A stretch of 64,000 nucleotides of DNA from an uncultured Desulfosarcinaceae bacterium (GTDB taxonomy: Bacteria > Desulfobacterota > Desulfobacteria > Desulfobacterales > JAFDCJ01): positions 40,079 to 104,078 of the forward strand of contig CAZGNV010000004.1 of assembly GCA_964527835.1 (NCBI GenBank), given 5' to 3'. Below are positions 1-64,000 of the stretch, one piece after another. The position numbers were made by a program, and so were the translations under genes. The notes under the pieces are model-generated. The model had not been told where the DNA came from and did no database searches. It worked only from the letters and a program-made list of their open reading frames with translations. Position 1 is the first letter of the stretch. Every line of letters starts with the position of its first letter.

Positions 1-207
1 TTCTCCGGCGGCGATGGCCGCCCCGATAAAGCCGACCCAGACCACCAGGTAGCGCACCAGGGCGTCACTCCATGGCAGTCCCGTGGAAAAAAAATTGCGC
101 AGCACGATTTGAAAAAACGCCAGCAGGATCATCACCGTCAGCAGGATGGTGATCAGAACCTGTTCCACACGGCCGATTTTTTTATCCAGCTGATCCCAGA
201 TATTCAT
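1..207 (-). CDS. dctQ: TRAP transporter small permease (partial, runs off window start)
   Basis: Manual translation MNIWDQLDKKIGRVEQVLITILLTVMILLAFFQIVLRNFFSTGLPWSDALVRYLVVWVGFIGAAIA matches the DctQ pattern (RxFF..G..W..EL.RY..VW..F.GA); lies directly downstream of dctP. Confidence 0.85.
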   Translation of the reverse strand, partial: MNIWDQLDKKIGRVEQVLITILLTVMILLAFFQIVLRNFFSTGLPWSDALVRYLVVWVGFIGAAIAAGE

Positions 208-231
208 GGTCGTTATTTTTTTACGATTTCA

Positions 232-1254
232 TCATTTTTTGGATTTGCGATAGGCCTCCAGCAGGTCGGTGACCTGTTTTTTGACCTCGGGCGAAAAGCT
301 TTTGCCCATCTGGCGCGCCATGGCTTTGCGCGCGATTTCCTTGAAGCGCGCGATTTGATCCGGTGGCAGTTTGACAAGCTTGACCCCATGGCGGACCATC
401 ACCTGGATGGCTTCCTGGTTTTCCCGGCGAATGATTTGTTTTAAGCGTTCCATGTGTTCTGAGCAAACCGCCAGCAGGATTTTCTGGTTTTCCGGCGACA
501 GCCGGTTAAAGGATTTTTGGGTGACAACCAGGGCACCGACGAGATAAAGCAAGGGCAGATCGGTCATATATTTGGTTTTGGTAAACCACTGCAGGGAAAT
601 GGCTCCGCTCGGCGGGGCGTATACCACGTCCACCAGGCCGGTCTGAAGGCCCACCAGGACGTCGGGCAGCGAAAGCGGGATGGCGGATATGCCGGCCTCA
701 TCGAAAATAGCCTTGGCCATGGGGGCGTCCTCCCAGGTCCAGACCTTGGCTTTGTGCAAATCATCCAAAGAGGCGATGGGTACGGTGGACATCAGACGGA
801 TGAATCCGCCTTCGGACCAGGACAGCAGCATGTAGCCTTTTTTCGCAAAGCCCTTCCTGAACTGCGCGATCATTTTGCTTTCCACGTAATCGACTTCATC
901 ATAGGATTCAAACAGAAAGGGGATTTGAAACACGTCCATTTCACTGTAGATGGTTGACAGACCGGCAGAAGTTAGCACAGCGCCCTGGATCTGTCCGACG
1001 TACATCTTGCGGATCATGTCCCTTTCATCACCCAGGACCCCGCCCGCATAAACTTTGAACCGTACGGTGCCATTGGTTTTTTTCTTCAACTCGGCATTGA
1101 TGCCCTCAAAGGTTTCGATCCAGGCGCTTCCTTCCGGCGCCAGGGTGGCAATCTTAATGACGCTCTTACGGGGGCCGGCGTCGGCTGCCATGGCCGTTAC
1201 AAGCAGGACCAGAATTCCCAATCCCATTAATTTAAATGGTTGCCTTGATTTCAT
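232..1254 (-). CDS. dctP: TRAP transporter substrate-binding protein (TatP-type DctP)
   Basis: Signal peptide, IKIATLAPEGSAW, YAGGVLGDE, LQTGLVD motifs; adjacent to tatT and dctQ. Confidence 0.93.
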   Translation of the reverse strand: MKSRQPFKLMGLGILVLLVTAMAADAGPRKSVIKIATLAPEGSAWIETFEGINAELKKKTNGTVRFKVYAGGVLGDERDMIRKMYVGQIQGAVLTSAGLSTIYSEMDVFQIPFLFESYDEVDYVESKMIAQFRKGFAKKGYMLLSWSEGGFIRLMSTVPIASLDDLHKAKVWTWEDAPMAKAIFDEAGISAIPLSLPDVLVGLQTGLVDVVYAPPSGAISLQWFTKTKYMTDLPLLYLVGALVVTQKSFNRLSPENQKILLAVCSEHMERLKQIIRRENQEAIQVMVRHGVKLVKLPPDQIARFKEIARKAMARQMGKSFSPEVKKQVTDLLEAYRKSKK

Positions 1255-1268
1255 CAGCGATTCTCCGG

Positions 1269-2141
1269 CTAGAAATATTCGTCGGTTAAGGCCAACATCT
1301 TTTTGGCTTTGACGTGGGCCACGGTGTTGAGCAGGGTCAAAGCGGGTTCGACATCCGCCGGGGTGTCCAGCACTGTTTCCAGGGTGGATACGAACAACTG
1401 GCGGTCCAATGCCTTGCGGGCGTAGTAGTTGGCGTAATAGACCCGGGCCATCAGAAATTTTTTCCCACCCAGCTCGATGGCTTTCAGAAAATGATCCCGG
1501 GCCCGGTTCAGATCACCGCCGGCGATGGGGGGCCTTGACGCATCCATGATGCCCATGAAAATATGCGCCCCTCCGTAATAAAAGGCTTCGTCCAACTCCA
1601 GCACCCGTCTCATCATCAGCTCCACCCGGGGGATTTCCGCCCGGGCCTCCATGGAACGCAGGTTCAAACTGATCCAGTTCGCCCAGCAGGATCCGGCCCA
1701 GAAAAGATAAGGCACATCGTTTTTACCTAGCGCCTTGATCTGTTTTTCAAAGTCCTCAAAGGAGCTGGCAGGCGGATCCTGAACCCCGATCTGCTCCAGG
1801 GCGCGCAGCGCGTATTGCCGCGCCCGGCTGAAAAGCAGGCGGGCATGGGCTTTGTCCGTATCCTGGACAAAGGCTGAGGCGTAGGAGGCATACGTCTGGG
1901 CGGCGGTAATCAGCAGGCGTTTGTTGTCGGGCACGGCCTCGACCATGCCGTCGATCAGCATCAGGTAAGCGGGCATTCCCTGGCGGACCAGTTCCAGGTC
2001 GGACTGGCGGTTGGCGGATCTGGCGACATCTTCCAGCAGCGAGGCGGTGGCCCCCACGGTCAGGGTCTTGTTGGTCAGGCAGGCGGTGGGAAGGAGCATG
2101 CATATCAGTGCGCACCATCTGGCAGCCTTCATCGAAAACAT
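1269..2141 (-). CDS. tatT: TRAP transporter TatT component (TPR-like lipoprotein)
   Basis: Lipobox-like LLPTAC, all-helical content, LELDEAFYYGGAH and C-terminal EYF; upstream of dctP. Confidence 0.87.
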   Translation of the reverse strand: MFSMKAARWCALICMLLPTACLTNKTLTVGATASLLEDVARSANRQSDLELVRQGMPAYLMLIDGMVEAVPDNKRLLITAAQTYASYASAFVQDTDKAHARLLFSRARQYALRALEQIGVQDPPASSFEDFEKQIKALGKNDVPYLFWAGSCWANWISLNLRSMEARAEIPRVELMMRRVLELDEAFYYGGAHIFMGIMDASRPPIAGGDLNRARDHFLKAIELGGKKFLMARVYYANYYARKALDRQLFVSTLETVLDTPADVEPALTLLNTVAHVKAKKMLALTDEYF

Positions 2142-2172
2142 TTGTCAGTCCTCCCCCAAAAAAATATCAAAA

Positions 2173-2201
2173 AGTATAGAAGACGGTACGTTGTGCGTCA
2201 A
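2173..2201 (-). promoter_or_regulatory. Sigma70-type promoter for tatT-dctP-dctQ
   Basis: Minus strand TTGACG-17 nt-TATACT, about 30 nt upstream of the tatT start. Confidence 0.6.
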
Positions 2202-2212
2202 GCAAAAAAGCG

Positions 2213-2228
2213 CCACAATATATTGTGG
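2213..2228. promoter_or_regulatory. Perfect 16-bp palindrome, NrdR-box-like operator
   Basis: CCACAATATATTGTGG; matches the NrdR consensus acaCwAtATaTwGtgt at 14 of 16 positions by eye; lies in the divergent tatT/aor intergenic region. Confidence 0.5.
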
Positions 2229-2253
2229 TTGTTGCCCTTAAGCGAGAAAATTC

Positions 2254-2273
2254 GACTTTTTACGACTTCATCA
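2254..2273. repeat. Isolated terminal repeat of a MITE-like family
   Basis: GACTTTTTACGACTTCATCA is the reverse complement (19/20) of TGATGAAGTCGCAAAAAGTC at 22984-23003. Confidence 0.6.
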
Positions 2274-2390
2274 TCTATAGTCAATTCGTCTATTGTTTTT
2301 GTTCGCTCCCTGTTCTTTTTTACATAATTACATGCACATTGCAACCGAACCCATTTTACGTTCCTTCAGGGTTTTGAAGGCGATAGTTTT

Positions 2391-2419
2391 TTGACATGCG
2401 GCGGTCTTTCGCTTATACT
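2391..2419 (+). promoter_or_regulatory. Sigma70-type promoter for aor
   Basis: TTGACA-17 nt-TATACT upstream of an AGGAG RBS and ATG 2465. Confidence 0.65.
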
Positions 2420-2464
2420 GCCGCCCAGTATCCACTGATAACCTCGAAACAGGAGATTCGTTGT

Positions 2465-4363
2465 ATGCCCTATGGATACGCCGGCAAAATTTTACATGTC
2501 GATCTGGACGATCGCCGGATCGAGATTGAAGAACAAGACGAAGCCTTTTACCGACGCTATCTGGGCGGCCGGGGCATCGGCTACCATTATCTGATGCAAA
2601 TGGTGCCGGCCGGGATCGATCCCTTTTCGGCGGACAACATCCTGGTGCTGGCCACCGGGGTGATGACGGGTTGTCCGCTGGCGGCTGCCTGTCGTTTTGC
2701 CGCGGTGGGAAAATCGCCGCTCACCGGCACGGCGGGCGAATCGGAGGCTGCCGGTTTTTTCGGGCCGGAGCTTAAAAAGGCCGGCTTTGACGCCGTGGTG
2801 TTGCGGGGACGCTCGGAAACGCCGGTTTACCTGTGGGTCCATGACGGCCGGGCCGAGATCAAGGATGCCTCCCGGATCGCCCGGCTGGGCGCCCGGGAGG
2901 TGGAAGACGCCATCCGGGAGGAGTTGGGCGGCCGCCGCATCCGGGTGGCCCAGACGGGTCTGGCCGGCATGAACCGGGTGCGCTATGCCAACATCACCAA
3001 CAACCTCGGCCATTTCAACGGCCGGGGCGGCTTCGGCGCCTTGATGGGTGCCAAAAACCTTCGAGCCGTGGCCGCCCTGGGACGCGGCAAAATCGATTTT
3101 TTTGATCCTGGTTTTCTGCGGCAGACCGCTGCAGACTATGCCCGCAGTTTTCGCGACAATCCCCTGGGAGAAGCGCTTTATGAGTACGGCACCACTGCCT
3201 TTCCGGAACTGCTGTCGGCCGCCGGCGCGCTGCCGGTGGATAATTTCCGGCGCAGCCGCCTGGACGATGCCGCCCCGGTCAGCGCGGAAGAATACAACCG
3301 GCTGCTGTTGAAGAAAAAAAAGGGCTGTTATGCCTGCCCGATCCAATGCAAGCGCGTGGTCGCCCTGGAGGATCCCCGCTACGGATTGGATTCACGCTAC
3401 GGCGGACCTGAATACGAAACCATCGCTGCTCTGGGGACCAATCTGAATATCGTGGATTTAAAAGCCATCGCCAAGGGCAATGAAATCTGCAACCGCTATT
3501 GCCTGGACACCATTTCCGCGGGGATGACCATTGCCTTTGCCTGCGAGTGCTTCGAGCAGGGTGTGATTTCAATAGAAGATACCGGCGGGCGGCAACTGCG
3601 GTTCGGCGATGCCGATTTGATGATTGAGCTGCTGGAAATGATCGCCCACCGGCAGGGGTTCGGCGACCAGCTGGCGGAAGGCATGGCGCGCCTGGCGCAA
3701 CAATGGGGGGTTGCCGACCGGCCGTGGAATCTTGCGGTCAAGGGCCAGGAAATCCCCATGCACGATCCGCGCGTCAAGGTTTCCGTCGGGCTGGGATATG
3801 CCCTCAGTCCCTACGGTGCGGATCACATGACCGCCGCCCACGACCCTTATTTTACCGATGAAAACTCGTTCATGTTTCAATCAGTCAAACCGCTGGGCAT
3901 CTACCGGCCCATGGTCGCCACCGAGATTACCAACGAGAAGGTTCGCAGCTACCTGCGCCTGGAAAACCTTTGGCGGATGATGGATGCACTGGGCCTGTGC
4001 GTGTTCGGCTATGCTCCGCGCGGTGTCATGCCGCTGCCGGTCATGGTCCGGTGTGTGACGGCCGTCACCGGGTGGCAGACCAGCCTCTTCGAGATGCTCA
4101 AAGCCGCCGAGCGCGGTTCCATGCTGGCGCGGGCGTTTAACAGTCGGGAGGGGTTTTCCATCAAGGATGATCGGCTGCCCCTGCGGTTGTTCGATCCCAA
4201 ACCGGATGGACCCGGCGCCGGCAAGACGATTTTCGAACAGGACGATTTTGACCGGGCCGTGGCATTGTTTTACGAAATGATCGGCTGCGATCCCAAATCC
4301 GGCCGTCCCCACAGGGGCAAGCTCATGGAGCTGGGCCTGGAATGGGCGGAAGCACTGCTTTAA
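2465..4363 (+). CDS. aor: Aldehyde:ferredoxin oxidoreductase (tungsten/molybdopterin AOR family)
   Basis: GYAGKILHVDL start, KSPLTG, GRGGFGALMGAKNLRAV, CYACPIQC, GPEYET, DTISAG, DDRLP motifs; start moved to ATG 2465 behind the RBS. Confidence 0.93.
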   Translation: MPYGYAGKILHVDLDDRRIEIEEQDEAFYRRYLGGRGIGYHYLMQMVPAGIDPFSADNILVLATGVMTGCPLAAACRFAAVGKSPLTGTAGESEAAGFFGPELKKAGFDAVVLRGRSETPVYLWVHDGRAEIKDASRIARLGAREVEDAIREELGGRRIRVAQTGLAGMNRVRYANITNNLGHFNGRGGFGALMGAKNLRAVAALGRGKIDFFDPGFLRQTAADYARSFRDNPLGEALYEYGTTAFPELLSAAGALPVDNFRRSRLDDAAPVSAEEYNRLLLKKKKGCYACPIQCKRVVALEDPRYGLDSRYGGPEYETIAALGTNLNIVDLKAIAKGNEICNRYCLDTISAGMTIAFACECFEQGVISIEDTGGRQLRFGDADLMIELLEMIAHRQGFGDQLAEGMARLAQQWGVADRPWNLAVKGQEIPMHDPRVKVSVGLGYALSPYGADHMTAAHDPYFTDENSFMFQSVKPLGIYRPMVATEITNEKVRSYLRLENLWRMMDALGLCVFGYAPRGVMPLPVMVRCVTAVTGWQTSLFEMLKAAERGSMLARAFNSREGFSIKDDRLPLRLFDPKPDGPGAGKTIFEQDDFDRAVALFYEMIGCDPKSGRPHRGKLMELGLEWAEALL

Positions 4364-4373
4364 TGGAGGGGCC

Positions 4374-4820
4374 ATGTTCGGCCGAGACAGGAAAAACAAA
4401 AACTGCAGGGCACCGTCGACCGGGACGGTTGCTGCTGATGAAGGCAGATCCTGGCTACCGGGTGAAAACAATGGCAATGCAAAAACCGTCATCGGCGAGC
4501 ACGTTGCCGTTGAAGGTCATTTTAAGGGCTGGCAGGATCTGGTAATTGAAGGTGCGGTAAAGGGCACCATCGACATCCGCCCCCATGATCTGGAAGTGGG
4601 TCCCGGGGGGCGGGTGGAAGCCGAAATCCGCGCCCAAAACGTCAGCCTCCGTGGCCGGCTCTGGGGCAGTGTTGACGCTTTGGAAAGGGTGGTCATTGCC
4701 CGGCAGGCGGAATTTTTCGGCAATATCAAAACCCGCCGCCTGGCGGTTGAAGACGGGGCCTGCTTCAAAGCAATGATTGAACTGGCAGCGCCGCCCGCGG
4801 CGCAAAAAAAGGAGGACTGA
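4374..4820 (+). CDS. Bactofilin (polymer-forming cytoskeletal protein)
   Basis: TVIGEHVAVEGHFKGWQDLVIEGAVKGTI and LEVGPGGRVEAEIRA beta-helix repeats. Confidence 0.85.
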   Translation: MFGRDRKNKNCRAPSTGTVAADEGRSWLPGENNGNAKTVIGEHVAVEGHFKGWQDLVIEGAVKGTIDIRPHDLEVGPGGRVEAEIRAQNVSLRGRLWGSVDALERVVIARQAEFFGNIKTRRLAVEDGACFKAMIELAAPPAAQKKED

Positions 4821-4823
4821 CCC

Positions 4824-5444
4824 TTGGCGCATGCAAGTCCGCCATCTCTAGGCGCAGCAGTGCCCGGTTCCATCCCGTCAGGGTACACCAGCACGATCTT
4901 AAAACTGTTTATGGATCACCTGGCCCGCTGGAAGGAGGTCCAGATCCTTGATGTGGGACCGGTCTGCGAAGAAAACATCATGTTTTTCGCCCGGCGCATG
5001 AAACGGCTTTATGTCTGCGATATGTTCAGGCATTTGCAGCGGGAAATGTCCGAGGGACCCGGTTTTTCCAGTTGGCTGGATCATCTGGATTACCCGCAGC
5101 GCCATTTTGACGGCATCATGTTGTGGGATCTGTGTGATCACCTGCCCGATGCGCCAATGCGTCAGCTGTTCAAGCGCTGTTTCAGCGTGCTGCGGTCCAA
5201 AGGCCTGCTGATGTTGACGGCTTTTGAAAAACCCCCGCAACCCCCGCAGGTCGCCACCTTTGTCATTGGTCAGGATTTTCGCATGGATCTGCGGCGGCAG
5301 CCTCACCTGGAGCTTGGCTGGCATTGTCGGCACAACCGGGCGCTGATGTCAGAGCTGACCGATTTTAAGCATGTCAAATCCTATCGCCATCGCAGCGGTC
5401 TGAGGGAGTTATTGTTCAGAAAACCGGGGTTGATCCGAGATTAA
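4824..5444 (+). CDS. Class I SAM-methyltransferase-like protein with degenerate motif I
   Basis: ILDVGP, LYVCD, FDGIMLWDLCDHL, LRSKGLL pattern. Confidence 0.6.
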   Translation: MAHASPPSLGAAVPGSIPSGYTSTILKLFMDHLARWKEVQILDVGPVCEENIMFFARRMKRLYVCDMFRHLQREMSEGPGFSSWLDHLDYPQRHFDGIMLWDLCDHLPDAPMRQLFKRCFSVLRSKGLLMLTAFEKPPQPPQVATFVIGQDFRMDLRRQPHLELGWHCRHNRALMSELTDFKHVKSYRHRSGLRELLFRKPGLIRD

Positions 5445-5520
5445 AAGCAATTTTTCAATAAATTGCGGTCTGAGCCGCGCAATATGCATTTGGCCTTGCT
5501 CCCGGTTCCAAGCGGTCTAC

Positions 5521-6105
5521 ATGCAGAATTCACGTCTAACATGGCTTGCAAGCTTCATTGTTATGGTGGTGGCACTGGGCAATTTGCATGTTGCCCGGGC
5601 GGGTGACGGTCAACATGAGGTGATCCCGATGCGCTATGGAATGGCTGCCGTCGGGGGACGAACGTTTGACCCGGTCTCTGATATTTACTATGGCCAACTG
5701 ATGGGCTTTGTCATGTGGGATTATGATAAAGTGTGGCGTCACTGGGCGCCGGAGCCGCTGCGTTTCAAAGTCGAGGCCACCGTGGGCATGACGGTGTCGC
5801 CCCGGGTGCGACCCATGGCGTCGGTGGGCATGATGGCCCTGTATTACCTGGAATTTCTTTCGAGCCACCGGCTGGATCCTTACCTGGAAGGTGGCATCGG
5901 ACTGATATATACCGATTTTCAGGTCAAAGGCCAGGGATCCGACTTCAATTTTAATCCCCGCATCGGCATGGGCACCGAAATCAGCGTCAAATCCGGGGCG
6001 CCGTTTTTTTCGGCTGTGCGCCTTTCCCACATCTCCAATGCCGGGCTGAAAAGTGACAATCGCGGGGTCAACGCCGTGGAGTTGATCATCGGCCGGTTTT
6101 TCTAG
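5521..6105 (+). CDS. Acyloxyacyl hydrolase / PagL-like outer-membrane beta-barrel
   Basis: Signal peptide, PYLEGGIGLIY, FNFNPRIGMG, RLSHISNAGL..DNRGVN, terminal Phe. Confidence 0.78.
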   Translation: MQNSRLTWLASFIVMVVALGNLHVARAGDGQHEVIPMRYGMAAVGGRTFDPVSDIYYGQLMGFVMWDYDKVWRHWAPEPLRFKVEATVGMTVSPRVRPMASVGMMALYYLEFLSSHRLDPYLEGGIGLIYTDFQVKGQGSDFNFNPRIGMGTEISVKSGAPFFSAVRLSHISNAGLKSDNRGVNAVELIIGRFF

Positions 6106-6161
6106 TGTAGCGGTCCGATGCAAATTGCAATTAACAATGAATCCGGGATTGTAAAGCGAAG

Positions 6162-7307
6162 GTGAACCGATCAACCAACAATGAATCCAGACGGGTGGTC
6201 ATTACGGACATGGCGGCTGTCACTGCCTTGGGGGCCGACCTGGAAACGCTGTGGCAGGCGCTGGTGGCCGGCAGCAGCGGCATCGGACCGGTCACCCGTT
6301 TTCCCGTGGACGGCTATGATGCAAAGGTGGTTGCCGCAATTGACGATCTTGTTCCCTCCGGCAGCCGTTCCATGCTGCACGAATTGCTGGGCCGGCTTTT
6401 GTCCGCCATGGGACCGGTGCCGTCCGATGCCTTTTTGATTGCCGCCACCCTAAAGGCCGGCATCGACAACCTTCAGGCGGTGTGCCGCGGAAATCCGGCC
6501 GGCTTTGAAGATGTTTTACTTTCTTCTTTATGCGGCATCGTCGGCCGCAATCTGGGCTTGACGTGCAGCGGCATCACCATCAGCGCCACCTGCGCCTCTT
6601 CGACCATCGCCCTGGCCCATGCAGCGGCCCTGATTGATGCTGGTCGCATGGACGCGGTGCTGGTTTGCAGTGCGGAGCTGATCACGGAATACGCTTTTGC
6701 CGGTTTTTCGGCTTTAAAAGCCCTGTCGCCGGTTGCCTGCCGCCCGTTTGACCGTGATCGCAACGGCTTGTCCCTTGGCGAGGGAGCGGCCGGGCTGCTG
6801 TTGATGAGTGCCGCCCGGGCCCGGCGGGAAAATCGAACTCAGCTGGGCACCCTCCTGGGCTGGGGGATCTCCAATGATGCCACCCATATCACGGCCCCGG
6901 CAAAAAGCGGCCAGGGGCTGGTGCAGGCCATTGAGCAGGCCCTGAAAACAGCCGGCTGCAAAGCCGAAGCGATCGGGGCGGTCAACACCCATGGCACCGG
7001 CACGGTTTACAACGATTTGATGGAGCTGACCGCCTTGCGGCAGATATTCGGCAGCCGCCGGCTGCCGATCTATTCGATCAAGGGGGCCGTCGGGCATACC
7101 CTCGGGGCGGCCGGGGCCGTGGAGGCCATCGTGGGAGTCAAAACCCTGGCGACCGGCATGGCGCCGCCCACGGCGGGATTCAGGCACCCCGAAAATGGGG
7201 CTGAAGGCCTGGTGAACAGCGAGGTCCAGCCGGTTGCCGGGGATTTTCTGTTAACCACCAATTCAGGGTTCGGCGGTGTGAATGCCGCCCTGATTATCGG
7301 AAAATAG
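6162..7307 (+). CDS. Beta-ketoacyl-ACP synthase (FabF-like KS)
   Basis: ATCASS catalytic Cys, NTHGTGT, KGAVGHTLGAAG, NSGFGG. Confidence 0.92.
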   Translation: MNRSTNNESRRVVITDMAAVTALGADLETLWQALVAGSSGIGPVTRFPVDGYDAKVVAAIDDLVPSGSRSMLHELLGRLLSAMGPVPSDAFLIAATLKAGIDNLQAVCRGNPAGFEDVLLSSLCGIVGRNLGLTCSGITISATCASSTIALAHAAALIDAGRMDAVLVCSAELITEYAFAGFSALKALSPVACRPFDRDRNGLSLGEGAAGLLLMSAARARRENRTQLGTLLGWGISNDATHITAPAKSGQGLVQAIEQALKTAGCKAEAIGAVNTHGTGTVYNDLMELTALRQIFGSRRLPIYSIKGAVGHTLGAAGAVEAIVGVKTLATGMAPPTAGFRHPENGAEGLVNSEVQPVAGDFLLTTNSGFGGVNAALIIGK

Positions 7308-7309
7308 CC

Positions 7310-8029
7310 TTGAAAATGAATGTCCACATTACCGGAATCGGCTGGATCACTGCAGCCGGCAAGGGTTGCGGCCACCAGCAGGCGCATTTTTCGATGCCCG
7401 GCGGCCAGCTGCTGGAGATCAAAGCTTCAGACATTACTGCCGAGCCGTATCCGAATTTCAGACGCCTGGATGCTTACTGCCGCTTAGGGCTGGCGGCGGT
7501 CGCCTTTGCCCTGCGCGATGCCGGCCTGGATCAATGGGATGTCAAACGCGATATCGGCGTCATCGTCTCCACCGTGTACGGCTGCCTGGGCACTGACGTG
7601 GATTACTACCTGACCTTAATCCCCGAAGACGGCGCCAATGCCAGCCCGGTCCTGTTTTCCTATACCTCCCCAAACAGCTTTCTGGGGGAAGCCGCAATTT
7701 TTTTCGGGCTGACCGGACCCGGCTTTGCCATCGCCGAACAGCACCCCACAGGACTGGGCGCCTTGCAGGCGGCCATGATCCAGCTTTTCCGGCATGATGT
7801 GGGAAAACTGCTGGCCGGTGTGTGCGATGTGGGATGCCCCCCGCTTTTCAACCAACCCGCCACCGTGCCCCCCGGCGCTGTTTTTTTGATGCTCGAAAAA
7901 TTCCCGGACGCAAACCCCCGATCTTATGGCCAGCTTGACTTGAGTCCCAAAGGCGCTTTGCGGTTCAATGCAAATCCGGTCACGGACTTGACGACCCTGG
8001 TTCAGCACTGCCTGGATTCCCGCCGTTAG
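7310..8029 (+). CDS. Truncated non-catalytic KS partner (chain-length-factor-like)
   Basis: RRLDAYCRLGL, SPVLFSYTSPNSFLG, GLTGP; lacks catalytic Cys and His; immediately follows the KS. Confidence 0.8.
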   Translation: MKMNVHITGIGWITAAGKGCGHQQAHFSMPGGQLLEIKASDITAEPYPNFRRLDAYCRLGLAAVAFALRDAGLDQWDVKRDIGVIVSTVYGCLGTDVDYYLTLIPEDGANASPVLFSYTSPNSFLGEAAIFFGLTGPGFAIAEQHPTGLGALQAAMIQLFRHDVGKLLAGVCDVGCPPLFNQPATVPPGAVFLMLEKFPDANPRSYGQLDLSPKGALRFNANPVTDLTTLVQHCLDSRR

Positions 8030-8033
8030 CTGA

Positions 8034-8668
8034 GGGTCAAATTTGATTGCCGGGTCCTGGGTGGTTACGTAATAGCCTGACGACGGGGAAATGGCAGTTG
8101 GAGGTGGAGGTGGTGCCGGTGTTCCGATTGTGACATCGTCAATATACCATCCATCAGTGGTGGCACCACCGCCTCTTTCACGCAACCGGAAACGAACTTT
8201 AACCGTCTGGCCGCTGTAGGCGCTCAAATCGAGACGCCGTTCGTGCCACGTACTGATACTACCGGCATAATGTGCAAGATAATCTCAGGTCAAACCACCG
8301 TCCGTGATTATTTCTACATAACCGTAATCATCATCGGAAGAATAAAAATGATTGGCGAATTCATAATGCTGCCAGAAGGTCATGATGATGGAGGTAGATA
8401 CTGGTAACTCTATGCATGGTGAAATAAGAGCAGTACTCGCATCGGCAGGATAATTTTCATCCGGGCTGTCTGTCATGCAATGGTCAGCACTATGGTAGTC
8501 GGTTGTAATTAAAGCCCAGGTTCCTTCCGCTGTCCAACCTGCAGCTCCGCCCTCGAAATTCTCAGTAAAAGCCTCCGCGTGTCCGGGTAAGATCAGCAAA
8601 ACGAAAATAAATAGCAGAATCATTGACCATGCGCTTGCTTGTTTAAAAAAAACACCCATTTTTTTCAT
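8034..8668 (-). pseudogene. Secreted jelly-roll (MAM/immune-inhibitor-like) domain protein, interrupted by an in-frame TGA and 3' truncated
   Basis: ORFs 8285..8707 and 7616..8227 are in the same frame; read-through gives ITDGGLT*DYLAHYAGSISTWHERRLDLSAYSGQTVKVRFRL..GWYIDDV; signal peptide from ATG 8668. Confidence 0.72.
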
Positions 8669-8789
8669 CGTTCTCTCCCTTCCATGTTGATGTGAAAGGC
8701 TGAACATGAAAAGCTCAATTGCAAATAAAGATACAAAAGCTTTTCCCTATTGACCTGCTCGCTTTAAAACAAGTACAGGCAGAAAAGCA

Positions 8790-8830
8790 AAAGCCTCCAA
8801 AGAGGTTAAAATACCCTCCTTGGAGGCTTT
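8790..8830 (-). terminator. Intrinsic-terminator-like hairpin
   Basis: AAAGCCTCCAA..TTGGAGGCTTT stem followed by TTTTGCTTTT on the minus strand. Confidence 0.55.
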
Positions 8831-8980
8831 GTATCGGCAACTTCATAAAACCCTTCTTCATGGCTTGCTCCAGAAGATATTGGGTTGTTAACGGCCGAAT
8901 ATTAATAAAAAAGCAAGCTGCCCTATAATAGAACACTCCTCAATGTCAAGACAATTGTGGTTGCGGAAATTAATAGGGGA

Positions 8981-9120
8981 TCACATCTTGACTGGCAATT
9001 TAATATATTCAAGTTTTTTGTGTATGCCCTTGTTTTTTCCAGTAGGTCATTGAAAACTGCCGCCCGTCGGCTTACCGCGGAATAGGCCTGCCCGAACTTG
9101 TCTCCGATTTGCCAGTTAAT
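8981..9120 (-). pseudogene. C-terminal HTH remnant of a Y1 (REP-associated/IS200-like) transposase
   Basis: QIGDKFGQAYSAVSRRAAVFNDLLEK; adding one base in the A-run gives NKGIHKKLEYIKLPVKM-stop; homologous to the remnant at 51230-51343. Confidence 0.6.
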
Positions 9121-9147
9121 TGTTATTAGAGAAGACTCCACGGTCTT

Positions 9148-10290
9148 CTATGGCGGTGTGATGCTTATCTCGACATCGTCATAATATAAAGGCTGATCCA
9201 GTTTGCCGTTGCTGCTGCCGTCAATGCCGAAATAAAAAGTGTAACTTCCCATGGGCAGATCCGATATGTTCAGGACCTCGAGTGGAGGAGACAAATCAAA
9301 TAAAGGTCCTTGATACGAAACCTGGAATCCCGGCCGCCATGTCCCCGAATTATGGTAGTAGTACCACCCGAATGCCGTATCGGCGACACACCACCAGTCT
9401 GCCGGCATGCCCGGGCTGTTTCCAGCATCAAGCTCTATGGTTACCGAAAGCGGTTGACCATGAGCGATCTGTATGGGGCCGTCTGAACCGTTGGCCTTGA
9501 TTTTAGGAAAAATGCAAGGGCTTATCGCGGTAAGCCATGGATCGAAGTCAACATTGTCACTTACGTTATCGCCTGACCCGCCGGGATTGGAAGCATGACT
9601 CGGCCCACTGGCATCGCCCCACCAATTGTTTTCGGCTGATATGTCAGTTGAAGACGAATTTTGCAGCCCGTAGGTCATGTTGCCGAAGATATTATTATAA
9701 ATGATAGTCGGAGTGTTTTCATAGCCCTGGTAATGAATACCAATGTTGTTTTCGGTAAAATCACAGCATGAGATTTCAGCTGTACTGTTATATATGTACA
9801 GTCCGGCACCCGCGCTTTTTCGAGAAATACATTTTTTGATGGTGGGCTGTGAGCTGTGTATTTGTATGCTCCCGGAAAAACCGCCATATTCAATGATCGC
9901 ATTTTCTATAATGCTGTCATCTGCGGCATTTGAGCTGAAATAGATATCATTCCAATCCCCGGGCTGCGGGATGTCGGCATTGGAGGTAAATATGATTTTC
10001 TGTGAAGCCGTCCCCCGGGCGATCAGCCTGCCCGTCGTACCGGAAAGCTCGCCTATAATCAGCCTGGGATTGATGGCATCCGGATTGAACCTGACCTCAA
10101 CGCCCGGCTCGATGGTCAGGGTGGCGCCATTAATTACATGCAATAACGAATTGACAATATGAGGATTTAAATCAGGTGTCCATGTCTCGTCCGAAGAAAT
10201 CGTCCCACCGTGAATAACCGCACCAGCGAAGCCTGCAATGCTGAAAACGAATACCAAAACAAGAGAAGGAATGCCGATACTCTTTTTCAT
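9148..10290 (-). CDS. Secreted protein with right-handed parallel beta-helix (pectin-lyase-like) repeats and a C-terminal beta-sandwich
   Basis: Signal peptide MKKSIGIP.., TLTIEPGVEVRF, IIFTS..GDW, AENNWWGDASGP, NVDFDPWL. Confidence 0.78.
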   Translation of the reverse strand: MKKSIGIPSLVLVFVFSIAGFAGAVIHGGTISSDETWTPDLNPHIVNSLLHVINGATLTIEPGVEVRFNPDAINPRLIIGELSGTTGRLIARGTASQKIIFTSNADIPQPGDWNDIYFSSNAADDSIIENAIIEYGGFSGSIQIHSSQPTIKKCISRKSAGAGLYIYNSTAEISCCDFTENNIGIHYQGYENTPTIIYNNIFGNMTYGLQNSSSTDISAENNWWGDASGPSHASNPGGSGDNVSDNVDFDPWLTAISPCIFPKIKANGSDGPIQIAHGQPLSVTIELDAGNSPGMPADWWCVADTAFGWYYYHNSGTWRPGFQVSYQGPLFDLSPPLEVLNISDLPMGSYTFYFGIDGSSNGKLDQPLYYDDVEISITPP

Positions 10291-10418
10291 TATAAAACCT
10301 CCCATGTAAAAATATTAGTCAACAGTTAATGCAAGAAATAGCTTCCTTTTATTGAACAAAACAGATGATCACGTTAACCTTGTCAATAAAGCAATAATTC
10401 TGGGGACATCAAATTATT

Positions 10419-10455
10419 AATGATGTCTTGACATCATTTAAAAAGATGCTATGAT
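10419..10455 (+). promoter_or_regulatory. vapBC promoter with overlapping operator
   Basis: AATGATGTC-TT-GACATCATT inverted repeat overlapping TTGACA (10428); TGcTATGAT extended -10 at 10447-10455. Confidence 0.62.
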
Positions 10456-10461
10456 GCCAAC

Positions 10462-10707
10462 ATGAGAACGACACTCACCATAGATGACGATGTGATTGAA
10501 CGGGCACGAACTATCGCAGCTAAATTGAACACCCCGTTTAAGCGGGTTATCAACGAAGCGCTTCGTGCTGGCCTAGACCAGGTGGAACAGCCCGCGAAGC
10601 AGCGCCGCTACAAAACAAAACCGCACAAAATGGGCCTCCGGCAGGGCCGCAATCTGGACAATATCCAGGAACTATTGGCTCAGATTGAAGGCGAGGAATC
10701 CCGTTGA
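10462..10707 (+). CDS. vapB: VapB-type ribbon-helix-helix antitoxin
   Basis: MRTTLTIDDDV..VINEALRAGL; overlaps the toxin start. Confidence 0.85.
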   Translation: MRTTLTIDDDVIERARTIAAKLNTPFKRVINEALRAGLDQVEQPAKQRRYKTKPHKMGLRQGRNLDNIQELLAQIEGEESR

Positions 10708-11132
10708 TTCTCGTCGATGCCAATATTCTATTATACGCGGAAGACGCTTTACAGCCTTGTCACCAGAAAGCGCGGGCATGGTGGGATGGCCAGTTGTCCG
10801 GAACTGAAGTGGTCTGCCTGTGCTGGACAGTTCTGTCCGCATTTATTCGTATAGGAACCAATCCCAGGGTTTTTGAGCACCCACTCTCTCTCGAACAGGT
10901 ACTTGAGCGGGTGCAAAGCTGGTTGAATCAGCCCTGTACGCGAATCATTCGGCCGACCGAGCGACACTGGACTGTTTTCCGGCAGATGCTCACGGAGGGT
11001 CAGGCTGTCGCCAATCTGGTATCCGATGCGCATTTGGCAGCGCTTGCCATTGAACATGGCTGCGAATTGGCCTCCACCGATTCTGATTTCAGCCGTTTCC
11101 CCAAACTCAAATGGAAAAATCCCCTGGCCTAA
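10704..11132 (+). CDS. vapC: VapC PIN-domain toxin
   Basis: MILVDANILLYA, LVSDAHLAALAIEHG, STDSDFSRF. Confidence 0.92.
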   Translation: MILVDANILLYAEDALQPCHQKARAWWDGQLSGTEVVCLCWTVLSAFIRIGTNPRVFEHPLSLEQVLERVQSWLNQPCTRIIRPTERHWTVFRQMLTEGQAVANLVSDAHLAALAIEHGCELASTDSDFSRFPKLKWKNPLA

Positions 11133-11377
11133 GCCACTGTTTCGGGGGACACAATTCCAAATCCGGGATTTGTGCTTTTCGGCTGCCGATATTGCTTCTG
11201 CACATAAGGAGAGGCCATCAACCGACTGAGTGCAAAATATCCGACGGAAATGATCGATAGTGCAATGCCGCACTTCCGTTTTAGTTCTCCGGCCAATGCA
11301 ACCAGACATTGCTGTGCGGCAAAATGCAAACCGGCAAAGAAATTGAGCCTCACCGAACAGATGGTTTTCACCGGCTT

Positions 11378-12670
11378 TCAGGCAACCATATTTTCGACTG
11401 TGCAAAGGGCGTGTTCGTATGCTTCGGCCGTAAACCGGAGTCTAAGCGCGGTTTTCAGCATTTCCATGGTCAGCACCCTGTTTTGCCGGGCCAGCACTGC
11501 CAGGACGGCCAGCGCCCGATCCTGGGATTTGATTTTGCGGGATTTAAAATCCACTTCGACAATGCTTGCTTGACTGGGCGGCAGTTGCACGTCCGCTGCT
11601 TTGAGCACCCGTGTTTCAGGGGTCAGCGCAGCCAGCATTTTGCGGCGGCGATTGACGCCTTCCGGTGCCAGGGCAATGACGACCGAAGGCTTCTCAATGC
11701 CCGTATAATCGATTTGACTGTCGGCAAGAATCACCTCGCTGACCGAGTGGCCCCGCATGACCGTAATGGGGTAGTCATTTTTTTGGGTGCCGTGGCAGCC
11801 CGCTGCCGCGCCGGCCAGGCAAAGCAGCTCGCCGGCGGTAATGATTCTCTGGCCGGCGCCACCCAGCAAAACGATTTCACGGCGTCCTCTCCACGGAGGG
11901 GTGCAGATGGCTGCAATGCGAACCGGCTCCGATAGCGCCTTTTGCCGGGCCGCCTCCTGCCGGTAGGCCTTTGAGTATTCCATTCTGGCGTTCAGTGCTT
12001 TGAAATCATCTGCCTCAGGCAGTTGTGCCAGGGCCGCGGCGATGCTTTTGGGGGTCAGCCGGTTGCGGCGGGTGTAGCGGCCGGGGCAGATGCCCCAGAT
12101 GTCCACCAGCGAAAACCCGTTAAAGGCAATGGCCTCCTTGAGAGCTTCCACAAGGCCTTTATCATAGGTCGATATTCGCGATACAAAAGGGGCGCCCGCC
12201 GCACCGGCCACCTGGCAGATATCCATGGGCTTTTCAATTTTGTTTAAAAAGCCCGATCCGACCGCCGCATCCTGTGGCGTGGTGGACGAACACTGGCCGC
12301 CGGTCATCCCGTAGTTAAAATTGTTGAGCACCAGCAGGGTCAGATCGATATTGCGCCGGCAGGTGCTCAACACATGGGCGCCGCCGATGCCCAGCCCGCC
12401 GTCGCCCATGGTGACAATGACCTTCAATTGCGGTCGGGCCATCTTGATCCCGGTGGCATAGGTCAGCGCTCTTCCATGCAGGCCGTGAAAGGCGTGGGTA
12501 TTGAAAAAGGTGTCAAAAAGACCCGAACAGCCGATATCGGTTACAATCACCACCTGTTCACCGGCCAGGCCCATTCCTTTCAGGGCCTGATCCAAGGCGT
12601 GCAGCACATTTTCATGGGAACAGCCCGGGCAGAAGACGGCGGGACGGTTGCGGTTTAAGAGACTATCCAT
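11378..12670 (-). CDS. 2-oxoacid:ferredoxin oxidoreductase, fused beta + gamma subunits
   Basis: FCPGC, DIGCSG, HGRAL, GDGG, NNFNYGMTGGQ (TPP-binding beta part), then GGAGQRIITAG gamma domain. Confidence 0.9.
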   Translation of the reverse strand: MDSLLNRNRPAVFCPGCSHENVLHALDQALKGMGLAGEQVVIVTDIGCSGLFDTFFNTHAFHGLHGRALTYATGIKMARPQLKVIVTMGDGGLGIGGAHVLSTCRRNIDLTLLVLNNFNYGMTGGQCSSTTPQDAAVGSGFLNKIEKPMDICQVAGAAGAPFVSRISTYDKGLVEALKEAIAFNGFSLVDIWGICPGRYTRRNRLTPKSIAAALAQLPEADDFKALNARMEYSKAYRQEAARQKALSEPVRIAAICTPPWRGRREIVLLGGAGQRIITAGELLCLAGAAAGCHGTQKNDYPITVMRGHSVSEVILADSQIDYTGIEKPSVVIALAPEGVNRRRKMLAALTPETRVLKAADVQLPPSQASIVEVDFKSRKIKSQDRALAVLAVLARQNRVLTMEMLKTALRLRFTAEAYEHALCTVENMVA

Positions 12671-13784
12671 GCTGGATCACCTCCATGATCTGTGCGGGCT
12701 TGATCAGCTCACCGTTCATCTGTCCCAAAAAATCGATCTTTTTGTCGGGCAGCAGCCGCTGGAGCTCTCGCACGTATTGACCCAGGTTCATTTCAACCAT
12801 GACCACGCGCCGGTAAGGGGCGGCTTTTTCCCGAATCAGCGTTTCGGCAACCGGCCACAGGGTCTTTAAAACCAGCAACGAGGCCGATTTGCCCGTTTGC
12901 TGCAGCGTTTTTGCCGCCGTCCTTGCTGCGCGGGCTGTAATTCCGTAGGCAATCACCAGCGTATCGGCACCCGCGACAGCATATTCATCATAGCAGGTAA
13001 ATTCAGCGACGGATTTGTTAAGCTTGGCATTCAGACGCTGCAGCATCTTTTCAATCTGCACGGGGTCCGTGGTGATATAGCCGTCAGGGCCGTGGGTTGA
13101 AGAGGTTTGCCGGACCAGGCGTTTGGCACCTATGGGTAGAAAATCAGGGACTGCCTGGTCCTGCCGTATATCAAAGGGCAGAAAAGCCTTGTCTGGATCC
13201 GCCATGCGGCGCTGCACCACCGCCGGCCGGTCAAGGTCTTCGGGATCGAAGGTTTCCCGGGTCATGGAGATTTCCTTGTTGGCGGCAATGAATACCGGAC
13301 AGCGATACTGTTCGGCGAGATTGAAAGCCTGCATGGTGAGCACGTAACAGTCGGCTACATCCACAGGAGCCAGCACGATCACCGGCAGCCCGCCGCTGTT
13401 GCCCCAGCGCAAAAACTGGATGTCGCCGTCCGCTCCCTTGGTGGCCGATCCGGTCGACGGCCCCAGGCGCTGGACGTCAACAATGACAATGGGAATCTCG
13501 CTGCCGATGGCAAAGGAAATCTGCTCGCTGCACAGGCTGATGCCCAGACCCGAGGTGGCCGTCATGGTCTTCATGCCGCCCATGGCCGCCCCCAGGCAAA
13601 AGCCCATGGAGGCGATTTCATCCTCCCCCTGAAGACAGATGCCCCCTGCGGGCGGCAGCAGCTTGAGCATGGTGTTGTATATGGTGGTGGCCGGGGTGAT
13701 GGGGTAGCCGGCAAAAAAATTACATCCCGCCGACAGCGCCCCCCAGCCAATGGCTTCGTTGCCTTCCATTAAAGTGAGCGGCAT
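12663..13784 (-). CDS. 2-oxoacid:ferredoxin oxidoreductase alpha subunit
   Basis: MEGNEAIGWGAL, FFAGYPITPAT, EDEIAS, TATSG, QRLGPSTG, VEMNLGQY. Confidence 0.93.
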   Translation of the reverse strand: MPLTLMEGNEAIGWGALSAGCNFFAGYPITPATTIYNTMLKLLPPAGGICLQGEDEIASMGFCLGAAMGGMKTMTATSGLGISLCSEQISFAIGSEIPIVIVDVQRLGPSTGSATKGADGDIQFLRWGNSGGLPVIVLAPVDVADCYVLTMQAFNLAEQYRCPVFIAANKEISMTRETFDPEDLDRPAVVQRRMADPDKAFLPFDIRQDQAVPDFLPIGAKRLVRQTSSTHGPDGYITTDPVQIEKMLQRLNAKLNKSVAEFTCYDEYAVAGADTLVIAYGITARAARTAAKTLQQTGKSASLLVLKTLWPVAETLIREKAAPYRRVVMVEMNLGQYVRELQRLLPDKKIDFLGQMNGELIKPAQIMEVIQHG

Positions 13785-13968
13785 GAAACACCTTCCTGAA
13801 AGTATCTTCCATTTGATTGCTGCAGCTTACAATAGCCCGGGCTTTTTAAGTTTGGATTTATCAATTTTCCCATCTTTTGCCCATTCACGCAACTCTAATT
13901 CCGGGGACATCCATACTTAATGATTGTCAATTGCAGGACTTCCTGAGGAGCTGTGGTCCACATCTGTT

Positions 13969-14817
13969 TCAGGCTACCTGTTCTTCCTGCAATCCCTTGT
14001 CTTCGCTGGCGGCAATCATCACCGGCCGGTCGATCATTTCAGCCAGCGGCAAAACCGTCAGACCTTTGGCCCGGATGCCGTCCAGAAGCCGCTCGATTTG
14101 TTTTAGCCAGGCGGGCAGAAGCGCTGGGTTGGGGGGGGCGGCATCATGCAGGGCGATAATATCGCCGGGTTGAATGCGCCTCAATATTTTTTGCGCAAGG
14201 TTTTTTATCCACCGGTTGCCGCCATCCATGGCGCGGCAGCTGAAGTTGACGAGATACAAGCCGGCCTCTGACAGCGCCGGCTGCAGCCGCGGGCCGGTGA
14301 TTCCCATCGGCGGGCGAAAGGCCAGGGGGCGGACGTCCAGTTTTTGCAACACCTGCTGCGTGGCAATAATTTCGCCGGCAATGGAGCTGGAGCTGCGAAA
14401 CATCACCAGGCTGTCGTGGGTATAGGAATGATTTCCAATGGTATGCCCCTGGTGCACGATTTCTTTTACCAGTTCCGGATGGGCGGCAGCCCGCTTGCCG
14501 AGTACAAAAAACGTTGCTTTTATCCCGTGCTTTGCGAGCAGTCTCAGCAACGGCGTGGTGAAAAGCGGGTCCGGGCCGTCATCAAAGGTCAGGGCCACCG
14601 CCTTTTTAGCGGCATCCCCCCGGCTGATGATCGGCAGGAAAAAGCCGAAACGGGGAAGAAGCGACGCCACCGCGCACAGCAGGATAAAGCCAGCCAGGAC
14701 AATCACAGACAGCCGCGGGTCCCAAAATGCCAGCAACGCGGCCCCGGCCAGGGCGCCGATGCCGATGCGCTCTCCCAGCGACAGCCGCGTGGCGGCTGCA
14801 GGAGCCGCCTGGATCAT
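13969..14817 (-). CDS. Polysaccharide deacetylase (NodB homology) with N-terminal membrane anchor
   Basis: ALTFDDGP, IGNHSYTH, FRPPMG, IIALHD; ATG 14817 overlaps the MMPL stop (ATGA). Confidence 0.88.
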   Translation of the reverse strand: MIQAAPAAATRLSLGERIGIGALAGAALLAFWDPRLSVIVLAGFILLCAVASLLPRFGFFLPIISRGDAAKKAVALTFDDGPDPLFTTPLLRLLAKHGIKATFFVLGKRAAAHPELVKEIVHQGHTIGNHSYTHDSLVMFRSSSSIAGEIIATQQVLQKLDVRPLAFRPPMGITGPRLQPALSEAGLYLVNFSCRAMDGGNRWIKNLAQKILRRIQPGDIIALHDAAPPNPALLPAWLKQIERLLDGIRAKGLTVLPLAEMIDRPVMIAASEDKGLQEEQVA

Positions 14818-17800
14818 GCGGCCGGCTGGATCTTTGCGATCATCCAAATCAATTCTCCATTGGCTCCTGAAGGTTGCGTGTGTTCAATGGAAAATCCGGC
14901 CTGCAGGAGCATGCTTTTGTTCTGAGCCACGGAGCGGTAATAGGCTGGTGTGCCGGAAAGTTTCAGCTTGAGGTTTTCCAGCCACCAGACCCAGGGCAGC
15001 CGTCTTTGGGGCGGGATGGTTGCCCTGACGATGAAACGTCCGCCGGGCCGAAGGCACTGGTAAATTCTTTTCAAGGCCAGGGGCAGGTCACGGTCATCCA
15101 GGTAGTGCATGATATCCATCATGACCACCAGGTCCGCCGGCTGCTCCGGGCAGGGGATGTCCGGGGCGCGGCCGATCTCAATTCGGCCCCTGTCTCCCAC
15201 GGCCCTGGCGGCGATCCGCACCCGCCCGGGGTCCGGATCGATTCCATGGACGCGGGCCAGGGGATACCGCTCCAGCAGCCAGCAGGCCGGAACCCCGTAA
15301 CCGCAGCCGATGTCGACAATCGTCTCGACCCCATCGCCGGGGGTCAAGATCTGCGGCAGTTCGGAAAACATCGGATCCAGGTCGACTTTAAACCTTGCAA
15401 ACAGGCGCGGATAGGCCTCCATGTTGCGGTAGCGCCCTAGCAGCCGCTGGCGCAGGGTCCCGCTGCATCGGCTTTTTTCCCGGCGGTGTTGAAACACCCG
15501 CTCCAGGACCGGCGGTAAAATGACAAAGGCTCCGATCAGACAATAGCCGATGCCCAGCAGCGAGGTCAGCCCGGCGCTTTTCAAAAGGTCGTGCTGCGCC
15601 GTGCACAGGACCCCGAACCCGATAAGAGTCGATGCCGCCGCCAGAAAAACCGTCATGCGGATCAGGGAGAAATAGGGATGGGCAAAATCGCCGTAGCGCT
15701 GATAGGAGCGGACGAAAAACAGGGAATAGTCCACGCCCATGCCGATGACGATGATGGCCAGCATCAGTCCGGGAATATCCAGCGGATGGCCGATGAGTTT
15801 TAAGGTGCCCAGGGTGCAGACCAGCCCGAAGACGACGGGCAGCAGGGCAATCACGGTCAGCGTGATGTCGAAGAAGAACACCAGCAGCAGCACCACCACG
15901 CTGAGGCCCACGATGGCCAGCATTTTCACGAAGGTGGCAAACAGCAGCTTGCCCATGTTTTGCGAAAACAGCTGCGGATCAAACACTTTGCCCAGCTGTC
16001 GGTAGCGGGCATAAAACACTGCCGCGTTGTAAGCCGGCCCGGTGCCAAGGGTCGAGACCTGCAGCCAGGAGTTTTCTGCCGGGCCGGGCACAATGCCCAG
16101 CAGGCTGAAAAATTTGGGTGGAATCGGCAGGGGCTGCAGTTGGACGGCATCGGGTTGCAGCATCTTGTAAAAGGGCGCGAACGCATCGGCGGCAAAGCCC
16201 AGCTCCCGGGAAGCCGCCTGGAGCACCTTTTTCACGGCGGTGATGCGCTCGGTGGTCCAGAAGTTTTTCCAGGCTGCAAGATTTTGCCGGCGGCGGCTTT
16301 CGCCGGGAAAAATCATGGAGGAGACAAAACCCGAAGAAAGCATGCCCGAGCGCCGGTCCTGCTCCAGCAGCTCCAGGAGCCGGTCATCCTTGTTTTGAAG
16401 GGCGCTGACGCTGTCGGCGGCGGTCAGCACGTAAATTCTGTCGAAGACCCAGCCCCACACGGCGGCAAGTTTTTTGTCGGCGGCAGCGGTCTGCGGCCTG
16501 ACCGTGTTCATGGCACTGAGTTTGACATTGAAATCCGGTTTGGCGAAAAACAGCATCAATGCGGCGAAGGCCAGGGCCATCCAGGCGCCTTTTTTGCCTG
16601 TACCGGAAAGCTTGTCGACCAGGTTATGAAGCGGCAGCGGCCGGGGACTTGCCGGCGCCATGGCGGGCAAAACCAGGGGCAAAACGCTGTGGACGAAGAT
16701 AAATGCAAAGGCGATGCCCAGGGCGGTGAATTGTCCCAGCTGGGCCAAAATGGGAAAACCGCTGAAATTGAGAGCGGCAAAAGCGCCGATGGTAGTCAGC
16801 ACCGCCAACAGGCCCACGGCCTTGACCTCGGCTGAGGCCTGCCGCCCGTAAGTTTGGCTGGGACGATCGACAAACAGCAGGTAGGCGATGGCATGATCGA
16901 CGGATATCGAGATGATAGCCCCGCCGAAACCGAGCACCATCAGCGATATGGACCGGTGCAGCAGGGAAAATACGAAAAACGCCAGCATGGCCCCGGCCAC
17001 GGCCGGCAGCAGCGACAGCAGGCCGATATAGGGCCGGGGAAATGAAATCAGCAGCAGCAGGATGATGCCCGCGGTTGCTAGCACGATTGCGTTGCGCACA
17101 TCGCGCCTGATAATCAGCTCGTTGTCCAGTGCCGCCCGGTAAGCCCCCACCGGGGTCAAAACAACCCGCTGGCCGGCGGCGGCCGGCTGTTGATTGAGCT
17201 GCCCGGCGATGTTGTCAATGACCGCCGCAGCCCGCCGGGCAAACTGCGTGTCAGTGCTCGAAGCTGCGGGATGGGCGATGACCAGCAGGTGCCTGCCGTC
17301 CGGCGACAAGATCTGCCCCCTGTAGATGTGCACCGACTGCGAAGGCGCCAAGTCGGCCAGCCGGGCCATCACCAGGTTTCTCAGCTCCAGCGGGTCTGCG
17401 GCAATAAACTGCGCCTGCCCGATGGCGTCGAGGCTTAACAGGTTTCGCCGCGTGGCGGCCAGCTTTTGCCGGATCTTTTGCGGTTCCAGCAATGGTTTGA
17501 CGTTGTCTTCGAGTTGGACGGCACTGAACATGGCCGGCAGATTGCTGACAACGTGAAATGCCAGTTTGGGGATCAGATCGCGGGTTTGCTGCAGGCCGAC
17601 TTTTTTAAACAGGCCGCTGTCTCTCAGGCTTTTTTCAACCTGCCGGCCGTATTCAACCAGCGCATCTTTGTCGGCCCGTTCAAGGTTGACATCGATGACC
17701 AGCTGATCCTGGATCGGGTTGTGGCGGAAGATGTAAAGCGCATCGGCGATGACGGGATCATTGCGGGGCAAAAATCCCATGATGTCCGCATCGATCTTCA

Positions 17801-17885
17801 GGCGCTTGATCCCCACCCCAAAAAGGACCGTTACCACCAGGGCGATGACCAGCAGCCGGCGCCAGTGAAAGATGGTTGGTTTCAT
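14814..17885 (-). CDS. MMPL/RND-family lipid exporter fused to a C-terminal class I methyltransferase
   Basis: Two TM bundles with GAIISISVDHAI and GMGVDYSLF; C-terminal IVDIGCGYG, HGIDPD, LRPGG. Confidence 0.88.
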   Translation of the reverse strand: MKPTIFHWRRLLVIALVVTVLFGVGIKRLKIDADIMGFLPRNDPVIADALYIFRHNPIQDQLVIDVNLERADKDALVEYGRQVEKSLRDSGLFKKVGLQQTRDLIPKLAFHVVSNLPAMFSAVQLEDNVKPLLEPQKIRQKLAATRRNLLSLDAIGQAQFIAADPLELRNLVMARLADLAPSQSVHIYRGQILSPDGRHLLVIAHPAASSTDTQFARRAAAVIDNIAGQLNQQPAAAGQRVVLTPVGAYRAALDNELIIRRDVRNAIVLATAGIILLLLISFPRPYIGLLSLLPAVAGAMLAFFVFSLLHRSISLMVLGFGGAIISISVDHAIAYLLFVDRPSQTYGRQASAEVKAVGLLAVLTTIGAFAALNFSGFPILAQLGQFTALGIAFAFIFVHSVLPLVLPAMAPASPRPLPLHNLVDKLSGTGKKGAWMALAFAALMLFFAKPDFNVKLSAMNTVRPQTAAADKKLAAVWGWVFDRIYVLTAADSVSALQNKDDRLLELLEQDRRSGMLSSGFVSSMIFPGESRRRQNLAAWKNFWTTERITAVKKVLQAASRELGFAADAFAPFYKMLQPDAVQLQPLPIPPKFFSLLGIVPGPAENSWLQVSTLGTGPAYNAAVFYARYRQLGKVFDPQLFSQNMGKLLFATFVKMLAIVGLSVVVLLLVFFFDITLTVIALLPVVFGLVCTLGTLKLIGHPLDIPGLMLAIIVIGMGVDYSLFFVRSYQRYGDFAHPYFSLIRMTVFLAAASTLIGFGVLCTAQHDLLKSAGLTSLLGIGYCLIGAFVILPPVLERVFQHRREKSRCSGTLRQRLLGRYRNMEAYPRLFARFKVDLDPMFSELPQILTPGDGVETIVDIGCGYGVPACWLLERYPLARVHGIDPDPGRVRIAARAVGDRGRIEIGRAPDIPCPEQPADLVVMMDIMHYLDDRDLPLALKRIYQCLRPGGRFIVRATIPPQRRLPWVWWLENLKLKLSGTPAYYRSVAQNKSMLLQAGFSIEHTQPSGANGELIWMIAKIQPAA

Positions 17886-18607
17886 GCGTGGAAAACCAGT
17901 TTGAAAAGAATCAACAGTAAAACGACATGCACGGCGATGACCATTGTCTTTCGGCGGTGGTAGAATTCATTGGCTTTCTGAATCCGACGCAATCCGCCCC
18001 ACAACCGGCGGAATTTATCCAGCCGCCGGCAACGGTCATTGTCCGAATCCGTATCACTCTGAAAGGCAAAGGCGGGGTAAATGGCGTAAAAGCCTTTGGC
18101 CCGAGCACGCAGCATGTCATCGTAGGCGATCCCCTGCCAGGGGGTTTTGACCAGCTCCTGGGCATACCGGCGAGACAGGGCATACCCGTGGGCCAGGCAG
18201 CGGTATTTTATTTTCAGTACCGAATGGTTGTGTGTTTTTCGACTGCCGGTCACCAAGCAGCCGAAAAACAGGATGTTGCAGCCGGAATTGGCCGTCAAAA
18301 AATCAATGCCGCTTTCAAGCCGCACCGGGTCAAAGCTTTCAAACAGGATGTCGTCTTCGAAAATGGCGATGGTTTCAGCACCCGCCTGGAGGGCTTTTTG
18401 CAGGCAGGCCAAGTGAGATTCATAGATGCCCTGCTCGCGATTGCGGGGATGCCGGTTCACGGTCATGAATTCGACTTTGCCGGCCAAGCCGACCCGTGCA
18501 AACTGCTGTTTTGCGGCCGCGCGCCGGTCCGCGCGTTCCACCAGCGAGATGCAGTAAATTTTGTCAAAACAATTCCAGCAGTTCGTTGATGCCTCGGCGC
18601 TCATCAC
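17882..18607 (-). CDS. Glycosyltransferase family 25
   Basis: KIYCISLVERADRR, GIYESH, IFEDD, AHGYALS. Confidence 0.75.
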   Translation of the reverse strand: MMSAEASTNCWNCFDKIYCISLVERADRRAAAKQQFARVGLAGKVEFMTVNRHPRNREQGIYESHLACLQKALQAGAETIAIFEDDILFESFDPVRLESGIDFLTANSGCNILFFGCLVTGSRKTHNHSVLKIKYRCLAHGYALSRRYAQELVKTPWQGIAYDDMLRARAKGFYAIYPAFAFQSDTDSDNDRCRRLDKFRRLWGGLRRIQKANEFYHRRKTMVIAVHVVLLLILFKLVFHA

Positions 18608-18999
18608 TTATCCTGGTATGCTTTTTCAATGGCGGTTTGCACCGCATTCATGATCACGCGGCTGCTGTTGGTGGCCCCGCTGACGGCATCGACCCGGGTG
18701 GATTGGCGGGCGATGATTCTTTGCACAACAGGCGCTGCGGCTTTTTTACCCTTCCAGGCCTGGTTTTCAACGATTTCGATGTCGGCAATGGCATGATCTT
18801 TAATGGTAACCTTGACCACTGCCTTGTTGGGTCCGCTCCGGTAGCTGCCCTCGTAGATGCCGTCGGTGAGCTTTGTGCTGTCAACCGGTGCGCCCAGCAC
18901 CGGGGCAGTCGCACATCCTGCCAGCAGCATGGAGCCGAGGATCAGGACGGGGATCACAACAATCACCAAGACGCCAGATTTTGTTTTCACTTTGCGCAT
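18604..18999 (-). CDS. FMN-binding domain lipoprotein
   Basis: LLAGC lipobox, DGIYEG, VDAVSGATNSS FMN-binding motif. Confidence 0.82.
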   Translation of the reverse strand: MRKVKTKSGVLVIVVIPVLILGSMLLAGCATAPVLGAPVDSTKLTDGIYEGSYRSGPNKAVVKVTIKDHAIADIEIVENQAWKGKKAAAPVVQRIIARQSTRVDAVSGATNSSRVIMNAVQTAIEKAYQDK

Positions 19000-19079
19000 T
19001 GAATTTTTCCTTCAAAAATCTTATTCCCATGTTAAAATAAAAACTCAAGTTTTGCACCTGATTATTGGGGCAATAAGGT

Positions 19080-19284
19080 GTGAATTGACCGGCGCATGAT
19101 ATTTTCTGCAAACCGGTATGAAACTATTTTTCAGCAGCGTGTCCCTTGTTTGGGATGAGGCCCAATCAGTTGCTAAATTGAATCGGTCCCGTGCCATTCA
19201 TCCCAAACAAGGGACACTGCGAAAATAAGGTGTTGCTGAGTATTATACCGGTTTGCAGAAAACACCATCCCCCGGCCAATTCAC
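19080..19284. repeat. About 205-bp nested palindrome (MITE/REPIN-like)
   Basis: Arms GTGAATTGACCGG / CCGGCCAATTCAC, TTTTCTGCAAACCGGTAT / ATACCGGTTTGCAGAAAA and a perfect 20-bp GTGTCCCTTGTTTGGGATGA / TCATCCCAAACAAGGGACAC. Confidence 0.85.
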
Positions 19285-19414
19285 GTCGTTTAATGTCTCC
19301 TGTTGTATTGGCCATTTGTTTATGTGAAACTTTAGTCAGTTGTTGCACTATGCGGTTCGAAGTTACCCGCAAGAACCCGGCAAGTTATACGGCCGTACTA
19401 TTTAAGAGTCATCA

Positions 19415-19762
19415 ATGAGCCTCATCGATCGCTTTTGTAAAACTGAATATGTCCGTTCCGCGCTGGCAGACAAAGCCGATTTGAGCGCTTTTAAAGAAAA
19501 GCCCACGCTGCGCATCATTGTCGGCGTGGCAGCCATCGGCTTGAGCTATGTCATCGGTTGGCCAGCGATCAGCGCTCTGGGGGCCCTGGCGGTTTATGTG
19601 AACAAGCCCCTGCTGCTGGTCATCGGCGGTCCCATGCTCTACGGGCTGTCCCACCTGGTGTTTATCTTCGGCATGTATCTTGCCGGCGCGAAATACACCA
19701 AAATCTTTCTGCGCTGGGCCACCCGGGTGGCCGTTGAACGCTGGATGCGCAAAACCTCCTGA
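19415..19762 (+). CDS. Small hypothetical membrane protein
   Basis: 115 aa with 2-3 hydrophobic segments; fills a gap not covered by other genes. Confidence 0.6.
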   Translation: MSLIDRFCKTEYVRSALADKADLSAFKEKPTLRIIVGVAAIGLSYVIGWPAISALGALAVYVNKPLLLVIGGPMLYGLSHLVFIFGMYLAGAKYTKIFLRWATRVAVERWMRKTS

Positions 19763-19785
19763 ACCCCACCAAGACCCTCCGGGCG

Positions 19786-20367
19786 TCAGATGCCGGGTTT
19801 TTTCCATTGCCGGATCTGTTCACCGATGTTGGGTCTATGGGCCCAGTAAATCAGCGCCACGGTGGCCAGCACCCCGGCGGCTGCCGTTGGATGAAAGCTG
19901 CAGGCAGCCATGGTTCCAGTTCCCAGCAAAGCCACCATGGCCAGCGAGCCGAGAAAAGGCAGCCGGCAAACAGCGAAGACCGCCAGCCACGCCATCACGC
20001 CGGCGCCCGCCCAAAGCGGGGTTAACGCCAGGGTAAAGCCCAGGTAATTGGCCACGCCCTTGCCGCCGCGAAAGCCGTGAAAGCAGGGAAAACGGTTTCC
20101 CGCAATCAACGCCAGACCGGCCCAGGGAACGAGTTGCATCTTCAACAGCTTGAGGCAGATCAGCGCCACGGCCACGGCCCGGCCCATATCCAAAAGCAGG
20201 ATGAGCACCGCCCAGACCATCCCGAGCTGGCGGTAGACATTGGTGGCCCCGGGATTTTTGCTGAAAGCGTCGCGCGGGTCGCCTTTTTTAAGGATCCTGA
20301 AAAGCAGAATCGAAAAATTGATCGAACCGGCCAGGTAGGCGACGGCGAGCAGGGCACTAAGGCGCAA
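19786..20367 (-). CDS. plsY: Acyl-phosphate:glycerol-3-phosphate acyltransferase
   Basis: AYLAGSINF, SKNPGATNVYR, LLDMGRA, FRGGKGVAN, AHRPNI; TTG start at 20367 behind AAGGAG. Confidence 0.88.
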   Translation of the reverse strand: MRLSALLAVAYLAGSINFSILLFRILKKGDPRDAFSKNPGATNVYRQLGMVWAVLILLLDMGRAVAVALICLKLLKMQLVPWAGLALIAGNRFPCFHGFRGGKGVANYLGFTLALTPLWAGAGVMAWLAVFAVCRLPFLGSLAMVALLGTGTMAACSFHPTAAAGVLATVALIYWAHRPNIGEQIRQWKKPGI

Positions 20368-21253
20368 TGAAAACTCCTTTCTGATGGTCGGCCGCCATCC
20401 AGCCCGGTGGTTTGAGCCGGCCGGCGCTGACATCGCGCATGTGCACACCGGATGCGATTTCAAAAAGAGTCCCGTCGCGGTCATAGATATGGATGTCAAA
20501 CACCAGCAGATCCGGGCTAACCTTGACAGGCGTAATCCGGCAGCTGCAGGTTTGGCCGGCGCCGGTGGGTTTGAAGACCACCCGCTGCTCAAACCCTACC
20601 GGAAAGGCAACAATGCCAGCGTAGCGCTGCCCCCAGACACAGGCGGCATGAAAGGCGGCATCCAGGGCAAAGGGCGAACCCAGCTCCCCCACAGGCCCGG
20701 CATCTGCCTGCGCGGCCGGCAGCGCGATTCGGGCCCGGGCACCGTCGCGAGCAAGTTGAACTCCATCGCGGATGTTGTGATAGGCTGGACCAAAGGGCAC
20801 CAGCTCCCGGTAGATGACATCCGCGGGGATCTCAGCACACTGGCCCTCCAGAGCAGTGCGCGGTTGTACCGGTGGCCGGGGAGCATCCGGTTTTGTTCCT
20901 GGAAAACAGCAGCTTGCGTGTTTCTTGATGCGGGTGATGGCGACCTTGGGGGCCCGGCTGCGGGTCAGCAGTCCGGCGGTGATCTCTCCGCTGGCATGTA
21001 CGGCCAGATCGACTTGGACGTCGATTTGACGGGCAGCGGGTTTGATGTCCAAAAACTTGTCAAAACGGGCCGCCGTCATCCAGCCGATGGTTGTGTCCGG
21101 TCGAAATTTCCTGACAGCCGCCGCCAGCACCTGCACCGCCTCCACCGCGGGCAATACGGCCCGGCCTTCAAAACAGTGATCCGCGAAGTGGGGATGCACG
21201 TCAATTTTCATGGTCAGACGGGCCGTATCCGTTATTTGGGAAAGATGCTCCAT
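20357..21253 (-). CDS. Double-hotdog polyketide-type dehydratase
   Basis: HPHFADHCFEGRAVLPAV, YRELVPFGPAY, LDAAFHAACVW. Confidence 0.75.
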   Translation of the reverse strand: MEHLSQITDTARLTMKIDVHPHFADHCFEGRAVLPAVEAVQVLAAAVRKFRPDTTIGWMTAARFDKFLDIKPAARQIDVQVDLAVHASGEITAGLLTRSRAPKVAITRIKKHASCCFPGTKPDAPRPPVQPRTALEGQCAEIPADVIYRELVPFGPAYHNIRDGVQLARDGARARIALPAAQADAGPVGELGSPFALDAAFHAACVWGQRYAGIVAFPVGFEQRVVFKPTGAGQTCSCRITPVKVSPDLLVFDIHIYDRDGTLFEIASGVHMRDVSAGRLKPPGWMAADHQKGVFIAP

Positions 21254-21711
21254 AGATGGGCCGTTTTTTCGTCGACCTGCACCGGGATGCCGGAGGCGTT
21301 GATGGCGCAGTGGCGGGTGAATCCATGGCAGACGATTTCGCCGGTCTGTTCATGGGTGATGACGTAATCAAAGCGCAACCGGACCCGCTCCAGCTGTGAA
21401 GGCCGGGTGTAAATGCAGATCGCATCATCGTAATACAGCGGGCGGTAATAGGTGACGCCGATTTCAATAACCGGATAGACATAGCCGCTTTCTTCAATTT
21501 CGCGGTAGGGATAGGCCGCATCGCGCATCAAAGACGCCCGGCCGAATTCGAAGTAACGCAGATAGTTGGCATGGTAGACCACCTGGGAGCGGTCTGTGTC
21601 GGCATACAGCGTGCGGTGTTGGCAGCGGTGCCAGACCAACCCGTCCGTGGTGTTTCTCACGTAGCGCTCATCACCGTCAAGGATGACGGGCACGAAAGGC
21701 TGCGGTTTCAC
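21232..21711 (-). CDS. Acyl-CoA/ACP thioesterase (YbgC/4HBT hotdog)
   Basis: LYADTDRSQVVYHANYLRYFEFGR; GTG start at 21711. Confidence 0.86.
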   Translation of the reverse strand: MKPQPFVPVILDGDERYVRNTTDGLVWHRCQHRTLYADTDRSQVVYHANYLRYFEFGRASLMRDAAYPYREIEESGYVYPVIEIGVTYYRPLYYDDAICIYTRPSQLERVRLRFDYVITHEQTGEIVCHGFTRHCAINASGIPVQVDEKTAHLWSIFPK

Positions 21712-21712
21712 G

Positions 21713-22978
21713 TTACACCCCTTTGAATACAATACAGCAGTTGGTTCCGCCGAAGCCGAAGGCATTCGAAAGCACAAATTCACACCGGTGCCGGCGGGTG
21801 ACATTCGGAACGACGTCGATATCGGCAAATTCCGGGTCCGGAATATGGTTGATCGTGGGCAGAACCAGACCCTGGGCCATGGCCTCGATGCTCAGGGCCG
21901 CCTCGATGGCAGCCGAAGCGCCCAGGGTATGCCCGATCTGGGACTTGTTGGAGGAAACCGGAATTTTTTCGATCCCGCGGCCGAATACCGTCCGCAGGCA
22001 CTGCACCTCGGTGGCATCTCCCTTGGGCGTCGATGTCCCGTGGGCGTTGACATAATCAATGTCCGCCGGCTGCAGGCCCGCATCGTCGATGGCCTCATTT
22101 ATCGCACGCACGATGGTCTCGGCATTGGGCCGGGTAAAATGAAAGGCATCCGAGGTCCAGCCGACGCCCAGCACCTCGGCCCGGGGAGTCAGCCCGTAGG
22201 CCGTCAGGCGGTCTTCGGCGGCCAGCACTACCACCCCGGCGCCTTCGGAAAGCACAATCCCCTTGCGGTCGATGGAAAACGGCCGGCAGGCCTGGGTTGG
22301 ATCGTCGAAAGCCCGGTCTGCAGGCCCTACACTGATCGTGGCCAGCATGTTGGCAAACCCCTGGATGATTTCAGGGATCAGACAGGTGTCCACCCCGCCG
22401 GCCAGGACAAAGTCGCAATCCCCGTCGCGGATCATGCGCGCGCCGATGCCGATGGCGTGATTGCCGGACGCGCAGGCCCCCTGGGGGGAAAAAATCGGGC
22501 CCGTAAAGCCCAGCAGCATGCCGGCTTTGCCCGCCGGCAGGTTGGCGCACAGGTTGGGCAGCAGGTAGGGACTGACTTTCAGCGGTCCCCGGTTGACATA
22601 ATTGTCCATGGCGATGCGATATGCATCGGTGCCGTTGAGGGCCGATCCGATCAGACAGGCGGTGCGCGGTGCGGTATCGGCATTGATTTCAAGCCCGGCA
22701 TGGTTCAGGGCCTCCTTGCAGACGGCAATGGTCAGAAATACATAATCCGCATTCCAGTTGTAGGCTTCCTTGGCGTCAATAAAATCCAGGGTTGCAGGAT
22801 TCCAGTCCGGGATTTCGCCGACGATGTTGGCGCGGGTATCCATCTGGCAGCGGGTCAGCCGGCGAAAACCGGCCTGCCCTTCAACGGCGTGCCGCCATGT
22901 CTTTTCAAAGGTGGCCCCCAGGGGGGTGGCCGCACCGTAGCCCACGATAAATACGCGCCTGTTTTTTGGAGTTTTCAT
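21713..22978 (-). CDS. fabF: Beta-ketoacyl-ACP synthase II-like
   Basis: GACASGNHAIG, NAHGTST, KSQIGHTLGA, NAFGFGG; start moved to ATG 22978 because the longer ORF runs through a MITE. Confidence 0.9.
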   Translation of the reverse strand: MKTPKNRRVFIVGYGAATPLGATFEKTWRHAVEGQAGFRRLTRCQMDTRANIVGEIPDWNPATLDFIDAKEAYNWNADYVFLTIAVCKEALNHAGLEINADTAPRTACLIGSALNGTDAYRIAMDNYVNRGPLKVSPYLLPNLCANLPAGKAGMLLGFTGPIFSPQGACASGNHAIGIGARMIRDGDCDFVLAGGVDTCLIPEIIQGFANMLATISVGPADRAFDDPTQACRPFSIDRKGIVLSEGAGVVVLAAEDRLTAYGLTPRAEVLGVGWTSDAFHFTRPNAETIVRAINEAIDDAGLQPADIDYVNAHGTSTPKGDATEVQCLRTVFGRGIEKIPVSSNKSQIGHTLGASAAIEAALSIEAMAQGLVLPTINHIPDPEFADIDVVPNVTRRHRCEFVLSNAFGFGGTNCCIVFKGV

Positions 22979-22983
22979 AATTT

Positions 22984-23194
22984 TGATGAAGTCGCAAAAA
23001 GTCCAATTTTTCGCTCCGCAAGCCTTTTCGGGAGCTGTTGCGGGTTTCGCTATCCACCTGAGGCGGACAAGAATTCGTTTCAAGAACTCGTCGCAAGCTC
23101 CTCAAACAGCTTGCGATTTTAACGCTCAACCCTCACAGCTCTTTCTCCGAAAAGGGTTGATGTCGCTCAAAATTAACTTTTTACGATTGCGTCA
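22984..23194. mobile_element. MITE-like element between two KS genes
   Basis: Imperfect TIRs TGATGAAGTCGCAAAAAGTC / AACTTTTTACGATTGCGTCA (15/20); flanking direct repeat TAATTT (22978-83, 23195-200); internal inverted repeat CCTTTTCGG..GAGCTGT. Confidence 0.72.
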
Positions 23195-23225
23195 TAATTT
23201 AGGTCTCGCAAGCGCCGTAGCAAAA

Positions 23226-24482
23226 CTATGCCAAGCGATGCAAAACGATGCAAGCATTGCAGCCGCCGAAGCCGAAGGAATTTTTAAGGACATATTCCTG
23301 CTCCAGCTTACGGGCCCCTTCAGGAACACAGTCCAGCTCCAGTTCCGGGTCGGCGGTGTAATTAATCGTCGGCAGCGCAACCTCCCGGCGCATGCCTTCC
23401 ATGGCAAATATGGCCTCGATGGCGCTGGAGGCGCCCATGGCATGGCCGATCTGCGATTTGTTGGCCGTCACCGGCGGAATCGCATTTTTGAAGACGGCCC
23501 GCAGGGCTTCGTATTCCACCCGGTCACCGATTTTGGTGGAAGTGGCATGGGCATTGACGGCGGCGATATCATGCGCTGATATGCCCGCGTTGTCAATAGC
23601 GGCGGCCATGCAGGCGGTAACGGTTTTCATGTTGGGGGCCACGAAATGATGGGCATCCGCGGTCATGCCCCAGCCGGCCAGCTCGATGGAGCTGTCCAAG
23701 CCGTGGGCGGCGGCAAATTCCCGGGTGGTGATAATCATGCAGCCCGCCCCTTCGGAAACCACAAATCCCCTGCGGTCAACGGAAAACGGCCGGCTGGCCC
23801 GCTCGGGGGGCTCCTGCGGGCCAGCCGGCATTTGCTGGTAAGCCCCGTTCATGGTGGCAAAACCGGCCACGATGGGCTCCACCAGGGCAAAATCAACGGC
23901 CCCGCAAAGGGCCACATCGGCCTGACCCAGTTCAAGCAGCATGGCGCCGAAAATCAGCGAGGAAACTCCGGTGGCGCAGGCCGTCACCGGGGCGGCGATG
24001 GGGCCGGTGGCGCCGGTTAGAATGGATATTTTGCCCCCCACCATGTTGATGCACGAGTTGGGGTTGACATAGGGGGGCGGCAGGCGGTTTTCGGCGATCA
24101 TGCGCCGATCGGCCTTGAGCACCGCATCCTGGCCCCCCACGGCGGAGCTGAAGGTGACGGCCACCCGGGGGGCGAGTGCCGGGGTAATTTCGATGCCGCT
24201 TTTGGCCAGGGCGCGATGGACCACCAGCATGGCATACCTGAAAATCGGAGACGGCCACAGGGCCAGGCTGCGCGGGCTTAAAAAGGGATAGGGTCCGGGG
24301 TCGACATCGTCCACCTGGCCGGCGATGGTGACCGGAAAGCCGTCGGTAATTGCAAAACGGGTCAGCGGCCCGATGCCGCTTTCGCCGTTGAGAGCACGGG
24401 TCCACTGGGTCTGCATGTCGATGCCCAGCGGGGATACGGCGTCATAGGCGATGATCAGGGGTTTGTTGGATGCTGCCGGCAT
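23226..24482 (-). CDS. fabF: Beta-ketoacyl-ACP synthase II-like
   Basis: TACATG, NAHATST, KSQIGHAMGA, NSFGFGG. Confidence 0.9.
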   Translation of the reverse strand: MPAASNKPLIIAYDAVSPLGIDMQTQWTRALNGESGIGPLTRFAITDGFPVTIAGQVDDVDPGPYPFLSPRSLALWPSPIFRYAMLVVHRALAKSGIEITPALAPRVAVTFSSAVGGQDAVLKADRRMIAENRLPPPYVNPNSCINMVGGKISILTGATGPIAAPVTACATGVSSLIFGAMLLELGQADVALCGAVDFALVEPIVAGFATMNGAYQQMPAGPQEPPERASRPFSVDRRGFVVSEGAGCMIITTREFAAAHGLDSSIELAGWGMTADAHHFVAPNMKTVTACMAAAIDNAGISAHDIAAVNAHATSTKIGDRVEYEALRAVFKNAIPPVTANKSQIGHAMGASSAIEAIFAMEGMRREVALPTINYTADPELELDCVPEGARKLEQEYVLKNSFGFGGCNACIVLHRLA

Positions 24483-24521
24483 CAGACTCTTCCATCAGGC
24501 ATTGTTCGCCATGTTGAAGTT

Positions 24522-25520
24522 TTACCACGGAATAAACTGGTACAGCTTGGCAAACATCTCGTAGACTTCAATCCAGTTCTGGAGATCCCGGGTTGTGCGG
24601 ATGTGGGCCCGTTTGTTGACCATCACCCAGCTCATGTGGGCCGCTCCGTCCTTGCAGCTCGAACAGTCCCGGGTTTCGGAAGTACAACAGCGGTGCATGG
24701 TTTTCAGGTCGGAGGCCCAGCGGATAAACTCGATCAGGCGTTTGGGCCGCGGCTCGCGGTTGTCCAGCGGCTGGGTGACCGAAGGGCATTCGTTCCAGCC
24801 GAAGCTGCGGCCCAGCATTTTGCCGGTGGTGATGATTTCATGATAATATTTGGAGGAAATGACCGTATCCGGGTAGCGGTCCAGCATGGCATCCATTTCA
24901 AGCCGGATGGCCTCGAGCTGCTCAGGTTGCCAGCTGAATCCGTCCACCCCTTCATCGTTGGACAGCAGCTGCATGTGGACTTTGAGCCCGGCATCTCTTA
25001 TTTTGCCGATAACGCGTTCGGTTTTGCCGATTTGCCTGGGGGTCAGGGTATAAAGGTAATAGACATTCGGGTCCCCCGCATAGTTTTTACTCGAGATGCT
25101 GAAGGTGTCCCTGCCCCTGAGAATTTTCTCATCGTTTTCATCGCCCCACAGGGAAATGCCCAGCATCAAATCCGGAAACCGCTCCCGCGGTATTTTGATC
25201 AGGCCGTTGGTGGCGCAAAAAGACGGCAGCCGCCGGTAAAAAGCCTCCACCCGGTCCAGGTGCAGGGTGGGTTCTCCGCCGATCAGGATGGCCAGGTTGA
25301 CCCCGCGCTGTTTTTCACGGTCGACGAAGGCCTCCCATTTTTTGATATCCTTCTCTTCGGCGGCCGCCTTGTCCTCACCCGAGGAAAAAAAGAAGCAGCC
25401 CTTGCAGCGCAGGTTGCATTGATTGGTGACATCGTAGATCGAGCTGCGGATATTGAGCTTCGAAATTCGCTTGTAACGCTGGTACCACTGGGGGTCCAGC
25501 AGGGAGCTTACCGTGATCAT
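24522..25520 (-). CDS. Radical SAM protein (paralog A)
   Basis: CNLRCKGC, GGEPTL, C-terminal CC-x6-C-x2-C; start moved to ATG 25520. Confidence 0.88.
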   Translation of the reverse strand: MITVSSLLDPQWYQRYKRISKLNIRSSIYDVTNQCNLRCKGCFFFSSGEDKAAAEEKDIKKWEAFVDREKQRGVNLAILIGGEPTLHLDRVEAFYRRLPSFCATNGLIKIPRERFPDLMLGISLWGDENDEKILRGRDTFSISSKNYAGDPNVYYLYTLTPRQIGKTERVIGKIRDAGLKVHMQLLSNDEGVDGFSWQPEQLEAIRLEMDAMLDRYPDTVISSKYYHEIITTGKMLGRSFGWNECPSVTQPLDNREPRPKRLIEFIRWASDLKTMHRCCTSETRDCSSCKDGAAHMSWVMVNKRAHIRTTRDLQNWIEVYEMFAKLYQFIPW

Positions 25521-25522
25521 CG

Positions 25523-26620
25523 TCAAAAAACCTCGTGGCCGGGGGGCGCTGTCGGTTGTTGGCACAGGTTTTCCCCCTTTTCATATCCCATCACCCACAC
25601 GGCCAGGTACGTGTCGACATAGTCCAGCCAGGCCCTGAACGTATCCGGAGTCGAGGCGTGGCGAAACAGCCGGGCGGTGACCACCGCGCTGCCGGCCGCA
25701 TAATGCCGGCAGTCGGCACAGTCGGTGTCCGGCACACAGCAGGCCACGTCCCGGTCCCATGTCAGGTCCGCGCGGTACTGCCGGAAAGAGCGCCCCAGGC
25801 CGATGGCGGTAGACGGGTTCATCCGGGGATAGGAGCAGCCATACAATTCATGCAATCCGCGCCGGTGGGTGTGGGCCACCGCGTTGTAGGCTGAAAACAG
25901 TATGGTTTCAGGAAACTGCGACAGCAGCTCGAGCATGACTTTGCGGGTTTGTCCCAGGGAGGCCGGGGTATGGCGCAGGTCACCGTCGTAGTCCACCGGC
26001 GCAGAGAACATGTTGAAGGTCAGCCGGCAGCCGTGGTCGGCCAGGATTTGGGCCACCTCGCCGGCCTGGTCGATGTTGTCCCGGGTAAAGGTGTAAACAA
26101 AAACCGCCCGCGGATCGTGGCGATAATTTTTCACCTGCCGGGCCAGCATGTTGTCGGCCCGGCGGATTTTCAGGCTGGTTTCGTCATTTCCCCAGACCGA
26201 GATGTGAATTTTGTAGTTGACCGCTGCCGGGATGAACTTCAGTCCGTTGGTGGCAATCGCCCCCAGGGGCATTTGCTGAAAACAGACTTCACAAAGCTCG
26301 GAAACCATGGAAGGCTCGGCCCCGGCCAGCACGACATAGGTGATGCCCCTTTGCTTTTCAGCCTCCATGAGCCTGCGCCAGGACTGCGGATCCCTGTTTT
26401 CCCGGGCGAACTGCTTTTCGCCTTCGTAATAGTAGCAGCCCTGGCAGCGGATATTGCAGCGGTTGGTCATGTCATAGGTGGATTCACGCAGAAAAAAATA
26501 CTGGCGGACTTTTTCCCAGCGCTGCCGGATTTGCGGATCGGCCAGGATTTCTGAAAATTTCCACTGCTTGCCGGGGGTGGTTTTTGTGCTGCCGCCGGAA
26601 GTCGTTTTCAAGGTGTCCAT
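25523..26620 (-). CDS. Radical SAM protein (paralog B)
   Basis: CNIRCQGC, GAEPS, C-terminal CC-x5-C-x2-C. Confidence 0.88.
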   Translation of the reverse strand: MDTLKTTSGGSTKTTPGKQWKFSEILADPQIRQRWEKVRQYFFLRESTYDMTNRCNIRCQGCYYYEGEKQFARENRDPQSWRRLMEAEKQRGITYVVLAGAEPSMVSELCEVCFQQMPLGAIATNGLKFIPAAVNYKIHISVWGNDETSLKIRRADNMLARQVKNYRHDPRAVFVYTFTRDNIDQAGEVAQILADHGCRLTFNMFSAPVDYDGDLRHTPASLGQTRKVMLELLSQFPETILFSAYNAVAHTHRRGLHELYGCSYPRMNPSTAIGLGRSFRQYRADLTWDRDVACCVPDTDCADCRHYAAGSAVVTARLFRHASTPDTFRAWLDYVDTYLAVWVMGYEKGENLCQQPTAPPGHEVF

Positions 26621-26640
26621 CTTTGTCTTGCCCGCCGGAG

Positions 26641-26919
26641 CTAGGCGTCGGCTGCCTGCGTCAGTTTGTTGGCGATATATTCGGAAATCAGCCGCACACT
26701 GGTCAGTTTGGGATAATCGTCCTCATCGATTCGAATGGCGTATTCGTCGCGCAGCACAAGGGCCACCGTGGCCAGGTCCATGCTGTCGATGCCCACCTCG
26801 TCAATCAGGTCGATGTCCGGGTCAAAGGTTTGGGGGGTCACATCCTCCAGTTTGAGTTCGGCGATCATGATTTGCGCTACGTGCAGAATGATTTTTTCAA
26901 CATCCGGTGCTGTCGACAT
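26641..26919 (-). CDS. Acyl carrier protein 1
   Basis: Acidic 92 aa, GIDSMD phosphopantetheine site. Confidence 0.9.
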   Translation of the reverse strand: MSTAPDVEKIILHVAQIMIAELKLEDVTPQTFDPDIDLIDEVGIDSMDLATVALVLRDEYAIRIDEDDYPKLTSVRLISEYIANKLTQAADA

Positions 26920-26934
26920 TCGGATTTTTCTCCT

Positions 26935-27309
26935 TTAGCTGCCGGGTCCATCCCGGTTTTCAACGGTTATGATGCCGCTGCAGGCCAGCTCTTCTGCAGC
27001 CATGATACGAAAGGAAAACGAGCCGGGCTTTTTTTCCCGGGCGGCCGCAAAAATGTGCAGGCGGTCATCGGGACCGATGCGCTGCTTGAACCGGATCCGC
27101 GAAACACTGGCAATTTTCAGCGCTGATTCGCCGGCCTGATCAATGGCGTCAAACACCATTGCCAGCTGGGCGATGCCCGGAAGAACCGGCGCTTGCGGGA
27201 AATGTCCGCAAAACCAGGCCGAATCCGGCGGGATGTGAACATCGGCGCGGATTTCCCCTGATTGGGACCGGCTGACGTTGGTTAGCGTATGCCATGACAT
27301 AAAATTCAA
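26935..27309 (-). CDS. FabA/FabZ-like hotdog dehydratase (ApeI-like)
   Basis: WFCGHFPQAPVLPGIAQL, RIRFKQRIGP. Confidence 0.82.
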   Translation of the reverse strand: MNFMSWHTLTNVSRSQSGEIRADVHIPPDSAWFCGHFPQAPVLPGIAQLAMVFDAIDQAGESALKIASVSRIRFKQRIGPDDRLHIFAAAREKKPGSFSFRIMAAEELACSGIITVENRDGPGS

Positions 27310-27353
27310 ATTTAAACGAAATCAATCCAATATTCAAGCCCAAAAAGCGCATC

Positions 27354-28703
27354 TCAGCGGATAAGGTATTCCCACAGCGGTCCACTGTGCCCCCGCCGGT
27401 AAAGCCTGGCAATGATTGCGGCGGTTTGCTCCCCGCCGGCGCCGATGACCCAGTTCGGCCGCGTATGCGCCTGTTTTTCAACCCGTTGCACCAGTTGTCG
27501 GGAATCGATGGCAGGGGAGCGGTAAAAAACGGGTTCCAGGATGTTGCGATCCATTGACAGCTGGCCTTCGGCCACTGCCAGATCATATAGTGCCGTGTGC
27601 GGATAGATGCGCATGCCGCAAAAGAAAAACAGCACACAGCGCTGCAAACTTTCGGCATTGATCATGGTTTCGTCGAAGGTCGCGGCCGTTTCCCCGGGGC
27701 CGCCCAGCAGCAGGTAGTGGGCCACGTAGAGCCCGGCACTGTTGGCCGCCTGGTGGGCTTCGAAGACCTCTTCTGTCCGAAACGGCTTGCGGTAGGCGGC
27801 CAGGACCGGGTCTGCCAGGGATTCCGTGCCGAATTCCACGTGGGTCAGCCCGGCGTCGGCCAGGATTTCAAAATAATGATCCGGCATCGGCAGGGGCGCA
27901 AAAAACGCGCCCCAGGGCATGGCAACCCCGGCTTTTTTAAATGCCCTGGCCACCGCCAGACTGTGGTCGCAATCGGCGTTGAACACCGAATCGGTAACAA
28001 ACAAATACTTCGCCCCGGCCCTTTGAAGCGCCAGGGCGGTAGCGGCCGCCTCATTCGGATCCACCCGGCGCAGGTGACGGCCCTCGATGTGCGGATAGGT
28101 GCAGTAGATACAGTTGAAGCGGCACCCCCTTTGGGTCTGCAGGTTCAGCATGCCTCCGTTTTGCAGATAAAAGGACAGGTGGGAATTACCGGCGCGAAAA
28201 CGGCGCTGGATCGCTCCCCCCCAGGGCGCCGGGAACACCGCGGGGCTGCGGGGGCTAACAATTCCGGCAATTTGAGCCGGATCTTCCCCTGTTTCAAAGG
28301 CCTGCAGCAGTCGTGCGAGCCGCTCTCCTTCGCCGATGACGCCGTAATCGGCTTTCAGCGCCTGCATGGCCTGCTCCGGAAAGATGGTAAATCCGCTGCC
28401 GCCGAGAACCAGCAGGGCCTTGGATTGTTTGCGGATCACGTCTGCAATTTCACGGTAATGGTCGAAAAACCCCTTCGGGTCCGTGGTGTCCGTGTTGTCG
28501 ATGTTGCGCAGGGCAAGGCCAACGACCGCCGGCGAAAATTGGCGGATCAAATCCTGCAGCGCATCGCAGCCGCCCAGGCTGTTCATGTCCGCGATCTGCA
28601 CCTCGTGATCCGGTTCCAGGGCCCCGGCCACGTAGTCGATGCCCAGGGGGTAGACCGGGTACGGTTCCGTCAGTATATTGGCCGATACCAGCAGCACTTT
28701 CAT
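27354..28703 (-). CDS. Lipid-biosynthesis B12-binding radical SAM protein (ladderane-cluster-associated type)
   Basis: MKVLLVSAN..EPYPVYPLG, LRNIDN, LGGSGF, QRGCRFNCIYC. Confidence 0.88.
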   Translation of the reverse strand: MKVLLVSANILTEPYPVYPLGIDYVAGALEPDHEVQIADMNSLGGCDALQDLIRQFSPAVVGLALRNIDNTDTTDPKGFFDHYREIADVIRKQSKALLVLGGSGFTIFPEQAMQALKADYGVIGEGERLARLLQAFETGEDPAQIAGIVSPRSPAVFPAPWGGAIQRRFRAGNSHLSFYLQNGGMLNLQTQRGCRFNCIYCTYPHIEGRHLRRVDPNEAAATALALQRAGAKYLFVTDSVFNADCDHSLAVARAFKKAGVAMPWGAFFAPLPMPDHYFEILADAGLTHVEFGTESLADPVLAAYRKPFRTEEVFEAHQAANSAGLYVAHYLLLGGPGETAATFDETMINAESLQRCVLFFFCGMRIYPHTALYDLAVAEGQLSMDRNILEPVFYRSPAIDSRQLVQRVEKQAHTRPNWVIGAGGEQTAAIIARLYRRGHSGPLWEYLIR

Positions 28704-30868
28704 GGCAGCCCCACTTCCACGGCCGTGACAAAATCACCCAGTCCCAAAAGCAACACCTTTTTGGGGTTCAATGCAACGGTGCCGCCGTTTGCGTAAGCTG
28801 TGGGGATCTTGCCGTTTTCCAGGAATTTGACGGCCAGCACGGCCGCCACCGCCGAGGCGGATGCGAACTGGCCGGTGATTCTGCGATAGTCGATGACGGG
28901 TTTGCCGAAACCGGTCTGAGCCAGAAACGCTTTCAGCTGACGCTGCCCTTCGCGGCGGCCGGCCGCGGGGATCCCCGCCAGCAGGGCGCCATAGCGGGCG
29001 TTTACTTGATCAGGGCCTCCCAGTTGTTTCGCCAGGGAGGCGACCACCGCAGGGTTGGCGGCCGTACTTTCAAAAAACAGGACTTTAATTGACAAGCAGC
29101 CGGGGACCTGACCGCGTTTGACACACAGGGCCCCGCCGCCGTCTGAAAGTCCGGTGCCGGCGGTGGCCGACGGGTCGAACAGGGGCGTCAGCACCCCGTG
29201 GCCCTCATCGGTACCCATGACAAGAAAGCTGCCGTCGATGTCTGCGGCCAGCAGGCCGGCGGCCAGCAGCGCCTGCTCAAAGGAATAGTCGCCCCCGGTC
29301 ATGGTGATGTTGGCGCCGGTGGCCTGAAACTGCAGGGCCACCTGGCCGGCGGCCGCATTGTGAACCGAGCCGACAAAATCAGTGGGGCTGGGAAACTGTT
29401 CGTTGCTTTCAAAAAGGCGGGTGAGAAAATCATGGGTTTCCGACTGGGCGCCCCAGCCTGTGCCCAGAAATACCGCCGTCGGCCAACGGGTGGAAGACGC
29501 ATTGTCCACCGCTTCAAGGGCCAGCGACAGGGCCAGGCGGGAAAAACGCTTCAGTCGTCGGGCCTGGCGGGCGGCAATGTTTTCCGAAACGAGTTTGGTG
29601 GACAGCATGCCCGTGCAGGTTTTTCCGGCGCGAATATTTTCCAGGGTCTGCCGGGTGCGCCCGGCTCCCGTCACACAGGCGCATCCCAGGATGGACAGGG
29701 GGGTGACGTCCGTTTTAGTACCGCCCGGATGGTCGGCATCGGCGGCGCCGATGACCAGCGCCGCATTGTTGCCGCCGAATCCAAAGGAGTTGGAAAGCAC
29801 GGTCTTCACCGGCTGGCGCAGCGGCCGCATGACCGGCTCCAGTTTCAGCTCGGGGTCCGGCTGCCGGCAGCCGGTGTTGGCGGGCACCAGTTGCCTGCTG
29901 ACACTGACAGCGCCGACCACCGCCTCAAGGGCACCGGCGGCGGCCAGGCTGTGCCCGCAGGCGCCTTTGATCGAGGATACCAGGGGCTGCGAGGAATGAA
30001 AAAGGGACCGGATGGCCCGGGCCTCGGCAAGATCATTGTCCACGGTGCCCGTGCCGTGCAGGTTGACATAATCGATGTCATCGGCTGAAATTGCGGCATC
30101 GTCAAGGGCGGCCTGCATGGCCGCCAGGGCCCCCTCACCGCCAGGTTGCGGTTTTACCGGGTGGTGGGCATCGCAGGACAGGCCCCCTCCCAGCAGGCGG
30201 GCGACGGCTCCCTGCCTGTCGTCTGCCGTCAGCAGCAGCATGGCCGCCGCCTCGGCCACCGACATTCCCCGGCGATCCTTGTCCAGGGGTCGGGCGCCCC
30301 GCGGGTCGATGAGCTGCAGTGAATGAAAACCGTAATAGGTCAGCCGGCACAGGCAGTCGGCGCCCCCGGCCAGCACCCGCGTAGCCAATCCGGCACGCAG
30401 CATTTCCAGGGCGATCTTGATGGCCACCGCCCCCGAAGAGCAGGCCGTGGAAACGGTCAACACCGGTCCGGTGCATCCCCAGCGGCGGGCAATGTCCTCG
30501 GCCACCGAACCGGGGCCGTGGCGGCGAAACAGGTGCGGGTCGCGGGCGTTTTTTTTTAGATGGACTTCGGTGCTCAGCATGCCGCCGGTGGTCACTCCCA
30601 GCACGACGGCATCCGGAGGGCTGCCGCTTCCGGCCATGGCCTGCTCAGCGGCCAGCCGCGCCAGTCGATGGGTGCGCGGCAGCGGGCCATTTTCATTCAG
30701 AGCGGAAACTTCTCCCACCGGCGGCGGTGGATGGCAGGACGTTGAAAAAAGCGTTAGCGGGCGCAGGCACGGCCGTCCTTTTTCAAGCGCTCTGATTGTC
30801 TGCGGGATGCCGTTGCCCAGGCAGCTGACCACTCCCGTGGATGCAATGTAAACCTGCACACCGGTCAA
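28700..30868 (-). CDS. Fused KS + chain-length-factor-like didomain protein
   Basis: N-terminal half: STACSSG, LHGTGT, GHSLAAAG, NSFGFGG. C-terminal half: RRLKRFSRL, SPTDFVGSVHNAAAG with no catalytic Cys. Confidence 0.88.
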   Translation of the reverse strand: MTGVQVYIASTGVVSCLGNGIPQTIRALEKGRPCLRPLTLFSTSCHPPPPVGEVSALNENGPLPRTHRLARLAAEQAMAGSGSPPDAVVLGVTTGGMLSTEVHLKKNARDPHLFRRHGPGSVAEDIARRWGCTGPVLTVSTACSSGAVAIKIALEMLRAGLATRVLAGGADCLCRLTYYGFHSLQLIDPRGARPLDKDRRGMSVAEAAAMLLLTADDRQGAVARLLGGGLSCDAHHPVKPQPGGEGALAAMQAALDDAAISADDIDYVNLHGTGTVDNDLAEARAIRSLFHSSQPLVSSIKGACGHSLAAAGALEAVVGAVSVSRQLVPANTGCRQPDPELKLEPVMRPLRQPVKTVLSNSFGFGGNNAALVIGAADADHPGGTKTDVTPLSILGCACVTGAGRTRQTLENIRAGKTCTGMLSTKLVSENIAARQARRLKRFSRLALSLALEAVDNASSTRWPTAVFLGTGWGAQSETHDFLTRLFESNEQFPSPTDFVGSVHNAAAGQVALQFQATGANITMTGGDYSFEQALLAAGLLAADIDGSFLVMGTDEGHGVLTPLFDPSATAGTGLSDGGGALCVKRGQVPGCLSIKVLFFESTAANPAVVASLAKQLGGPDQVNARYGALLAGIPAAGRREGQRQLKAFLAQTGFGKPVIDYRRITGQFASASAVAAVLAVKFLENGKIPTAYANGGTVALNPKKVLLLGLGDFVTAVEVGLP

Positions 30869-31131
30869 TTGGGCAGCTCCGGGGCGTTTTCATGGATGTA
30901 GGCGGCCAGGGTTTGCAGGGTGGCAAACACCTTGACCCCCAGCTCGCGGTTGTCGATTCGAAGGCCATAGTCTTTTTCGATCATGATCACCATTTCCAGC
31001 ACATCAATGGAATCGATTCCCAGACTTCCGCCCACCAGCTGTTCATCGGGCTTGATATCATCCGGCTGCACGTCTACCAGGTTCAAGACAGCAACGATTT
31101 TGCGCTGAAGTTCCTTGATTAAATTTTCCAT
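30865..31131 (-). CDS. Acyl carrier protein 2
   Basis: LGIDSIDVLE. Confidence 0.9.
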   Translation of the reverse strand: MENLIKELQRKIVAVLNLVDVQPDDIKPDEQLVGGSLGIDSIDVLEMVIMIEKDYGLRIDNRELGVKVFATLQTLAAYIHENAPELPN

Positions 31132-31287
31132 TTACGTTTATTCCATACGTGGTTTACAGGTTAATTATCCAAACGCTTGTTTCTTTACAGCCCCTTGGTT
31201 TTATAGTATCGTTTCAATTTATTATTATCGAGTTGATTTTTCAATGTTTTTTTAGGGCTTTTCTGGCAGGCCCCGGGATGTCGCCCC

Positions 31288-31728
31288 ATGAACCCGTTTA
31301 ATTTCAGCCTGGAGGACCTTCTGCCCCACCGCGACCGCATGTTGCTGATCGATGAGATCCTGGAGCTCGACGATAAAGTGGCGGTCACCCGGGCGACGGT
31401 CAGCGAGCAATGGCCGCTTTTCGACGGGCAGGCGGTGGCACCCCTGGTGCTCATTGAACTGGTGGCCCAGACCGCCGGTGTCTCCAATGGCTGGGTCCGA
31501 ATTCAGCAGCGCGGATTGGATTCTGAAAAGAAAGGCTGGCTGGTGGGGATCAAGCAGGCCCGTTTTTTCGTGGACGCGCTTTTAATAAATCAGCAGATCA
31601 TTACCCGCGCGGAAAATCATTTTGCCTATGAAGGCTTCCGGCACATCCGGGGAACCGCCCGCATCGGCCCTGAGATTGTCGGCGAGGTCGAGCTGCAGGT
31701 CATTCAAACCGATTCAGAAGGGGAATAG
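31288..31728 (+). CDS. Hotdog dehydratase (ApeP-like)
   Basis: LLPHRDRMLLID, IELVAQTAG, GWLVGIK. Confidence 0.82.
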   Translation: MNPFNFSLEDLLPHRDRMLLIDEILELDDKVAVTRATVSEQWPLFDGQAVAPLVLIELVAQTAGVSNGWVRIQQRGLDSEKKGWLVGIKQARFFVDALLINQQIITRAENHFAYEGFRHIRGTARIGPEIVGEVELQVIQTDSEGE

Positions 31729-31734
31729 CGGCCA

Positions 31735-32472
31735 ATGGAAGAATCAGGTGACGCAAAGACTGCCCTGGTCACGGGGGGCAGCAGGGGGATTGGACGGGCC
31801 ATTTGTGTTGAACTGGCAAAATCCGGCTACCAGGTGGTGGTCAATTACCGCTCGGACGAAAATGGCGCTTTGAAAACCCTGGCAATGGTCCGCCAGGAGG
31901 GTTCCGACGGCAGGATCCTGGGTTTTGATGTTGCCGATTATGACGAAGCCCGGGGGGCCGTGGATGAGATTGTCAAAGATTATGCCGCCATTGATGTGCT
32001 GGTCAACAACGCCGGCATTACCGCGGACGGCCTGTTTATCATGATGCCCCGCAAAGACTGGCATGCAGTGATCGATGTCAGCCTGAGCGGGTTTTACAAC
32101 GTGACCAAGCCGGTGCTTGAAAAAATGATCCGCCGCAAAAGCGGAGCGGTGGTTTCCATCGCATCGGTGGCGGGGCTGATCGGCAACCGGGGCCAGGCCA
32201 ACTACTCGGCAGCCAAAGCCGGGCTGATCGGCGCCAGCCGGGCGGTGGCCTCCGAAGTCGCGCGGCTGGGCATCCGGGTCAATGTGGTCGCCCCCGGGCT
32301 CATCGAGACGGACATGATCAAGGAGGCCCCCGTGGACAATATCAAGGCCCTGATTCCCATGGCGCGCATCGGCGAGCCGCGGGAGGTGGCGCGGGTGGTA
32401 CGGTTTCTGTGCTCCGATGATGCGTCCTATGTGACCGGGCAGGTCATATCGGTCAATGGCGGCATGTTCTAG
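31735..32472 (+). CDS. fabG: 3-oxoacyl-ACP reductase
   Basis: TGGSRGIG, NNAGIT, YSAAK, VAPGLIET. Confidence 0.95.
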   Translation: MEESGDAKTALVTGGSRGIGRAICVELAKSGYQVVVNYRSDENGALKTLAMVRQEGSDGRILGFDVADYDEARGAVDEIVKDYAAIDVLVNNAGITADGLFIMMPRKDWHAVIDVSLSGFYNVTKPVLEKMIRRKSGAVVSIASVAGLIGNRGQANYSAAKAGLIGASRAVASEVARLGIRVNVVAPGLIETDMIKEAPVDNIKALIPMARIGEPREVARVVRFLCSDDASYVTGQVISVNGGMF

Positions 32473-32615
32473 AAGTGGTTGCAATGTCGCGTCTAATACT
32501 CGATAGCGGCGTTGTCCCGAGAATTTAAATGCTCACGTACTGCGTGTACGCTCCGCTTTAAATTCTCGAGACGCCTTGCTCTCGAGCATGATCCGGGGCA
32601 CTGCAACCACTTCTA
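32470..32615. mobile_element. MITE-like element with 14-bp perfect inverted ends
   Basis: TAGAAGTGGTTGCA / TGCAACCACTTCTA; inner GAGAATTTAAA / TTTAAATTCTC; CTAG and CTAA flanks; the left end supplies the fabG stop. Confidence 0.75.
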
Positions 32616-32633
32616 ACTGGAAATTTCACCATA

Positions 32634-33251
32634 ATGAAGCATTTACAAAAAGTGCATTGTGTTTTAAGTGCAACCCTGCTTGTCGCGGCGGTTTTGTGTA
32701 TGGGGTGGGCGGACAGCTGGCAGGGGCTCAAGGCCGGTGCCGGCAAGCTGAGCACAGTTCAGGCGCAGTTTGTCCAGCAAAAGCACATGAAGATTCTTGC
32801 CCGGCCGCTGGTGTCAAAGGGCATCATGTATTTTCGCGCTCCGGCCTCGCTGCGCTGGGAATACCGCGAGCCGGTGACAAGTATTTTGCTTTTGCACCAA
32901 GGAAACACCAGGCGTTATGTCGAAAAAGACGGACAGCTGGTGGAAGACGCCTCGGCCCACCTGCAGTCAATGCAGATGGTGGTCCAGCAAATCAGCGCTT
33001 GGATGAGCGGGCGCTTTGACGAAAACCCGGCATTTGCCGCCACCCTGGCGGCCGGGCGCAAAATCGTGCTCGTCCCCCGTGACAAGTCCTTTGCCCGGCT
33101 CATCAAGCGCATTGAAATCCTCCTGGCCGACCAGCCGGGGGTCATTCAATCGGTGATGATTTATGAAAGCCGGGATTCCTACACCCGGCTGTTGTTCGAA
33201 AATGCGGTGCTGAATCAGCCCCTGGACGATCTCATTTTCCGGAAGAAATGA
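32634..33251 (+). CDS. LolA-like outer-membrane lipoprotein carrier
   Basis: AQFVQQKH, SKGIMYFRAPASLRWEY. Confidence 0.82.
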   Translation: MKHLQKVHCVLSATLLVAAVLCMGWADSWQGLKAGAGKLSTVQAQFVQQKHMKILARPLVSKGIMYFRAPASLRWEYREPVTSILLLHQGNTRRYVEKDGQLVEDASAHLQSMQMVVQQISAWMSGRFDENPAFAATLAAGRKIVLVPRDKSFARLIKRIEILLADQPGVIQSVMIYESRDSYTRLLFENAVLNQPLDDLIFRKK

Positions 33252-33911
33252 ATGCAGCGGTTTTTCTTTTTACCAGTGGTCCTGCTTGTGATTTTTTCCT
33301 GCAGCGGTCTGCCCCGGGTGTACTCCACCGGCGGGAAGGATGGGCCTCAGATCCGGCGGGCGTGTGAGGCGGTATTTCCCAGCGGCAAATGGCAGCTTTT
33401 GCACTCCATCGAAACCAGCCTGCCGGGCGGCCGCAAGGGGTTTGTGATGGGGTTGAGCGTCATTTCGCCGGCTGACGGATCCGTGCACAGCGTCATCATG
33501 ACCATGGAGGGGCTGGTGCTTTTCGATGCCGCCGATGACGGCCGGCTGGTCGTCAAGCGGGCGGTGGCCCCCTTTGATGCGGACAATTTCGCCGCCGGGC
33601 TGATCAATGACGTCCGGCTGATGTTTTTCAGACCCCGCGAGGCACCGGTTGAGACCGGAAGGCTGGAAAACGGGGCTTCCGTATGCCGGTACCGGCGCTC
33701 GGACGGGCACATCGTCGATGTCATCTCCGGCCAGGACGGTAGCTGGGAAATACGGCAATACGATCGGCAGCTGCGCATGATTCGCAATGTAACAGGTTCT
33801 GGGCCGACGGAGAATGCGGGAATTTTTAAGCGCATCGAGCTTGTCGCCCGGGGCCCGTCCCGCTACGCCCTGGCCATGGACCTGGTGGAAGCCGTACAGT
33901 TAAAAAAATAA
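33252..33911 (+). CDS. Lipoprotein, possibly LolB/DUF3261-like
   Basis: Lipobox IFSC; directly after the LolA-like gene; MTMEGLVLF motif. Confidence 0.55.
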   Translation: MQRFFFLPVVLLVIFSCSGLPRVYSTGGKDGPQIRRACEAVFPSGKWQLLHSIETSLPGGRKGFVMGLSVISPADGSVHSVIMTMEGLVLFDAADDGRLVVKRAVAPFDADNFAAGLINDVRLMFFRPREAPVETGRLENGASVCRYRRSDGHIVDVISGQDGSWEIRQYDRQLRMIRNVTGSGPTENAGIFKRIELVARGPSRYALAMDLVEAVQLKK

Positions 33912-33985
33912 AGGCTAAAATTCCAACAGCAGGGCAACGAAGCACTTGTTTTTTCATCAATTCAAAAACAAAAACGGGTTTATTT

Positions 33986-35257
33986 GTGAAATTTAAGCTC
34001 ATTTATCCAAAATGGCCGAAGCTCGAGCGGCAAACCGAATTTCATCTGCCGCCCCATGGGCCGGTGGTTTTTGCCGCCACCCTGCCCGATGACGTGCAAG
34101 TCGAATTTGTCGACGAGAACCTGGAAGCGCTTGATTTTGACGATCCGATGGACTTGGTGGGGATTTCCATGATGCTGACCGCCCAGGTCAAACGCGGCTG
34201 GGAAATTGCCGACACCTATCGGCAAAAAGGCGTCCCGGTCATCTGCGGCGGCATTGCCGCCATGCTGCACGCCGAAGAGACCAGGGGCCATGCGGACAGC
34301 GTTTTTCTCGGCGAGGCCGAGGGCCGCATGGAGGAGGTTCTGGCGGATTTTAAAAAGGGGCGGCTCAAACCGGTTTACGACTACCTGGAGGATCGGCCGC
34401 CCATCGAAACCGTGGGCCCGGCCCGGCGCGACATCCTTAATAAGGACCTCTACAATTACAAGGGCATCCAGATGGTGGATCTGGTGCACGCTTCCCGGGG
34501 CTGCCGGTTTTCCTGCTATCCCTGTGCTGTGGCTTACCTGGGCGGCAGAAAATTCAGGCCGCGCCCGGTGGACCGGGCGGTTGAAGAGATGGCCGGCATT
34601 GACAACAACCGCCTGTTTCTGGTGGACAATTCCCTGGCCCAGGATACGCGCTGGGAAATGGAGCTGTTCCGCGCCATGATCCCCCTGAGAAAAAAATGGT
34701 GCAGCCATCCCATCGAGGACAAGCCGGAGGTGCTCGAGCTGGCCGCCCGGGCCGGCGCGTGGTACGTCTACCAGGCGGTTTTCGACACTTCGGATTACAT
34801 CCGGCAGCGCATCGAACGCTACCACGATCACGGCATCGGGGTGGAAGGCACCATCCTGCTGGGCCTGGACCATCACACCGAAGACAGCATCAAGCGGCTG
34901 ATTGATTTTTTGCTGGAAATCGAACTGGATACCGCCGAGTTCACGGTGCTCACGCCTTTTCCCCATACCAAGGCCTATGACGATCTGAAGCAGCAGGGCC
35001 GGATATTTTCCTACGACTGGAATGACTATACGGCTGACAAGGTCGTCTACCATCCCCGGCACATGTCGGCCGAGCGGCTGCAGGAATTATTTTACTACGC
35101 CTGGGATGCATTTTACGCCGATGAGTCCCAGGAATTGAAAATGTTCAAGCTGTTTCATCGGGTGGTGCAAAAGGAGATGGCCGACGGTACGTTCCGGCCC
35201 CGCGACCGGGCGCTGGCATCCCGCGCATTTGGCAAAAAGATCTGCCCCGCAATTTGA
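33986..35257 (+). CDS. B12-binding radical SAM protein
   Basis: DLVGIS, VICGG, SRGCRFSCYPC, LTPFPHT. Confidence 0.9.
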   Translation: MKFKLIYPKWPKLERQTEFHLPPHGPVVFAATLPDDVQVEFVDENLEALDFDDPMDLVGISMMLTAQVKRGWEIADTYRQKGVPVICGGIAAMLHAEETRGHADSVFLGEAEGRMEEVLADFKKGRLKPVYDYLEDRPPIETVGPARRDILNKDLYNYKGIQMVDLVHASRGCRFSCYPCAVAYLGGRKFRPRPVDRAVEEMAGIDNNRLFLVDNSLAQDTRWEMELFRAMIPLRKKWCSHPIEDKPEVLELAARAGAWYVYQAVFDTSDYIRQRIERYHDHGIGVEGTILLGLDHHTEDSIKRLIDFLLEIELDTAEFTVLTPFPHTKAYDDLKQQGRIFSYDWNDYTADKVVYHPRHMSAERLQELFYYAWDAFYADESQELKMFKLFHRVVQKEMADGTFRPRDRALASRAFGKKICPAI

Positions 35258-35283
35258 AACAACAACCGATTCAACGGGATGAA

Positions 35284-36306
35284 ATGACAAGCGAGAAAAA
35301 TGATAAACCTGCATCCGAAATAACCCGCAGAGATTTTATCCGGTATTCCGGTGTGGTCGGCGGAGCTTTATTTTTTGGTTTACACGGAGATTTGGCTATG
35401 TCCGATCCAAATAAAAGTCGCGTTGCCCTGGTCAGTACCCAAAATCGCAAAACCGGAGTTGCTGCAAGCATTCGGGCACTGGATCTCAATCCGGTTAAGA
35501 ATAAGGATGTACTGATCAAGCCCAATTTCAACACGGCGGATCACGCTCCGGGATCCACTCACAACGATACCCTGGTGGCCCTGGTGGAGGAAGCCTGGAA
35601 GATGGGAGCCAAAACGGTCAGCCTGGGGGAGCGCAGCTATCCGCCCACCCGTGAAGTTATGGCCCAAAAGGGCATCATCCCATTAATGGAAAAGCTGGAT
35701 GTCACCATCATCGATTTTGACGAGCTGGCAGCAAAGGACTGGATCAAGGTTGACGCTAAAGATTCCCACTGGCAGGACGGATTCCGGGTGGCCCGGCCGG
35801 TTCTGGAGTCGGAGTGTCTGATTTCCACCTGCTGTCTGAAAACCCATCAGTTCGGCGGGGTGTTTACCATGTCGCTCAAACTTCATGTGGGGGTAGTCCC
35901 CACCACGCGGCACGGCTATCATTATATGCGCGAACTGCATTCATCTCCCCATCAACGGAAGTTGATTGCTGAACTGAACGCCCCCTTTACACCGGCCCTC
36001 ATTGTCCTGGACGGCATCGATGCTTTTGTCGACGGTGGTCCGGCCAGCGGAAAACGTGCCAGGGGCAATGTTTTTCTCGCTGCCACCGATCGGGTGGCCA
36101 TTGATGCTGTCGGGCTGGCGGTCTTAAAATCGCTGGGAAGCAACGATCAAATCATGAACACCAAGATTTTCGATCAGGAACAGATTGCCCGGGCGGCGCA
36201 ATTAGGGCTGGGAGCGTCATCCCCGTCGCAAATCGAGGTGCTTGCCGCAGGAGAGCAAAGCCGTGCATACCGAAATCGGGTGGTTAAAATTCTTAGCCAA
36301 GGCTGA
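35284..36306 (+). CDS. Tat-exported DUF362 Fe-S protein
   Basis: TRRDFIR twin-arginine signal, VLIKPNFN, LKTHQFGGVFTMSLK, DRVAIDA. Confidence 0.8.
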   Translation: MTSEKNDKPASEITRRDFIRYSGVVGGALFFGLHGDLAMSDPNKSRVALVSTQNRKTGVAASIRALDLNPVKNKDVLIKPNFNTADHAPGSTHNDTLVALVEEAWKMGAKTVSLGERSYPPTREVMAQKGIIPLMEKLDVTIIDFDELAAKDWIKVDAKDSHWQDGFRVARPVLESECLISTCCLKTHQFGGVFTMSLKLHVGVVPTTRHGYHYMRELHSSPHQRKLIAELNAPFTPALIVLDGIDAFVDGGPASGKRARGNVFLAATDRVAIDAVGLAVLKSLGSNDQIMNTKIFDQEQIARAAQLGLGASSPSQIEVLAAGEQSRAYRNRVVKILSQG

Positions 36307-36910
36307 CGCGCTTTGGAGGGCTCCAGTAAAGGCAGGCATTGACTTCGTACCATGCGAGGCCGGTGGTCAGGGGCCCCCGGGTGCAGGGGCTGATGATGCC
36401 GCAGACAACAAAAAGATCAATCACCGCATGCAGATCCAGGGAAAGTTTAAGTGGTTGCATGATGGCCCCCATGAGCCCGGCTTCGACGGTATAAGACGGC
36501 GCATGGCGTTTGAGGTGCCGGAAAAATTGAACCAGAGCTTCGATGTGATCTCCGGCTTCGGCGGCCAGTGATTCTTGCACCGCCCTTTCAGGGTCCAGGG
36601 TGCCGGTTTGCCCGGCGTTTTCCACCAGCTTGCGCGCCACCGGCGGCATAAAATAGGTTTCTCCGGCGCCCAGGGCAAGAATCCGGTCTTCCCAGGCCGG
36701 GCTTTGGCCGGATTTTACGGGGATCAGCAGGCGTTCTTCAAAGGCCGTCAAGATGCAATCATTTATCTGATGCGGTGGCAGGTCAATAGTTTCATAGGAT
36801 ATGACTTCTGCACCCATTGCGGTTGCCAGCAGTCTGGCCAGGTTGGCGGCTTCCTTTTGCTGAAGCTGGGATCGCAGTGCCGTTTCAAGATGGTGGATTC
36901 TTTTTATCAT
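36293..36910 (-). CDS. Hypothetical protein (tandem paralog B)
   Basis: Coupled ORF; shares LLIPV, AGExY, TGT, GIISP, YEVN with its neighbour. Confidence 0.75.
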   Translation of the reverse strand: MIKRIHHLETALRSQLQQKEAANLARLLATAMGAEVISYETIDLPPHQINDCILTAFEERLLIPVKSGQSPAWEDRILALGAGETYFMPPVARKLVENAGQTGTLDPERAVQESLAAEAGDHIEALVQFFRHLKRHAPSYTVEAGLMGAIMQPLKLSLDLHAVIDLFVVCGIISPCTRGPLTTGLAWYEVNACLYWSPPKRVSLG

Positions 36911-37512
36911 GGCCGTTGCGGCCCCGGATAGACGCTGGGGTTGACTTCATATAGCGGGGCTTTGGTTCTGGCCACCGGTTCGATGGCGGCCAGCTTCGGG
37001 CTGATAATGCCGCCGCCCTTCAAAATCGCAATCATGGCGCCGGTTTTGTCTTTGATTCCGGCTTTGAGGCAGGCGGCATTGATGGCCGCCGCACCGATGG
37101 TATAATTGACGGCTCGCCCGGTGATTGCCGCGACCAGCGGCGGCATTTTCTGCCAGTCCGGCTCCCCCATGTCCCGGTACAAAGACAGAACAGCCCCCGG
37201 GATGTTCCACGTTCCGGTGGCAGCCGCCACCTCGATCAGGTAGCGGGAGATGTTCGGTTTTTCATACATCTCACCCGCTTCCATCCTCATCACCCGGTTG
37301 TCCCATTCGCTGCACTGGGAGGCCGCCACGGGTATCAGCAGCTTCCAGTCCCACGCAAACAGCAGCAGTTCCTCGATGTCCCGGGGTTCAATTTTCCGGA
37401 TGTCCTCAAATGCAATCGTGGGCTGGCGACAGGCAGCCATTAAAACATCGGCAAGCCCGGGAGGCATTTTTTCACCATAGCGGGCGTAAAACGCGCTGGA
37501 CAGATGCTGCAT
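36907..37512 (-). CDS. Hypothetical protein (tandem paralog A)
   Basis: Starts immediately after the radical SAM stop; same shared motifs. Confidence 0.75.
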   Translation of the reverse strand: MQHLSSAFYARYGEKMPPGLADVLMAACRQPTIAFEDIRKIEPRDIEELLLFAWDWKLLIPVAASQCSEWDNRVMRMEAGEMYEKPNISRYLIEVAAATGTWNIPGAVLSLYRDMGEPDWQKMPPLVAAITGRAVNYTIGAAAINAACLKAGIKDKTGAMIAILKGGGIISPKLAAIEPVARTKAPLYEVNPSVYPGPQRP

Positions 37513-39015
37513 TTAATATTCCCCGATGGCGGCTTCCAGATCCCGGAAAACGTTGACGGTTTTCTGCCGCTGGATGACCCGCTCGTAGCGTCCCTGCCAG
37601 CCGTATTTTTTCAGGCTCCGCCCGATGACAATCTTGGCCGCCGGCCGAAAAGCGTAGCGCCAGATGCCGGTCCACAGGGGGCCCCGGCTCCGGACGCGCT
37701 CCGAGGGCTCCCACCAGCCCAGCACCTTCTGGCGGTGATACCAGAACAGGTACTGCAGCCGATCGGAATCCAGGTGACGGGTTTTCACATTGGCCCACAT
37801 GCCGTTGTACCAGCGAAAGTCGTCCGGGTTGGTCACCAGCCCTTCGTCGATCAGGTGCCGGCGCATGCCGGTTTTGGGGTAGGGGGTCAGGATCTGGCAG
37901 TAGGCGGTGTCGGCCTGGACTTCCTTTAGAAAGCGGTAATTTTCGATGATGTCCGGTTCTTCGTCATCCGGAAAGCCGAAAATCATCCCTCCCACCACCA
38001 TGATGTCGTATTTGTGACACATCTGCACGGCTTTGCGGGAGGCCTCCACGATGTTGCCCTTGCCGGCGGTGGCCAGGTTTTTCCGGGAGGCGTTTTCAAT
38101 TCCCAAAAAGACGGTTTTCACCCCGGCCAGCGACATTTTGCGCACCATCTCCTCGTTGCGGGACATGGAAATACAGTCGGCCTGGACCACCAGTTGCAGG
38201 TTTTGATATTCGCGGGCGATGATGGCATCGCAGATGGCGATGACCCGCTCGGGATCCAGCACCAGGTTGTCGTCGGCCACGAAAATCCAGTGGGTTTTAC
38301 GGTTGTAGTAGATATCGTCAATGTCCGCCAGCACGCGCTCGATGGGAAAGGTGCGGAAGGTCCGGCCGTACATGTGCCGCATGCTGCAGTAGTTGCAGGT
38401 GCGGGTGCAGCCGCGGGAGGTTTCCATGACCTCGACCTTGGAGTTCATGATGTGGTAGCCCCAGGTCAGCCGCCGTTTGTCGCGGATGGGATGCTTCAGC
38501 CGCGCCAGGTCCAGCAGCTCGCCCTGGGCATTGTGCACGAAACGCCCGTTGCGCTTGTAGGACAGCGACGCAATGTCTTCCAGCCGGTCTTTGCCGGCCA
38601 GGGCGTTGACCAGCCGGCGGCAGGCTTTCTCGCCTTCGCCGCGGACGATAAAATCGATCAAAGCGGCTTCAGGAGAAGCCGCAATTTCTTCATGCATCAG
38701 GGTGGCGTGATAGCCGCCGATGACGATTTTGACGTCAGGCAGCAGCTGTTTGATCAGGCGGATCAGCTTGACGCAGGTGTCGTACTGCCATGACATGGTG
38801 GACAGGCCCACCAGCTCGGGACGTATCTTGAGCAGGGTCCGGGTCAGGTATTTGACCAGCGTGCGGCGTTTGCGGATCAGGTCGATGAGAAAAACTTGGT
38901 GGCCGTCATCAATGTTGGCACCCACACTGGCAATGCCGCAATTGGGCATGTGAAAGGCGGCTTCATGCATGATGACCGGGGCCACGTCCGGCATGGACAT
39001 CAGGACAACTTTCAT
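37513..39015 (-). CDS. B12-binding radical SAM protein
   Basis: VGLSTM, VIGGYHAT, ETSRGCTRTCNYC, LTPYPKT. Confidence 0.92.
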   Translation of the reverse strand: MKVVLMSMPDVAPVIMHEAAFHMPNCGIASVGANIDDGHQVFLIDLIRKRRTLVKYLTRTLLKIRPELVGLSTMSWQYDTCVKLIRLIKQLLPDVKIVIGGYHATLMHEEIAASPEAALIDFIVRGEGEKACRRLVNALAGKDRLEDIASLSYKRNGRFVHNAQGELLDLARLKHPIRDKRRLTWGYHIMNSKVEVMETSRGCTRTCNYCSMRHMYGRTFRTFPIERVLADIDDIYYNRKTHWIFVADDNLVLDPERVIAICDAIIAREYQNLQLVVQADCISMSRNEEMVRKMSLAGVKTVFLGIENASRKNLATAGKGNIVEASRKAVQMCHKYDIMVVGGMIFGFPDDEEPDIIENYRFLKEVQADTAYCQILTPYPKTGMRRHLIDEGLVTNPDDFRWYNGMWANVKTRHLDSDRLQYLFWYHRQKVLGWWEPSERVRSRGPLWTGIWRYAFRPAAKIVIGRSLKKYGWQGRYERVIQRQKTVNVFRDLEAAIGEY

Positions 39016-39830
39016 GATTTTTTCACTCCATCAGTATTTTTTGCAGTTTGGGATTCAAGCAGCCAGCGCACCCGGGCCATCAATTCAGCAACTGCAAATG
39101 AGTCGCTATGGTAGTCCGGTTCAATACGGGCCAGCTGTTGAACGCGGATGGTATCGGTTGCGCAGGCGTTGAACAGAAACCGGCCGGGTTCAAACAGTTT
39201 GTCGGTGTTGTCAATTCGCAGGACGACAATCGGGGCCCGGCACAGTCGGGCGATTTTAAACGCTCCCTTGTTGAGGGGTCCGATGGTGCCGTCGCGGCTG
39301 CGGGTGCCTTCCGGGAAAATGAACAGATTGCCGCCCGAGGCCAGGTACGGCTCCATGGTTTCCATGCGCTGGATCATGACTTCCGCCAGCCGGCCTTCGG
39401 AAGCCGACGGAATGTATCCGGACCACAGCAGCATGCGGCCGAATATGGGCACCCTGAAAAAAGTGCTTTTGACAATGGTTTTGTGCCGCGCAAACAACGA
39501 GATCAGCACCAGCGGATCCAGGTACGACAAATGGTTGCAGACAATCACCGCGCAGCGCAGCGACCGGATCTCATCGGGTATCCGCCATTTGTGCCCCGGA
39601 ATCAGGATGCGGGCGACAAAAAAGAACCCCCGGTAGAACTTGTGGTTCAACCGCTGAAAGGCAAGCTCGCGGTTTTCGGCCACCAGCCAGGCGATCAGGT
39701 AGCGCGGGGAAAACAAAACCACAAAACCGAGGGTAAAATAAATCCAGATCCCCGCGGTGGCGCCAATATCCAACACCGGTTTCAGGAGGCGGCAGAAAAA
39801 ATGCTGTTCGGATTTGTTATAATGGTTCAC
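39012..39830 (-). CDS. plsC: 1-acyl-sn-glycerol-3-phosphate acyltransferase family
   Basis: NHLSYLD (NHxxxxD), FPEGTRS. Confidence 0.88.
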   Translation of the reverse strand: MNHYNKSEQHFFCRLLKPVLDIGATAGIWIYFTLGFVVLFSPRYLIAWLVAENRELAFQRLNHKFYRGFFFVARILIPGHKWRIPDEIRSLRCAVIVCNHLSYLDPLVLISLFARHKTIVKSTFFRVPIFGRMLLWSGYIPSASEGRLAEVMIQRMETMEPYLASGGNLFIFPEGTRSRDGTIGPLNKGAFKIARLCRAPIVVLRIDNTDKLFEPGRFLFNACATDTIRVQQLARIEPDYHSDSFAVAELMARVRWLLESQTAKNTDGVKKS

Positions 39831-39833
39831 GGA

Positions 39834-41066
39834 TTATGGCTTTTTGATAATCAAGCAGGTGTTCACCCCGCCAAAGGCGAAATTCTGGACGGCGGCGATG
39901 CGAATGTCGGCCTCCATAAGGCTGCGGGCATGCCGGATCATGGCGCAGCGCTCATCGATCTCCTCCAGGTTCAGGGTGGGGGCGATAAAGCCTTTTTCCA
40001 TCATGTACAGGGTGAGCAGGGCTTCGATGGCCCCGCACGACCCCATGGTATGTCCCATGTAGCTTTTGAGCCCGGTGACCACCGGACCGTCCGCGTACAC
40101 CCTGCCGGTGGCCTGGGCCTCGATGGTGTCGCCCATTTTGGTGGCCGTGGCATGGGCGCTGACAAAATCCACCGCATCGGCGCTGACGGCCGCATCCTCA
40201 AGCGCCAGCCGGATGGTGGCGGTAATGCCCTCCGGGTTCGGCAGAATCAGATCCCCGCCGTTGTTGGTGCAGGAAAAGCCGATGATTTCCCCCAGGATCT
40301 GAGCGCCGCGCTTTTTGGCGAATTCAAAATCTTCCAGCAGCAGGGCGCCGGCCCCCTCGGCCACCACCAGGCCGTCGCGGTGCTTGTCGAAGGGCCGCGG
40401 CGTCAGGTGCGGCGTGTCGTTGTATTCGGTGGAGCAGGCCAGCAGGTTGTCAAACACCGCCACCGTGGTGGTGTCATACTCGTCGGCGCCGCCGCAGAGC
40501 ATGGCATCCTGGCGGCCGAATCGGATCATTTCGTAGCCGAAGCCGATGGACTGGCTGCTGGTGGTGCAGGCCGTGGAGGAGGAAATCACCCGTCCGGTGA
40601 TGCCGAACATCTTGGTGATGTTGACCGCCGTGGTGTGCACCATGGATTTTAAATAATCCACGGCTCCGATGGAGGAAAAACGGGTGCGCGATCCGCTGAA
40701 AAAGGATTTGTATATTTCCCTTTGAACCGACGGGCTGCCGTGGGTGGAGCCGAAAGCCACCCCCAGTCTGCCGGAGGTGATAAAGGCATTGTCCAGCCCG
40801 GAGGCTTCCAGGACTTCCTTGGCCACCTGGCAGGCATAATAGGACACCGGGCCCATGGTCTTGCGATAGTGGCGTTTGAAATCGAAGCTGATGGGATAAT
40901 CAACGGTGCCGAACACCCCGGAATGAATATAACCGGACAGCAGGTCGTCGGGTTTCATTTTTTTAACCCCGGAGACCCCCTGCTCCAGGTGACGGATAAT
41001 TTCATCTTTGCTATGGCCGATGGGGGTGATGGCGCTGCCGGCCGTAATGACGACTCTGCGTTGCAT
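39834..41066 (-). CDS. Beta-ketoacyl-ACP synthase
   Basis: TACTTSSQSIG, SAHATAT, KSYMGHTMG, NFAFGG; start moved to ATG 41066. Confidence 0.9.
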   Translation of the reverse strand: MQRRVVITAGSAITPIGHSKDEIIRHLEQGVSGVKKMKPDDLLSGYIHSGVFGTVDYPISFDFKRHYRKTMGPVSYYACQVAKEVLEASGLDNAFITSGRLGVAFGSTHGSPSVQREIYKSFFSGSRTRFSSIGAVDYLKSMVHTTAVNITKMFGITGRVISSSTACTTSSQSIGFGYEMIRFGRQDAMLCGGADEYDTTTVAVFDNLLACSTEYNDTPHLTPRPFDKHRDGLVVAEGAGALLLEDFEFAKKRGAQILGEIIGFSCTNNGGDLILPNPEGITATIRLALEDAAVSADAVDFVSAHATATKMGDTIEAQATGRVYADGPVVTGLKSYMGHTMGSCGAIEALLTLYMMEKGFIAPTLNLEEIDERCAMIRHARSLMEADIRIAAVQNFAFGGVNTCLIIKKP

Positions 41067-41148
41067 TTCCAAAATCCCGGGGTGCGCTGATGGCGGCCCC
41101 AATGTTGTTAGGTGGAATTTCCGGCCGCTGTTGGGGACGGATTTGTGA

Positions 41149-41430
41149 TCATGCCTGCCGGGTCTTTGCTTCTCCGGGGGCCCGGCTGCCTGCCAGCATT
41201 TCAATGTAATCCAGAATCTGATTGATGGTTCGGATTTCCATGGCCATCTTTTTTTCGGCCCGGCTCAATTCCGAGCCGAGCATAATTTCGATCTCGCGCA
41301 GCAGCTCGATGGCATCGATACTGTCAAACTCGTGTATCTCCCTCAGGTCATCGTCGAGCCCGGGATTGTCGATCTCAAACTGATCGCTGAAGATCCTGAT
41401 AATCTCGGATTGTATTTCGTCACGCGTCAT
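41149..41430 (-). CDS. Acyl carrier protein 3
   Basis: EFDSIDAIEL. Confidence 0.88.
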   Translation of the reverse strand: MTRDEIQSEIIRIFSDQFEIDNPGLDDDLREIHEFDSIDAIELLREIEIMLGSELSRAEKKMAMEIRTINQILDYIEMLAGSRAPGEAKTRQA

Positions 41431-41463
41431 GAAAGCTGGCCCCTGGATGATAAAAACAAAATA

Positions 41464-42396
41464 TTACATCTTCTGCCCGGTTTGTTCAACCCCAAATGAT
41501 TGCGGCGCCGGTTTCGCTCCAGCGCGCAGAAAGGGCTTGAAATGATACCATTGCAGCGGATGGCGTCGCAGCGCCGCTTCCAGGGCATCGGCATATTCTT
41601 GGGCTGACTGCCGGATGGCCGCATCTCGCTGGTCGCGGGCGGCGGCAGTGATGGATATGGGCGGCGACATGTTGAACTGGTAGTGGTTTTTTCCGGTGCG
41701 GAAGGCAAAAAAAATGAAGATGGGGGCGCCCGATACCAGCGCCAGCACATGGGGCGTCTGGGGCAGTGCGATTTCATGGCCCAAAAATTTCGCCGCCACC
41801 GTGCGTTGATCCTTTTTCCACACCAGATCCCCGGCCATTGAAACCACGCCGCCTTCCTGAACGAATCGGATGCCCTCGACAATATCCAGGGGCGATCCGC
41901 CGTGTTCGTCCGCCGCCACGATCCGGATGTCATTTTGAACCAGGCTCTGTTTTTGAATCCGTTCGATCTGTTCTTTCTGTTTGGCTCCCATGTACAGCAG
42001 CAGCGGGGTTTTCTTGAGCCGGCGTTTGAGCAGGTGGGCGCCCACCTCCCAGTTGCCCATGTGGGACATGAGCAAGATGGCGCCGCGGCCGCCGGCCAGG
42101 TTTTGCTCCAGGTGCTCCAGGCCGCTGGAAGTATAGGTGATGGCATCAAATTCCTGCAGCACAAAGCGGTCGAAAACGACATCCGTAAAATTATGAAACT
42201 GCCGCCAGGCGCACCACAGGTGAAACAGCCGGCCGCGATCGGGGTACAGGGCACGGTATAATCTTACGGAGTTGTTGACCCGGGCCGGGAAAAACAGGAA
42301 ATATCCCGTGGCCACAAACCAGGCAAACAGCCCAAAGACCCAGGGGCCCAGGATTTTCGTCAGCCGGGTGGTGGTTTTATAGAATAATTCGCTCAT
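41464..42396 (-). CDS. LpxL-like lysophospholipid/lipid acyltransferase
   Basis: SHMGNWE, SMAGD, PLQWYHF. Confidence 0.85.
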   Translation of the reverse strand: MSELFYKTTTRLTKILGPWVFGLFAWFVATGYFLFFPARVNNSVRLYRALYPDRGRLFHLWCAWRQFHNFTDVVFDRFVLQEFDAITYTSSGLEHLEQNLAGGRGAILLMSHMGNWEVGAHLLKRRLKKTPLLLYMGAKQKEQIERIQKQSLVQNDIRIVAADEHGGSPLDIVEGIRFVQEGGVVSMAGDLVWKKDQRTVAAKFLGHEIALPQTPHVLALVSGAPIFIFFAFRTGKNHYQFNMSPPISITAAARDQRDAAIRQSAQEYADALEAALRRHPLQWYHFKPFLRAGAKPAPQSFGVEQTGQKM

Positions 42397-42410
42397 GACC
42401 GTTCAAAGGC

Positions 42411-42509
42411 TTGAATGGCGCTCAAAAATGGCTTTTTGCAACTCAATCAAGTTCGTTTCTCATCGGCTGCCGCCGGGCGGCATAAACAAGCTTTTTACGA
42501 ACCCATCAA
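42411..42509. mobile_element. Short degenerate MITE of the same family as 22984 and 2254
   Basis: Right end GCTTTTTACGAACCCATCAA; degenerate left end TTGAATGGCGCTCAAAAATG. Confidence 0.5.
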
Positions 42510-42521
42510 CCGATTAAGGCC

Positions 42522-43253
42522 TCAATGTTTTCCCACGAAAGGGTGCAGCAGGATCCTGCGGGTGATCAACCGCGAAAAGGTGCAGGTGTTTCTTAAAAAG
42601 TCGACAAACGGCCGGAAATGGGAGACCCGTTCGCCGGCCGGGGCATAGCAAACCCCGACCGGCACTTCGACAACCGGGATTTGCTTCCAGCAGGCTTTTA
42701 CCAGGATTTCGATTTCAAATTCGAAGCGCCGGGCCTTGACGTTCAGTTCCAGAGCTTCCGGCAGGGGATAGATCCTGAACCCGCTTTGGGTGTCCCGCAG
42801 GCGGGGCCCTCCCGCACAGGCGATCCAGAAATTTGAAAAACGGCGGCCGAAGCGGCTGGTCCAGGGGACATTTTGTCCGTCCATGCCCTGCCGCAGGCCC
42901 ACCACGATGGGGCGGGCGTGTTCCCCGATGGCCCGCATCATCAGCCGGGCATCGGCCGGGTTATGCTGTCCGTCGGCATCGATGGTAATGGCCCAGTTCG
43001 CCACTTCGGCGGCGGCGGCAAAACCGGTGAGCAGGGCCGCTCCCTTGCCGCAGTTTTGCGGATGGTGCAGAACGTGGATATGCTTGAAGGCGCTGATTCT
43101 TTCATAACTGCCATCCGTGGAACCGTCATCGACCACGAAAACCGGCATATCCAGCTCCAGGGATTTTTTGACCACGTCTTGGATGTGCCGTTGATGGTTG
43201 TACACCGGGATGACAACGGCAAATCGCTGTTTTTGCGCAGGTGACAGGTCCAT
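42522..43253 (-). CDS. Glycosyltransferase family 2
   Basis: VIPVYN, VDDGSTD, NCGKGAAL, IDADGQH, DTQSGFR; ATG 43253 overlaps the upstream TGA. Confidence 0.92.
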   Translation of the reverse strand: MDLSPAQKQRFAVVIPVYNHQRHIQDVVKKSLELDMPVFVVDDGSTDGSYERISAFKHIHVLHHPQNCGKGAALLTGFAAAAEVANWAITIDADGQHNPADARLMMRAIGEHARPIVVGLRQGMDGQNVPWTSRFGRRFSNFWIACAGGPRLRDTQSGFRIYPLPEALELNVKARRFEFEIEILVKACWKQIPVVEVPVGVCYAPAGERVSHFRPFVDFLRNTCTFSRLITRRILLHPFVGKH

Positions 43254-44980
43254 CAGGATCCGTGCACAGCTGCAGGCAAAAACGCCACGGCCCACGTCCC
43301 CGGCCCGAAATGAACCCCGGAGGTCAACGATATGGGCTGCAGCAAGATTTCACTGGACTCAAACCGGGCGGCGATGGCTTTTTGGGCCGTAGTCTCCACC
43401 CAGTCGCGATTATCACTGTACTCCAGCATGATCAGGGGAGCCGAGCCGAACGGGCAGGCGGAGTTCAGTTTTTCAAGGGCGAATTTCAGCTGGGCGGCTG
43501 CGTTTTTTGCCGTGCCCATCTTTTTGGCACCTTCAGCCGTGGGGCTGATGATGGGCTTGACATGCAGCATGTCGCCGAAAAATGCACTGGATTTGGACAA
43601 GCGCCCGCCGGCGGCAAGATATTTGAGCTTGTCCAGAAAAACATATTCCTCACAAGTCCGGACCGCCCGCCGGGCAAAATCGATCACCGCTTCCGGGTCG
43701 TCGGTTGTTTGGGCATACCGGGCGGTGGCCAGGGCAATGGTGCCCAGGCGGCCCGAGGCCGCCCCCGTATCGATGACGATCAGGCGGCTGCCCGCATCAT
43801 TGTGGTTTTTCCACTGCATGGCAACGTCAAAGTTGCCCGTATAAACAGAGCCGACGCAAAGGTACAGCACCCGGGGGTATAGTTCCGTCACCCGCTGGTA
43901 ATACTGGTGGCGCTCGAACATCGAGGCCTGGGAGGTGGAGGCCTGGATGCCGGCCCGCATGTTCTGATAAAGTTCGGTGGCGGTAAACAGACTTTCCGGC
44001 AGGGACTTGTCGCCGGCGATGATGTAGCTGTCCAGCAGGGTGACACCCAGTTGGCGGGCCATTTCCCGGCTCATGGAGCCGGCGGCATCGGTCATGATAT
44101 GAAGAGCGCCTTGTGGGCTGGATTGTTTGAAAGCGTTGATCTGGGCGGCGAGATCGTCGTCGGTCCACTGCACCACCTGCCCGAGATCCTCCATTTTGCG
44201 GCGTAAAGACGCCACGTCTGCGGTGTGCAGGTGAACCTTCAGGTAGTCCTTGTGGGGGATCAGCACCACGTTGTCGCCGTTTTGGCGCAGGCGGTCGATT
44301 TTTTCCTGTTCATTGCCGTCCAGGCGGATGACGGTGTCCACACAGTGGCCGGCTTCCATTTGAGCCTGAAAGGACGAAGAGATTGCAAGCAGACCCTTGA
44401 ATCGCGCTGCCAGCGGTTGAAACCCGTCGGTCCGGCCGGCGAGGTGCTTGAAAAAACTTTCAAAAAACAGATACATCCCCAGCGCGCCGGAGTCCACAAC
44501 GCCGGCGGGCTTCAGACCGGGCAGCAGTTGGGGGGTTAATTTTACGGCCGCCTCCAGCTGGTCGATGATTTCGTCAACGGATGCATCCAGGGCCGGCCTG
44601 CCGTTTTTGGCCAGGACATCCACCAGGGTGTCGAAAACCGTCAGCATGGTTCCGTGGACCGGGTTGCTGACAGCCTGCCAGGCTTGGTCGCGGCCCAGTT
44701 TCGCAGCCTGCAGAAGATCTTCCAGGGTGTCGGCCGTCAGAAAGCCGGCGAAAAAGCGGGCTGCGATGTTGCCGGAGTTTCCCCGCGCGGCCAGCAGCAG
44801 CTGCTGGATGGTCGCATCCCGGTTTTCATCCAGGTAGCGCAAGGGCGTGAGGCTGGCGATCAGGTTGCGACCGGTATCACCGTCGGCCACTGGAAAGACA
44901 TTGATGCTGTCCAGAACGTCGGACCAGGCGGCCACCCTTTCAACACCGGCAATGTGGGCTTTTTGAAAATCCGGTTTCAT
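43253..44980 (-). CDS. DAK2 (FakA-like) + DegV (FakB-like) fusion, putative fatty acid kinase
   Basis: INVFPVADGDTGRNL, ARGNSG, GTMLTV, VVDSG; then DegV part IMTDAAG, TSQAS, IDTG, GVHFGPG. Confidence 0.88.
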   Translation of the reverse strand: MKPDFQKAHIAGVERVAAWSDVLDSINVFPVADGDTGRNLIASLTPLRYLDENRDATIQQLLLAARGNSGNIAARFFAGFLTADTLEDLLQAAKLGRDQAWQAVSNPVHGTMLTVFDTLVDVLAKNGRPALDASVDEIIDQLEAAVKLTPQLLPGLKPAGVVDSGALGMYLFFESFFKHLAGRTDGFQPLAARFKGLLAISSSFQAQMEAGHCVDTVIRLDGNEQEKIDRLRQNGDNVVLIPHKDYLKVHLHTADVASLRRKMEDLGQVVQWTDDDLAAQINAFKQSSPQGALHIMTDAAGSMSREMARQLGVTLLDSYIIAGDKSLPESLFTATELYQNMRAGIQASTSQASMFERHQYYQRVTELYPRVLYLCVGSVYTGNFDVAMQWKNHNDAGSRLIVIDTGAASGRLGTIALATARYAQTTDDPEAVIDFARRAVRTCEEYVFLDKLKYLAAGGRLSKSSAFFGDMLHVKPIISPTAEGAKKMGTAKNAAAQLKFALEKLNSACPFGSAPLIMLEYSDNRDWVETTAQKAIAARFESSEILLQPISLTSGVHFGPGTWAVAFLPAAVHGS

Positions 44981-45405
44981 GGTGAAAGCTCCAGGGCCTG
45001 GCGGATATCATCCGGTATTTCAAACAATATTTCCATGGCGGGATATTTTACCGCCACCTGCTCGCTTCTGCCTTTGGCGCAAAGCTGGTCGTTTTTGATC
45101 AGCTTGATTTTAAAATCGATCACGATCTTGTATTGGGCCTCGGCCACCGTGGCCTCGCAGATGAATTCATCGCGGTATTTCAGGGAAACGATGTACTTTG
45201 TGGCGGTTTTTATTATCGGAAACAGACAGCGGGTCTTTTGATAATAATCAAACAGATCGATTCCCACGTCATGAAAGAGCGCTGAGCGCGTCTGATCGAA
45301 ATATTTCAGGTAATTTCCATGCCACACCATGTTCATGGGGTCCAGGTCGTAAAACGGCACCGTGAAGGTCATCGCATGGCTTTTGTACACTTGGTTATTC
45401 ATCAC
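44977..45405 (-). CDS. Acyl-CoA/ACP thioesterase (4HBT hotdog)
   Basis: FYDLDPMNMVWHGNYLKYFD. Confidence 0.88.
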   Translation of the reverse strand: MMNNQVYKSHAMTFTVPFYDLDPMNMVWHGNYLKYFDQTRSALFHDVGIDLFDYYQKTRCLFPIIKTATKYIVSLKYRDEFICEATVAEAQYKIVIDFKIKLIKNDQLCAKGRSEQVAVKYPAMEILFEIPDDIRQALELSP

Positions 45406-45513
45406 CGAAAACTCAAATCAGGCCCTTATTACGGGTTCATCAATAAAATGCATAAATAATAAAATTATATTATTTTAATTTCAGAATCAACTAAAAAGCC
45501 GGAAATTCGTTAT

Positions 45514-45542
45514 TTGACACATCCGCGCCTTTACTTTATATT
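45514..45542 (+). promoter_or_regulatory. Sigma70-type promoter
   Basis: TTGACA-17 nt-TATATT upstream of GGAGG RBS and ATG 45608. Confidence 0.55.
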
Positions 45543-45607
45543 GCCTCGCAAAAAACCACATTCTACCCGTCCAATCAGGGCAGGGACACCCCAGGAGGAA
45601 ATGCAGG

Positions 45608-46594
45608 ATGGCGGATAAAAACCGGATCTACCTTGAAGACATCGGCGAAATCGTCATGTCGCGCGGCGGCAGAGACATCTGGCTGGTGAAGGAAATTTCG
45701 CAGCATGAAGCCTTTCGGGGCCGCAGCCTGCCGGATAAGATTTATGTGGTCGATTTTCCCGGCCGGGGGCTGGGCGAGGAATTTTTGCTCAGCCGCCAGG
45801 CCTGCGGCGCCGAGAAGTTTTTAATGATCAAGGAAATCGGCCATGACATGATGCGCCTTTTCGAACGCATGTTTGACGGGAAACTGGCGCAGTTTGTGAT
45901 CCTGTGGGGGGGACGCCCGCTGGATCTGCTGGATGCCAACCCGCCGCTGCACCGTTCCCGGCTGCCCGACACGACTTACATCAAATTGACCCGCATTGAG
46001 GACAGCACCGTTTCCCGCGGCTGGAACATTGTTGAAAGCTCCTTTGTCGGCGAGTGGTGGCGGGATGAGACCTGGATTATCATGGAAGAATGCATCGCTT
46101 CGGGTTCGACTTTGACCTATTTCGTGGAAGAGGCCCTGCACCATCACCGACCCGAGAAGATCTTCCTGTTTCCGGTGTGCGCCAGCCTCGAAGGGCTGGA
46201 GGGGATCTGCCGGATATGCAATGAACGGGGGGTCGAGCTGATCCCGGTTTACAACGGTGCGCTGATCCAGGTCGCTGAAAAAGGCGTGACCCTGCCGTAT
46301 ACCGATCTCGGCCTTCAGCCCCAGACCATTGTCACCCATCATTTTTTCCATGACCTCAATGAGCGCTACCAGGGCCGGCCGCTTTGCTGGGTGGGGGATA
46401 TCGGCGATTCGATCTACAAGCCGGAAGATCATCTCATCGAGACGCTCAGTGACATGCTGGCGGTGGGGATGGATTTTGAAAGAGAAGATTTTTCGCTCTG
46501 GAGTCCCATCGTGCGTTCGGAGCGGTTTCTCACCCGCCTGGAGGCCTCCCACGGCGGATTGTTCCGGGCGGTGGGCAAGTACCTGAAGTCCTGA
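45608..46594 (+). CDS. Type I phosphoribosyltransferase-like protein (divergent uracil-PRTase-like)
   Basis: PRPP loop IIMEECIASGSTL followed by VCASLEGL (compare Upp IAAPEGI). Confidence 0.6.
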   Translation: MADKNRIYLEDIGEIVMSRGGRDIWLVKEISQHEAFRGRSLPDKIYVVDFPGRGLGEEFLLSRQACGAEKFLMIKEIGHDMMRLFERMFDGKLAQFVILWGGRPLDLLDANPPLHRSRLPDTTYIKLTRIEDSTVSRGWNIVESSFVGEWWRDETWIIMEECIASGSTLTYFVEEALHHHRPEKIFLFPVCASLEGLEGICRICNERGVELIPVYNGALIQVAEKGVTLPYTDLGLQPQTIVTHHFFHDLNERYQGRPLCWVGDIGDSIYKPEDHLIETLSDMLAVGMDFEREDFSLWSPIVRSERFLTRLEASHGGLFRAVGKYLKS

Positions 46595-46616
46595 ACCAGA
46601 AAAACGGTGAACACGA

Positions 46617-47450
46617 ATGCATTTCAAAGTTACAACCCTGTCCGAAAACAACATTGGCCCCTCCAGCCAGGGCTTGATCGCAGAGCACGGCCTTGCGTTT
46701 TACATTGAGGCTGCAGATCGACGTATTCTGTTTGATACCGGGCAGAATCTCGTTATCGCCAATAATGCCGAAGTCCTGGGCATTGATCTTGTCCGTATCG
46801 ATACGGTGGTCTTAAGCCATGGCCATTACGATCACACCAGCGGCATTAAAACCCTTTTGAAGTGCAACACGGGTTTTACGCTTTATGCCCATCCGGATGT
46901 ATTTGACGCCAAACTAAGGGAGAAAGGCGATGATTACAAATATATCGGTATACCCGTTGACCGAAAGGAGCTGGAACAAAAGGGCATAAAAATCCAGCTC
47001 GACAGGGATCCCGTCTCCATAGCCCCCGGCATCACCACCACCGGAGAAATACCGCTTGATAATGATTTTGAAAAGGTGGGGTCAATTTTCTATCTTAAAA
47101 AAGGGGAGGATTATCCGGCCGATACCATGGTTGACGACCGGGCGATGATCCTGGATACGGACCAAGGAGTGGTGGTGCTGCTGGGCTGCACGCACCGGGG
47201 GGTGATCAACACCTTGGATCACGTTACCCAAATTAGCGGCCGCAACACGATCCATGCCATCATGGGCGGTCTGCACCTGGGCAACGCCTCAGGCGAGAAG
47301 CTGGCCACCGTAATCGAACACCTGCATGCCTTCGGGCTGGAAAAAATAGGCGTCGGGCACTGCACCGGCTACAAGGCCTTTGCGGCCCTTGCCAGTGAAT
47401 TCAAAGACAAGGTTTTTCTCAACGTGGTTGGCAATGTGATGCAATTTTAA
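46617..47450 (+). CDS. Metallo-beta-lactamase-fold hydrolase
   Basis: EHGLAF, LFDTG, SHGHYDHTSG, GCTHRG, GGLHL, HCTG. Confidence 0.88.
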   Translation: MHFKVTTLSENNIGPSSQGLIAEHGLAFYIEAADRRILFDTGQNLVIANNAEVLGIDLVRIDTVVLSHGHYDHTSGIKTLLKCNTGFTLYAHPDVFDAKLREKGDDYKYIGIPVDRKELEQKGIKIQLDRDPVSIAPGITTTGEIPLDNDFEKVGSIFYLKKGEDYPADTMVDDRAMILDTDQGVVVLLGCTHRGVINTLDHVTQISGRNTIHAIMGGLHLGNASGEKLATVIEHLHAFGLEKIGVGHCTGYKAFAALASEFKDKVFLNVVGNVMQF

Positions 47451-47629
47451 GATTGTGATCGTCTGGATCGTTTTGATGGTTTAGATCCTCCGCTTCTTCT
47501 AAGCCTTACCGGATCAAGCCAGAATTTTGCAACCTTATCATCATGTTCAACATGTATGTGCAGCGGCTCATCTCTATCATCGGCATAAAAGAAAAACCGA
47601 TATGGCCCAATTCTCATCACTGTTGGCAT
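47447..47629 (-). pseudogene. DUF4160-family protein, C-terminally truncated, no DUF2442 partner
   Basis: MPTV..GPYRFFFY..EPLHIHV..AKFWL; loses family-like sequence after SGG. Confidence 0.7.
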
Positions 47630-47648
47630 TGGTTAATTTTTCATTAAT

Positions 47649-47738
47649 AGTTATCGTGGCATGGTGGAATCATTGTGGGGCCCGAACCCGCATTACTGGA
47701 TTACCCCGGCATCTGAGCTGCAACGGAAATACCAAACT
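47649..47738. other. Intergenic segment with AGTT..AACT ends, possible degenerate recombination site
   Basis: Occupies most of the SLATT-DUF4160 gap; only short terminal complementarity. Confidence 0.25.
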
Positions 47739-47741
47739 CGT

Positions 47742-48251
47742 TCAATCGTCCTGGACTTGGGGCGCGCCAACCTGTTTTGCTGCTTGTCGGTGAATTCTGG
47801 TGGGCACAATAGGTGCTTCGCGTTCAATTTCCGCCCAGCGATCCCCTATTGCTTGCATGACCTGAGCTCGGGTTTCGCCACCGTGTGGACTGGTGTCAAG
47901 CGCTCGCTCTAAATCGCGCCGCAGCGCTCCGAAAGCAATGCTTGCAATGTTGTGCTTTTCGGCGAGAACTCCGTAATTGAGAAAAGTCTGAAGTGCGGCC
48001 AATACCGCTGCAAGACCCGACATCAGACCGGCGATGATTTTCCAAGTATCCGAGATGGCCTGTTCTGAAATCGTCGCGAAGATGCTAGTTCCAACGATGG
48101 TGGTGAGTATGACGACAGGCACGCCGAGCAGGCGCCCACGCCGCCGGAAGTTGGCAGCCGCCTTTGCGTGAGCGATATGCCACAATCTGATACCACGGTG
48201 CCACTGATTGAAGAGATCCGGCTTCCCGCAAGATTGTTCGTTATTCGTCAT
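47742..48251 (-). CDS. SLATT-domain 2TM effector
   Basis: H..AA..F..R..LLGVPVVILTTIVGTSIFA and GL..GLAAVLAALQTFLNY..AEKH; ATG 48251 overlaps the upstream stop (ATGA). Confidence 0.82.
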   Translation of the reverse strand: MTNNEQSCGKPDLFNQWHRGIRLWHIAHAKAAANFRRRGRLLGVPVVILTTIVGTSIFATISEQAISDTWKIIAGLMSGLAAVLAALQTFLNYGVLAEKHNIASIAFGALRRDLERALDTSPHGGETRAQVMQAIGDRWAEIEREAPIVPTRIHRQAAKQVGAPQVQDD

Positions 48252-50245
48252 CGTTTTACCTTTGCCTCCAAATGCCTTAAAAAGGATGTTATCGGCGATT
48301 CCGATCGGTTCTGTTGAATGCAATAGCGAATCAGTGCTTCCATAACCTGCCGAACCGTCGCCAGCAAAGACTCCAAATCGGAATCATTGTCTTTCCCATT
48401 CCACCGGCCGTGTGCTACAGTGTTGCGGAACGCGCGGCCTCGTTCGCGAAACCACCCGGACTCGGCGGCTTCGGTTACCTGGGCAACGAGATCCTCGAGC
48501 TGGACGGCGGCGCGCAGGGGGCGGAATCTGCCGAGAATTTCCTCCAGGACCGCAAAAAGCATTCCGGCACTTGCCTTGCCCGGAAAAAAACGGCTGGGGT
48601 GGGCCCTCAAGAATTCACCAATCAGTTCGTCAAGCTGGCCGTCGGAATGGTCCGCGGCGCATTGGGCCAGCAGCGCAGCCAAAGCTTCGATTCGTTCCAG
48701 GTCGTTTTGGGAGATGCGTTCATCAGGTTCATGGACCATTGTTTTCAGAATCGACTGACGAAAAATCGTCGGTATCCTGTACCGCACCATTCCTTCGTAT
48801 ATATACCAACCCAACAGCTCAGGATCAATGAACTTCGTAAAGCCGGCAAGGCGCAATACGGCAATCGCCTGACGGCGTCGCCGCTTTAAATCGGCCAGGT
48901 CGTGGCGGCCCTGGTCAAAGAGCCCAATGCACCCAACCGGCTGGACCAATTGGGTCTCGAGCGCCCCTTTGACCCGCAGTTCACCAATGAAATCTCTTTT
49001 GATGTCTCTTTCTTCCAACTCTACGAGTTCAACCGCATTTAACGGTACGATGGCGAAACTTCCTTCTCGCACAGCTAGCGTTTCATTGCAGGCCAGACCA
49101 AGCAGGGGGGACCAACTTGCCACCACGCCCTCTTCCGCGTGCATGACGCCCCCAGATACGTACGAATATGTTATGGAAGCATAATTCGCATGACTGAGAC
49201 GGTTGCTTGTTCTAAGTCCCGGAGGAGAGTCCAGGTCGAGAGGGCTGGCTGGAATTGGATGTTCCGGTGCGTTGCCCGCATCGAGTTGCTCGCGAAGGGC
49301 AGGTAATGGAATACCCGCGAGTACACTGGGGCCAAAAGCAAGTATCGATGCAGCCAATAGCTGCTGCGCGCCGCAGCCGTGGGTCAGCGCCTCGGCAGCT
49401 GACAAGTCTTTCGGATGCGATCCATGGAGGGCCGCGCTGCGGGTGTCGTAGAGAAGCCGTGCGGTCCGGGCGATGGTGCTCGCGTCATATGTGGCGGACA
49501 GCAAAGTTGTAAGTCGATCCGCAAAGGTTTTCTTTAACTGAGACCTCACCTCTGGAAGCAACAACGCCTCGAGAGCGATCGTTGCAAGAACCAGTTGATC
49601 CCGTGGCAGCAAGCTCGGTTCAGCGCACAGCAATAGTGCGTTGATCGCACCTGAGAGTGTCTCGTTCCGGCCCGCCGCTTCCACAAAGTTCCAGATGCTC
49701 GATGCAAAATCAACCGAACTTGCGGGTAAAGGTGGACCACTGGCTTCTGGAAGCAGCAGCCATTCGTGGTCAGCGTCTCCCTGTATGCGGGCTAGTATTC
49801 CACTGGTTTCGCTAATTTGGAAGTAGTGATCATCGGGCACGCAGATTGTCATCGAAGAGCGTGGTGATGCCGGAGCCGCGGCCGGGGCGGCAAGCGTCAG
49901 GGCCGCCTGTGCCGTCCAGCAGAAAGTCTTCTGGAATTGGGTCAAAAACCCGAATCCCATCTGCTCGAATTCCTCGTCGAACCCGTAGGTGGGTTTCTTT
50001 AGCTCGATATTGTTTGGCTTCTCTGGTTGACCCGGAACCAAAAAGGGCCAGTCGACTTCGATTTCGATAAAGAAAAAAACCGGCGCAGTTTGATCATAGG
50101 CTTCCTGATGCTCTTCGAAGGCTCCGGCCGTTTGCGCGTTCCATGCTACAAACGGGAATCGCCACAAAGATCCAGGCCCGAGGGGGCAGACTTCCTCAGT
50201 GCTTCGAATCATGGGAATGTGCGAGTAGTAGTTGACTATGGCCAT
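48248..50245 (-). CDS. Tandem ApeA-like HEPN-HEPN protein
   Basis: ALEALL..LYDTRSAALHG and LFAVLEEIL..FRNTVAHG: two RxxxxH motifs, each after a helical HEPN-like core. Confidence 0.75.
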   Translation of the reverse strand: MAIVNYYSHIPMIRSTEEVCPLGPGSLWRFPFVAWNAQTAGAFEEHQEAYDQTAPVFFFIEIEVDWPFLVPGQPEKPNNIELKKPTYGFDEEFEQMGFGFLTQFQKTFCWTAQAALTLAAPAAAPASPRSSMTICVPDDHYFQISETSGILARIQGDADHEWLLLPEASGPPLPASSVDFASSIWNFVEAAGRNETLSGAINALLLCAEPSLLPRDQLVLATIALEALLLPEVRSQLKKTFADRLTTLLSATYDASTIARTARLLYDTRSAALHGSHPKDLSAAEALTHGCGAQQLLAASILAFGPSVLAGIPLPALREQLDAGNAPEHPIPASPLDLDSPPGLRTSNRLSHANYASITYSYVSGGVMHAEEGVVASWSPLLGLACNETLAVREGSFAIVPLNAVELVELEERDIKRDFIGELRVKGALETQLVQPVGCIGLFDQGRHDLADLKRRRRQAIAVLRLAGFTKFIDPELLGWYIYEGMVRYRIPTIFRQSILKTMVHEPDERISQNDLERIEALAALLAQCAADHSDGQLDELIGEFLRAHPSRFFPGKASAGMLFAVLEEILGRFRPLRAAVQLEDLVAQVTEAAESGWFRERGRAFRNTVAHGRWNGKDNDSDLESLLATVRQVMEALIRYCIQQNRSESPITSFLRHLEAKVKR

Positions 50246-50277
50246 AAAGTCCTATTCGTCGTCAGAGTTAATTGATT

Positions 50278-50371
50278 AAAGATAGGAATACAAAAGGCAT
50301 TCGTCGGCGAAGGTATGTCCTGTGGACCCAAGGCGTTGACGAAGCAAAATACATGTCGTATCCCTATCTTT
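50278..50371. repeat. 94-bp bulged hairpin upstream of the HEPN gene
   Basis: AAAGATAGGAATAC / GTATCCCTATCTTT (13/14) and inner TTCGTCGGCG / CGTTGACGAA. Confidence 0.75.
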
Positions 50372-50375
50372 TACT

Positions 50376-50400
50376 GGCTAACGGCACCGAGTTTGCTCGA
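50376..50400 (-). other. Possible right half of a disrupted attC site
   Basis: Minus strand ..ACTCGGTGCC-GTTAGCC resembles the R' end of the attC at 52618; no left half present. Confidence 0.35.
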
Positions 50401-50404
50401 TCCC

Positions 50405-50520
50405 CCAACCATTTATCCAGAGGAGGCCAAGCTCATAAATTTTTTCAACCAGCAACAAAGGTATTACTGAAAGGACAATCCAAACACAATCTAAAAATGT
50501 GGATTAGCATTTTTGCTGGT
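50405..50520 (+). mobile_element. Degenerate IS110-family 5' remnant (tentative)
   Basis: GGAGG RBS then INFFNQQQRYY-stop and frameshifted HNLKMWISIF, resembling the MxFYxxQHxYYCGIDLHxxxMYVCIL N-termini of IS110 transposases. Confidence 0.35.
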
Positions 50521-50533
50521 TACTGCTACTATG

Positions 50534-51202
50534 TCAGGCATCCCAGGTTTTTGGGTTTTCACTTTTTTCTGCAAAGGCGTCCCAGGGGCAGGCCTTTCGA
50601 CAGGGGGCGGGACAAGCGGAGCAGGGATCAAAGTCAACAACCCCCGTGCTGGGCAGCTCGGCGCTTGTCAGCATGACACGAAGGCGCAAGCGCGGCCCGT
50701 AGCGAGGCGTGACCAGCAGATTGTTTTCGCCGCTACACCCCAGTCCGGCCAATACGGCGGCATCTTTCATGTAAACCCCACCGCGTTCAATATGGTAGGG
50801 CAACTTAAAACAGCGAATTCCATGCTTTCTTTCCAGCCACCCGGCCATCCTGGCCACCACCTCCATGAGCAGGAGGTCGCCGGCAGAATAAGCGCTGGTG
50901 GCGCCGATTATCCACCAGTCCAACTCGGGCTTTGCCGGTGGATGGCTCACTGCGACCACTACGGCGGAGCGTGCATCGTCGGGCCATTTTACGATACCGC
51001 GCCGGCGGCCGTCCAGCGGCATGGTGCCCTCGCCTTCAAATGCGGGCAGCTTGGGGGAAATTACATAGGAAGGTGCATTCCGCAAATCCTTTAGGTTGAC
51101 CACCCCGGCCAGGTCTGCTCCGAATTCTTTGGTCTTGGCAATGATCAACCTGATGAGGTCTCGTTCTTTTACTATACGGGAATGGTGGTTTTGAGATGGC
51201 AT
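50534..51202 (-). CDS. Epoxyqueuosine-reductase-like Fe-S/B12 protein, C-terminally truncated
   Basis: FGADLAGV, KDAAVLAGLG, NNLLVTPRYGPRLRL, CSACPAPCRKACP; second Cys cluster absent. Confidence 0.72.
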   Translation of the reverse strand: MPSQNHHSRIVKERDLIRLIIAKTKEFGADLAGVVNLKDLRNAPSYVISPKLPAFEGEGTMPLDGRRRGIVKWPDDARSAVVVAVSHPPAKPELDWWIIGATSAYSAGDLLLMEVVARMAGWLERKHGIRCFKLPYHIERGGVYMKDAAVLAGLGCSGENNLLVTPRYGPRLRLRVMLTSAELPSTGVVDFDPCSACPAPCRKACPWDAFAEKSENPKTWDA

Positions 51203-51206
51203 CTGT

Positions 51207-51232
51207 GGAAGTGGTGTCAGGAAGTGGTGTCA
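51207..51232. repeat. 13-bp tandem direct repeat
   Basis: GGAAGTGGTGTCA twice, at the end of the transposase remnant. Confidence 0.85.
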
Positions 51233-51343
51233 CATCTTGATTTGTGATTTAACGTGTTGGTATTTTCTCTTGAACGGCTTGTCTTTGTTCAGTTTTTCCT
51301 TTACCACGCGTACTCGTTGACTTACAGCCGAATAGCTCAGTCC
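51230..51343 (-). pseudogene. C-terminal HTH remnant of a Y1 (REP-associated/IS200-like) transposase
   Basis: Manual translation GLSYSAVSQRVRVVKEKLNKDKPFKRKYQHVKSQIKM-stop, starting next to the attC core. Confidence 0.65.
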
Positions 51344-51412
51344 AATGAACGGCAAAGCTGTGCGGGGCAAACGGAACGCAGCGTAGTTTGCGTCCTAACG
51401 AGCGCATTAGCG
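51344..51412 (-). other. Degenerate integron attC site
   Basis: Minus strand CGCTAAT..GGACGCAAACTACGCTGCGTTCCGTTTGCCCC..GTTCATT; the cassette stop codon lies in the inverse core. Confidence 0.65.
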
Positions 51413-51808
51413 GTTAAATTCAGCCAGTAATTCAAGGGCTAGTTTCTCCATTTTATCCAGGCTTATATCAGCTTTATCCAGGAACTCTTTGTCATAATGT
51501 CCTGGATCTGACCAATGCTTGCCTTTAATCTGGCAGCGCTTAGCTAGCTTTTTAATACCAAGATCTTCAAGTGCGAAACCGAGACCTGTCCAAAGTAATG
51601 ATAAGTGCCTTTCGGTGTTGTGATCTCGATTTCCATTATCATTCAATTGCCGGATGTATACCGCGGTTTCTCGCGATGCTGTTACGACCTTCCTCAATGC
51701 TTGAATGGATTCGTGCTTTCTTTCTGTTTTTGCGCGACGAAGATTTAGTAACCATTTATAACCATGATTAAAAAGGTCTCCTAATATTTTTGTTGTTAGT
51801 GCTTCCAT
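51407..51808 (-). CDS. Hypothetical 133-aa integron cassette protein
   Basis: Single AT-rich ORF filling the space between two attC sites. Confidence 0.75.
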   Translation of the reverse strand: MEALTTKILGDLFNHGYKWLLNLRRAKTERKHESIQALRKVVTASRETAVYIRQLNDNGNRDHNTERHLSLLWTGLGFALEDLGIKKLAKRCQIKGKHWSDPGHYDKEFLDKADISLDKMEKLALELLAEFNR

Positions 51809-51818
51809 TTGTTTTTAC

Positions 51819-51924
51819 CGCTATCGTCGTGGGTAACCAGCGGGCCGGACGAAATTCAAGATAGCACAGCCTTTAACGAAAACCGCACAGTTTCTTTACG
51901 TCTGATTCACCCGCCTTGTTAGCG
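51819..51924 (-). other. Integron attC site
   Basis: Minus strand R'' CGCTAAC, 5-nt spacer, L'' GGGTGAAT ... L' GGTTACC, R' GATAGCG. Confidence 0.82.
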
Positions 51925-51947
51925 TCCTTGTTCAATTTTATGCAGCC

Positions 51948-52253
51948 TTAAGCAGCAAATGTTTCAACAACTGGATCAATTTTTCGCCATTCTTTCGATT
52001 TGTTTGCGGCCTGCCACAAATCATAATTTCTTTGAAGATTGATCCAAAATTCTGGGCTCGTGTCAAAAGCCCTCGATAGTTTTAAAGCCATCTCTGGGGT
52101 TACTGATGCCCTTTCGTTTATGATTTTTGACAACGTCTTCCTGGATATTCCAAGAATATTGGATAGTTCAGTAATCGTTATGGATAATGGCTCCAAATAG
52201 TCTTCCTTTATTATCTGACCAGGATGGGTTGGCTTTCTTTTCATGATATTCAT
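51948..52253 (-). CDS. higA: HigA-family HTH antitoxin
   Basis: HPGQIIKEDYL, VTPEMALKLSRAFDTSPEFWINLQ. Confidence 0.93.
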   Translation of the reverse strand: MNIMKRKPTHPGQIIKEDYLEPLSITITELSNILGISRKTLSKIINERASVTPEMALKLSRAFDTSPEFWINLQRNYDLWQAANKSKEWRKIDPVVETFAA

Positions 52254-52268
52254 AAGATTCTCCTTTAT

Positions 52269-52547
52269 TCAATGATAGTCGAGATAATCAACATCAAAGG
52301 CATGACCCTGTTCGAACCGAAATATAATTCTCCAGTTACCGGATACTGAAACTGCATGCATGCCTTCATATTGGCCACTCAATAAATGTAAATTTGAACC
52401 GGGATAATGCATGTCTCTCAATTCGGTTGCCGCCTGGAGCCTGTCCAATATTTTGCCAAGTTTATTAGCATGTTCCGGCTTTATTCCCCTTTTTGATCCT
52501 GTATAAAAATATTTCTCAAGGCCTTTATGTTTGAATGATTTAATCAT
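52269..52547 (-). CDS. higB: HigB/RelE-family toxin
   Basis: MIKSFKHKGLEKYF, LHLLSG, VSVSGNWRIIFRF, LDYH. Confidence 0.93.
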   Translation of the reverse strand: MIKSFKHKGLEKYFYTGSKRGIKPEHANKLGKILDRLQAATELRDMHYPGSNLHLLSGQYEGMHAVSVSGNWRIIFRFEQGHAFDVDYLDYH

Positions 52548-52556
52548 ATATCTAAT

Positions 52557-52575
52557 CGTAACCACTTAGGTTACG
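52557..52575. promoter_or_regulatory. higBA operator palindrome
   Basis: CGTAACC-N5-GGTTACG just upstream of higB. Confidence 0.7.
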
Positions 52576-52617
52576 AATTGCAATAAAAAAAGAGACGACA
52601 CCGCCTTCTATATGTGG

Positions 52618-52690
52618 CGCTAACGGCCGAGCTCACTTGCCGCTGTGGAGCGCAAGCGAAACAGCGGTCAGGTGCAGCGGCTTGATACTA
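52618..52690 (-). other. Integron attC site (R'' damaged)
   Basis: Minus strand TAGTATC-AAGCC-GCTGCACCTGACCGCTG..CAGCGGCAAGTGAGCTCGGCC-GTTAGCG. Confidence 0.82.
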
Positions 52691-52909
52691 GTTATGGCCT
52701 TCCCTCAGATGAAAGGTTAAAATGGAAATACCTTTAACTCCAAAACCTTTCACCCAAAGGAGGCCAACTTATGTTAAAGCAATTCACAGAAAAGATTTTT
52801 CTTGCTGAGGAGAAAAATAAAGGGCGCTTTTCCTTATTAAAGTCCCCTGAGATCTTATGGAAGTCCAGCTTTTGCCGGCGGCCTAGCCGGAACTTTATTT
52901 TAGCCCTCC

Positions 52910-54193
52910 TTAAAATTTTTCTGGAAAACGAAAATCAACCTCGTAGGTTGAGTCTGCCAGCTCCAGGCGGCTGACGACCGGGGGGGTCCGGGCGATGACG
53001 TTGCCGCGGCGAATCACGAACAGCCGGGCCGGCTTCAGCCGCAGCGCTTCGTGCACATTGGCGGCCTGAACGATGACGATGTCGGCATTGCATCCCGGCT
53101 CCAGGCCGTAGCCCTGCAGTCCCAGTATTTTGGCCCCGTTGGTGGTGATGGCCGCAAATATCTGCTGCATCTGGTCGACACCGGTCATCTGGGCCACGTG
53201 CAGCCCCATGTGGGCGACTTCCAGCATGTCGTGGGAGCCGAAGCTGTACCAGGGATCCATGAGGGCATCGTGACCGAAGGCCACGCTGATGCCGGCTGCC
53301 ATGAGCTCTTTGACCCGGGTCATGCCGCGGCGTTTGGGGTAGGTGTCATGGCGTCCCTGGAGGGTGATGTTGATCAGGGGATTGGCCACCACCTGCATCC
53401 GGGCTTCGGCCATCAGGGGCAGCAGCTTGCTGACGTAGTAGTTGTCCATGGAATGCATGGATGTCAGATGGGATCCGGTGACCCGACCCTGCAGTTCCAG
53501 GCGCTGGGTATGATAGGTCAGGGTTTCGATATGGCGGGAATGCGGGTCGTCGCTTTCGTCGCAGTGCATGTCCACCGGCAGCTGCCTTTCAGCAGCCAGT
53601 TCGCACAGGGCCTTAATGGAAGCCGCACCTTCGGCCATGGTTCTTTCAAAGTGAGGAATTCCCCCCACAACATCAACGCCCATATCCAGCGCACGCTCGA
53701 GGTTGGCGGCACTGGAGGGGTGTCGAAAGTATCCGTCCTGGGGAAAGGCCACCAGCTGCAAATCGATATAAGGCTTGATTTCTTCGCGCAGTTCAAGGAG
53801 CGCTGCAACCGCCGGCAGCCGGTCATCGCTGACATCCACATGGCTGCGGATAGCCAGCGTGCCCCGGGCGATGGCCCAGCGGCAAAGCTGCCGCGCGCGC
53901 GCCTTGATGCTTTCAGCCGTCAGACTGGGCTTCAGTTCGCCCCACAGCTCGATGCCCTCCAGCAGGGTGCCGCTTTGATTGACCCGGGGCTGGCCGTAGC
54001 TCAGGGTGGAATCCAGGTGAAAATGGCTGTCAACAAACGGGGGGCTGGCCAGACATCCGGCGGCATCGATTTCCCGGTTTGCCTGGGCCTTCAGGCGGGG
54101 TGCGACCTGCACGATCCGCGCATTTTCCACGGCAATGTCGACTCCCGTGCGTCCGTCGGACAGGTTGGCGTTGCGGATGATCAGATCGAACAT
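52910..54193 (-). CDS. codA: Cytosine deaminase (amidohydrolase)
   Basis: DSHFHLD, VDVVGGIPHFE, DMHCDESDD, LQGRHDTYPKRRGMTRVKEL, FGHD..DPWY. Confidence 0.92.
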   Translation of the reverse strand: MFDLIIRNANLSDGRTGVDIAVENARIVQVAPRLKAQANREIDAAGCLASPPFVDSHFHLDSTLSYGQPRVNQSGTLLEGIELWGELKPSLTAESIKARARQLCRWAIARGTLAIRSHVDVSDDRLPAVAALLELREEIKPYIDLQLVAFPQDGYFRHPSSAANLERALDMGVDVVGGIPHFERTMAEGAASIKALCELAAERQLPVDMHCDESDDPHSRHIETLTYHTQRLELQGRVTGSHLTSMHSMDNYYVSKLLPLMAEARMQVVANPLINITLQGRHDTYPKRRGMTRVKELMAAGISVAFGHDALMDPWYSFGSHDMLEVAHMGLHVAQMTGVDQMQQIFAAITTNGAKILGLQGYGLEPGCNADIVIVQAANVHEALRLKPARLFVIRRGNVIARTPPVVSRLELADSTYEVDFRFPEKF

Positions 54194-54205
54194 GGCGACC
54201 TCCCT

Positions 54206-55153
54206 TCAGCCTCCTTTTTCTTCCCTGCGGTAGGGCTTGAGCAGACCGGCTGGGATGGAGGCCTTTCTGGAAACACTGATCAGGGCCACAATGGTCAGCA
54301 GGTAGGGAATCATCAGAAACAGATGAAAAGAAACGGCGATGCCCAGGCCTTGGAGCCTGAGCTGCAGACCGTCCAGAAAGCCGAAGATCAGCGCGCCGAC
54401 GGCCCCTTTAACGGGGTCCCAGTTGCCGAAAATCACCATGGCGATGGCCACCCAGCCCCGGCCGCCAACCACATCGATCAAAAACATGTTCTGGTGGGCC
54501 AGGGTGAGAAACGCACCGCCGATGCCCATCAGGGCGCCGCCCGCCACCAGGCACAGGGTGCGGGTCAGCACCACATTGACGCCGACGGTGTCGGCGACCA
54601 CGGGATTTTCGCCCACCGTGCGGATTTTCAAGCCGAGATGGGTCTTGTAAAGCAGAATTGACAGGGCCGGAATCAGCAGCCAGGCGATATAGGTCAGGGA
54701 ATATTGGGTGAACAGGCCCGGGCCGATCAGCGGGATTTTTGAAAGCAGCGGGATGGTGATCTGCTTGAAGGGCTGGACGATGGGCGGCACGGTGGGAGAC
54801 CCGAAATGCAGCCGGTAAACGTACATGGCCAGACCGGTGGCAAACAGGGTGATTCCCAGTCCGGATACGTGCTGGCTCAGCCCCAGGTGCACCGCCAGAA
54901 ACGCCATCAGCAGCCCCAGCAGCATGCCCACCCCGGCAGCAGCCAGCACGCCCAGCCAGACGGACCCCGATGCAAAGGTGACCAGAAAGCCGGTCATGGC
55001 CCCCATCAGCATGATGCCCTCGATGCCCAGATTCAGCACCCCGGCTCTTTCCGAAAGGATCTCACCGAGGGTGGCGAAAATAATCGGGGTGGCCATTCTC
55101 ATGGTCGCTCCGATGAGACCGGAGATGAAGGCAATATCGAAAAGCGCGTCCAT
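54206..55153 (-). CDS. Nucleoside/sugar ABC transporter permease
   Basis: SERAGVLNLGIEG, GLKIRTVGENP, GRGWVAIA, MIPYLLT. Confidence 0.92.
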   Translation of the reverse strand: MDALFDIAFISGLIGATMRMATPIIFATLGEILSERAGVLNLGIEGIMLMGAMTGFLVTFASGSVWLGVLAAAGVGMLLGLLMAFLAVHLGLSQHVSGLGITLFATGLAMYVYRLHFGSPTVPPIVQPFKQITIPLLSKIPLIGPGLFTQYSLTYIAWLLIPALSILLYKTHLGLKIRTVGENPVVADTVGVNVVLTRTLCLVAGGALMGIGGAFLTLAHQNMFLIDVVGGRGWVAIAMVIFGNWDPVKGAVGALIFGFLDGLQLRLQGLGIAVSFHLFLMIPYLLTIVALISVSRKASIPAGLLKPYRREEKGG

Positions 55154-56214
55154 TATTTTTTTGTCACCCTGATCTTATATTCCGTAAAAAGCAGAAAAAT
55201 CAGCATCACCATCAGCGCCATTCCCTGGATGACTTCGGCGATATAGGTCGGCACCCCGGTCATGCGGCTCATGGTCTGGGCACCGACGATAATGACACTG
55301 AAAAAAAGCGAGGAAAACAGCACCCCCACCGGATGCAGGTTGCCCAGCATGGCGATCACGATCCCCGAATAGCCGTAGCCGGGGGATATATCCATGATCA
55401 GTCGATATTGAATGGCGCACAGCTCGCCCACTCCGGCCAGGCCCGCCAGTCCGCCGGAAATCAATGCGGTCCACACGATCACGGCGGTGGTGTTGATTCC
55501 GCCGAAATGGGCGGCCCGGATATTGACCCCCACGGCCCGGGACCGATAGCCAAAAGTCGTCTTCTGGTTGACAAACCAGATGACAAAGACCGCCAGCAAG
55601 GCGATGATAATTCCCAGATGAAACCGCGAGCGCGGCAGCAGGACGGGATAGATGGCGGCCTTGATGATGGCCGCTGAGCGGGGCCAGCTCGATCCGGGCT
55701 GCTGCAACGGTCCGAAGAGCAGTGCGCCCATGATGTGCCACATGACATAATTGAGCAGCAGGGTGGAAACCACATCATCGACTTTGAGCCGGGTCTTGAG
55801 AATCGCCGGGATGACGGCCCACAGGCCCCCGGCGAGAAAACCGCCTAGAATGACCAGCGGCAAAACCAGGGGCCCGGGCACACCGCCCAGGTGAACGCCG
55901 AGCACGGTGGCGGTCAGCGCACCGGCCAGAAGCTGGCCTTCGGCACCGATATTCCAGAACTTGGCCCGGAAGGCAAACGCCACCGCAAGCCCCGTTAGCA
56001 AAAGCGGGCTGGCCTTCACGAAGGTTTCCAGGAGGTTGAACCGGGTTCCCAGCGCCCCGTAAAACAGGTAGTAGTAGGATTTCCACAGCTGCCCGCCGGC
56101 CAGCAGGATCGGAATGGCCGACAGGATCAGGGTGACCAGAATCGCGGCGATCGGAATGACGACCCTGGCCCACCCCGGCAGGGGTTGGCGCTTGACGATT
56201 CTGAACCTGATCAT
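55153..56214 (-). CDS. Nucleoside/sugar ABC transporter permease
   Basis: WNIGAEGQ, GYRSRAVG, GYGYSGIVIA; ATG 56214 overlaps the ATPase stop. Confidence 0.92.
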   Translation of the reverse strand: MIRFRIVKRQPLPGWARVVIPIAAILVTLILSAIPILLAGGQLWKSYYYLFYGALGTRFNLLETFVKASPLLLTGLAVAFAFRAKFWNIGAEGQLLAGALTATVLGVHLGGVPGPLVLPLVILGGFLAGGLWAVIPAILKTRLKVDDVVSTLLLNYVMWHIMGALLFGPLQQPGSSWPRSAAIIKAAIYPVLLPRSRFHLGIIIALLAVFVIWFVNQKTTFGYRSRAVGVNIRAAHFGGINTTAVIVWTALISGGLAGLAGVGELCAIQYRLIMDISPGYGYSGIVIAMLGNLHPVGVLFSSLFFSVIIVGAQTMSRMTGVPTYIAEVIQGMALMVMLIFLLFTEYKIRVTKK

Positions 56215-57731
56215 TGACTGACCCCGCTCATCCAAAGACCGATCTGTTCCCGGGAGGCCTTTTGACCGGCGACTTCGCCCATGATTTTGCCTTCATAGAT
56301 GGCTGCGATCCGATCGCTCAATGCGAAAACCTCGTCGAGATCCTCGGATATCAGCAAAATGCCGGCCCCGCGTTGTCTTTCCTGCAAAAGGCGCTGGTGA
56401 ATGTATTCCATGGCGCCGACATCCAGGCCGCGCGTGGGCTGGGCAGCGATGACCACCGCCGGTTTTCCCGCCAGTTCCCTGGCCAGCATGACCTTTTGCA
56501 GGTTGCCGCCGGACAGGCTCTTGGTGACCGCCTCCCGGCCGGCGGTCGCGATACCGTAGGCCTCGATCAGCGCATCGGTGTAGCGGTGGATTCTTTTGGC
56601 TTTCATCAGACCGCAGGTTTGAAATTCGGCTGACCCATGTTTTTCAAGGATCATGTTTTCCTCGACGGAAAGATCCATCAGCAGGCCCGTATCCATGCGG
56701 TCCTCGGGGATGCGGCCCATTTTCAACTTGATGGCCGATGGGGGGTGGCCGAATTTGAGGGGCCGGTCATTTATTTTGACGACCCCCCGGGCGGGAGTGC
56801 GCAGGCCGAAGAGGACTTCGGCAAGTTCGCGCTGGCCGTTGCCGGAAATGCCGGCCATGCCCAGGATCTCATTTTGCCTGACCACCAGGTTGAGATTTTG
56901 CACGGCCGGCAGCTGCTTGTCGTTGAGGACGTCGAGATTGCGGATTTCCAGCACCGGCCGGCCGGGGTCAAGCTGTTTTTTGTCGAGGCTTTCAATCAGG
57001 TCCCGTCCCACCATCAGGTTTGCCAGCTCCCGGGTGCTGGTTGCAGCGGTATGCCGTTGCGCCACGACCCGACCGGCCCTTAAAACGACGATGCGGTCAG
57101 AAATATCCATGACTTCATTTAGTTTGTGGGAGATAAATACAACCGATCGGCCTTCGTTGACGAGGATTTTCAAGGTCTTGAAAAGCTCTTTGGTTTCAGC
57201 CGGGGCCAGAACGGCCGTGGGCTCATCCATGATGAGGATATCCACGTCCCGGTAAAGGGCTTTGAGGATTTCGATTTTCTGCTGTTCGCCCACCGACAGG
57301 GTCCACACCGGGGCGTCGGGATCGACTTGCAGACCGAAACGTTGCTCAAGGGCCAGCAGCTTGCGGCGGGCGGTCTTTAAATCCAGCAAAACGCTTTTAC
57401 CGGGTTGGGTGCCGATGACAACGTTTTCAAGCACCGTTTGCGAGGCCACCAGGGCAAAATGCTGATGAATCATGCCGATGCCGCGGGCGATGGCGTCTCT
57501 GGGTGATGCAAGATCGGCTTTTTGCCCCTTGATATAAATTTCTCCCGCATCACAGGTGTAGTAGCCGAAAAGGATATTCATCAGCGTCGTTTTGCCGGCG
57601 CCGTTTTCACCCAGCAGGGCACAGATCTCCCCTCGATAAAGGTCGAAGTCAATATTGTCGTTGGCCTTCACATCCAGAAAACATTTCGTAATCGAGGACA
57701 TGTTGACCACTGGCTGTTCGGCAGCGACCAT
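56211..57731 (-). CDS. Two-domain nucleoside ABC transporter ATPase
   Basis: GENGAGKT, LSVGEQQ, MDEPT, LSGGNLQK, SEDLDE. Confidence 0.95.
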   Translation of the reverse strand: MVAAEQPVVNMSSITKCFLDVKANDNIDFDLYRGEICALLGENGAGKTTLMNILFGYYTCDAGEIYIKGQKADLASPRDAIARGIGMIHQHFALVASQTVLENVVIGTQPGKSVLLDLKTARRKLLALEQRFGLQVDPDAPVWTLSVGEQQKIEILKALYRDVDILIMDEPTAVLAPAETKELFKTLKILVNEGRSVVFISHKLNEVMDISDRIVVLRAGRVVAQRHTAATSTRELANLMVGRDLIESLDKKQLDPGRPVLEIRNLDVLNDKQLPAVQNLNLVVRQNEILGMAGISGNGQRELAEVLFGLRTPARGVVKINDRPLKFGHPPSAIKLKMGRIPEDRMDTGLLMDLSVEENMILEKHGSAEFQTCGLMKAKRIHRYTDALIEAYGIATAGREAVTKSLSGGNLQKVMLARELAGKPAVVIAAQPTRGLDVGAMEYIHQRLLQERQRGAGILLISEDLDEVFALSDRIAAIYEGKIMGEVAGQKASREQIGLWMSGVSQ

Positions 57732-57830
57732 TTTACACTCTGGTTGAAGCGGCGGGAAATTCTACAGTTTACTGAAATCATATTGGTTCTTGCGGCCCCC
57801 GCCCGTGCCGCCCCATGGCAGGTTGGAAAA

Positions 57831-57872
57831 ATGGAATAATGGGATGCCATCCAGCCAATCCCATTATTCCAT
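57831..57872. repeat. REP-like intercistronic hairpin
   Basis: 15-bp perfect arms ATGGAATAATGGGAT / ATCCCATTATTCCAT between the binding-protein and ATPase genes. Confidence 0.85.
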
Positions 57873-57900
57873 TGGTGAGCGAGGTGAACCCGGTGCGATC

Positions 57901-58887
57901 CTAGTCTGAAACCGGCTTCTGCTCATCCACCGGGACACGGAAGGTTCCGTTTAAAATCTTCTGTTCCAGCTCGCGGACCTCCTTGAGGACATTGATCGGC
58001 AGGGTTTTTTCAAAAGCATGGAAGGGCGCCAGCCGGGCGCCGCCCTTGGCCATCATGGACCATTCTCCCAAGTCCATGGCCACCCAGGCTTTTTTCTTGA
58101 CCATTTCAATGGCGAACTTGATGGTGGGATACATATCCCAGACAGGACCGGTAATCACCACCGAGGGGGCCAGGGCGTTCTGGTCGGACATGTTGCCGAA
58201 GGCCAGAATCCCCTTTTCCTTGGCGGCTTCAAAGACGCCGAACCGTTCGGCATAGATCAGGTCCGCGCCGGCTTCGATCTGGGCGATGGCGGCTTCCTTG
58301 GCCTTGGGGGGATCAAACCAACCGCCGATGTAAGATATTTTGACCTTGACTTTGGGATTGACTTTCAGGGCGCCGGCCTTGAAGGCGTTCACCAGGCGGT
58401 TGACCTCGCCGATGGGGATGGCCGCCACCACGCCCAGCACGTTGGTCTTGGTCAGTCTGCCGGCAATAATACCACAGAGATAGGCCGGTTCATGGATCCA
58501 GTTGTCAAAGACGGAAAAATTCGGGGCCACCGGGCCGAACTCCGATCCGAAGGCAAAGGCGATGTCGGGATAATCCTTGGCCACCCGGCGGGCCGGTTCC
58601 TCACCCGCCAGAAAGGCATCGCCCACGATCAGGTCAAAGCCTCTTTCCGCATATTCGCGCAGAACTTTTTCGAAATCAGCGGCGGCCACTTTCTCGGTAA
58701 ACTCATATTCGATGTTACTCATTTCCTTTTTGGCCTTCAGGCAGGCCTGGTGGATGACCCCGTCCCAGGGTTCCTCGATGGCGGTTTGAAAAATGGCGGC
58801 TATCTTGAATTTTTTAGCATAACTTGCAGAAATGCCGAATGAAACCGATAAGAGGACAACCATGACGATCAGTGCAATTTTTTTCAT
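57901..58887 (-). CDS. BMP/PnrA-family nucleoside-binding protein
   Basis: Signal peptide MKKIALI, EPAYLCGIIAG, GGWFDPPKAKE. Confidence 0.92.
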   Translation of the reverse strand: MKKIALIVMVVLLSVSFGISASYAKKFKIAAIFQTAIEEPWDGVIHQACLKAKKEMSNIEYEFTEKVAAADFEKVLREYAERGFDLIVGDAFLAGEEPARRVAKDYPDIAFAFGSEFGPVAPNFSVFDNWIHEPAYLCGIIAGRLTKTNVLGVVAAIPIGEVNRLVNAFKAGALKVNPKVKVKISYIGGWFDPPKAKEAAIAQIEAGADLIYAERFGVFEAAKEKGILAFGNMSDQNALAPSVVITGPVWDMYPTIKFAIEMVKKKAWVAMDLGEWSMMAKGGARLAPFHAFEKTLPINVLKEVRELEQKILNGTFRVPVDEQKPVSD

Positions 58888-59290
58888 TTTTACGACCTCC
58901 TTTCTGTTGTTGGCTAAAAGTAAAAGGGAAACAGGGGATAATGCCGAAACCGCATGCGAACGCATCATTCGCGGCTTTTTGCAGCGAAACGCAAAATTAC
59001 CCGTCTGGAGGATTTATTCGTCTCAGACGGATCTACCCCCCCCTGGCGGGTCCCGCTTGCGGGGCCGCGGGGAGCTTCAACTGCGTATCGGAATCAGCGC
59101 ACACCCGCAAGGCGGTGCTGTATCGTGAGCGGAAATAATGGATTTCAAAGTAGCGAAGCCACAATGGGTTGTCAAGATGGTTTTTCAGCCGCAGCTCACC
59201 GTTTGTAAATTAAGGCCCAAAACTTTGGTTGCTTTTTATAGCGGCGGCGCTAAAATGGACCTCCCCCATATACACGAAAGGAGGTGGCCC

Positions 59291-59971
59291 ATGAGTCCTG
59301 CCATTCACACTCTTTCTTTGGGCATTGCCAACGCGTTTGTCCTCCGAGATCAGGGTGCGGTGCTGGTGGACTGCGGCCCTCCCCAAAAGGTCGATGTCTT
59401 TGTCAAGCAGCTGTCCACAGCCGGCATCGAGCCCCGGCAAATTAAGCTGATCATCATCACCCACGGCCACTGGGACCATATCGGCTCGGCAGCCGAGATC
59501 AAGCAGCTGACCGGCGCCCAAATTCTGATGCATCAACAAGAGCGCAAATGGCTCGAAGACCTGTACGCAGCTCCCCCCCAGGGGGTGGGAGGCTGGGGGC
59601 GCTTCCTGGCAAAAACCATGGCGGCCGTGATGGCGCCCTTTATCCGTGTGCCATCCGCTGCGGTGGACATCGGCTTCGAGACCGGCGAGCTGTCATTGGA
59701 ACCATACGGCATTGCCGGCCGGATTGTCCATACCCCGGGGCATACCATTGGGTCGCTCAGCGTTTTGCTGGATTCCGGCGAGGCCATTGTGGGGGACATG
59801 GCCATGAACAGCCTGCCCATGCGGCTTTCCCCCGGACTGCCCGTTTTTGCCGAAAACCTTTCCCAGCTCATGGAAAGCTGGCGGATGTTGCTCAGACAGG
59901 ATATTCAGACGATATACCCTTCCCACGGCGGACCCTTTTCTCCGGATGTTATGCGCCGGGCGGTGTCCTGA
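59291..59971 (+). CDS. Metallo-beta-lactamase-fold hydrolase
   Basis: VLVDCG, THGHWDHIG, HTPGHT, GDM, PSHG; start moved to ATG 59291. Confidence 0.88.
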   Translation: MSPAIHTLSLGIANAFVLRDQGAVLVDCGPPQKVDVFVKQLSTAGIEPRQIKLIIITHGHWDHIGSAAEIKQLTGAQILMHQQERKWLEDLYAAPPQGVGGWGRFLAKTMAAVMAPFIRVPSAAVDIGFETGELSLEPYGIAGRIVHTPGHTIGSLSVLLDSGEAIVGDMAMNSLPMRLSPGLPVFAENLSQLMESWRMLLRQDIQTIYPSHGGPFSPDVMRRAVS

Positions 59972-60007
59972 GACTCAGGGGGAAAACACCTTTAAAAGGA
60001 CAACGCG

Positions 60008-61321
60008 ATGAACGACATATTTTTCGGCAATCAGGATGTCGATGTTATTGTTGTCGGCAGCGGGCCCGGCGGCGCCACGGTGGCAAAGGAGTTGTCCCGG
60101 CGGCAGAAAAAAGTGCTCATGGTCGAATGGGGGGATAATGACCCGCTGACGAACAGCTTCTGGTATGGTGTCAAAACCCTTTTGACGCCGGGCAAAAGCC
60201 TGCTGCTGACCGGCCAGCTGCTGGGAATGGTCCGGGGCATTACCACCGGGGGGAGCACGGTGCACTACTATGCCACCTGCTATCCGGTTCCCTTTGAGAT
60301 GCTTAAATCCCATGGCGTCGATATCGCTCAAGAAGTAGCGCAGGCCCGCAAAGAACTTCCTGTCGCCCCCCTGAAAGACGAGATGATGGGGCCCATGGCC
60401 CGGCGGATCATGGAAAGCGCCCGGAATCTGGGCTACGACTGGCACAAACTCGACAAGCTCATGTACCAGGACCGGTGGCGGCCCGGATACGCGTTCGGCC
60501 ATTACGGGGATCCCTACCGGGTCAAATGGAGCTCCCGGATGTACGTCGAAGAGGCCCTGATCCACGGGGCGCAGCTGATTTGCGGTGCTCGGGCAAAAAA
60601 GGTGATCATTGAAAACGGCGCCGCCGGGGGGGTGGAATTTATAAAAGGGTCCAAATCGTTCAAGGTCTATGCCCCGACGGTGGTTGTGTCCGCCGGCGGC
60701 ATCGGCAGTCCGATGATTTTGCGGGCCAGCGGCATAAAAAGGGCCGGGTACAATTTTTTCTTTGACCCCCTGATCGGGGTGCGGGGCACCGTGGCCGACA
60801 TCGAAGTCCCGGCCAGCGAGATTCCCATGTCGGCCGGTGTGCACCTGGAAGAGGAAGGCTACATGATGACCGACATGGCGCACCCGGCGGCCACGACCGC
60901 CCTGTTTGCCGCCGGCGCCCTGCGGTTCGACCAGATGTTTTCCCGCCGCCGCACCTTGCAGATCATGGTCAAGGCCCGCGATGAGCTGGGCGGGCGGCTG
61001 ACCGAAGGCGGCGGGGTGCGCAAGAACCTGGACAAAGGCGAAAAGCGCAAGCTGCTGTGCGGTTATGAGCGGGCCCGGCAGATATTGCAAAACGCCGGCG
61101 CCAAAAACATATTCAAAACCGGGTACCTGGCGGCCCATCCCGGCGGGACCGTGAAAATCGGCGACCTGGTGGATGCCGACCTGAAAACCGAGTATGACAA
61201 CCTGTATGTGTGCGACTGCTCGGTGATTCCCGAGGCCTGGGGTCTGCCGCCGACATTGACCCTGATCGGCCTTGGCAAACGCCTGGCGCGGCATCTGGCC
61301 GGTGAACCCGGGCGTTGCTGA
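60008..61321 (+). CDS. GMC-family FAD oxidoreductase
   Basis: VVGSGPGGA, TGGSTV, SAGGIGSP, AHPGGT, LYVCDCSVIP. Confidence 0.88.
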   Translation: MNDIFFGNQDVDVIVVGSGPGGATVAKELSRRQKKVLMVEWGDNDPLTNSFWYGVKTLLTPGKSLLLTGQLLGMVRGITTGGSTVHYYATCYPVPFEMLKSHGVDIAQEVAQARKELPVAPLKDEMMGPMARRIMESARNLGYDWHKLDKLMYQDRWRPGYAFGHYGDPYRVKWSSRMYVEEALIHGAQLICGARAKKVIIENGAAGGVEFIKGSKSFKVYAPTVVVSAGGIGSPMILRASGIKRAGYNFFFDPLIGVRGTVADIEVPASEIPMSAGVHLEEEGYMMTDMAHPAATTALFAAGALRFDQMFSRRRTLQIMVKARDELGGRLTEGGGVRKNLDKGEKRKLLCGYERARQILQNAGAKNIFKTGYLAAHPGGTVKIGDLVDADLKTEYDNLYVCDCSVIPEAWGLPPTLTLIGLGKRLARHLAGEPGRC

Positions 61322-61393
61322 GTATAACCATGGGTTGAGGGCGAGGCTTCTAAATGAATCTCAAAGCTGTTTATTGATGCCTTGCAGGAGGGG

Positions 61394-61519
61394 ATGATGG
61401 CGCAAGAAGATTTCAGAAACAAAAGCTACTGGATGACGACCCGGGACTATGTGCCCGGCGATGCGCTGCAGGGGGAACTCGATGTGGACGTGGCCATAAA
61501 TATGACCCCCTGCCTGTGA
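61394..61519 (+). pseudogene. N-terminal stub of a DAO/PuuB-like FAD oxidoreductase
   Basis: MMAQEDFRNKSYWMTTRDYVPGDALQGELDVDVAI, ending just before the expected GxGxxG; good GGAGG RBS. Confidence 0.6.
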
Positions 61520-61532
61520 AAGGATGTGACCG

Positions 61533-62918
61533 ATGAAAACCCAGATCGTATTCGGCGACCGGATGATGCCGGTGACGCTGCCCGGACCGGTGCAAAGCGC
61601 CCCGCCGGGGCTGTCCACCACCCTGGCGGCCACCGCTGATATCGAGGGCGCAATTCAAAGGGCCCTCGCCCAGCCCCTGGGCCGGCTGCCGCTGGCCGAG
61701 ATGGCCCGGCCGGGCTGGAAGGTGACCATCGCCTTTGACGATCCCACGGTTCCGTGTTTTGCGCCGGTGTGGGAGCCGGCGATCAAGGCCGTGATCGCCG
61801 AACTTGAAAAAGCCGGCGTGAAAAGATCCAACATCACCCTGCTGTGCGCCAATGCCCTGCACCGCAAGTTCACCCGCCGGGAACTGGCCCGGGTCATCGG
61901 CGATGATCTGGTCAGCACCTTCGGCTATCGGCTGATCTGCCACGATGCCGAAGATGCCGCCAACTTGACCTACCTGGGCACCAGCGCATCCGGCTATGAT
62001 GTGGAGATCAACCGGCGGGTGAGCGATTCGGATCTTACCGTTTACGTCAACACCGTGGTCTGGCGCGGCTTTAACGGCGGCTGGAAGTCCATCGGTGTGG
62101 GGCTGGGGTCTTACCGCAGCATTCGCTGGCACCACACCCCGGACAGCATGTCCATGTCCATGAACAAAAACCGGATGCACAAAATACTCGACGAGATGGG
62201 GGCCGTCATCGAGGAAAAAATCGGCAGCCAGCGGATTTTCAAAATTGAAACCGTCCTGGCCAACCCCCTTGAAGTTCACAAAATCTGGGCCGGCGGGGTC
62301 ACCGAAACCCGCCGGGCCGTACTGGAGGTCATGAAATCCCAGCTCAAGCCCCGGCGTGAAATCCTGGCCGACAAGGCCGATATCGTTCTTTACGGCATCC
62401 CGAACTGGAGCCCCTATGCCGCTTTTTCGGTAATGAATCCGCTGCTCACGCTGGTTTCAACGGGCCTAGGCTATTTCGGCGGCGTGATCGAAGCCATGGG
62501 AAAACCCGGATGTACGGTCATCCTGGTCACCCCCTGTCCGGATCAGTGGAATCACGCCCACCACCCTTCCCACCGGGAGATCTGGCAAAACATACTTCCC
62601 CATTGCCGGGATCCTTATGAAATAATCGATCTTTTTGAAGACGATTTCGCCCATCGACCGGATTACATATACAAGTACCGCTTCTGCCACGGATTTCACC
62701 CCCTGCACGGACTGATGACCACCTATCCGCTCAAGCGCCTGCAGCATGCCGCCCGGGTCATCGTGGCGGGGGCCGAAAATCCGCAGGACATCCAACAGGC
62801 TCTCGGCTTTGAAACCGCTGCCAGCGTCGAGGTCGCCGTTGAAAAAGCCCGGGGCTATCATGGCCGGGAAGCGTCAATGGTATTTGTCGAGTATCCCCTG
62901 CTGGCCTGCCGGCAATAA
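61533..62918 (+). CDS. Lactate racemase (LarA/DUF2088) domain protein
   Basis: VTIAFDDPT, NALHR, CHDAE, VEINR, GFNGGWKS. Confidence 0.75.
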   Translation: MKTQIVFGDRMMPVTLPGPVQSAPPGLSTTLAATADIEGAIQRALAQPLGRLPLAEMARPGWKVTIAFDDPTVPCFAPVWEPAIKAVIAELEKAGVKRSNITLLCANALHRKFTRRELARVIGDDLVSTFGYRLICHDAEDAANLTYLGTSASGYDVEINRRVSDSDLTVYVNTVVWRGFNGGWKSIGVGLGSYRSIRWHHTPDSMSMSMNKNRMHKILDEMGAVIEEKIGSQRIFKIETVLANPLEVHKIWAGGVTETRRAVLEVMKSQLKPRREILADKADIVLYGIPNWSPYAAFSVMNPLLTLVSTGLGYFGGVIEAMGKPGCTVILVTPCPDQWNHAHHPSHREIWQNILPHCRDPYEIIDLFEDDFAHRPDYIYKYRFCHGFHPLHGLMTTYPLKRLQHAARVIVAGAENPQDIQQALGFETAASVEVAVEKARGYHGREASMVFVEYPLLACRQ

Positions 62919-62969
62919 GGGGAGATTGGCTCAATGTCTTAACGGTTGAAAAACAGGAGGTGCCATCCC

Positions 62970-63182
62970 ATGAAATGCCCGGTGTGCGGCTGCGAATATT
63001 TTTATGTCAAAAATCCGGACAATCCTAACAAGTACTACCAGTTCAGCTGCAAGGACGGAAAAGTTCACTTCAGCGCTGAAGTCAATAAAGACGAGGTACC
63101 CCAAATTACCGACAAGACCCAGGCCCACTGCATCCAGTGCGTGTGGCAGGGGGAGTTTAAAAGCCTGGTTCAGGCCGGTTAA
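62970..63182 (+). CDS. Small Cys-rich (zinc-ribbon-like) hypothetical protein
   Basis: MKCPVCG..HCIQCVW, AGGAGG RBS. Confidence 0.65.
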   Translation: MKCPVCGCEYFYVKNPDNPNKYYQFSCKDGKVHFSAEVNKDEVPQITDKTQAHCIQCVWQGEFKSLVQAG

Positions 63183-64000
63183 GGCGCTTTTCCGAGATTT
63201 TTCAGCATCTGTTTGACGTCGGTGGTGGGCAGCCGGCAGGCGAACTGCCGGCACACGTAGGCGGTGGCCCGGCGGCTTTTGGCGGTCATCGTCCGGGCAA
63301 ACGGGGCGATGTCCACAATGCCCGCAGCGGCTGCGGAATCAGCAGGACGCAAAAGCACCACCGTCTGCGGCAAAAAGCGGCGCTGCAAGGCCGCCAGCAG
63401 CTGGCGGGTGTCTTCTTTTTGCGCCTCACCGACAATGACGACTTCATAACCGGGGTTGAGGGCAAAGGCCAGAGCGGTCATGAACTGGCAATGGCCGGCG
63501 GGAAATTGGCTGACAACACCTGAAAACGCCTTGATCATGCGCTCGGCCCGGTCCATATACATGGTTTTGCCTGTCAGGCGGCCCAGGCGCAACAGGTTGA
63601 GCAGGGCCACGGAGTTTGCCGACGGAATGGCGCCGTCGTAAATCTGCTTGCTGCGCAGCAGCAGTTTTTCACTGTCATCGGCGGTCAGATACAGTCCCCC
63701 GTTGGAAGCGTCCCAGAAGTGGGACAGCATCTTCCCGTTGAGCGCAACGGCCTGGGCCAGGTATTTTGTTTGAAAGGTCGCCCGGTAAAGCTCCAGCAGG
63801 CCCCAGACCATGAAGGCATAATCGTTTAAATGGGCGGGCAAACCGGCCTTGCCCGCCCGGTAGCGTTTCAGCAAGCGGCCCCGATCGTCGACGAGATTGT
63901 GAAGGACGAAATCCGCGGCTTTTTGGGCGGCCGCCGTGTAGCGCGGTTTTTTGAAAACCCTGCCGGCCCTGGCCAAAGCGGCGATCATCAACCCATTCCA
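63179..64000 (-). CDS. YyaL/SPATA20 thioredoxin-domain protein, C-terminal part (runs off window end)
   Basis: WNGLMIAALA, LNDYAF..GLLELY, YDGAIPSANS, AYVCRQFAC..P. Confidence 0.9.
   Translation of the reverse strand, partial: WNGLMIAALARAGRVFKKPRYTAAAQKAADFVLHNLVDDRGRLLKRYRAGKAGLPAHLNDYAFMVWGLLELYRATFQTKYLAQAVALNGKMLSHFWDASNGGLYLTADDSEKLLLRSKQIYDGAIPSANSVALLNLLRLGRLTGKTMYMDRAERMIKAFSGVVSQFPAGHCQFMTALAFALNPGYEVVIVGEAQKEDTRQLLAALQRRFLPQTVVLLRPADSAAAAGIVDIAPFARTMTAKSRRATAYVCRQFACRLPTTDVKQMLKNLGKAP

Follow-up and report, generated by a model that had tools for sequence, protein, structure and literature searches.

A small, probably fossilising CALIN with higBA and ORF133 cassettes in a Desulfobacterales-like chromosome

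Introduction

Is a short run of minus-strand genes, set between attC-like sites and without an integrase gene in the surrounding 64 kb, a working cassette array or the remnant of one? This question is raised by a locus in a 64-kb stretch of DNA (hereafter the window, to which all positions refer). The original prediction, made from the letters of the sequence, had described it as an integrase-less array of attC cassettes (CALIN) with matched cassette ends. A CALIN has two or more attC sites and no integrase. Such arrays are common and usually small, and in most cases no intI pseudogene is found nearby; they may represent an intermediate stage from gene acquisition to stabilisation, as has been suggested (PMC4889954). 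In one survey, 1362 of 2961 CALINs had two cassettes, and one origin put forward for them is insertion at attG sites of the genome (10.1101/2022.09.11.507474). As defined in IntegronFinder, a CALIN has at least two attC sites that are detected by a covariance model at E ≤ 1 and clustered within 4 kb, with no integrase nearby. We analyzed the attC sites, the cassettes between them, the presence of an integrase gene, and the chromosomal setting of this locus.

Results

Detection of attC sites by covariance models

An Rfam scan of the window gave no matches and returned no attC family. A covariance model of our own, R1, was built from two attC families of three intI-linked arrays only. At E of about 1 or better, seven class 1 attCs were detected with it, but the attC of dfrA5 was missed, as were all three sites in the window; it was dropped as too family-specific, and a second model, R2, was used instead. 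R2 was trained on 14 independent bona fide attCs, which were derived from class 1 cassettes on plasmids, a Methylophilaceae-type/betaproteobacterial integron (L076, representing the attC family of L027), and a Geobacteraceae array. The class 1 attC sequences for comparison were taken from the plasmid loci L090–L093. R2 is a surrogate and not the curated model of IntegronFinder, and its E-values are rough.

In a control array linked to intI (L046), all 19 located sites, none of which had been used for training, were found by R2 at 12–38 bits. Among 1.32 Mb of other loci scanned with default filters, the matches at E ≤ 1 (at least 17.7 bits) were all on the plus strand and fell in seven loci, namely the attC arrays in L027, L046, L073, and L076 and a single match each in L041, L044, and L061. 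The other 72 loci of this 1.32-Mb control gave no match at E ≤ 1 with these filters. As noise, a score of 14.2 bits was reached once.

R2 was then applied to both strands of the whole 64-kb window at full sensitivity. The sites considered below are as follows.

52618–52697, minus strand: attC1, the top R2 match in the window (20.6 bits, E 0.0032)
51819–51924, minus strand: attC2, the second R2 match in the window (15.1 bits, E 0.12)
51344–51412, minus strand: attC3, a decayed site recognised by its homology to the attC that follows ORF133 in L087

The two best scores in the 64 kb belonged to attC1 and attC2, which lie on the same strand, flank higBA, and are 693 bp apart; both pass the E ≤ 1 threshold with the surrogate model, and the remaining matches scored 9.4 bits or less. 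attC1 is securely a genuine attC. attC2 is marginal on score alone, as 15.1 bits barely exceeds the 14.2-bit noise, and its position, strand, and homology support it. For attC3, no R2 match was found at E ≤ 10 in the full-sensitivity scan of the 64 kb. Of the three minus-strand attC sites proposed originally, two are therefore the top R2 matches, and the third escapes detection and is the decayed homolog of the L087 site. The sequences and coordinates quoted in that proposal were correct, except that R2 places the start of attC1 7 nt further upstream.

Structures of the three attC sites

attC1 consists of R'' CCATAAC (52697–52691 according to R2), the additional bases TAGTATC, the spacer AAGCC, the stem GCT-G-CACCTG-A-CCGCTGT / ACAGCGG-CAAGTG-AGC, the spacer TCGGCC, and R' GTTAGCG (52624–52618). 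Its predicted folding energy was −15.9 kcal/mol for the bottom strand versus −13.4 kcal/mol for the top strand. The GC-rich hairpin predicted for the bottom strand has 16 bp in its stem, and its single-base T and C bulges show the canonical spacing, lying 3 bp from the base and separated from each other by 6 bp. On the R'' side, seven additional bases next to R'' lengthen the spacer to 12 nt. The sites that precede higBA in two other loci, L095 (1353–1437) and L096 (456–527), are of the same attC family as attC1. Their spacer after AAC has the usual length of 5 nt, and the extra TAGTATC occurs in the window and in L086. The possibility that TAGTATC is a variant R'' was rejected because comparison with L095 and L096 shows it to be inserted. 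The basal three base pairs, GCT/AGC in the window versus GGT/ACC in L095 and L096, represent a compensatory change.

attC2 is composed of R'' CGCTAAC (51924–51918), the spacer AAGGCG, the stem GGT-G-AATCAG-A-CG ... CG-CTGGTT-ACC, the spacer CACGAC, and R' GATAGCG (51825–51819). The triplet of its R' has changed from GTT to GAT, a T-to-A substitution at the crossover triplet. An attC-type fold of this site was predicted at −1.1 kcal/mol versus −8.3 kcal/mol for the minimum free energy structure, indicating that the canonical fold is disfavoured.

In attC3, R'' is CGCTAAT (51412–51406), with AAT in place of AAC, and R' is GTTCATT (51350–51344); a 3-nt deletion in a spacer and extra mismatches in the stem were also found. 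The TAA stop codon of ORF133 lies inside this R''. attC3 aligns base for base to the attC after ORF133 in L087, which scored 16.8 bits with R2; the corresponding attC in L089 scored 16.0 bits and shares R'' CCGCTAAC and the layout with the L087 site. No convincing attC fold was predicted for attC3, the stems of which are mismatched.

The folding of the bottom strands, suggested originally as a check, came out as expected for the hairpin and two bulges of attC1; attC2 can be arranged in the attC form, at the disfavoured energy given above, and attC3 gave no convincing fold. The z-scores of the unconstrained folds of attC1, attC2, and attC3 were −1.1, +1.8, and +0.95, respectively, and the predicted folding of attC2 and attC3 was no better than that of shuffled sequence. 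Of the conserved triplets AAC of R'' (RYYYAAC) and GTT of R' (GTTRRRY), both are present in only one of the three sites, attC1. The attC of blaVIM-2 and the Geobacteraceae attCs share the loop motif and the stem layout with the window sites. Since all three sites carry lesions in an R box or a spacer, the array appears to be a decaying remnant rather than an active one.

The higBA cassette

The first cassette and its features are as follows.

51825–52623, minus strand: higBA cassette of 799 bp, from TTAGCG to the G of the attC2 R'
52269–52547, minus strand: higB, encoding a predicted RelE-like toxin of 92 aa from ATG (Pfam HigB-like_toxin, E 9.8e-20)
51948–52253, minus strand: higA, encoding a predicted HTH antitoxin of 101 aa (Pfam HTH_3, E 1.4e-11; NCBIfam TIGR02607 antidote_HigA, E 1.5e-34)
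52556–52576, no strand assigned: palindrome TCGTAACC-N5-GGTTACGA directly upstream of higB, read from the sequence

The toxin gene comes first and is separated by 15 nt from the antitoxin gene, which is the gene order of a HigBA type II toxin-antitoxin (TA) system. The motif TGTAACC-N5-GGTTACA upstream of higB is kept in L095, L096, L102, L108, and L139, and the palindrome is probably the HigA operator in the cassette's own promoter region.

The cassette starts with TTAGCG and has CGCTAAC as its own R''; as originally noticed, the two are exactly complementary. When 80 metagenomic loci encoding relatives of HigB (59–75% identity) were scanned with R2, 50 attCs were found, 49 of which were on the higB strand. 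higBA is located exactly between two attCs in L095, L096, and L139. The cassettes of L095 and L096 start with G|TTAGCGC and end with GCGCTAAC, as in the window. Homologs of IntI are encoded upstream of the higBA cassettes in L139 and L101, with 51% and 46% identity to IntI1, respectively. TA cassettes stabilise integron arrays, and higBA, relBE, and parDE cassettes are present in Vibrio superintegrons. In the window, higBA, with its own operator and promoter region, presumably keeps the segment from loss.

The ORF133 cassette

The second cassette contains a single gene.

51350–51824, minus strand: ORF133 cassette of 475 bp, with the 5' junction found in L087 and L089
51407–51808, minus strand: ORF133, encoding a conserved all-helical protein of 133 aa (sequence search and AlphaFold2)

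There are 182 homologs of ORF133, and the identity is 59–95% among the 120 listed. No family match was obtained in Pfam, NCBIfam, or PADLOC. The AlphaFold2 model is a helical bundle (pLDDT 75.6), for which nothing significant was found in the PDB by sequence or by a Foldseek fold search.

The cassette ends, ATAGCGG and CCGCTAA, are complementary at six of seven positions; the matched ends claimed for this cassette are real, and their exactness is not. In L087 and L089, the ends form the exact pair TTAGCGG / CCGCTAAC. The 5' junction in these two loci reads G|TTAGCGGTAA...ATG, and the DNA upstream of the junction is unrelated in every context. The cassette in the window has GATAGCGG at the 5' junction and CCGCTAAT at the 3' end, where 3 nt of the spacer are missing relative to L087. 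In L086, G-TAGCGG occupies the R' position and CTAAT the R'' position.

ORF133 homologs led to 79 genome loci. Full-length IntI homologs, with 43–55% identity to IntI1 in tblastn, were found in six of them. ORF133 is the first cassette beside an IntI homolog in L046; in L073 it is surrounded by a Geobacteraceae array that comprises more than 25 cassettes, and in L027 and L076 it lies in or beside arrays. Three of the six IntI-bearing loci represent canonical integrons whose attC arrays are regular, and the cassette starts in these arrays exactly complement their own R''. This exact complementarity in canonical integrons validates the use of matched ends as a mark of gene cassettes. The starts of the higBA cassette (exactly) and of the ORF133 cassette (at six of seven positions) complement their own R'', and both units recur in other arrays with the same boundaries.

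Absence of an integrase gene

The 64-kb window gave no match in tblastn with IntI1 at E ≤ 10, as expected within the window for a CALIN. The query was 100% identical to annotated IntI1, and it found the IntI homologs of 43–55% identity in other loci. No intI gene is present within 11 kb on one side of the array and 51 kb on the other. The original observation that the window lacks intI was thus reproduced. The designation as a CALIN also holds: two attCs pass with R2, and the junctions of both cassettes recur in intI-linked arrays (L139 and L101 for higBA; L046 for ORF133).

The 5.4-kb insert and its chromosomal setting

The array lies within a larger segment, in which the following features were delimited.

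47466–52898, minus strand: 5.4-kb strain-specific insert with the array (blastn synteny with L174)
52698–52898, minus strand: non-coding stretch between the amidohydrolase stop codon and attC1
51233–51349, minus strand: C-terminal remnant (46 aa) of an HTH gene, joined directly to the attC3 R'

The closest relative, L174, is a Desulfobacterales-like metagenome contig that has 24 bp in place of 47466–52898. It is collinear with the window on both sides at 88% nucleotide identity in blastn synteny, and the flanking amidohydrolase is 92% identical. Named homologs of this amidohydrolase indicate that the host resembles MAGs of the Desulfobacterales. The genes of the insert all have minus-strand orientation. 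The GC content is 38–46% in 51230–52898, about 55% in the rest of the insert, and 55–63% around the low-GC stretch, and the array accordingly forms the AT-rich end of the insert. No further decayed attCs were found when the rest of the 5.4-kb insert was searched with R2.

In the non-coding stretch 52698–52898, the minus strand contains no ORF of at least 40 aa, and this stretch may be the body of an ORF-less cassette. The similarity to L086 spans attC1 and about 15 nt directly upstream, not the rest of the stretch.

The search with the HTH remnant gave one homolog, of 94 aa. The remnant is 73% identical to the C-terminus of P0241, a protein with a weak Bac_DnaA_C match, and the homology to P0241 starts at the G-L codons directly after GTTCATT of attC3. 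The HTH remnant is RAYT-like, and both it and a 13-nt tandem repeat adjoin the array. The other genes of the insert are a QueG/RDH-like gene (222 aa) and a gene without assignment (665 aa) that overlaps a gene for an SLATT_4 2TM effector. A DUF4160 gene is cut at 47466, the right junction, so that together with the HTH remnant truncated genes are found at both ends of the insert. Because of these mixed gene fragments, the insert looks like a patchwork of accessory fragments rather than one clean mobile element.

The junctions bear on how the array arrived. It may have originated by IntI-mediated insertion at a genomic attG site, with a later recombination between an attC and a secondary site fusing attC3 to the interior of the HTH gene, and may never have been part of a resident integron; we regard this origin as unlikely, although several observations point to it. 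The empty site of L174 contains AAG|TTAGCG and the left junction in the window reads AAAG|TTCCGG, the homology of the HTH remnant begins directly after G|TTCATT of attC3, as recombination of an attC with a secondary site would leave it, and such an origin has been proposed for small two-cassette CALINs (10.1101/2022.09.11.507474). Against it, the target half expected at the right junction, TTAGCGTCTGCGC, was not found there, so attG insertion is compatible with the junctions and not demonstrated by them. The patchwork nature of the insert, with truncated genes at both ends (HTH remnant and DUF4160), also speaks against it, and a 7-mer would occur by chance in a 50-bp spacer with a probability of about 0.5–3%. 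No second relative with a site like that of L174 was found, and in the more distant relatives L175 and L177 other DNA follows the amidohydrolase gene, so that the ancestral site is not defined by them.

Discussion

We conclude with considerable confidence that the locus is a small fossilising CALIN, comprising two genuine cassettes (higBA and ORF133) and lesioned attC sites with no integrase in reach. According to the proposed course of events, an integron integrase would first have captured the cassettes, recombining the attC hairpins formed by the bottom strand at G|TT. The array would then have become stranded at one end of the 5.4-kb accessory patchwork in a Desulfobacterales-like chromosome. 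The sites would have acquired the lesions now seen in their R boxes and spacers, namely the 7-nt insertion in attC1, GAT in attC2, and AAT together with the 3-nt deletion in attC3. As judged from these lesions, both cassettes are presumably largely or wholly immobile now.

A more far-reaching reading is that broken R boxes are a recurrent, selected route to fixation in integrase-less lineages, as the comparable site in L086 might suggest, and that the array was perhaps also seeded by recombination between attC and attG at a convergent intergenic site bearing GTTAGCG. We consider this speculative and quite unlikely.

It is very unlikely that the array is still active, with an IntI encoded elsewhere in the genome excising or reshuffling the cassettes in trans. 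The bottom-strand hairpin of attC1 is well formed, with AAC, GTT, and two bulges, our search for IntI covered the 64-kb window of a contig of about 136 kb, and about half of CALINs occur in IntI-encoding genomes (PMC4889954). Moreover, IntI1 accepts GWT at genomic attG sites (bioRxiv 10.1101/2022.09.11.507474), and the GAT of attC2 may therefore keep some activity. However, departures from the canonical homologs, in the crossover triplet or in the spacer, are seen in all three sites, attC3 was missed by R2 though its homologs were recognised, and the excision of either cassette would require the GAT of attC2 or the broken R box of attC3.

Hardly credible is a TA islet of non-integron origin between unrelated GC-rich palindromes (terminators or REP-like elements), with which the empty Rfam scan, the unremarkable fold z-scores, and the RAYT-like remnant and tandem repeat beside the array would agree, and which was rejected because R2 matched at exactly the predicted places and strand, homologous cassettes in intI-linked arrays have exactly the same junctions, and the loop motif and stem layout are common to the blaVIM-2 and Geobacteraceae attCs.

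As a fossilising CALIN, the locus documents integron cassettes that have been left behind in a Desulfobacterales-like chromosome. Its base-by-base reading against intact homologs shows how attC sites decay once an integrase is out of reach, and it usefully illustrates the view that genes pass through a CALIN stage after their capture and before their stabilisation.

The locus resembles known systems in several respects and departs from each of them in others. As in class 1 attCs (blaVIM-2, aadA-type, and aacA4), the order is R'', a spacer of 5–6 nt, 3 bp, a bulge, 6 bp, a bulge, the stem, a 6-nt spacer, and R', and the blaVIM-2 attC is similar also in its first top-strand bulge, a G, and in its CGCTGCGCTCC-type loop. 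In contrast to class 1 attCs, the window sites have a 12-nt spacer (attC1), GAT (attC2), and AAT with a deletion (attC3). Like the TA cassettes of Vibrio superintegrons, higBA is a two-gene TA unit with its own promoter/operator in an otherwise promoterless array and has a presumed stabilising role; unlike them, it is accompanied by a single further cassette, and the array is a remnant with no integrase in a Desulfobacterales-like genome. The locus shares with described CALINs (PMC4889954) at least two attCs on one strand within 4 kb, short co-oriented cassettes, the absence of intI from the vicinity, and a lack of database annotation for the cassettes. It differs from them in that two of the three sites pass, with the surrogate model R2, in that all three carry lesions relative to close homologs, and in that the array lies inside a larger patchwork insert. 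Compared with a SALIN or a small attG-derived CALIN (10.1101/2022.09.11.507474), it is likewise a small intergenic array with no integrase and with G|TT-type junctions, and attC3 abuts internal sequence of a gene; it differs in lacking the expected duplicated target halves. The locus opens no new question, since its kind, TA cargo, and small size are already well described, and it is a further instance of a well-described element.

Empty site and ends of the insert

The 5.4-kb strain-specific insert that contains the two-cassette CALIN array is replaced by a short sequence in the closest relative, and a recognizable feature was found at each of its ends.

L174 7124–7147: empty site in the closest relative, with 24 bp in place of the 5.4-kb insert
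Window 52875–52890, plus strand: GC-rich hairpin CCGGCGGCCTAGCCGG, followed by a T-rich tail
Window 47449–47617, minus strand: partial DUF4160 gene (positions 2–44 of the 65 in the Pfam profile, E 2.2e-10)

The empty site includes GAAGTTAGCGTC, which carries the same GTTAGCG as R′ of attC1 and is the complement of GACGCTAAC in attC2. GAAGTTAGCGTC could be present at this site by chance, as a scar left by excision, or as a target of the attG type. The hairpin lies immediately within the left end of the insert and, together with its tail, is terminator-like for transcription antisense to the array. At the right junction, the DUF4160 gene is cut short, and its reading frame continues into the conserved flank.

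Genes and repeats within the insert

Besides the array, the insert harbors a gene pair and two repeats.

Window 47742–50245, minus strand: gene for a SLATT_4 two-transmembrane (2TM) effector and a 665-aa gene
Window 50447–50521: imperfect 17-nt inverted repeat, AACCAGCAACAAAGGTA / TAGCATTTTTGCTGGTT
Window 51207–51232: perfect 13-nt tandem duplication, two copies of GGAAGTGGTGTCA

The SLATT_4 gene encodes a protein of 193 aa, with matches in NCBIfam (E 1.7e-29) and, as a 2TM effector, in PADLOC (E 2.4e-12), and it shares 76 nt with the end of the 665-aa gene. No family match was obtained for the 665-aa gene, and the two genes may constitute a defence-like module. The inverted repeat, whose arms have AAC at the start and GTT at the end on the minus strand, occupies the spacer separating the 665-aa gene from a 222-aa gene; R2, our covariance model built from 14 independent attC sites, made no attC call there. 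The tandem duplication follows the stop codon of the HTH remnant, the C-terminal gene piece abutting attC3, and precedes the 222-aa gene's start.

Related arrays and ORF133 homologs in other genomes

Homologs of the array proteins led to other loci, including a further small array that lacks an integrase.

L073 1–20396: array of about 35 co-oriented small ORFs on a Geobacteraceae MAG contig
L087 978–3279 and L088: mini-array with a different higBA pair, a 215-aa gene, and ORF133
L086 962–1660: closest ORF133 homolog, fused (95% identity, 93% query coverage)
L058 167–2135, L068 157–2122, and L051 4241–6385: intI homolog with an ORF133 homolog adjoining its 3′ end

In L073, R2 detected more than 25 attC sites, and no IntI homolog was found within the 20 kb covered; the locus represents a large CALIN or else a chromosomal integron's distal part. 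The L087/L088 mini-array, flanked by unrelated chromosomal genes (Dabb and BATS), encodes ORF133 at 88% identity and a higBA pair of approximately 40% identity to that of the window, as estimated from reading the two sequences. The L086 homolog is a 232-aa protein with about 100 unrelated C-terminal residues fused on, and the R′ ahead of it reads G-TAGCGG, one T short. The ORF133 homolog beside intI shares its strand and lies downstream of it in L058 and L068; in L051 the two genes converge. In these three genomes the ORF133 homolog lies outside the cassette array.
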